Shown here: piece after piece, positions 1-19,189 of the stretch | Position numbering within the stretch: the first letter of the stretch is position 1 | Layout of the letters: each line of letters opens with the position of its first letter | Origin: a virus | Lineage: Duplodnaviria > Heunggongvirae > Uroviricota > Caudoviricetes | Virus record (IMG/VR): IMGVR_UViG_2872180393_000006 | Location: 1-19,189 of that record | DNA: 19,189 nucleotides | Strand: one strand, 5' to 3' | Position numbers and translations under genes: made by a program | Notes under the pieces: generated by a model | What the model was told of the DNA's origin: nothing | The model's input: only the letters and a program-made list of their open reading frames with translations | Databases searched by the model: none

Positions 1-8728: not shown

Positions 8729-9031
8729 TTAACGCGTATTTTTCAGCGACTCCTGTGCAAAATACGCTGTTGCTTTTTTTAATATATCTCGCTCAAGGCG
8801 AGCTTCATTTAACGCCTTACGCAGTTGCAGAATTTCAGATTCCAGTTCAGCCACCGTGCGGGAACCAGGAGTACCGAGCCCTTTTCTGGCGGCGGTAACC
8901 CATTGTCCTAAAGTGCCTTCAGGAAGGGATAATCGGGAAGCGCCTTCACTGATCGAAAGTTGATTTTCAGGAACCGTTCTGACAGCTTCGGCTTTGAACT
9001 CTTTAGAGTAACGTTGGGTTTTTCTGCTCAT
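8729..9031 (-). CDS. IS600 OrfA (HTH transposase subunit)
   Basis: 100 aa, MSRKTQRYSKEFKAEAVRTV..., ending shortly after the A7 slippery site. Confidence 0.9.
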   Translation of the reverse strand: MSRKTQRYSKEFKAEAVRTVPENQLSISEGASRLSLPEGTLGQWVTAARKGLGTPGSRTVAELESEILQLRKALNEARLERDILKKATAYFAQESLKNTR

Positions 9032-9280
9032 TATTAGCTCCTTCTGATGCCATTCTATTTCAGGAAGGAGTGTCCGTTAAACTCAGGCTACCTCACAGCC
9101 GAAACCTCCAGCGCCTCCGGCATGGGCAATGATGCCACCGTCGAACTCTCTCCAGTTGCTGGACGAAACGTTCTCGGTATCCGGGACGGAATCATCAGCG
9201 ACCAGACAGCATTGAGAATGCTTCAGGAGTACATCAGGATCCAATGCCTTGGGGGTGCCCCTATTAAGTTGTCAAGCATG

Positions 9281-10475
9281 TTATGACCCCTGCGGGGTAT
9301 AAAAAGTCCCGTCGCGCATCATGGCGAACAGAACGTCGCAGCGTCGTCTCGCCAGGGCGATAAGCGCCTGATTGTGTCGTTTTCCCTGACTCATTTTGCG
9401 GGTGTAGTAAGCCCTGGAGAGCGGATCCCTGAGCGCGGCGAAGGCCGACAGGAACAACGCCCGTTTGAGAGCTTTATTACCCCGTCGCGAGGGATGCTCA
9501 CCGCGTATTGACGAGCCGGATCGCCGAGTTACCGGCGCAAGGCCAGCATAAGCAGCGAGATGTGCGGCAGAGGCGAAGGCGCGGCAGGCGACCTCGGTGA
9601 GGAGTCTGGCTGCGGTCCTGACACCGACTCCGGGCATACTGGTCAGGACCGGGTAAAGAGGGTGAGCAAGAACTCGCTGTTCTACCTCAAGCGCCACCTC
9701 GTCTCTTTGCTTACGCAGCGTGATGAGCTGGAGTGCCAGACGTGGCAGTACTACGGCAGCGGCATTCGTGCCGGGAACGACGACGGTTTGTTCGGCCAGT
9801 GCCTGAGCTATGTCTGCTGCAAGGCGTTTACCCAGACGAGGCGCAAGTTTGCAGAGCTGGGCTGCCAGCTTCTTCTCACCCAGCGAAGCGAGTTTTTCTG
9901 GTGAGGGATATCGCTGGAGAAGATCGAGTACCGCCGGGTGCTCAAGTCTCGGACCGAGAACGCGCTCCAGTGCCGGATGTATCTGGGTCAGAAGGCCGCG
10001 GATACGGTTGCTGGCCTGCGTTGTCTGTGCGGCAAGATCATCATCGACCGCAGAGCATGGAGAGTTCGGCGATTTGCTCGTCAGCCAGTTTCAGCGTGCG
10101 TAGCGCGTGAGGCAGGGTACGGGCAGCTTCGGCAATGATGGCAGCGTCACGAGCATCAGTTTTAGCTTCACCGGCGTGTAAGTCGGCTATGCGGCGCATG
10201 GCCAGTCCAGGGAGGTATCCGACAAGGACTCCTTCTGAGCGGGCAACGGCGACAGGTAACGCACCGATGGTAGCTGGCTGATCAACAACCAGCAGTATCT
10301 GACCATGTTGTTTCAGGTCAGATATTAGCGACCTGAGTTTGTTTTCGTCGTTGGGTAATGCTTTATCGAACAGGCGTTTACCTGAACGATTAATGGCAAC
10401 AGCGTGATGCGTATCTTTACCGACATCAACGCCGATAAAGACCTGGACGGATTCGTAATCGCTGGATTCGGTCAT
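9281..10475 (-). CDS. IS110-family DEDD transposase, reading frame interrupted at the same place as in copy 1
   Basis: ORFs 10041..10475 and 9281..9697 give the same 144-aa and 138-aa products as in copy 1. Confidence 0.8.
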
Positions 10476-10484
10476 TCTGTCTCC

Positions 10485-10684
10485 CTTGTATATGGGTTAA
10501 CCAGATAACCACGGGGAGCAGGTACCGGCATCCACGTTACAGACGGTCCCGGCAAAAGTGCCTGACCTGACCCCTATTAGCGGTTACCAGCGCCCCACCA
10601 GACCCGGTGACATCACCCCCCGGATCATGGACGACTGGGGGCAGTAATCATGCCGGGTCTGGCTGGCTAACACCCCATTATAAG
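10485..10684 (-). ncRNA. Predicted bridge RNA region of IS110-family copy 2
   Basis: Same left-end non-coding sequence as copy 1; see feature 3600..3800. Confidence 0.3.
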
Positions 10685-10794
10685 GGGTACGAATAAAGTA
10701 ACGGGGCGGTAATTTTACTCATTATCCTTCAAATCAGATTCTGTTGTCAGAGGAATGGGGGAAGCTGGATTCGCAAGAGCTTTTTATGGGCAGT

Positions 10795-11307
10795 TTAGCT
10801 AAAAAAAGGCAACACGAAGCTAAAACTACCAACATAAAGTGCTGACCAGCTAGCAGCTGAAATCAGACTCACTGTATACACTTTCACTGGATGAAGTTGC
10901 AACATTCCTGCCACCAAAGGAGCAATATAACGCAGCACGGCGATAAAGCGCGAAGTGAAAAGTATTGACACAGAGTTATTTTGCAACTGAAGGCGAACCC
11001 GTTCTATTGTATTGGAACGACTCGATATTATACATGCAAGTTGAGGGATATGCCCAATTATTATACCAAGATGGTAATTAACGATAGTACCGCACCATGC
11101 GCCACTCATGACCGTGATTCCAGCTTCCCATGGTGAAAGAGTCGTCTTGCTGACTGTAATTATAGTGGCCATCATAATTGATGCTGGTGGCAATATCGCC
11201 GAAATGAGTAAAGTGGATTTTGTGAACGCTATTATAAAAAGAAGCCCCCATAGGCGATATGGATGAAGTACAAAATAGTTCATCAAAGCATTTATCCACT
11301 CCATCAA
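10795..11307 (-). CDS. DedA-family (SNARE-associated/TVP38-like) inner membrane protein
   Basis: 170-aa hydrophobic ORF with the DedA-like motif ...FTSRFIAVLRYIAPLVAGM... and an AGGAAAG SD. The surrounding DNA is noticeably AT-rich compared with the flanking phage sequence. Confidence 0.55.
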   Translation of the reverse strand: MMEWINALMNYFVLHPYRLWGLLFIIAFTKSTLLISAILPPASIMMATIITVSKTTLSPWEAGITVMSGAWCGTIVNYHLGIIIGHIPQLACIISSRSNTIERVRLQLQNNSVSILFTSRFIAVLRYIAPLVAGMLQLHPVKVYTVSLISAASWSALYVGSFSFVLPFFS

Positions 11308-11541
11308 TGTCTTTCCTTCTGTGAATTTTTCTTTGCTATTTAACCGTGATACGACTTAATTTAGGCTTAAACACCTTACATTTACAAGGTACTCCTGTGG
11401 GGGGCCTGCCACGGAGCGTGGCAGGAGTGAGTGATGAGGAAGAATTAAAGCAACCTATTGTGACAGGCAGCGATAACAGTAAATCACAGGAAGCATAATC
11501 ATGGCAAAACCGTAAGCGCCCCGAGAAGTACGTAGCGTAAG

Positions 11542-12806
11542 TGAGGTAGCCTGAGTTTAACGGACACTCCTTCCTGAAATAGAATGGCATCAGAAGGAGC
11601 TAATAATGAGCAGAAAAACCCAACGTTACTCTAAAGAGTTCAAAGCCGAAGCTGTCAGAACGGTTCTTGAAAATCAACTTTCGATCAGTGAAGGCGCTTC
11701 CCGATTATCCCTTCCTGAAGGCACTTTAGGACAATGGGTTACCGCCGCCAGAAAAGGGCTCGGTACTCCTGGTTCCCGCACGGTGGCTGAACTGGAATCT
11801 GAAATTCTGCAACTGCGTAAGGCGTTAAATGAAGCTCGCTTTGAGCGAGATATATTAAAAAAAAGCAACAGCGTATTTTGCACAGGAGTCGCTGAAAAAT
11901 ACGCGTTAATCGAACAATGGCGACAACAATTTCCCATTGAAGCGATGTGTCAGGTATTTGGTGTATCCAGGAGCGGTTATTACAACCGGGTACAGCATGA
12001 ACCCTCAGACAGAAAACAAAGTGATGAGCGGCTAAAACTGGAGATTAAGGTGGCACATATCCGCACTCGCGAAACATATGGAACCCGGCGGCTCCAGACG
12101 GAGCTGGCAGAGAATGGCATCATCGTTGGTCGTGACCGACTGGCACGTCTTCGTAAGGAGCTAAGGCTACGCTGTAAGCAGAAACGCAAGTTCAGAGCGA
12201 CTACGAACCCGAACCACAATCTGCCAGTTGCGCCAAATCTGCTGAACCAGACGTTCGCTCCTACAGCACCAAATCAGGTCTGGGTGGCGGACCTGACGTA
12301 TGTTGCCACACAGGAGGGATGGTTGTACCTCGCTGGCATCAAAGATGTTTATACGTGCGAAATTGTCGGCTACGCCATGGGAGAGCGCATGACAAAAGAG
12401 CTGACAGGTAAAGCCCTGTTTATGGCGCTCAGGAGCCAGCGCCCACCTGCCGGGCTAATCCACCACTCTGATCGAGGTTCACAGTACTGCGCATACGATT
12501 ACCGGGTCATACAGGAGCAGTTTGGTCTGAAAACATCAATGTCGCGTAAAGGTAACTGTTACGACAACGCTCCGATGGAAAGCTTCTGGGGAACGCTGAA
12601 AAATGAGAGCCTGAGCCACTATCGTTTTAATAACCGGGATGAAGCCATCTCAGTAATACGGGAATACATTGAGATTTTCTACAATCGTCAGCGTCGTCAC
12701 TCTCGTCTGGGGAATATCTCCCCGGCAGCCTTCAGGGAAAAATATCATCAGATGGCTGCTTAAAAAAAGAACAAATGGTAGTGTCCGCTATTGCCAGTAC
12801 ACCTCA
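11542..12806 (+). mobile_element. IS600 (IS3 family), copy B, 1265 bp, divergent from copies A and C
   Basis: Same termini as the other copies. It has several amino-acid differences and an A8 run at 11857..11864 instead of A7. Confidence 0.9.
11606..12763 (+). CDS. IS600 transposase, orfA and orfB fused in-frame (385 aa) by one extra A in the slippery run
   Basis: The ORF track shows a single 385-aa ORF reading ...ERDILKKSNSVFCTGVAEKYALIEQW...MCQVFGV..., which is the sequence expected for the frameshifted OrfAB product. Confidence 0.85.
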   Translation: MSRKTQRYSKEFKAEAVRTVLENQLSISEGASRLSLPEGTLGQWVTAARKGLGTPGSRTVAELESEILQLRKALNEARFERDILKKSNSVFCTGVAEKYALIEQWRQQFPIEAMCQVFGVSRSGYYNRVQHEPSDRKQSDERLKLEIKVAHIRTRETYGTRRLQTELAENGIIVGRDRLARLRKELRLRCKQKRKFRATTNPNHNLPVAPNLLNQTFAPTAPNQVWVADLTYVATQEGWLYLAGIKDVYTCEIVGYAMGERMTKELTGKALFMALRSQRPPAGLIHHSDRGSQYCAYDYRVIQEQFGLKTSMSRKGNCYDNAPMESFWGTLKNESLSHYRFNNRDEAISVIREYIEIFYNRQRRHSRLGNISPAAFREKYHQMAA

Positions 12807-13200
12807 ACCCGCCGCCGCTGAAATGCGCTTTCCGGTAAACGGCCTGGACTGCATCATCATGCGCATCAATTGCCGTACTCAACGCTTCCTGCGCCGCCAG
12901 TAATGCACGGCGTTCCAGGGTATCGAAGATGCAGAGTCGGTGACGCAGCTCGCGCGGAAGAATTGCCAGAACCGCAGGGATCAGTTTCTGAATTTTTTCC
13001 CTTTGCGCTTTCGTTTCACCTTTCAACCAACGGTGATAGATATTCTGCTGATTGTTCCAGTCCTTGCCTGGTACAAGGGGCAATTCGCCGCCCCCCTGGC
13101 GCAGATATTCTTCAGTAATTGCGTTAGCGACCCACGCCTGCCCTTTTTCGGCTGCCAGGGCTAACAACACTGATTCGATGTGCTCATGCCTGATTTTCAT
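12807..13200 (-). CDS. YdaT-like prophage protein, 3'-truncated by IS600 copy B
   Basis: ORF 12760..13200; the native sequence ends at ...KAHFSGGG and the last 15 codons are IS-derived. The start overlaps the stop of the upstream Cro-like gene (ATGA), as in Rac ydaS-ydaT. Confidence 0.55.
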
Positions 13201-13439
13201 GAATCAACCGCTCCTATGCTGTTTTCGCTATGCTTACCGTCTGGGGGGAATACATCGTCAAGTCCACAATGAGCGCCAAGCCGATTAAGGGTAGAAACAA
13301 TTTTTCTGCACTCCTCTAGTCCAGGGGTACGAAAATTTGCTTCGTAATTTGCCAGTCGGCTTTGTATCCACCCTAACTGAACAGCAAGTTGTCTTTGAGA
13401 CAGCCCAAGCTGTTTTCGATATGTTGAAATTTTGTTCAT
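13197..13439 (-). CDS. Cro/DicC-like HTH (XRE-family) regulator, divergent from the repressor gene
   Basis: 80-aa ORF with an HTH (LGLSQRQLAVQLGWIQSRLANYE) and a GGAGG SD 7 nt upstream. Divergent placement next to the repressor-like gene is typical of an immunity switch. Confidence 0.6.
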   Translation of the reverse strand: MNKISTYRKQLGLSQRQLAVQLGWIQSRLANYEANFRTPGLEECRKIVSTLNRLGAHCGLDDVFPPDGKHSENSIGAVDS

Positions 13440-13467
13440 TGAAAACCTCCGATGACAATTTTAAACA

Positions 13468-13524
13468 CACCTTGTGTTATATGGTTAAACTGTTTTGTGT
13501 TTTATGTAAATCACGATTCGTGAT
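13468..13524. promoter_or_regulatory. Immunity-region operator/promoter segment with two palindromes
   Basis: AACACA-cct-TGTGTT at 13474..13488 and ATCACGA-t-TCGTGAT at 13510..13524, within the 96-bp divergent intergenic region. Confidence 0.45.
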
Positions 13525-13535
13525 AAAAGGATGCA

Positions 13536-13955
13536 ATGGAAAAAGAAAACGAAAAAATTGCCGCTAGTAGGCTCAATGACAAAATTGCAATGCGTCTTAA
13601 AGAGCGCAGGCAGAAGCTTGGTTTATCTCAAGGAAAACTTGCTGAAATCTGCGGATGGACGCAATCGCGTATAGGTAACTATGAGGCGGGCAGCAGAAAT
13701 GTTGGAGTACATGACGCTGTCGTATTGGGAAAGGCACTTGGCATATCTCCTCCTGAGCTCCTCTTTGGAGAACAGGAATCTTCTGAATTGTGGTTAAATG
13801 AATCCCAACGAAAACTTCTTGAGTTGTTTAACCAGCTACCGGGCTCAGAACAACAACGAATGATTGAGCTATTTGAAGTCCGGCTAAAAGAAATCGATGA
13901 GTATGTAGAAAAATATTTGAGAGGCAGGATTAAAGATAATCCCCCACCGGAATAA
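13536..13955 (+). CDS. DicA-like prophage repressor (N-terminal HTH_XRE, helical C-terminus, no S24 peptidase domain)
   Basis: 139-aa ORF with AAGGA SD. The HTH (LGLSQGKLAEICGWTQSRIGNYEAG) and the C-terminal LLELFNQLPGSEQQ parallel the DicA architecture (LLELFNALPESEQ as recalled). Confidence 0.7.
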   Translation: MEKENEKIAASRLNDKIAMRLKERRQKLGLSQGKLAEICGWTQSRIGNYEAGSRNVGVHDAVVLGKALGISPPELLFGEQESSELWLNESQRKLLELFNQLPGSEQQRMIELFEVRLKEIDEYVEKYLRGRIKDNPPPE

Positions 13956-13985
13956 TGATCTTGCTATCACAGTAATATGCCAATC

Positions 13986-14009
13986 AGCCCGCTATCAGCG
14001 GGCTTTTTT
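13986..14009 (+). terminator. Rho-independent terminator after the repressor gene
   Basis: AGCCCGCT-atc-AGCGGGCT perfect 8-bp stem followed by TTTTTT. Confidence 0.6.
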
Positions 14010-14051
14010 GTAGCATCATCATATGACACCCACCATAAAACACATTGCGTG

Positions 14052-14080
14052 TTGACACAAGAAAACAATTTGTGTTTAAT
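14052..14080 (+). promoter_or_regulatory. Candidate sigma-70 promoter of the dicB operon with an embedded operator-like inverted repeat
   Basis: TTGACA (14052..14057), 17-bp spacer, TTTAAT (14075..14080). The spacer carries ACACAA...TTGTGT, the same half-sites as the immunity-region palindrome. Confidence 0.5.
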
Positions 14081-14260
14081 AAGCATATCCAAACAACGCC
14101 CCACCAGAGAACGGCAGGACAATACCTCGAGTTATCCAGTCACTGAACAGGGCTAAGTAGCCAGCCTGAGGCATACGAACATGACGGCAGTTGTTGATTG
14201 ATACAAAGCGCAGTAGATAAAACGTTCCGCCACCCGGCGTTAAGGGGAAATGGGGTCAAC

Positions 14261-14416
14261 ATGAATACTATCGATCTTGGCAACAACGAATCTCTGGTAT
14301 GTGGTGTGTTTCCCAATCAAGACGGCACATTCACCGCCATGACGTATACCAAAAGCAAAACGTTTAAAACCGAAGCTGGCGCACGTCGTTGGTTGGGAAG
14401 ACATTCAGGTGAGTAA
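14261..14416 (+). CDS. ydfA: YdfA-like small protein (51 aa), first gene of the dicB operon
   Basis: MNTIDLGNNESLVCGVFPNQDGTFTAMTYTKSKTFKTEAGARRWLGRHSGE. The track ORF 14198..14416 begins at a TTG; the internal ATG at 14261 gives the 51-aa length recalled for K-12 YdfA. Confidence 0.7.
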   Translation: MNTIDLGNNESLVCGVFPNQDGTFTAMTYTKSKTFKTEAGARRWLGRHSGE

Positions 14417-14417
14417 A

Positions 14418-14621
14418 ATGAACGAGACAGAATTAAAACACGTTATCGCTCTACTCCCAGAAGATGCAAAACGCCTCCAGCAACTGGAGCCAAATGCAGG
14501 CACTGGGGCACGCATCTGGCTGGCTAAAGAAGCGCTGGAATCTGGCGATTATGATAGCGAAGAAGCCTTCTACAAAGCAGAAGGCCGTGCAGGATATTCA
14601 CCGGGTCTTGGCGGGGTATAA
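14418..14621 (+). CDS. ydfB: YdfB-like small protein
   Basis: MNETELKHVIALLPEDAKRLQQLEPNAGTGARIWLAKEALES...; the ATG lies 1 nt after the ydfA stop. The C-terminal tail overlaps the convergent gene and may be longer than in K-12. Confidence 0.6.
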   Translation: MNETELKHVIALLPEDAKRLQQLEPNAGTGARIWLAKEALESGDYDSEEAFYKAEGRAGYSPGLGGV

Positions 14622-14894
14622 ATACCATGCGCATTGACTGAATTCACAAACAAAAACAGACGCGCGATACCCGGATAGTCGGTCTGCATAGTCAGATATC
14701 TGGCTGCGAATTTGATAAATATCACCGCCCTTTTCGGAAACATAAGTTCCGTCCGGGAGTTGATTATACGAACCATCTCCATGGGGGATCGTTCTCCTGA
14801 ATCCTAGTGAGAGCATATATTTATGAAGCCCTTCGTAATCCTCTGGCTCAGCATTATATAGTTCTACTCTGGCGAGATACGTTGGCATATTCAT
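14598..14894 (-). CDS. Hypothetical protein (98 aa), convergent to the dicB operon at the position K-12 has ydfC
   Basis: Uninterrupted ORF with a strong SD (TAAGGAAA) 5 nt before the ATG and protein-like composition. No plus-strand ORF of ydfC size exists in 14621..15060. Confidence 0.55.
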   Translation of the reverse strand: MNMPTYLARVELYNAEPEDYEGLHKYMLSLGFRRTIPHGDGSYNQLPDGTYVSEKGGDIYQIRSQISDYADRLSGYRASVFVCEFSQCAWYLYPAKTR

Positions 14895-15065
14895 TTCCTT
14901 ACTGGTTGTGTGAGAACTTCAGTAAAGATACCACCAAAGCCCGGAGGTGGTGAAATAAAACCGGGCACAACACGAAGGCGCATTTCCGGTATCCATAAAG
15001 AGTCGGTCTTGTCTGTTAAATTTAAATGGTGGGAGTGCGCCTCCGGTTGTAAATAACGACATTGC

Positions 15066-15123
15066 TGTGTGAAGTACTAGTTGGCGGCATCGGTTTAATT
15101 GCTGGCTGATGTCCGCCCTTTTT
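15066..15123 (+). ncRNA. dicF: DicF-like sRNA (Qin-type cell-division inhibitor RNA), variant
   Basis: The terminator stem-loop GGCGGCATC...GATGTCCGCC plus TTTTT and the following AAAGTGAATTTTGTGATG.GGTGAATGCGGCT.AGCGCACGCGGAAC match the 3' half and downstream region of K-12 dicF as recalled. It sits at the correct operon position, between the ydfB side and dicB. The 5' part differs from K-12. Confidence 0.55.
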
Positions 15124-15289
15124 AAAGTGAATTTTGTGATGCGGTGAATGCGGCTCAGCGCACGCGGAACAGTTAAAACAGTAAGGAAAATCCCTTATTC
15201 CGGCGTTAATTGTTAACTGGTTAACGTCACCTGGAGGCACCAGGCACCGCATCAACAAAGTTCACTTCGGTGATGAAAGGAAAGAGAAA

Positions 15290-16135
15290 ATGTTGAATGT
15301 AGCTATTGAAAACCAGAACGGGTGGAATTATAGTGCACCTGCACCTCATAAAACGGGTGCCGGGATTGCTACCCCGAAGTCATTCACGGCGCATAACCGC
15401 GCTCAGGCGGTTTTTTTATGCGTAATGCACAGCCACATTCAAATTATGGTGGGGCGTGCGGGGCAGTCGCAAGACTGGCCGGGTTCCGTGATGACCGGTT
15501 GTAGCAACCCTGTACGTCTCACCACCCATGAGATTGCTACCTCCGGTGGTGAGTTAATCAAATTCATCGCGGAGGCTGCCATCATGGCTACTACCCTTTC
15601 TCACCCTTGTGTAACCGTAGAAAACGGTCGCGCTGTCACTACGTCTGTTGCGGTTGCAGAGTTCTTCCACAAACGACACGACAATGTGTTACGTGCCATC
15701 GCAAATATTGAATGCTCAGATAAATTTACTGCCCTCAATTTTGAGGCGAGCGAATACACCGACTCAACCGGGCGCAAACTCCCAATGTACCAAATCACCA
15801 AAAACGGCTTCGTTTTCCTGGTTATGGGATTCACTGGCAAAAAAGCCGCTGCATTCAAAGAAGCCTACATTGCTGAGTTCGACCGCATGGAGGCCGAACT
15901 GCGCCAGAATAACACCCCACCTGCTGACAAGATGATTCCGGGTGATGGTCGCACTCTGGTTGTTCACTTCGACAAATTCGGCAATGTCGAATTCACCGAA
16001 ACCGTTCCTGATGGCGCACTGGTCTGTAGCCTGGAGACTTTCCGGTTTTATCTGGAAAAACAGGGATGGACTCTTGTTAACCGGGGCGCAATTAAAAATA
16101 TGACTGTGGAACAATTACTCAAAATTCATTGTTGA
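15290..16135 (+). CDS. Phage regulatory protein Rha family; the Rha domain starts near residue 100, so the start may instead be the ATG at 15584
   Basis: VTTSVAVAEFFHKRHDNVLRAI...FTALNFEASEYTDSTGRKLPMYQITKNGFVFLVMGFTGKKAAAFKEAYIAEFDRMEAEL is a classic Phage_pRha signature. ATG 15290 has an AGGAAAGAG SD and ATG 15584 has a GGAGG SD; the N-terminal 98 codons have no recognisable domain. Confidence 0.6.
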   Translation: MLNVAIENQNGWNYSAPAPHKTGAGIATPKSFTAHNRAQAVFLCVMHSHIQIMVGRAGQSQDWPGSVMTGCSNPVRLTTHEIATSGGELIKFIAEAAIMATTLSHPCVTVENGRAVTTSVAVAEFFHKRHDNVLRAIANIECSDKFTALNFEASEYTDSTGRKLPMYQITKNGFVFLVMGFTGKKAAAFKEAYIAEFDRMEAELRQNNTPPADKMIPGDGRTLVVHFDKFGNVEFTETVPDGALVCSLETFRFYLEKQGWTLVNRGAIKNMTVEQLLKIHC

Positions 16136-16145
16136 GGACGCAATA

Positions 16146-16334
16146 ATGGAGACGTTATTACCAAACGTTAATACGTCTGAAGGTTGTTTTGAAATTGGTG
16201 TCACTATCAGTAACCCTGTATTTACTGAAGATGCCATTAACAAGAGAAAACACGAACGGGAGCTATTAAATAAAATATGCATTGTTTCAATGCTGGCTCG
16301 TTTACGTCTGATGCCAAAAGGATGTGCACAATGA
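16146..16334 (+). CDS. dicB: Cell division inhibitor DicB (62 aa)
   Basis: METLLPNVNTSEGCFEIGVTISNPVFTEDAINKRKHERELLNKICIVSMLARLRLMPKGCAQ is near-identical to E. coli K-12 DicB as recalled. GAGGA SD; start 10 nt after the Rha stop. Confidence 0.9.
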   Translation: METLLPNVNTSEGCFEIGVTISNPVFTEDAINKRKHERELLNKICIVSMLARLRLMPKGCAQ

Positions 16335-16522
16335 ATACAGTATTTGCACTCGTTCTGACGGTTTTTCTTGTTTCCGGTGAACCGGTTGACATGGTTACTG
16401 GCGTATACAGCTCAATGAAAGAATGTATGACTGCCGCAGCGAAACAGAAAATTCCCGGTGACTGTTATCAGGTCGATAAAGTTATTCACCATGATAATAA
16501 CGAAATCCCGGCAGGTCTTTAA
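16331..16522 (+). CDS. ydfD: YdfD-like small membrane/lysis protein (63 aa)
   Basis: MNTVFALVLTVFLVSGEPVD...DKVIHHDNNEIPAGL. The start overlaps the dicB stop (ATGA); the track ORF 16277..16522 has an N-terminal extension that is probably not used. Confidence 0.75.
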   Translation: MNTVFALVLTVFLVSGEPVDMVTGVYSSMKECMTAAAKQKIPGDCYQVDKVIHHDNNEIPAGL

Positions 16523-16606
16523 AACAGTTCCGTAATAAATATCCGGTTTCATTCTTATATGCCAGCAATGGCAGGGGTTCGCTCAACCTTAATTAAGGAG
16601 AAAAAC

Positions 16607-16732
16607 ATGATTACCAGTTATGAAGCCACTGTTGTAACTACTGATGACATTGTTCACGAGGTTAATCTGGAAGGAAAGCGTATTGGCTACGTGATTAAGA
16701 CAGAAAATAAAGAAACCCCATTCACTGTGTGA
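16607..16732 (+). pseudogene. N-terminal stub (41 codons) of a ydfE-like gene, cut by IS600 copy C
   Basis: ATG at 16607 with a strong SD (TAAGGAG, 6-nt spacer) encoding MITSYEATVVTTDDIVHEVNLEGKRIGYVIKTENKETPFTV. The stop codon TGA (16730..16732) is the first three bases of the IS600 terminus. Confidence 0.55.
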
Positions 16733-16754
16733 GGTGTACTGGCAATAGCGGACA

Positions 16755-17591
16755 CTACCATTTGTTCTTTTTTAAAGCAGCCATCTGATGATATTTTTCC
16801 CTGAAGGCTGCCGGGGAGATATTCCCCAGACGAGAGTGACGACGCTGACGATTGTAGAAAATCTCAATGTATTCCCGTATTACTGAGATGGCTTCATCCC
16901 GGTTATTAAAACGATAGTGGCTCAGGCTCTCATTTTTCAGCGTTCCCCAGAAGCTTTCCATCGGAGCGTTGTCGTAACAGTTACCTTTACGCGACATTGA
17001 TGTTTTCAGACCAAACTGCTCCTGTATGACCCGGTAATCGTATGCGCAGTACTGTGAACCTCGATCAGAGTGGTGGATTAGCCCGGCAGGTGGGCGCTGG
17101 CTCCTGAGCGCCATAAACAGGGCTTTACCTGTCAGCTCTTTTGTCATGCGCTCTCCCATGGCGTAGCCGACAATTTCGCACGTATAAACATCTTTGATGC
17201 CAGCTAGGTACAACCATCCCTCCTGTGTGGCAACATACGTCAGGTCCGCCACCCAGACCTGATTTGGTGCTGTAGGAGCGAACGTCTGGTTCAGCAGATT
17301 TGGCGCAACTGGCAGATTGTGGTTCGGGTTCGTAGTCGCTCTGAACTTGCGTTTCTGCTTACAGCGTAGCCTTAGCTCCTTACGAAGACGTGCCAGTCGG
17401 TCACGACCAACGATGATGCCATTCTCTGCCAGCTCCGTCTGGAGCCGCCGGGTTCCATATGTTTCGCGAGTGCGGATATGTGCCACCTTAATCTCCAGTT
17501 TTAGCCGCTCATCACTTTGTTTTCTGTCTGAGGGTTCATGCTGTACCCAGTTGTAATAACCGCTCCTGGATACACCAAATACCTGACACAT
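16755..17591 (-). CDS. IS600 OrfB with a 6-codon C-terminal extension caused by loss of the native stop
   Basis: 278 aa ending ...YHQMAALKKNKW, against ...YHQMAA in copy A; TAAAAAAAG in copy A reads TTAAAAAAG here. Confidence 0.85.
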   Translation of the reverse strand: MCQVFGVSRSGYYNWVQHEPSDRKQSDERLKLEIKVAHIRTRETYGTRRLQTELAENGIIVGRDRLARLRKELRLRCKQKRKFRATTNPNHNLPVAPNLLNQTFAPTAPNQVWVADLTYVATQEGWLYLAGIKDVYTCEIVGYAMGERMTKELTGKALFMALRSQRPPAGLIHHSDRGSQYCAYDYRVIQEQFGLKTSMSRKGNCYDNAPMESFWGTLKNESLSHYRFNNRDEAISVIREYIEIFYNRQRRHSRLGNISPAAFREKYHQMAALKKNKW

Positions 17592-17626
17592 CGCTTCAAT
17601 GGGAAATTGTTGTCGCCATTGTTCGA

Positions 17627-17929
17627 TTAACGCGTATTTTTCAGCGACTCCTGTGCAAAATACGCTGTTGCTTTTTTTAATATATCTCGCTCAAGGCGAG
17701 CTTCATTTAACGCCTTACGCAGTTGCAGAATTTCAGATTCCAGTTCAGCCACCGTGCGGGAACCAGGAGTACCGAGCCCTTTTCTGGCGGCGGTAACCCA
17801 TTGTCCTAAAGTGCCTTCAGGAAGGGATAATCGGGAAGCGCCTTCACTGATCGAAAGTTGATTTTCAGGAACCGTTCTGACAGCTTCGGCTTTGAACTCT
17901 TTAGAGTAACGTTGGGTTTTTCTGCTCAT
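17627..17929 (-). CDS. IS600 OrfA
   Basis: 100-aa product identical to that of copy A. Confidence 0.9.
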   Translation of the reverse strand: MSRKTQRYSKEFKAEAVRTVPENQLSISEGASRLSLPEGTLGQWVTAARKGLGTPGSRTVAELESEILQLRKALNEARLERDILKKATAYFAQESLKNTR

Positions 17930-17993
17930 TATTAGCTCCTTCTGATGCCATTCTATTTCAGGAAGGAGTGTCCGTTAAACTCAGGCTACCTCA

Positions 17994-19189
17994 ACATTCG
18001 CATCTGGTTCATGTTTCGAGGAAAACGATGTCGGGAAACATTGAAAGGCTGGGAGATTACTAACAGTAACATTAAAAAGGCCGGGAATTTAAGAGCGTTG
18101 ATAGTTCATGAAATCAGTTCCGGTGAATTTGAGTATTTAAGACGTTTGCCCCAGTCCAGCACTGGGGCAAAAATGGTGACAACGAGGGTCATAAAAACAT
18201 TCGGGGAGCTTTGTGATATCTGGACAAAAATTAAAGAGACAGAGTTAACAACAAACACAATGAAGAAAACGAAATCACAATTAAAAACACTAAGGATAAT
18301 AATTTGTGAGAGTACCCCGATATCGCATATTCGTTATAGCGATATCTTAAACTACCGGAATGAACTGCTGCATGGAGAAACGCTTTACCTAGATAATCCA
18401 AGATCCAACAAAAAAGGAAGAACCGTGCGCACAGTTGATAACTATATCGCCCTGCTCTGTTCGTTGTTACGTTTTGCGTATCAGTCGGGATTTATATCAA
18501 CCAAACCATTTGAAGGAGTAAAAAAATTACAGCGAAACAGAATAAAGCCTGACCCGTTATCTAAAACAGAATTCAATGCATTAATGGAAAGTGAAAAAGG
18601 ACAGAGCCAAAACTTGTGGAAATTTGCCGTTTACTCCGGGCTTCGTCACGGGGAACTGGCAGCTCTGGCGTGGGAGGATGTGGATTTCGAGAAGGGAATT
18701 GTGAATGTCAGAAGAAACCTGACGATACTTGATATGTTCGGTCCCCCAAAAACAAATGCCGGGATCCGGACGGTAACATTACTGCAGCCGGCTCTTGAAG
18801 CACTGAAGGAGCAATACAAACTGACCGGGCATCATCGCAAAAGCGAAATCACTTTTTATCATCGGGAGTACGGCAGAACTGAAAAGCAAAAACTGCATTT
18901 TGTTTTCATGCCCAGGGTGTGTAACGAAAAACAGAAACCTTATTACTCGGTAAGCAGTTTGGGTGCAAGATGGAATGCAGCAGTAAAACGTGCTGGTATT
19001 CGCCGCCGTAATCCGTACCATACGCGACATACTTTTGCCTGCTGGCTGTTGACGGCAGGAGCGAACCCGGCATTTATAGCCAGCCAGATGGGGCATGAAA
19101 CTGCGCAAATGGTGTATGAAATTTACGGTATGTGGATTGATGACATGAACGACGAACAGATAGCCATGTTGAATGCGCGGTTATCGTAG
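17994..19189 (+). CDS. Lambdoid prophage tyrosine integrase (IntQ/IntR-like), 5'-truncated by IS600; reading frame open from inside the IS
   Basis: The C-terminus has the tyrosine-recombinase catalytic region (...LRHGELAAL...HTRHTFACWLLTAGANPAFIASQMGHETAQMVYEIYG...). Native sequence begins ...IRIWFMFRGKRCRETLKGW; the first in-frame native ATG is at 18011. The stop codon is the last three bases of the window. Confidence 0.8.

Follow-up and report, generated by a model that had tools for sequence, protein, structure and literature searches.

One of three IS600 copies in a decayed Shigella boydii prophage carries an eighth adenine in the slippery run at which its two reading frames meet, and this base joins orfA and orfB into a single transposase gene. 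Judged by its recurrence in five assemblies, the eight-adenine form (A8, against the usual A7) is a genuine, heritable variant and not a homopolymer error. The account which best combines our observations, and which we consider likely, is that a heritable change from A7 to A8 has come to stand at at least seven loci, that it would invert the ratio of the element's protein products, and that gene conversion exchanged the alleles at the locus described here. This locus lies in a window of 19,189 nucleotides (the whole stretch of DNA that was analysed), which belongs to the S. boydii chromosome (CP026846.1, about 2.82 Mb) and whose features are collected in Table 1.

Table 1. Features of the window and of IS600 copy B, numbered from the first nucleotide of the window.
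Feature	Position	Strand	Description
IS600 copy B	11542-12806	+	1265 bp (canonical copies 1264 bp); ends 5'-TGAGG…CCTCA-3'; flanks AAG / ACC
A8 run	11857-11864	+	slippery heptamer A_AAA_AAA plus one A; in-frame TTA AAA AAA AGC
Fused orfAB	11606-12763	+	385 aa, uninterrupted; HTH_Tnp_1, HTH_21, DDE/rve core
Predicted hairpin	11867-11907	+	9-bp main stem GCGUAUUUU/AAAAUACGC, starts 6 nt past the run; unchanged in copy B
Substitution P21L	11667		element position 126; copy B versus copies A and C
Substitution L79F	11840	+	T (C in other copies); element position 299; marker tightly linked to A8
Substitution W128R	11987	+	C (T in other copies); element position 446; 'SRSGYYxW' motif of HTH_21
IS600 copy A	7832-9095	-	1264 bp; A7 (T7 on the + strand, 8774-8780); separate orfA 100 aa, orfB 272 aa
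IS600 copy C	16730-17993	-	1264 bp; A7 (17672-17678); separate orfA 100 aa, orfB 278 aa
ISSfl4 (IS110-family) copies	3643-5032 and 9251-10640		inverted repeats, 100% identical
isrK	15341-15417	+	Rfam 64.8 bits; inside the 5' part of Ash/Rha ORF 15290-16135
C4 antisense RNA	15442-15529	+	Rfam 79 bits; inside the 5' part of Ash/Rha ORF 15290-16135

The sequence at window positions 11857-11864 is AAAAAAAA, and in a three-way alignment of copy B with copies A and C, both of which are A7, the extra A is the sole indel in the element. The initial annotation had proposed this additional base and the resulting in-frame fusion of orfA with orfB, and the alignment and the 385-aa open reading frame bear it out on both points. 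Its remark that copy B differs at several residues also holds, in that three substitutions were found (P21L, L79F and W128R), although L21 prevails in IS600 and it is the P21 of copies A and C that is derived. A second, compensating frameshift is absent from copy B, whose reading frame runs through without interruption. C446 of A8 copies corresponds to T445 in an A7 copy. Pfam models matched the fused protein at HTH_Tnp_1 (1.2e-20), HTH_21 (2.6e-13) and rve (5.8e-26), with additional matches to rve_2 and rve_3, and residues D229 and D289 are invariant in an alignment of 96 relatives. The imperfect terminal inverted repeats, TGAGGTAGCC…GTACACCTCA, end in 5'-TG…CA-3' and are the same in copies A, B and C. 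Two runs of eight adenines were observed in the window against 1.55 expected by chance; the significance of the present one is its location on the IS600 slippery site, not its length per se.

Copy B is more than 99% identical to annotated copies of IS600 (IS3 family, IS3 group; Shigella and E. coli) and is like them in its ends, its orfA and orfB content, the position of its A run and the hairpin downstream. It departs from IS600 in length (1265 rather than 1264 bp), in the run (A8 rather than A7), in having one ORF in place of two, with OrfAB encoded without recoding, and in carrying L79F and W128R. The IS3 layout, in which orfB overlaps orfA in the -1 frame, is present in copies A and C and missing in copy B, which is IS600 on every structural criterion bar this defining two-frame arrangement.

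In the textbook view, programmed -1 frameshifting acts as the brake on transposition of IS3-family elements. The zero frame of an A7 copy reads …ATA TTA AAA AAA GCA… and OrfA terminates at 100 aa; if ribosomes slip by -1 on A_AAA_AAA, the result is …DILKK/SNSVFCTG…, that is, OrfAB. Read in its zero frame, copy B arrives at the identical junction (…DILKK/SNSV…) without recoding, so that at the junction its product is the same as what an A7 copy makes by -1 frameshifting. The hairpin (folding energy -13.1 kcal/mol, z = -2.05) is the presumed stimulator of -1 frameshifting, and its spacing in copy B conforms to the rules for IS3-family stimulators of Sharma et al. (PMC4066793), who also describe an IS cluster with A_AAA_AAA as a proven frameshifter. 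No Rfam frameshift-element family matched at the run site. A -1 signal is predicted in copy B as well, comprising an X_XXZ_ZZN heptamer in phase (TT-A AAA AAA) and a hairpin that begins 6 nt downstream, inside the 4-10 nt range of those rules.

Ordinary translation of the A8 allele would thus yield the full OrfAB transposase. As the heptamer is in phase and the hairpin intact, -1 frameshifting should carry a minority of the ribosomes into an unproductive frame, where the computed product is an OrfA-like protein of 96 aa made up of 86 shared residues and KQQRILHRSR (…DILKK/KQQRILHRSR). Authentic OrfA would arise only through +1 events or from mRNA in which transcription had dropped one A. The usual ratio, with OrfA major and OrfAB minor, is therefore expected to be inverted, as reported for an engineered IS2 fusion (A6G to A7G), where OrfAB predominates and a band of OrfA persists through frameshifting (PMC3219604). 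In ISSau2, transposition driven by OrfAB is reduced by OrfA (PMC5771124), and the A8 allele may, by analogy, be expected to be less restrained in transposition.

The IS2 construct and the A8 allele have in common one base added in the slippery run, OrfAB as principal product (expected, in the allele) and a short OrfA-type protein arising by -1 frameshifting (PMC3219604). They differ in that the allele arose naturally, lies on the chromosome in multiple copies and is inherited across strains, and in that its predicted short product would bear a novel 10-aa tail in place of the OrfA C-terminus. Fused-frame OrfAB constructs similar to that of IS2 also exist for IS911, IS3 and IS150. The fused IS600 allele may be seen as a natural counterpart of such laboratory mutants, and would be expected to work alike. 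Elements dependent on slippage (the 9A/8A elements, PMC1088944; IS1447, PMC6211511) likewise have an A run at the junction of orfA and orfB. Their frames, however, are separate in the DNA and fused only in slipped mRNA, and the run usually comprises nine A, whereas copy B has eight and its DNA is already fused; slippage, of which an 8-A run is already capable in some organisms (PMC1088944, PMC6211511), would undo the fusion.

The case for a real allele rests on how often it recurs. A contiguous 1158-nt gene for the exact 385-aa protein, which public collections list under S. boydii accessions, stands at eight places (seven loci) in five S. boydii assemblies, namely CP026846.1, CP119446.1 (strain CIP 56-18, Viet Nam), CP049278.1 (strain 600690, Bangladesh), JARKNR01 and PSSR01. 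Each assembly yielded one or two such copies, and all eight places carry a 1265-bp element combining A8 with T299 and C446. Perfect 3-bp target duplications (GAT, ATG, GGA, ATC and TGG) and intact ends were found at five of the seven loci. The same assemblies also contain A7: in copies A and C of the window, with which the initial annotation had already contrasted copy B, and in the copy adjoining locus L008. On pINV of strain 600690 every one of the 11 IS600-type runs is A7, and CIP 56-18 has A7 at the window locus and A8 at loci L001 and L002. These A8 observations all come from NCBI long-contig assemblies, taken as deposited. In short-read assemblies (Logan/ENA) the A8 allele was not seen, as expected, because IS copies collapse there. 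In databases, A7 and A8 copies can be told apart by span and junction, since the PGAP slippage join of A7 copies covers 1157 nt and reads '…DIFKKSNS…', while contiguous A8 genes cover 1158 nt and read '…DILKKSNS…'.

Exact-sequence look-ups place the allele among related forms. The L79/R128/A7 combination occurs in several copies in these same S. boydii genomes, and the R128 OrfB was found on 30 contigs, S. dysenteriae included. F79/R128/A7 is rare, being found on one contig, and a separate 100-aa OrfA with F79 occurs in S. boydii 5216-82; the F79/W128 combination was not found in these look-ups. The A8 allele in all likelihood belongs to an S. boydii IS600 sub-lineage. The simplest order of changes would be W128R, then L79F and then A8.

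How the allele may move was examined at a single shared insertion. An orthologous insertion in CIP 56-18 was located through the window's ydaT::IS600 junction protein, and its junctions are the same in both strains (GTAGCGTAAG, the IS, ACCCGCCGCC). The CIP 56-18 orthologue is C299/A7/T445 (L79/W128), and the rest of the IS is identical to copy B. Elsewhere in the 6.4 kb compared between CP026846.1 and CIP 56-18 (L063 versus L064), the only differences are one SNP, in approximately 4.5 kb of unique flank, and the loss of 2 bp within ISSfl4. Copy B had initially been annotated as an older or independently acquired copy. An insertion with the same junctions which differs only at position 299, the run and position 446 is at odds with both proposals; three linked differences in a tract of at least 148 bp point instead to gene conversion. 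At this locus the A8 allele would have replaced, or been replaced by, the canonical tract, and exchange at a resident copy by gene conversion between IS600 paralogues is the most likely route. The linkage of F79 to the run is, taken alone, uninformative as to transposition or conversion, because the two are only about 17 bp apart. Short-read polishing could in principle homogenise repeats, thereby mimicking conversion or creating the A7 consensus copy of CIP 56-18. The locus with both its flanks was also sought in plasmid and E. coli genome collections, which matched only in the IS itself because the window, being S. boydii chromosome, is absent from them.

Copy C provides further evidence, of the same comparative kind, that IS copies probably change faster than their flanks. 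Its stop near 16774 is altered from TAA to TTA, which extends OrfB and OrfAB by 6 aa (to 278 and 391 aa), whereas the CIP 56-18 orthologue has the TAA stop, and C rather than A at element position 789, between flanks that differ by one SNP. Orthologous IS600 copies that differ within near-identical flanks, and markers that are reshuffled among copies, are likewise features of concerted evolution and gene conversion in multicopy IS. The present case differs in that the tract carries a frame-fusing regulatory mutation, so that conversion would alter the expression mode of the resident copy.

What the allele does once established may be read in several ways. It is possible, and we entertain the idea tentatively, that the A8 allele is hyperactive and self-propagating, with constitutive, cis-acting OrfAB raising transposition and so accounting for at least seven loci. 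The five loci with perfect duplications and intact ends are consistent with this, as is the return of most A8 loci for one assembly only; further encouragement comes from fused-frame IS3-family mutants, which chiefly make OrfAB (PMC3219604), and from the lowering of OrfAB-driven ISSau2 transposition by OrfA (PMC5771124). However, target duplications survive gene conversion and do not reveal the inserting allele, so that the five duplications are no proof that A8 elements transposed. In the sole orthologous comparison, moreover, one allele has taken the place of another while the insertion site stayed the same; at position 790 the A8 copies form a mosaic, with every one of the four pairings of run length and this polymorphism represented, and one or two exact-protein copies per assembly do not suggest runaway expansion. 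Retention of target duplications was considered as a sign of recent insertion and rejected, the difference between A8 (5 of 7) and A7 (15 of 32) not being significant in so small a sample.

Alternatively, the allele could be crippled or neutral, through L79F and/or W128R or through weak expression, and spread passively by conversion or by mobilisation in trans; this too we regard as conceivable but somewhat doubtful. Position 128 lies in the conserved SRSGYYxW motif and is W in 73 of 95 diverse relatives, so a mostly conserved residue is changed and the fused protein may be impaired. Maintenance of the allele in several strains with no massive gain in copies, together with conversion at the window locus, is in keeping with passive spread. 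Against impairment, R occupies position 128 in 2 of the 95 relatives and in an approximately 90%-identical S. flexneri plasmid element, and neither the ORF nor the catalytic core nor either end is damaged. Several copies of the R128/A7 parent are present in S. boydii and in S. dysenteriae; R128 elements have hence multiplied, and R128 is probably tolerated by the element. For L79, considered in relation to the OrfA leucine zipper, OrfA is covered by only about eight relatives in the alignment.

A broader proposition joins constitutive expression to conversion: the fused allele would act as a constitutive transposase in S. boydii and, spread by conversion, would turn regulated copies into unregulated ones. 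We consider this rather improbable as a whole. If true, conversion spread would constitute a previously undescribed route by which an IS family escapes frameshift control, and such escape would drive the decay of Shigella genomes as well as the expansion of IS within them; these genomes have been shaped by expansions of IS600 and other IS (PMC7373316). That population study of Shigella IS dynamics makes no mention of such an allele, and a frame-fused natural IS600 allele was not found in the literature searched. The interest of the allele lies in its being a natural, multi-copy variant that would remove the brake, is kept in several strains and appears to move between resident copies by conversion. 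It may serve as a ready-made natural test of how far frameshifting limits transposition in vivo.

The run might also act as a phase-variable switch, with replication slippage toggling between a regulated A7 and a constitutive A8 state. The F79/R128 lineage does include both A7 and A8 forms (P0169; P0172 in strain 5216-82), and sporadic A8 copies occur on other backgrounds. We nonetheless think this unlikely: at the sole orthologous locus examined the change in length travels with two flanking SNPs, as in conversion, A8 is very rare overall, and a run of 8 nt is short for high-rate switching.

The rarity of A8 is apparent from a scan of reference genomes, in which all 42 IS600 copies were A7. 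Counts of A8 were taken from ranked full-length, 100% matches of an 80-nt BLAST query, the identity bands of the same query having been rejected as a counter on account of confounding by partial matches. Full-length exact matches to A8 were returned for three E. coli complete-genome records and three plasmids, all on other IS600 backgrounds. Neither GTDB reference genomes nor JGI metagenomes contained a match to the exact A8 pattern; S. boydii is evidently absent as a GTDB reference genome. In E. coli O121 (2014C-3655) A8 is a singleton, present in one of nine clonal genomes at the same locus, and represents either a mutation private to that genome or an error. What sets the S. boydii allele apart in kind from such sporadic cases is its linkage to SNPs together with its recurrence.

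These sporadic cases bear on the proposal, raised in the initial annotation as the alternative, that the true run of copy B is A7 and the eighth adenine a sequencing or assembly error. Long-read assemblies commonly carry homopolymer indels; the singletons in E. coli O121 2014C-3655 and two S. flexneri plasmids resemble noise or private mutation, and A8 occurs on other IS600 backgrounds in CP026877.1, whose accession belongs to the CP0268xx series together with CP026846.1, so that some noise in the series is possible. We reject this explanation as highly improbable, given that A8, T299 and C446 occur as a linked set at eight places in five assemblies, two documented strains from different countries among them, that A7 copies are correctly read within those same assemblies, and that the 6.4-kb comparison of CP026846.1 with CIP 56-18 revealed no further homopolymer indel.

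The CP026877.1 record (a 5.13-Mb chromosome, L067) contains contiguous A8 genes on both L79/W128 and L79/R128 backgrounds (P0168 and P0170), reflecting either repeated origin of A8 there or homopolymer noise in the assembly. Another 385-aa IS600 transposase, P0007 (WP_094096816.1, S. flexneri / S. boydii), has the junction '…DILKKHNSV…', which would point to another single-nucleotide change at the frameshift site, and thus perhaps to a further type of natural frame fusion. Annotation of the PGAP style masks the difference between the alleles, A7 and A8 copies both appearing as a 385-aa 'IS600 family transposase'. The join used for A7 copies also introduces an artefactual F84 into database OrfAB sequences (P0003, P0004, P0166, P0167 and others); '…DILKKSNS…' is the sequence expected from slippage on A_AAA_AAA and also that of the natural A8 ORF, which identifies the F84 of '…DIFKKSNS…' as an artefact.

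The prophage in which copy B resides is decayed, retaining an integrase, Ash/Rha, a cI-like repressor, ydaT and tail or baseplate genes, and the remnant holds three IS600 and two ISSfl4 copies. A 3-bp target duplication is absent at all three IS600 copies of the window (A, B with AAG/ACC, and C). A simple inversion between IS copies was considered and rejected, as no pair of copies has the left triplet of one equal to the right triplet of the other. The region appears, from its sequence, to have undergone IS-mediated rearrangement or deletion. Relative to the CIP 56-18 orthologue, both ISSfl4 copies share a 2-bp (CT) deletion, near 4235 and 10048, which splits the transposase of approximately 398 aa into ORFs of 144 and 138 aa, a defective allele thus being present in two copies. 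A further IS600 sequence was encountered in an assembly labelled 'Streptomyces sp. UG1' (L030, NZ_JBNGGG010000135.1), as a 1380-bp contig with a coverage of 1.3 that is almost certainly enterobacterial contamination. Finally, the position of isrK and C4 within the Ash/Rha ORF corresponds, as predicted from the Rfam matches, to an immunity RNA arrangement of the P1/P7 type.

Follow-up and report, generated by a model that had tools for sequence, protein, structure and literature searches.

A DicA-like repressor with predicted operators at its own switch and at the ydfA promoter of a defective lambdoid prophage

Introduction

Can a single DicA-like repressor govern both its own switch and the operon that carries dicF and dicB? 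The question is raised by a stretch of prophage DNA of 19,189 nucleotides, the whole of which was analysed and is referred to here as the window. A preliminary description had noticed similar ACACA and TGTGT half-sites between the divergent repressor and Cro-like genes and within a promoter upstream of ydfA, and proposed that one repressor acts at both places. On re-reading the 19-kb window, all of the strings reported earlier were recovered at their positions. The recurrent unit, however, is other than the one first proposed: it is a 15-bp palindrome, A(A/T)CAC-N5-GTG(A/T)T. Our comparisons make it probable that we are dealing with the immunity region of a defective lambdoid prophage of the Qin/Rac-like sort, which has OR and OL operators of classical type and an immunity specificity unlike that of K-12 Qin. 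The features on which this reading is built are collected in Table 1.

Table 1. Genes, predicted operators, promoters and RNA elements of the immunity region and the downstream operon.
Feature	Position in window	Strand	Remarks
YdaT-family (CII-like) gene, downstream of Cro-like gene	12760..13200	-	Pfam YdaT_toxin 8.5e-11; PHROG 163 CII-like activator 1.7e-36
Cro-like gene, 80 aa, HTH_3	13197..13439	-	Pfam HTH_3 6.7e-10; divergent from repressor gene
Candidate PR for Cro-like gene	13458..13488	-	Read from sequence and haplotype comparison; inferred
OR1, perfect palindrome AACACAcctTGTGTT	13464..13478	.	18.3 bits with relatives' matrix
OR2-like site AAACTGTTTTGTGTT	13487..13501	.	Right arm alone conserved; centre 23 bp from OR1 and OR3
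OR3, perfect palindrome ATCACGAtTCGTGAT	13510..13524	.	16.7 bits; 12 nt upstream of repressor ATG
Repressor gene, 139 aa	13536..13955	+	N-terminal HTH_3, C-terminal DicA-type helical domain
Intrinsic terminator-like hairpin and T-run	13986..14010	+	8-bp stem with 6 GC pairs, then TTTTTT
OL1, AACACATTGCGTGTT	14039..14053	.	19.0 bits, top score in window
PL-type promoter (dicBp equivalent)	14052..14080	+	TTGACA (14052-14057), 17-bp spacer, TTTAAT (14075-14080)
OL2, AAAACAATTTGTGTT	14062..14076	.	16.3 bits; fills spacer, reaches 2 nt into TTTAAT
Conserved leader of PL transcript	14084..14260	+	About 99% identical where immunity region is 84% identical and downstream genes differ
ydfA (DUF1391), first gene past promoter	14261..14416	+	Pfam DUF1391 5.8e-29
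DicF-like RNA and terminator hairpin	15075..15118	+	Rfam DicF 29.3 bits, under gathering score 48
dicB, 62 aa	16146..16334	+	Pfam DicB 3.8e-40

Results

Proteins of the immunity region

By sequence, the 139-aa repressor is a full-length homologue of DicA and falls in the short, DicA-type subclass. Its alignment with K-12 DicA spans 129 aa at 29% identity (E = 2e-15) and takes in the C-terminal LLELFNxLPxSEQ segment. Pfam gives HTH families only for this protein, with no peptidase S24 or LexA-type autocleavage domain, so that induction would probably proceed through an antirepressor or by spontaneous switching, as for DicA. A PDB sequence search returned generic HTH_XRE domains only (Orf20, C.AhdI, 434, lambda and P22) and no DicA-type structure. 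Its residues 12-80 are 58% identical to the DNA-binding domain of the cI protein of phage mEp213, whereas its C-terminus aligns with DicA and not with mEp213 cI.

The divergent Cro-like protein is 55% identical to mEp213 Cro over its full length, and BLASTP produced no alignment between it and DicC. It is also 45% identical to the helix-turn-helix region of the repressor, and the recognition helices of the two proteins are nearly the same (QSRLANYE in the Cro-like protein, QSRIGNYE in the repressor), which suggests that both probably read the same sites. The YdaT-family gene that follows has lost about nine native residues at its C-terminal end, which are replaced because an IS element abuts the gene at about 12807; only residues 1-131 are 98% identical to an intact 140-aa copy. 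The window as a whole is rich in IS elements, and no complete E. coli genome covers at least 80% of it.

Three phased sites between the repressor and Cro-like genes

Within the 96 bp that separate the divergent genes, sites recur three times at a step of 23 bp, with centres at 13471, 13494 (a right arm alone) and 13517. The first, OR1, is the AACACA-cct-TGTGTT palindrome that the preliminary description had placed between the divergent genes, and it does lie there, between the Cro-like start at 13439 on the minus strand and the repressor start at 13536. OR1 sits within the spacer of the candidate PR and reaches 2 nt into its possible -10 box TTTAAA, and its arms are invariant in 25 haplotypes, with variation confined to the central positions 13470-13472. 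Relative to TT(A/G)ACC-17-TTTAAA on the opposite strand, it has the same geometry as OL2 has at the downstream promoter. The -10 box of PR may be this TTTAAA (13465-13460, 17-bp spacer) or TAAAAT (13463-13458, 19-bp spacer).

The middle site is OR2-like. A direct repeat, TTGTGTTWTATG, occurs at 13472 and 13495, and across haplotypes positions 13493-13503 are invariant while the left arm is variable; the relatives likewise show a half-degenerate middle site in the switch. At OR3, variation is found only at the central base, 13517, and there are positional equivalents in Citrobacter (AACACGTAACGTGGT), Enterobacter (GCCACAAAGCGTGGT) and mEp213 (ACCACGGAATGTGAT).

OR3 had been put forward earlier as a possible site of its own for the Cro-like protein. 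The palindrome is present as described and perfect in the window, and lambda Cro prefers the operator closest to the repressor gene, which is the position that OR3 holds. Nevertheless it fits AWCAC-N5-GTGWT, keeps the 23-bp register, scores 16.7 bits with the matrix shared by the other sites and has equivalents in all relatives, and the recognition helix of the Cro-like protein is almost the same as that of the repressor. These data argue against a separate Cro-type site. By analogy with lambda and 434, the Cro-like protein most likely binds the same sites as the repressor with a different order of preference.

Two sites around the promoter upstream of ydfA

Beyond the repressor gene, and separated from it by a terminator-like hairpin, two further sites are centred at 14046 and 14069, again 23 bp apart, on either side of a TTGACA -35 box. 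The last two bases of OL1 are the first two of this box (junction GTGTTGACA), and the junction GTGTTGAC(A/T) recurs in Citrobacter, Enterobacter, IMG/VR relatives and mEp213. In 41 haplotypes the arms of OL1 are invariant and its centre (14044-14048) is variable, while OL2 is highly variable in its centre (14067-14069) and changed in its arms in just two single haplotypes. With OL1 overlapping the -35 box and OL2 filling the spacer as far as the -10 box, bound repressor would exclude RNA polymerase. A third site in register was sought near 14023 or 14092 and nothing convincing was found; ATCATCATATGACAC matches 6 of 10 arm positions.

The promoter itself, 180 bp upstream of ydfA, had been called near-consensus. 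Its TTGACA, 17-bp spacer and TTTAAT are all present, and the -10 box matches the consensus at 5 of 6 positions; however, it has T in place of A at -11, a position at which the A is near-invariant in sigma-70 promoters. A sigma-70 promoter scan made no call at the ydfA promoter, which was missed because of that T, and gave no clean PR either. An alternative -10 box, TAATAA, lies at 14077-14082 and would require a 19-bp spacer. Positions 14070-14082 are invariant in the 41 haplotypes. The relatives are split on spacing (TATAAT at 19 bp in Enterobacter, TAATCT at 17 bp in K-12), so from sequence comparison the identity of the -10 box, TTTAAT or TAATAA, is uncertain.

Within this promoter the preliminary description had seen a different operator, ACACAA-N9-TTGTGT. 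The string does occur, at 14055-14075, and is perfect, as would suit an arrangement in which the promoter operator is this single N9 palindrome and ATCACGAtTCGTGAT is a distinct, Cro-specific site. Yet its left arm (14055-14060) varies at 5 of 6 positions in close relatives, with 14058 changed from C to T in 20 of the 41 haplotypes, and reads ACACGA in one locus (L009); this arm is absent from the Citrobacter, Enterobacter and mEp213 promoters, in which the two N5-spaced 15-mers are conserved instead. We therefore rejected the N9 palindrome as the operator and regard the arrangement built on it and on ATCACGAtTCGTGAT as very unlikely. The two 15-bp sites OL1 and OL2 are the candidates that we retain.

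Statistical support for the paired site

A search for the half-sites across the prophage, as suggested earlier, was informative only in part. Alone, the hexamer AACACA shows no enrichment in the window (10 copies against 11 expected), so single half-sites tell us little. Pairs are enriched: only four places in 19 kb fit AWCAC-N5-GTGWT with no more than one mismatch, each of them within the two regulatory regions, and the switch palindrome with N3 spacing and at most two mismatches has exactly three matches (13464, 14039 and 14062). When the 305-bp gap from the repressor stop to the ydfA start was shuffled with dinucleotides preserved, at least two sites matching the seed AACAC-N5-GTGTT with at most one mismatch were seen in 1 of 20,000 shuffles; at least three seed sites anywhere in the window were seen in 2.75% of shuffles. 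With a matrix trained exclusively on sites of mEp213, Citrobacter, Enterobacter and Raoultella, the four full sites of the window come out first to fourth (16.3-19.0 bits, next best 10.5), although the training sites were filtered for palindromes after the window motif was known and the test is thus not fully independent.

Variation among near-identical loci

A total of 67 near-identical loci yielded 25 distinct haplotypes of the gap and 41 of the promoter region. Within the operator arms 2 of 40 positions are variable, each in a single haplotype, compared with 53 of 135 other non-coding positions (Fisher p = 1.2e-5, in a test that counts positions rather than independent events, the haplotypes being related). 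Few positions vary more than the centres of OR1, OR3, OL1 and OL2.

Comparison of loci also bears on what the promoter belongs to. Between immunity variants of 84-95% identity, homology rises again to about 99% directly after the -10 box, from 14084, whatever genes follow. Among the retrieved loci with the immunity type of the window, 47 continue into ydfA and 27 into other genes, Rac-type ydaF-sieB-kilR operons among them. Since homology resumes just past the -10 box and the genes downstream differ, the sequence comparison indicates that the operator-bearing promoter is part of the immunity module and moves with the repressor rather than with the downstream genes.

Operator arms follow the recognition helix

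Repressor homologues of 57-68% identity were found in Citrobacter, Enterobacter and Raoultella genomes, in Citrobacter phage Chris1 and in IMG/VR contigs. In each of these loci RACAC-N5-GTGTY stands at homologous places: the gap has three phased copies, and a further two or three surround a TTGAC(A/T) box beyond the repressor terminator, always with the GTGTTGAC junction. The helix QSRIGNYE, as in E. coli, Citrobacter, Raoultella and mEp213, pairs with AACAC arms both at the switch and at the downstream promoter. In the E. coli variant loci L008, L082 and L090 the helix SGSSRIANYE replaces TQSRIGNYE, and their predicted operators are [CT]TCAC-N5-GTGA[GT] in the gap and around the TTGACA promoter, a form that includes CTCAC-N5-GTGAG at both places. 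An Enterobacter helix variant, ATASRVGNYE, pairs with GACAC/AACAC.

Of the computational evidence, this covariation at both locations argues most strongly that one protein reads the two, and it speaks for the earlier proposal that a single DicA-like repressor acts at the switch and at the ydfA promoter, as DicA does in Qin (PMC10448788, PMC3441716).

It also bears on whether the ACACA/TGTGT strings might be bound by a factor of the host, such as a CRP-like protein, instead of by the prophage repressor. CRP-like proteins read TGTGA-N6-TCACA, which the half-sites superficially resemble. Their orientation and spacing are wrong for CRP, however, with CAC, N5 and GTG here; the sites are restricted to the two promoters of the immunity module; and arms that change together with the repressor helix in the three variant loci would not be expected of a host-factor site. 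We consider this explanation extremely improbable, and take the prophage repressor to be the probable ligand.

The operon and the state of the circuit in this copy

The transcript from the PL-type promoter would begin with a leader that has sequence blocks in common with the Citrobacter and Enterobacter relatives. No Rfam family was found in the leader (14084-14260), and folding of its alignment gave no covariation support for a structure. The preliminary description had assigned both dicF and dicB to the operon. ydfA and dicB are indeed present, whereas the DicF-like element is diverged (29.3 bits against a gathering score of 48) and lacks the 5' part of K-12 DicF in the alignment, with its terminator at 15086-15113. 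A module of about 1 kb with isrK, C4 RNA and a Rha gene lies between this element and dicB, and has its own promoter-like site (15306-15334) and an intrinsic terminator. There are thus two intrinsic terminators between the PL-type promoter and dicB, and together with the inserted module they mean that induction of dicB from this promoter is not assured. Whether dicB is co-transcribed from the ydfA promoter in this copy is uncertain.

It could be, then, that the sites are real ancestral operators while the circuit is dead in this decayed copy, at the ydfA promoter or on the Cro side, with dicB outside repressor control. A T at 13486, unique to the window, changes the -35 box of the candidate PR (13488-13483) from TTGACC, as in all 24 other haplotypes, to TTAACC. 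The IS element truncates ydaT and parts it from the replication genes, the -10 box of the ydfA promoter is without the A at -11, and the two terminators and the isrK/C4/Rha module with its promoter-like site stand ahead of dicB; the abundance of IS elements and the poor coverage of the window by complete genomes point the same way. Against this, many copies match the repressor, whose ORF is intact, at 97-100% identity, the four full operators and positions 14070-14082 are identical to those of most relatives, and TTTAAW is placed alike in PR and in promoters of the Citrobacter type, a recurrence that suggests a working form. On balance we think a dead circuit rather unlikely.

Discussion

A model for the switch

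We propose that a dimer of the 139-aa repressor recognises the 15-bp A(A/T)CAC-N5-GTG(A/T)T site. OR1 would lie over the promoter of the Cro-like gene and OR3 beside the start of the repressor gene, and dimers on OR1/OR2 and on OL1/OL2 would block the Cro-like/YdaT operon and the ydfA operon, respectively. The promoter so excluded would read into ydfA and, at least ancestrally, into DicF and dicB. Loss of the repressor would open both operons, after which the Cro-like protein would occupy the same sites.

About 150 complete E. coli genomes have this immunity type, O157:H7, O121, O145 and O103 strains among them, as do many IMG/VR prophage contigs. The operator map predicts which repressor silences the DicB/DicF-type cell-division inhibitor operon in those strains, and shows an operator-bearing promoter recombined onto different downstream genes, ydfA-dicB or the Rac-type kilR. 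Published O157:H7 'DicA' data (PMC6915034) are not directly applicable to this repressor, as the primers show a different allele. A search of the available paper collection for the operator strings of the window returned no match.

Comparison with known systems

For the Qin prophage of K-12, published work treats DicA as the counterpart of CI, dicCp of PR and dicBp of PL and places three operators in each of the two regions; deletion of dicA raises dicBp 22-fold (PMC10448788). Induction there proceeds through the antirepressor Rem or by DicC-dependent spontaneous switching and not through RecA (PMC10448788). DicA is an activator of its own gene and binds Oc, TTGTTAGTCATAACTAACAA, in the dicA-dicC gap, where the site overlaps the dicC -10 box (Yun et al. 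2012, PMC3441716); the original descriptions of DicA, DicC and dicBp (Bejar et al. 1986 and 1988) are taken here as cited in Ragunathan et al. 2023 (PMC10448788). The locus in the window resembles K-12 Qin in that its repressor is short and non-cleavable, a Cro-type gene diverges from it, and predicted operators lie in the gap and again at a promoter downstream of the repressor gene, one of the downstream pair upstream of or over the -35 box and the other in the spacer or -10 box. In Qin this promoter serves ydfA-ydfB/C-dicF-dicB; here it would read into ydfA and, at least ancestrally, into dicF and dicB. The locus differs in its predicted operator (AACAC-N5-GTGTT instead of Oc), in a Cro-like protein that is unrelated to DicC and is followed by a YdaT/CII-like gene, in a leader about 100 nt longer, in its diverged DicF and in the 1-kb isrK/C4/Rha module between DicF and dicB. 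The K-12 dicBp region itself shows an equivalent geometry with a motif of its own, TTAGT-N4-RCTAA.

The active lambdoid phage mEp213 (NC_019720) shares the QSRIGNYE helix and, beyond the similarity of its cI DNA-binding domain (58%) and Cro (55%) to the proteins of the window, has predicted operators of the same motif, three in OR and three in OL, 22-24 bp apart, and an identical OL/-35 junction, CGTGTTGACA. Its cI, unlike the repressor of the window, has 213 aa, belongs to the LexA family and carries a C-terminal domain that can be cleaved; the PL of the phage reads into nutL and N. Judged by the helix, the paralogous Cro and AACAC-N5-GTGWT at both OR and OL, the window appears to carry an mEp213-type immunity specificity. 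One speculative extension, which we consider rather doubtful, is that the non-cleavable repressor shares its DNA-binding specificity with the RecA-cleavable cI proteins of active mEp213-type phages and could give the host SOS-proof immunity to them and, conversely, that Cro or cI of an infecting mEp213-type phage could act on the ydfA/dicB promoter. If true, domain swapping would here have preserved the operators and altered the route of induction.

The locus has the layout of lambda, 434 and P22: the repressor and cro genes diverge, three predicted operators follow one another at intervals of about 23 bp, and a second set lies over PL beyond the repressor gene. The repressor has an HTH_3-type domain, as do those of 434 and P22 (weak PDB matches). 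Should its mRNA be leaderless, OR2 and OR3 would be placed as at lambda PRM, at -42 and -19 relative to the start codon of the repressor. In contrast to these phages, the locus has no RecA-dependent cleavage domain in its repressor, only two clear OL sites, and predicted 15-bp operators with 5-bp arms.

The cryptic prophage CP-933P, with its PaaR2/YdaS/YdaT switch and regulated PL (PMC8630535), offers a further parallel in its CII-like YdaT, non-cleavable repressor, extra regulated PL-type promoter and middle operators of one half-site. However, its repressor family and GTTTAGTAA-repeat operators are unrelated to those of the window, and its Cro analogue is YdaS (COG4197) rather than an HTH_3 paralogue of the repressor domain. 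The window thus holds a heteroimmune member of the known DicA/dicBp arrangement, whose core logic is already established in kind. That logic is textbook lambdoid regulation, known for DicA, and the gain from the present analysis is one of annotation rather than concept.

Repressor domains and PR-side substitutions

In an alignment of the repressor of the window (13536-13955) with those of related loci (L003-L009), we found that the C-terminal segment RLKEIDEYVEKYLRGR is near-invariant even though the DNA-binding domains diverge widely. The repressor from Phytobacter (locus L007) has an overall identity of 45%, and the window repressor has its DNA-binding domain in common with the LexA-type cI of the lambdoid phage mEp213. 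From these sequence comparisons, the DNA-binding and C-terminal domains seem to be shuffled independently of each other.

Three substitutions in the gap between the repressor and Cro-like genes, at 13486, 13489 and 13526, are found in the window alone, as each of the other haplotypes (24/24) differs there. With T at 13486, the likely -35 element of PR, the candidate minus-strand promoter of the Cro-like gene, reads TTAACC instead of TTGACC, a change that may lower transcription on the Cro side in this copy.

IS elements and chromosomal setting

An IS3-family element abuts ydaT in the window. The match of YdaT to an intact 140-aa copy ends at residue 131 with the remainder being IS-derived sequence, and the replication genes usually found after ydaT have been displaced. 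Coverage of the window reached 80% in no complete E. coli genome. IS600 and IS2 are present in the best of the partial matches, and the T3SS effector ipaHb is also listed in at least one of them. These data suggest that the window derives from an IS-rich, Shigella/EIEC-like chromosome in which the prophage is fragmented.

Leader and gene content of the supposed ydfA-dicB operon

Features of the window upstream of and within the supposed ydfA-dicB operon
Feature	Position	Strand	Remarks
IS3-family element	11336-12810		abuts ydaT 3' end
Transposase ORF of IS3-family element	11606-12763		385 aa
PL transcript leader	14084-14260		
70-aa ORF	14409-14621	plus	PHROG 30817
98-aa ORF	14598-14894	minus	PHROG 8894
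DicF-like element	15075-15118		Rfam 29.3 bits, under gathering score of 48 bits
isrK/C4/Rha module	15290-16135		between DicF-like element and dicB
Promoter-like site TTGAAA-17-TATAGT	15306-15334		upstream of isrK
isrK	15341-15417		64.8 bits
C4 antisense RNA	15442-15529		79 bits

The leader of the transcript from PL, the promoter upstream of ydfA, is ~99% conserved across immunity variants and also across differing downstream gene sets. The blocks AGTAGC, GGCATACGAA, CGCAGYAG and AACGTTCCGCC are common to the window and its Citrobacter and Enterobacter relatives; neither an Rfam match nor covariation was found for the leader. Inside the supposed operon, the 98-aa ORF lies antisense to it and shares sequence with the 70-aa ORF at the 3' end of the latter.

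Both isrK and the C4 antisense RNA fall within the 5' third of a 281-aa ORF, for which the annotation given elsewhere is Rha family protein, and the Pfam 'Phage_ASH' match to residues 14-104 of this ORF lies on the same DNA as these RNA genes.

Comparison with the Qin prophage of K-12

Both the central GGCGG...CCGCC and the terminator hairpin are retained in the DicF-like element, but the 5' segment of K-12 DicF is missing from it. In contrast to the window, K-12 has no isrK/C4/Rha module between DicF and dicB, and the leader in K-12 Qin is ~100 nt shorter.

Follow-up and report, generated by a model that had tools for sequence, protein, structure and literature searches.

In silico analyses of the window, i.e. 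the whole 19,189-nt stretch of DNA (positions 1-19,189 of IMGVR_UViG_2872180393_000006, Caudoviricetes; one strand, 5' to 3'), indicate that the region extending from ca. 15290 to 15590 is very probably an RNA immunity module of the P4/P1 type located in front of a gene encoding a Rha-family (Bro-network) regulator. The segment 15290-15583 is a compact RNA immunity module and not an ordinary N-terminal protein domain; by analogy with related systems, its parts would be a small decoy RNA of the IsrK/seqA type and a small antisense RNA of the C4/CI type, by which the ribosome-binding site of Rha is blocked. An earlier note on this DNA had hesitated between an unusual N-terminal extension of Rha and a structured non-coding region holding a second sRNA or a leader, and the latter is supported by the occurrence of two known sRNA families, by a promoter and a terminator inside the region and by antisense targets over the Rha Shine-Dalgarno (SD) sequence. 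None of the mechanisms of this module is new in kind. The location of its features is given in Table 1.

Table 1. Features of the module, of the leader that precedes it and of the two overlapping Rha frames
Feature	Position	Strand	Evidence and remarks
Structured leader	15124..15267	+	3' of the dicF-like terminator; RNA fold and K-12 alignment
GTTAA(T/C) hairpin	15202..15228	+	Arms GGCGUUAAUU and GGUUAACGUC, loop GUUAACU; in the MFE structure
Hairpin CCUGG-AGGCA-CCAGG	15230..15244	+	Within the leader; MFE structure
Long open frame, 281 aa ('Ash' plus Rha)	15290..16135	+	ORF list; equivalent to P4 eta
Promoter-like site P_isrK, TTGAAA-17-TATAGT	15306..15334	+	Sigma-70 scan, 10/12 matches
IsrK/seqA-type sRNA	15341..15417	+	Rfam RF01394, 64.8 bits (gathering score 50), E 4e-12
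Intrinsic terminator, AACCGCG...GCGGTT plus T7/U7	15395..15417	+	Terminator scan
C4/CI-type antisense RNA	15442..15529	+	Rfam RF01695, 79 bits (gathering score 45), E 2.5e-14
Invariant AUG	15446..15448	+	5' strand of the C4 stem; in frame with Rha, no stop after it
Alternative helix	15518..15553	+	CUCACCACC (15518-15526) with GGUGGUGAG (15545-15553)
Target b2 (UUGCUAC)	15534..15540	+	Complementary to C4 b' (GUAGCAA)
Target a2 (UCAUCGCGGA, 15564-15573) and SD	15564..15575	+	Complementary to the C4 loop a'
Short Rha protein, 183 aa	15584..16135	+	Conserved translation start of the module, GGAGGCUGCCAUCAUGGCUAC; MATTL...

Two small RNA families in tandem

The first RNA belongs to the isrK family and has a promoter-like site of its own, an intrinsic terminator and a position just 5' of C4, from which it is separated by a 24-nt spacer. 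The promoter-like site ends 7 nt before the start of the isrK model and transcription is predicted, from the sequence, to start at ca. 15341. Promoter hexamers, read by eye and unscored, were found at the same offset within the 60 nt that precede isrK in 10 of 10 loci, and the block 15290-15340 is almost invariant (variability 0.001-0.011); the position is that of PLE in P4, of P51b in P1 and of PisrK in Gifsy-1. The RNA itself is composed of a first hairpin, a second hairpin with an element b1 (15366-15372) in its loop, a single-stranded element a1 (15380-15389) and the terminator, the hairpin and U7 tract of which had already been noticed in the earlier note and were recovered here at the same place. 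The c4-a1b1 model (RF03163) matched 15328-15380 below its gathering score (20.6 versus 46.7 bits) and membership is therefore claimed for isrK only. For IsrK, binding to Hfq and activation of the downstream gene in trans have been shown only in Gifsy-1 (PMC4825925).

The second RNA matches the C4 model over its full length (positions 1-87), and its MFE structure (-44.5 kcal/mol) is the Rfam structure: a 17-bp closing stem, a GNRA hairpin (CAGTC-GCAA-GACTG, found at 15464-15477 as previously described) and a second hairpin with element a' (15485-15494) in its loop, element b' (15501-15507) being located in the junction and both elements being unpaired. The 3' tail, C-CCA (15525-15528), resembles the acceptor end of a tRNA. 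The ATGGT motif at the AUG carried by the closing stem is invariant in 26 of 26 sequences, and the frame starting at this AUG is open through C4 in 10 of 10 loci; it corresponds to the first of the orf45 start codons in Gifsy-1. In that phage, the A107C mutation lowered activation from 114-fold to 20-fold (PMC4825925).

Covariation of the hairpins, a check proposed at the outset, was assessed in 26 homologues including P4, N15, a P1-like phage and Gifsy-1. Overall, 93.6% of the cells of the module stems are paired and 20 pairs are compensated, as compared to 35-47% pairing in slid controls, and none of 500 shuffles reached the observed values. Along with the Rfam matches, these values place the features far outside what chance would produce. 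The long stem of C4 is paired in 100% of the cases with 7 compensated pairs, and its three helices are paired in 98.5-100% with 12 pairs changed on both sides. The 8-bp stem formed by TCACCACC (15519-15526) and GGTGGTGA (15545-15552), which had also been pointed out from the letters alone, was found to be real in the same sense, with 97.4% pairing and compensation at 5 of 9 pairs (slid controls 33-62%). The CUCACCACC strand consists of the 3' strand of the closing stem of C4 together with the tail of this RNA, and the alternative helix CUCACCACC/GGUGGUGAG, as modelled, would display b2 in its loop and would be mutually exclusive with the mature C4 fold.

The isrK and C4 matches occur in tandem in all nine loci scanned, which besides P4 and the P1-like RCS47 comprise N15, Gifsy-1 and four lambdoid phages. 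Their spacing is 23-25 nt in seven loci, 44 nt in RCS47 and 107 nt in P4.

Recognition elements and their targets

Elements a' and b' of C4 are each complementary to one site in IsrK (a1, b1) and to another one downstream (a2, b2), and the three copies co-vary. Among the 26 homologues, 11 types of b' and 17 types of a' were distinguished, each being matched by its own b1/b2 and a1/a2. Pairing between C4 and its targets was scored using a matrix of cognate versus non-cognate duplex energies; column-wise pair counting was dropped because registers differ by 1-2 nt between types, with MAFFT splitting the b2 variants, and a full-length C4 duplex scan against the region gave no information because the fold of C4 itself was ignored. 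Cognate duplexes are better by 6-9 kcal/mol, with the four pairs of cognate/non-cognate energies amounting to -9.2/-2.3, -9.0/-3.1 (mean values for b2), -12.1/-4.4 and -14.6/-6.1 (mean values for a2) kcal/mol. For both b2 and a2 the cognate partner is the best one in 25 of 26 cases.

As expected for a C4 element, the ribosome-binding site of the first gene is partly covered by the downstream target. In the window, a2 overlaps the GGAGG (15571-15575) which lies 8 nt upstream of ATG 15584 and which had been proposed as the SD proper to this internal start, and a2 abuts or overlaps a GAGG or GGAGG in 25 of the 26 sequences.

These data bear on the hypothesis of a purely cis-acting leader or attenuator, in which alternative folds of one transcript would decide Rha translation with no antisense RNA in trans, and which we regard as improbable. 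The competing folds would be the pairing of isrK a1b1 with a'b', the C4 fold and the helix 15518-26/15545-53; the latter competes with the C4 stem and co-varies, and compensatory mutations have lent support to structures A and B in Gifsy-1 (PMC4825925), two observations which favour a regulation in cis. However, C4 of P1, CI of P4 and CA of N15 act in trans and determine heteroimmunity (PMC3632133), while IsrK of Gifsy-1 itself works in trans (PMC4825925). Moreover, the many specificity types, in which the a and b elements have been shuffled independently, fit a discrimination in trans between co-resident elements, whereas cis folding alone would not need such a diversity. The occurrence of these many recombining types suggests that the module probably governs cross-talk among lambdoid prophages and satellites sharing one cell.

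The conserved start of the first gene

Nearly the same initiation region as that of the short Rha protein was found in P4 (kil), F004, SfV, Stx1_499, yong2 and the P1-like RCS47, and with a few substitutions in ST64B. The Rha start occupies the position of the P4 kil start, with which it has 'EAAIMATTL' in common. The conserved SD and AUG precede unrelated domains, namely Kil and, in SfV and yong2, proteins having no match to Rha. In the window, Phage_pRha matches residues 19-103 of the short protein, corresponding to residues 117-201 of the 281-aa ORF. The Rha-type regulator sits between dicF and dicB in a Qin/Rac-like prophage.

The long open frame

The claim that the frame is open from 15290 holds, ATG 15584 being in frame (15584-15290 = 294). 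The long-frame start, ATG 15290, is preceded by AGGA at 15278-15281 and is located upstream of the internal promoter, so that the long frame is translatable only from transcripts begun further upstream. From there, the frame runs in phase through the equivalents of seqA, CI and seqC into the first gene. It is open in 50 of 50 unique close homologues, and the 68 distinct variable cassettes of the long-ORF clade contain no stop triplet in this frame versus 28 and 24 in the two others, the sole indel of the extension being one of 3 nt. To this extent the unusual extension considered in the earlier note is real. It is not conserved as a protein: variability by codon position is 0.069/0.095/0.093 in the 98-codon extension versus 0.089/0.056/0.192 in Rha, and the extension is devoid of the third-position excess that marks the Rha CDS. 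Pooled pN/pS values are 0.67 for the extension and 0.30 for Rha, and the extension displayed fewer synonymous differences per site than Rha in 8 of 9 pairwise comparisons. Constraint on the RNA can explain the value of 0.67, which is below 1, and some constraint at the peptide level is possible. The analysis of codon usage and conservation suggested in that note has therefore disclosed no synonymous-biased 281-aa protein, and predicted transcript ends were found inside the frame.

The frame being open yet not conserved as a protein, databases annotate an 'Ash' domain, which Pfam describes as a domain of unknown function. PF10554 (Phage_ASH) matches residues 14-104 with an E value of 5e-16, and scores 59.5 bits for the extension alone and 63.6 bits for the whole ORF (cutoff 26). 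This match, together with the 282-aa 'Rha family' homologues annotated in RefSeq and the frame being open in all close homologues, is what a genuine folded N-terminal Ash domain of a 281-aa Rha protein would produce, the RNA family matches then being incidental. Such a domain is nevertheless extremely unlikely and was discarded, because a promoter and a strong intrinsic terminator lie within the frame, because the third-position excess of the Rha CDS is lacking and because amino-acid changes consist of multi-residue cassettes at three sites that co-vary as RNA complements. The Rha domain also follows its own SD and AUG, which are shared with unrelated downstream domains. PF10554 further matches the old 'cI' ORF of P4 and 'cA' ORF of N15, at which the immunity factors are RNAs (PMC3632133, PMC10111431), and the homologous frame of N15 contains stops. 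Judging from these sequence matches, PF10554 is a reading frame over a promoter, seqA, CI and seqC, as in P4 Eta and in the old 'cI' and 'cA' ORFs. This family has previously served as the marker of P4 epsilon (PMC8628076), but that use is mistaken and the equation of Ash with epsilon is ruled out, since epsilon matches PF25738 and not PF10554, which matches the eta/'cI' frame. In RefSeq, no ncRNA is listed at the position of the module in the homologues; the stretch, which holds two regulatory RNAs, their targets and a promoter, is under-annotated there.

A different possibility is that the open frame is a functionless by-product, in which case only the RNAs would matter and the ORF, the Pfam 'Ash' domain and the RefSeq CDS would reflect a chance lack of stops in a conserved RNA region. 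The missing third-position excess is consistent with this, and so is the situation found in N15, F004, the P1-like RCS47 and Gifsy-1, where the RNAs are preserved and 2-3 stops interrupt the frame, indicating that the module can do without it; in the record of F004, nothing but the short CDS and the two ncRNAs is annotated here. We consider this explanation rather unlikely, as hypervariable cassettes with so many stops in the other frames have none in this one and as the only indel preserves the frame. In addition, the long frame begins in several phages where translation of the preceding gene ends: in ST64B and SfV its start lies 354-360 nt before isrK, with a 4-nt overlap with the stop of that gene, and in Stx1_499 and yong2 its start coincides with this stop or is no more than 2 nt away. 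Finally, the eta frame of P4 has been reported to be translated and to be needed for read-through (PMC10111431).

The nested layout also occurs in P4, ST64B, SfV, Stx1_499 and yong2, and the long frame most likely copies the eta/kil arrangement of P4, in which translation from an upstream promoter overrides RNA immunity. In a large clade of lambdoid prophages, selection may keep at least 90 codons open across a promoter, a terminator and two sRNAs, with the peptide unconserved, because translating the frame acts as a switch, a proposal we hold tentatively and at slightly less than even chances. Transcripts from the DicA-controlled operon of the dicF/dicB type would be translated through the module, would in this way escape C4 immunity and would yield Rha isoforms of 281 or 229 aa as well as dicB expression, whereas those initiated at the internal promoter would stay under RNA control. 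If so, the mechanism of P4 eta would extend to Rha/Ant antirepressor modules, and the Pfam 'Ash' family would be a translated RNA-control region and no protein domain.

Proposed mode of regulation

Each mechanistic step proposed below for the window is drawn from related systems. The constitutive-looking promoter would initiate transcription at ca. 15341, and most of the resulting transcripts would stop at the U7 terminator (15417), producing a 77-nt RNA of the IsrK/seqA type. Those reading through would carry the C4/CI-type RNA; judging by P1, P4 and N15, RNase P may recognize the tRNA-like stem and the CCA tail of this RNA and cut it out. The C4 elements a' and b' would then pair with a2 and b2, on the same or on sister transcripts, and since a2 overlaps the GGAGG of ATG 15584, Rha translation would be blocked; the untranslated mRNA would probably be terminated in a Rho-dependent manner, as in P4 and P1. 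Because IsrK carries copies of both targets (b1 and a1), it should compete for C4, and may act as a decoy or activator in the way shown for IsrK of Gifsy-1. The module would in this manner gate a Rha-type regulator lying between dicF and dicB.

The long frame would be translated only on transcripts that originate in the dicB-type operon upstream and have passed the dicF terminator and the structured leader, the use of ATG 15290 depending on a putative read-through of that terminator. Ribosomes crossing the terminator, C4 and the target sites would render upstream transcription insensitive to RNA immunity, as proposed by analogy with P4 eta, and the 281-aa Ash-Rha product would be a by-product. 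The one indirect sign of such an effect is that this frame is kept free of stop triplets (0 versus 28 and 24 in the others). According to Forti 1999, P4 eta is reportedly translated and required for read-through.

Comparison with P4, Gifsy-1 and P1/P7

The P4 immunity region (PLE - seqA - cI - seqC - kil, nested in eta) displays the same order and the same Rfam families as the window, with isrK at 8615-8692 and C4 at 8420-8507 of the P4 sequence. The two regions share the position of the internal promoter, the SD-AUG-'MATTL' start of the first gene and a long frame starting 5' of the promoter; the match to PF10554 extends over the whole of P4 Eta (199 aa), the corresponding P4 ORFs measuring 197-199 aa from the MMM starts. 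They differ by the nested gene, which encodes a 183-aa Rha regulator in the window and the 65-aa Kil in P4, and by the spacer between isrK and C4 (24 versus 107 nt). Furthermore, the long frame of the window is preceded by a non-coding leader and equipped with an SD of its own, eta being instead coupled to an upstream alpA-like gene, and unlike that of P4 the module of the window is located in an operon of a Qin/Rac-like lambdoid prophage with dicF and dicB. The logic of eta and kil in P4 has been described (PMC10111431), and the equivalence of IsrK-C4 with P4 seqA-CI as well as the occurrence of such systems in lambdoid prophages have been reported (PMC3632133).

In Gifsy-1 (isrK - orf45 (STnc1160) - anrP; Hershko-Shalev et al. 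2016, PMC4825925), IsrK and C4 matches also occur in tandem, with a promoter directly 5' of isrK, an a2 over the SD of a Bro-network antirepressor and an IsrK carrying the complement of the C4 loops, and the conserved AUG that starts orf45 is located at the 5' end of C4. There, however, the frame is already closed 5' of C4, and orf45 ends ahead of anrP, while in the window the frame runs into Rha; AnrP is an ORF6N protein instead of a Rha protein, and the locus adjoins the Q antiterminator whereas the module of the window is part of an early-left operon of the dicB type. IsrK of Gifsy-1 activates anrP translation ca. 100-fold and STnc1160 is a processed RNA located downstream of IsrK (PMC4825925). 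The published model invokes alternative structures in cis and IsrK binding to the long mRNA, not C4 in trans, and constitutive STnc1160 did not relieve the toxicity of IsrK (PMC4825925).

The immI region of P1/P7 (P51b - a1 b1 - c4 - a2 b2 - icd - ant) resembles the window in having a C4 RNA with two recognition elements, targets duplicated 5' and 3' of C4 with the downstream ones over the RBS, and specificity variants that define heteroimmunity; the P1-like RCS47 presents the same tandem and complementarity. In contrast to the window, P1-like phages have no long overlapping frame, and their first downstream ORF is icd, followed by Ant (ORF6N+ANT).

The leader between dicF and the module

The segment 15119-15289 folds with an MFE of -61.5 kcal/mol (z = -5.2). 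The leader contained in it is predicted to have a long closing stem, 15125-15146 with ca. 15245-15267, enclosing several hairpins, and it aligns to positions 2436-2600 of the K-12 locus (L085), with 47 nt being identical around the hexamers described below. As judged by this alignment, the leader is common to the spacer between dicF and dicB of the K-12 Qin prophage and is separate from the isrK-C4 cassette. Immediately upstream, 15075-15118 scores 29.3 bits with the DicF model (RF00039), below its gathering score of 48; when compared to K-12 dicF, the 3' hairpin and terminator align and the 5' part differs.

Three hexamers, GTTAAT (15205-10), GTTAAC (15212-17) and GTTAAC (15220-25), are located where the earlier note had placed them and where it had seen a tandem array for protein binding. 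They are better read as one RNA hairpin that belongs to the MFE fold, the first and third hexamers forming the arms and the second the loop. In the variant L017 (GACGCAGAUU...GGUCUGCGUC), three pairs have changed on both sides and one on a single side, with every pair being kept. The array was given up in favour of this hairpin, and protein binding is still conceivable. The leader was also compared to STnc100 (RF02076): 15130-15259 reaches only 33.7 bits (gathering score 47) over model positions 22-154 of 206, and membership is rejected in favour of a mere resemblance. Within this match, the hairpin at 15230-15244 corresponds to the one formed by CCGGGAGGCACCCGG in the STnc100 model; its sequence is the same in K-12.

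Two structured RNAs between the dicF-like gene and Rha

An Rfam scan of the whole window gave exactly two matches at the gathering level, to isrK and to the C4 antisense RNA, both inside the region between the dicF-like gene and the Rha gene; at relaxed thresholds, the c4-a1b1 model also overlaps the 5' half of isrK. The earlier note had read this segment as either an N-terminal extension or a structured non-coding region, and its landmarks were all recovered here. The ORF list contains the open frame 15290-16135, with ATG 15584 in frame and GGAGG at 15571-15575, and the nested GC-rich hairpins include CAGTC-GCAA-GACTG at 15464-15477. The terminator-like hairpin with its U7 tract (15395-15417), also found by a terminator scan, forms the end of the isrK match.

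Positions of the isrK-C4 features in the window
Feature	Position	Description
Sigma-70-type site	15306-15334	TTGAAA-17-TATAGT; 10/12 matches; ends 7 nt before first isrK position
isrK (RF01394)	15341-15417	64.8 bits (gathering score 50)
b1	15366-72	isrK hairpin 2 loop; complementary to b'
a1	15380-89	single-stranded IsrK tail; complementary to a'
C4 antisense RNA (RF01695)	15442-15529	79 bits (gathering score 45)
a'	15485-94	loop of second C4 hairpin
b'	15501-07	3' junction of C4
b2	15534-40	just past C4; complementary to b'
a2	15564-73	complementary to a'; extends into GGAGG of ATG 15584

The block 15290-15340, which contains the -35 and -10 hexamers, is nearly invariant among 50 unique homologues (variability 0.001-0.011, below that of the Rha CDS), and since conservation reaches 16 nt upstream of the -35 hexamer, an operator or UP element may also lie within it. 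On the minus strand, opposite C4, a weak promoter-like match (TTGCGA-18-CATAAT, 9/12, 15443-15472) is probably due to chance.

Covariation and cognate pairing

An alignment of 26 homologous sequences shows 93.6% pairing across the six intramolecular helices, with 20 pairs changed on both sides, values reached by 0 of 500 shuffles (slid controls, 35-47%). These sequences fall into 11 specificity types for b' and 17 for a', each matched by its own targets, and the a and b types recombine independently, homologues L017 and L062 for instance having a common a type and different b types. Mean duplex energies for cognate versus non-cognate pairs were -9.2 and -2.3 kcal/mol for b'-b1, -9.0 and -3.1 for b'-b2, -12.1 and -4.4 for a'-a1, and -14.6 and -6.1 for a'-a2, the cognate target giving the best or tied duplex in 20-26 of 26 cases. 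Cognate-specific pairing of C4 with its targets is the heteroimmunity logic of P1/P7, and this match between types and targets argues strongly that selection acts at the RNA-RNA level.

The 8-bp stem proposed earlier between TCACCACC (15519-26) and GGTGGTGA (15545-52), both present as described, is real: pairing between 15518-26 and 15545-53 reaches 97.4%, and compensation is seen at 5 of the 9 pairs. Because 15518-26 comprises the C4 tail and the 3' side of the stem that closes C4, this helix and the mature C4 fold are alternatives; the helix would show b2 in its loop.

The extension is kept open but its peptide is not conserved

Coding signal was assessed on 80 viral contigs, which gave 50 unique close homologues of 80-99% nucleotide identity. 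Variability at codon positions 1, 2 and 3 was 0.089, 0.056 and 0.192 in the Rha CDS (pooled pN/pS 0.30) and 0.069, 0.095 and 0.093 in the 98-codon extension (pooled pN/pS 0.67), which also fell below Rha in synonymous differences per site in 8 of 9 pairwise comparisons. The apparent amino-acid changes of the extension are multi-residue cassettes located exactly at the a1/b1, a'/b' and a2/b2 positions. All 50 homologues nevertheless have the frame open, the sole indel being of 3 nt, and the 68 distinct variable cassettes of the long-ORF clade contain no stop triplet in this frame versus 28 and 24 in the others; the frame is therefore preserved but the peptide is not.

Relation to eta and kil of P4

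The extension matches the Pfam family Ash (PF10554, E 5e-16), as do the obsolete 137-aa 'cI' CDS of P4, the N15 'cA' CDS and, over the full model length, a 199-aa P4 ORF which starts upstream of PLE and whose last 65 residues open with MATTLTPSHP. Forti et al. reportedly described, in 1999, an eta of 197-199 aa from three adjacent Met codons and a kil of 65 aa, with which these ORF sizes agree. Since 'EAAIM-ATTLSHP' of the window aligns with 'EAAIM-ATTLTPSHP' of P4, ATG 15584 corresponds to the kil start and the 281-aa frame to eta; both P4 genes are also summarised in PMC10111431.

The P4 epsilon protein belongs to a separate family, PF25738: over 7888-8175 and 8168-8767 of the P4 sequence, PF10554 falls on the eta/'cI' frame and PF25738 on epsilon, the helper-derepression protein. 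A survey of P4-like satellites in which PF10554 served as the epsilon marker (PMC8628076) thus probably detected the RNA immunity region.

The long frame is also present in ST64B (whose record itself mentions similarity to 'P4 ORF199'), SfV, Stx1_499 and yong2, where its start coincides with the stop of the preceding gene, lies within 2 nt of that stop or precedes it by 4 nt. In N15, F004, RCS47 and Gifsy-1, 2-3 stops close the frame.

The tandem in other loci

An isrK-C4 tandem reaches the gathering level in nine loci besides the window: P4, where the matches are seqA and CI RNA; N15, where the C4 match is CA RNA; the P1-like phage RCS47; Gifsy-1, where they are IsrK and the orf45/STnc1160 region; and the lambdoid phages F004, ST64B, SfV, Stx1_499 and yong2. 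The spacing is 23-25 nt in 7 of the nine, 44 nt in RCS47 and 107 nt in P4, and -35/-10 hexamers were seen by eye in the printed flanks at equal offset upstream of isrK in 10/10 loci including the window. The gene behind the conserved start encodes Rha in the window, ST64B, Stx1_499 and F004, ORF6N in Gifsy-1 (AnrP) and Kil in P4; in SfV and yong2 no domain was recognised in it beyond the Ash stretch, and in RCS47 the annotated Ant (ORF6N+ANT) sits further downstream.

P4-like IsrK-C4 systems are known from lambdoid prophages (Barquist et al. 2013, PMC3632133), one has been dissected (Hershko-Shalev et al. 2016, PMC4825925), and CI/seqA homologues inside Bro-network genes have been described together with the eta logic (Mageeney et al. 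2023, PMC10111431). Both ncRNAs are already annotated in a 67%-identical homologue (INSDC LC710661). Worth recording here are the RefSeq and Pfam annotation problem at this locus, the quantitative support for a frame kept open without peptide conservation, and the wide range of recombining specificity types.

Proposed mechanism

The model combines the anatomy of the window with published work on P1, P4 and N15 (PMC3632133, PMC10111431) and on Gifsy-1 (PMC4825925). The internal promoter would yield mainly a short IsrK-type RNA, and read-through transcripts would give C4, which would pair with b2/a2 and hide the Rha SD. IsrK, having the same targets, is expected to activate Rha by titrating either C4 itself or the C4 portion of the long transcript; anrP translation in Gifsy-1 rises >100-fold with IsrK in trans (PMC4825925). 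Transcripts from the upstream dicB-type operon would contain ATG 15290, and ribosomes translating the long frame would unfold the terminator as well as the C4 and target structures, giving a bypass of RNA immunity like that by eta in P4. An invariant AUG at 15446, the orf45 start in Gifsy-1, is in the window also in frame with Rha. The window itself supplies the sequence-level parts of this model alone; C4 processing, action in trans and translational bypass we infer by analogy.

Upstream leader and comparison with K-12

The segment 15124-15267 is outside the isrK-C4 cassette and aligns with the dicF-dicB spacer of K-12 Qin, 47 nt around the hexamers being identical. The three GTTAA(T/C) hexamers, found within 15205-15225 as the earlier note had it, form a single hairpin (15202-15228) in the predicted fold, in which a long closing stem encloses hairpins (z = -5.2); homologue L017 has three pairs of this hairpin changed on both sides with every pair kept. 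Inside this otherwise conserved leader, a hypervariable, indel-rich hairpin (~15178-15198) is occupied in homologues by unrelated inserts of 14-30 nt, themselves hairpin-like. An STnc100-like match (15130-15259) stayed below the Rfam threshold, the resemblance appearing in the relaxed scan only.

As dicB directly follows the spacer in K-12, this strain is without ~15263-16119; isrK promoter, isrK, C4 and rha behave as a discrete cassette of ~0.86 kb absent from K-12 (compared with Qin sequence L085, 2584-2620). Short similar sequences at both borders, CAACAAAGTTCACTT.. and CAAAATTCATTGTT.., suggest gain or loss by recombination.

The DicF-like match (15075-15118) scores 29.3, below the gathering score of 48. 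The 3' hairpin and terminator of this gene (15060-15124) align with K-12 dicF; its 5' part, GUGAAGUACUAG, differs from that of K-12, UUUCUGGUGACGU, and the gene may thus encode a variant form of DicF that acts on different targets.

Flanking genes

A 98-aa ORF (14598-14894, minus strand) lies between the ydfA/B/C-like genes and the dicF-like gene, on the opposite strand. Shortly past the dicB-ydfD-like genes there is a transposase-like ORF (16755-17591, minus strand; 17945-19189, plus strand), which resembles OrfB of the IS3 family and has DDE-type motifs on visual inspection. IS1 and IS600 occupy the equivalent place in the closest E. coli homologue of the region, and the prophage is therefore probably degraded in this stretch.

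Follow-up and report, generated by a model that had tools for sequence, protein, structure and literature searches.

An IS600-marked deletion between racC and intR, with accidental reading-frame junctions, in a Rac-family prophage remnant of Shigella boydii

How did a copy of IS600 come to lie between the stub of an early-left gene and an integrase gene at one end of this prophage, and can the prophage still excise? The original prediction, made from the stretch of 19,189 nucleotides analyzed here (the window), held that an IS600 insertion had created two fortuitous translational junctions, with a ydfE-like open reading frame (ORF) stopping on the IS terminus and an ORF from the other IS end reading into an IntQ/IntR-type integrase, and that the prophage was probably locked in place. 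The account that we consider well supported and very probable is that of a deletion marked by IS600, with accidental junctions at both IS ends and without a capacity for directed excision.

The last 11,245 bases of the window match the Shigella boydii chromosome CP026846.1 at 100%, and a cryptic prophage of the Rac family, located in ttcA, has its int-proximal end at the right end of the window. Downstream of the window, the loci with the same junctions carry ttcA, dbpA and zntB. Rac has its left attachment site at the 5' end of ttcA (PMC4632033). The 26-bp Rac att core (AAGAAAGAACAATACAACCTGAACAA) was located 76 nt beyond the window end, ttcA and the core being found together 52-101 nt downstream. 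The search for att core repeats past the window end, which had been proposed as a check, thus recovered the core without a partner: the ttcA copy was the only one in the window and all fetched loci when up to four mismatches were allowed, and no partner att site was found in the 19-kb window or the 10 kb downstream. The window prophage has RacR/YdaS/YdaT-type and DUF1391 genes upstream, and dicB, the DUF1482 gene and racC' lie on one strand as a common early-left operon, the order of which runs on to racC, recE, xisR and intR in an Escherichia coli O121 locus. IS600 copy B is a rearrangement boundary that cuts off the far side of the prophage. The features of the region are listed in Table 1.

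Table 1. Features around the racC'-IS600-'intR junctions (window coordinates)
Feature	Position	Strand	Basis or remark
dicB	16146-16334	+	DicB gene calls in identical loci; upstream context
DUF1482 ydfD-like gene	16277-16522	+	Pfam DUF1482 and gene calls in identical loci
racC' stub, codons 1-41 of the 91-codon racC, with IS600-supplied TGA	16607-16732	+	40/41 to K-12 RacC
IS600 copy C (IS3 family), 1264 bp	16730-17993	- (transposase)	99.5-99.7% identical to copies A and B
orfB of copy C	to 16755	-	Pfam rve, rve_2, rve_3, HTH_21
orfA of copy C	17929-17627	-	Pfam HTH_Tnp_1
414-aa chimeric ORF: 16 IS600-encoded residues (MPFYFRKECPLNSGYL), then IntR residues 14-411	17945-19189	+	
Promoter-like site of the IS600 transposase	17950-17978	-	Consensus match, the only promoter-like one close to the junction; directed into the IS, away from intR
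'intR, native codon 14 to stop	17994-19189	+	393/397 to K-12 IntR from residue 15
Internal ATG, native Met20, in beta-strand 2 of the arm-binding domain	18011-18013	+	

The coordinates, the IS boundaries, the 41-codon stub ending on the IS TGA and the 414-aa ORF from 17945 were all reproduced base for base. The stub comprises 41 sense codons (16607-16729), and the first three IS bases supply its stop codon (TGA, 16730-16732). Copies A (7832-9095) and B (11542-12806) of IS600 in the window align with copy C over exactly its span, and copy C is 99.7% identical over 1264 bp to a PGAP-annotated IS600 in another fetched locus (L001). Homology to the intact O121 locus ends at precisely the two limits of copy C, 16730 and 17993. 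The end adjoining racC' starts with TGAGGTGTAC, the intR-side end is the one upstream of orfA, and both the length and the imperfect terminal inverted repeats (TG...CA; ends TGAGGTGTACTGG... and ...CAGGCTACCTCA) fit IS600. The products of orfA and orfB are presumably fused by a programmed frameshift, as is normal for IS600; two loci with the same junctions (L003 and L011) have copy C called as a single 385-aa transposase, as long as the IS600 transposase with programmed frameshift that PGAP annotates in L001.

The names given to the two flanking genes had to be corrected, to racC from ydfE and to IntR from IntQ. The stub is identical to K-12 RacC (b1351, 91 aa) at 40 of 41 residues (98%), it matches phrog_4778 at positions 1-41 of 91 only (E = 9e-25), and phage records annotate it as 'protein RacC'. 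Full-length RacC rebuilt from the O121 locus matched NCBIfam NF007306 (PRK09790) over 1-91/91 with 201 bits against a cut-off of 171. By these matches the stub is a truncated member of the RacC family, short of an end-to-end profile match; intact racC reads GTTGATATCGAC from codon 42 onward. K-12 ydfE (b1577) showed no similarity to the stub (BLASTP E = 21), the two having in common only their position downstream of a ydfD-like gene. Likewise, the integrase is 99% identical (393/397) to K-12 IntR from residue 15 and 41% identical to IntQ, and its attachment site lies in ttcA rather than at the Qin site.

Comparison with intact loci also changed the account of the IS itself. IS600 does occupy the junction as predicted, but not by simple insertion: the main event is a deletion, marked by copy C, which spans about 4.2-4.4 kb and takes in everything between racC codon 41 and intR codon 14. 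The window lacks 4155 bp relative to the intact E. coli O121 locus and 4445 bp relative to that of K-12, with homology resuming exactly that far on. The O121 order is dicB'-DUF1482-racC-recE-gam-AAA ATPase-DUF1187-xisR-intR-ttcA and that of K-12 Rac is racC-recE-recT-ralR-rcbA-xisR-intR-ttcA, the two differing between recE and xisR. By comparison with these gene orders, the deletion appears to have removed recE and its neighbors, the excisionase gene xisR, and the native transcription and translational-coupling signals of intR.

The ancestral order on one strand would have been dicB - DUF1482 - racC - recE - (recombination/accessory genes) - xisR - intR - attL/ttcA. The present structure would most likely have arisen by homologous recombination between two IS600 copies in direct repeat, of which one lay after racC codon 41 and the other in intR codon 13/14; such an exchange would delete the intervening DNA and leave a single IS that lacks a target-site duplication. 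The same product could also have come from an adjacent deletion that one IS600 copy promoted. Copy C is flanked by GTG and ACA without a 3-bp target-site duplication, as would be expected of a deletion product. We take the IS600 target duplication to be 3 bp from ISfinder data and from one example in the same locus of another fetched sequence (L018), where GAC/GAC flanks a different IS600 insertion; our literature search found no statement of its length. When the 3-bp flanks of the three window copies were compared for an inversion or deletion partner, none matched. No intermediate genome was found, neither one with IS600 in racC and recE-xisR kept nor one with IS600 in intR alone, and all long contigs encoding the exact 41-aa stub already have both junctions.

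A different origin would be the joining of two prophages by an IS600-mediated inversion or translocation, which would have brought a Qin-type dicB-ydfD-'ydfE' module next to a Rac integrase. Such an event would fit the facts that dicB and the DUF1482 gene are Qin genes in K-12, that the dicB region and intR are about 600 kb apart in E. coli CFSAN029787, and that IS600 copies A, B and C of the window all lack a target duplication, copy B being a rearrangement boundary. However, the stub is racC, a Rac gene, and O121 carries dicB' through intR-ttcA collinearly in a single prophage, with a left flank that matches the window at 99.7% identity. Both flanks and their common orientation are therefore explained by a simple internal deletion, and we regard the joining of two prophages as improbable.

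Both junctions of the deletion are identical in seven assemblies, all named S. boydii, which differ by 0-2 nt. Four of them are multi-megabase records (CP119446.1, CP026846.1, CP026845.1 and CP026877.1), and the other three are contigs from whole-genome shotgun sequencing, with lengths of 20 kb, 113 kb and 3.3 Mb. With a 200-nt query across each junction, neither was found in 5426 complete E. coli genomes (no record at least 80% covered), so that this collection has no precursor of the scar either. Since IS600 occurs in many copies and its ends interrupt short-read contigs (L013-L017), a collapsed repeat could in principle have joined racC' falsely to 'intR during assembly. Against such an artefact, the seven assemblies with identical junctions differ in their upstream structures, which suggests that they were assembled independently, and draft contigs terminate inside the IS with the same left junction. 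We rejected this explanation as highly improbable.

How much of the integrase has been lost? The original prediction estimated about a dozen N-terminal codons, and alignment to intact homologues gave exactly 13 (MSKLPTGVEIRGR; codons 9-13 are ...GAGATTAGAGGTAGA). Codons 1-16 of the chimera lie wholly within the IS, in accordance with the 16 IS-encoded residues first proposed, and the first base of codon 17 (AAC, Asn) is the last IS base. That base is the same as in native intR, which leaves the junction ambiguous by 1 nt. The possibility raised at the outset, that the integrase is complete from the ATG at 18011 with the IS merely in its promoter, would be compatible with the in-frame position of this ATG and the intact ORF downstream of it. 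However, every full-length (411-aa) cluster member read, like all diverse homologues, begins with the native MSKLPTGVEIRG. Relatives with identities as low as 46-50% have their start 19 codons before 18011 and share a conserved LPTGVEI(R/H)G, of which P5, G7, V8 and E9 show no variation across the 13-sequence homologue alignment. The search behind these alignments used a 116-aa N-terminal query and returned mostly fragments, which suffices for N-terminal conservation and does not amount to a deep family alignment. Position 20 in the homologues is Met, Ile, Leu, Thr or Lys, with no conserved start, and Met20 lies inside the predicted beta-2. The PGAP start of intR is 2 nt past the xisR stop, and the Arm-DNA-bind_2 match covers profile positions 11-65 of 65, with positions 1-10 missing. 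The homologue alignments rule out a complete integrase from 18011, and we give this possibility practically no weight.

In the AlphaFold model of the intact IntR N-domain (pLDDT 85), beta-1 spans residues 8-11, beta-2 14-21 and beta-3 24-29, and the arm-binding domain of 'intR accordingly lacks its predicted first beta-strand. The window allele also has Leu at native position 65, where the homologue alignment has an invariant Phe. The catalytic domain is present: Pfam Phage_integrase (PF00589) covers residues 208-394 (E = 3e-23), and the Arg, His-x-x-Arg and Tyr motifs are found as GLRHGE, HTRHTF and YEIYG. IntR resembles lambda Int and other heterobivalent tyrosine recombinases in its predicted three-strand sheet and helix (residues 8-56) followed by core-binding and catalytic domains, and in excisionase-dependent directionality. 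For the arm domain this likeness is an analogy from the Pfam family and the model: the domain had no match in a sequence search of solved structures, and Foldseek with the N-domain model against the PDB returned nothing significant, with the arm-type 3ju0 and 3jtz and AP2 domains at E > 0.2.

The two translational junctions can be explained by the IS600 termini. Every IS600 end begins with TGA, by which one in three incoming frames is stopped at once, and a start codon occurs in two of the three frames leading outward from the other end (ATG 17945 and GTG 17968). The stub stops on the IS terminus because of this TGA, and the chimeric ORF owes its existence to an outward open frame at the IS end upstream of orfA, whose ATG happens to be in register with intR. 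Both junctions are chance by-products, no more than expected by chance, and were rightly called fortuitous. Simple consensus tests were used for ribosome-binding and promoter signals. The racC' ATG at 16607 is preceded by a strong Shine-Dalgarno match (AAGGAG; -9.2 kcal/mol for the duplex), the ATG at 17945 has none upstream (+1.3 kcal/mol), and the ATG at 18011 has a weak one at best (-2.2 kcal/mol). The native intR ATG, 2 nt past xisR, likewise has no Shine-Dalgarno match. No promoter-like site was found on the + strand in 16400-18300, and transcripts of the early-left operon (dicB-racC) may read through the IS.

Could the chimera, or a form starting at Met20, nevertheless be made and be functional, acting on the Rac att sites, as an arm-independent enzyme, in keeping the remnant mobile or in a new role? 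In the catalytic and core-binding regions the identity to K-12 IntR is 99%, read-through could supply a transcript, and the chimeric ORF is open in all seven assemblies, in three 414-aa alleles (WP_078167058.1, WP_119181862.1 and WP_088895306.1). The open frame is uninformative on selection because the seven assemblies differ so little. Set against a functional product are the lack of a good Shine-Dalgarno match and of a promoter-like site, the predicted loss of beta-1, the substitution at the invariant position 65 and the lack of a partner att site within 19 kb. Lambda Int without its arm-binding domain retains cleavage and the resolution of junctions and is not known to carry out att recombination. 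Moreover, xisR is deleted, and XisR (YdaQ) is the Rac excisionase, needed for efficient excision; its deletion cuts Rac excision 9- to 14-fold (PMC4632033). A working chimera is therefore very unlikely in our view. We infer that this 414-aa ORF should be regarded as a pseudogene, wrongly taken for an intact integrase by annotation pipelines.

These observations bear on the claim that the prophage is locked in place, which they support for a different main reason. In the native setting 'intR would be followed by ttcA with the att core, which are present, and preceded by xisR, which is absent. The remnant should be incapable of directed excision because it has no excisionase and no native promoter, the intR-xisR coupling is lost and beta-1 is missing; normal excision is very unlikely. 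The loss of xisR outweighs the 13 missing codons as the reason.

The locus resembles K-12 Rac in the 5' end of ttcA with the 26-bp core, in the integrase (99%) and racC (98%), and in order and orientation. It differs in that IS600 replaces 4.4 kb, xisR and the rec genes are absent, the dicB/DUF1482 module stands in place of K-12 kilR/ydaE, and the far side is cut by IS600 copy B. K-12 Qin (dicB-ydfD-ydfE'-IS2E-intQ') has a very similar scar downstream of dicB and ydfD, in which an IS remnant separates an early-left gene that has been cut short from an integrase pseudogene missing its 5' end, and this Qin-like layout is probably behind the gene names first proposed. Unlike the present locus, Qin has IS2 instead of IS600, ydfE instead of racC, an integrase of 41% identity and another attachment site.

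The scar is a case of ordinary IS-driven prophage decay. Five IS families, IS600 among them, have expanded in all Shigella, where IS600 is also a major cause of pseudogene formation (Hawkey et al. 2020, PMC7373316), and Shigella genome decay proceeds mainly by IS-flanked deletions and gene truncations (PMC7373316). The scar in the window is no different in kind and adds one more instance: IS expansion in Shigella erodes and immobilizes cryptic prophages, in this case through loss of the Rac excision module. It also has value for annotation. NCBI lists all three chimera alleles as intact integrases, the window allele exactly as WP_078167058.1, 'tyrosine-type recombinase/integrase [Shigella boydii]', and prophage finders and pseudogene counts would therefore score the remnant as having a whole integrase.

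A broader suggestion would be that IS600 may recurrently create expressed N-terminal fusions, the IntR chimera being a translated, arm-defective recombinase with residual or new activity; we hold this to be very unlikely. In CP026766.1, the same xisR-intR pair has been hit independently by IS600, IS1 and IS3-type elements, and the second outward start frame of the IS600 end upstream of orfA is used in an independent insertion there.

We delimited IS600 copy C, the element between a racC stub and the integrase, from copies A and B elsewhere in the window, which match it at 99.5-99.7% identity across exactly its span, from the alignment with an intact E. coli locus, in which homology ends at 16729 and restarts at 17994, and from its minus-strand orfA (HTH_Tnp_1) and orfB (rve), as expected for IS600. 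When the junction ORFs, their starts and the IS end were rechecked, all coordinates of the original prediction were right (see the table). The stub had been called ydfE-like, but this label was rejected because BLASTP revealed no similarity to K-12 ydfE (E = 21), whereas 40 of its 41 residues are identical to K-12 RacC (b1351, 91 aa). The full-length form, reconstructed from an intact relative, aligns with phrog_4778 and NCBIfam NF007306 over their full length and is labeled 'protein RacC' in phage records. The integrase, previously described as IntQ/IntR-type, is by sequence comparison IntR of the Rac prophage (393/397 identity to K-12 IntR from residue 15 onward, only 41% to IntQ). The earlier gene names probably came from a parallel scar in K-12 Qin (L006 4079-6709), where ydfE', an IS2E remnant and intQ' follow downstream of dicB and ydfD. 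Qin and the Rac-type prophage are two unrelated lambdoid remnants, yet the same stretch has been struck by IS elements in both.

Features of the window at and around the three IS600 copies
Feature	Coordinates	Orientation	Details
IS110-family element	3578-5032	inverted to the second copy	~1458 bp
IS600 copy A	7832-9095		flanks in IS orientation CTG/GTA
IS110-family element	9251-10706	inverted to the first copy	~1458 bp
DedA/VTT-domain gene	10795-11307
IS600 copy B	11542-12806	inverted	flanks in IS orientation AAG/ACC
Rha/ASH (antirepressor-like) ORF	15290-16135		mechanical ORF, 281 aa
isrK Hfq-binding RNA	15341-15417		Rfam, 64.8 bits
C4 antisense RNA	15442-15529		Rfam, 79 bits
racC stub	ATG 16607, TGA 16730-16732		41 sense codons
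IS600 copy C	16730-17993	transposase on minus strand	1264 bp; flanks in IS orientation TGT/CAC
IS600-IntR chimera	17945-19189		414 aa
GTG within IS600 end	17968
Internal ATG	18011		native IntR Met20

The main event at copy C is a deletion. The E. coli O121 locus (L002, CP119441.1) holds a single collinear prophage with the order dicB'-DUF1482-racC-recE-gam-AAA ATPase-DUF1187-xisR-intR-ttcA, and the order in K-12 Rac is racC-recE-recT-ralR-rcbA-xisR-intR-ttcA. The left flank of the window is 99.7% identical to the O121 locus as far as racC codon 41, and homology restarts on the right at intR codon 14; the DNA absent between the flanks amounts to 4155 bp measured against O121 and 4445 bp against K-12. 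Copy C is flanked by GTG and ACA without a 3-bp target duplication, which is in keeping with an origin by deletion rather than by simple insertion, and an independent IS600 insertion at the same locus in CP026766.1 does have a GAC/GAC duplication. The most economical route would be recombination between an IS600 copy in racC and a second, directly repeated one in intR, with loss of the intervening DNA; an adjacent deletion driven by one IS600 copy would have the same appearance. Since no intermediate genome was found among 5426 complete E. coli genomes or contigs encoding the 41-aa stub, we only infer the recombination route. Target duplications are absent at all three IS600 copies in the window, and no flanks match between different copies, so each copy apparently marks one endpoint of a rearrangement or deletion, with its partner outside the window. 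The 'intact' O121 comparator is itself decaying: its otherwise intact racC (6375-6651) carries a frameshift in a poly-A run (A9), IS1 interrupts dicB, and recE is annotated as partial.

The window integrase is truncated at the N terminus, as had been proposed. All full-length (411-aa) cluster members read start with MSKLPTGVEIRG(K/R)(Y/N)IRIWFMFRG, relatives as distant as 46-50% identity share that start point, and in the PGAP annotation intR starts 2 nt past the xisR stop. The Pfam Arm-DNA-bind_2 match is limited to profile positions 11-65 of 65. The alternative of a complete integrase starting at the internal ATG, which shares the frame of the 414-aa ORF, was rejected because homologues start earlier and the residue at the Met20 position is variable, whereas P5, G7, V8 and E9 are invariant in a 13-sequence homologue alignment. 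When the intact N-domain was modeled with AlphaFold (mean pLDDT 85), residues 8-11, 14-21 and 24-29 formed strands and residues 37-56 a helix; the deletion therefore removed the modeled strand 1, and a Met20 start would additionally cost most of strand 2. Fold comparison of this model with solved structures gave nothing significant, only weak hits to arm-type domains of other integrases and AP2 domains, and the N-domain sequence matched no solved structure. The homologue alignment also shows an invariant Phe at native position 65, which is Leu in the window allele; this allele further carries Glu in place of the Gly found in the nine full-length members read (VCNGKQK).

The translational junctions at copy C are not meaningful. 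On the left, the stub ORF, whose ATG is preceded by a strong Shine-Dalgarno match (-9.2 kcal/mol), stops on the first three IS bases. Both IS600 ends start with TGA, so that one of three incoming frames terminates immediately at the terminus; the remaining two terminate 6 and 19 codons in. On the right, 16 codons of the chimera, which reaches the final base of the window, come from the IS, and the first base of codon 17 (AAC) is the final IS base, identical to that in the native gene. Of the three outward frames at the IS end upstream of orfA, two offer a start codon, the ATG of the chimera and the GTG; the GTG frame also yields an IS-IntR fusion ORF in CP026766.1. In that different Shigella-sized genome (L018, 1818-11385), the xisR-intR pair has been independently destroyed: IS600 lies 9 nt before the intR ATG, with the GAC duplication divided between two IS600 copies, intR itself is interrupted by IS1 and an IS3-type element, and a 152-aa ORF from the IS600 GTG (MSVKLRLPQ...) runs into intact IntR residue 1.

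A Shine-Dalgarno match is absent at the chimera start (+1.3 kcal/mol) and at the internal ATG (-2.2 kcal/mol), and also at the native intR start, which is coupled to the xisR stop; this coupling is lost in the window. A simple consensus scan detected no promoter-like site on the plus strand between 16400 and 18300, and near the junction the only such site is that of the transposase itself, directed away from intR. Because these were simple consensus scans, transcription from the dicB-racC operon may possibly continue through the IS into the intR remnant.

That the prophage is locked in place, as the original prediction held, is well supported, and for stronger reasons than those offered there. 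XisR is the Rac excisionase, and deletion of xisR cuts excision 9- to 14-fold (PMC4632033). The window lacks xisR, the transcription signals upstream of intR and strand 1 of the arm-binding domain, and its allele also carries Leu65. The 414-aa protein is probably inactive. Over its final 11,245 bases the window shows no difference from the Shigella boydii chromosome CP026846.1, in which ttcA, dbpA, ynaL, zntB, dgcM and smrA follow the integrase as in K-12. The 26-bp Rac att core, derived by comparing K-12 attL with attR, lies 76 nt past the window end within the 5' end of ttcA, in agreement with the published attachment site (PMC4632033), and no second core was found in the window or 10 kb downstream. 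The DedA gene, between an IS110-family element and copy B, is rare: just 21 of the 5426 complete E. coli genomes have it, usually on a plasmid, and in those genomes it is unlinked to the Rac-type prophage. Copy B thus marks the boundary of a rearrangement, leaving a Rac-type remnant of only ~6.4 kb.

Seven assemblies with differing upstream structures carry both junctions in identical form: CP119446.1, CP026846.1, CP026845.1, CP026877.1, PSSR01000001.1, AFGE01000031.1 (S. boydii 5216-82) and the draft LPTQ01, in which each junction lies on its own contig. Neither occurs in the 5426 complete E. coli genomes, and all three 414-aa alleles (WP_078167058.1, WP_119181862.1 and WP_088895306.1) are S. 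boydii by NCBI name, so the scar is a marker passed down within an S. boydii lineage. Every aspect of it is of an already known kind; IS600 belongs to a set of five IS families that have expanded in Shigella, where it is a main cause of gene loss (PMC7373316). The sole practical point is that the chimera passes as an intact integrase, since NCBI labels all three alleles 'tyrosine-type recombinase/integrase [Shigella boydii]'.

The two IS110-family copies flank phage tail genes and IS600 copy A, and the 4.2 kb between them could be inverted by recombination; their transposase frame is split into short ORFs in the window, and the gene is intact (398 aa) in the related CP119446.1. The isrK and C4 RNAs both lie within the 5' part of the Rha/ASH ORF, a region resembling the P1/P7 immI-type c4-ant module, and the true start of the Rha/ASH protein is probably downstream of them.
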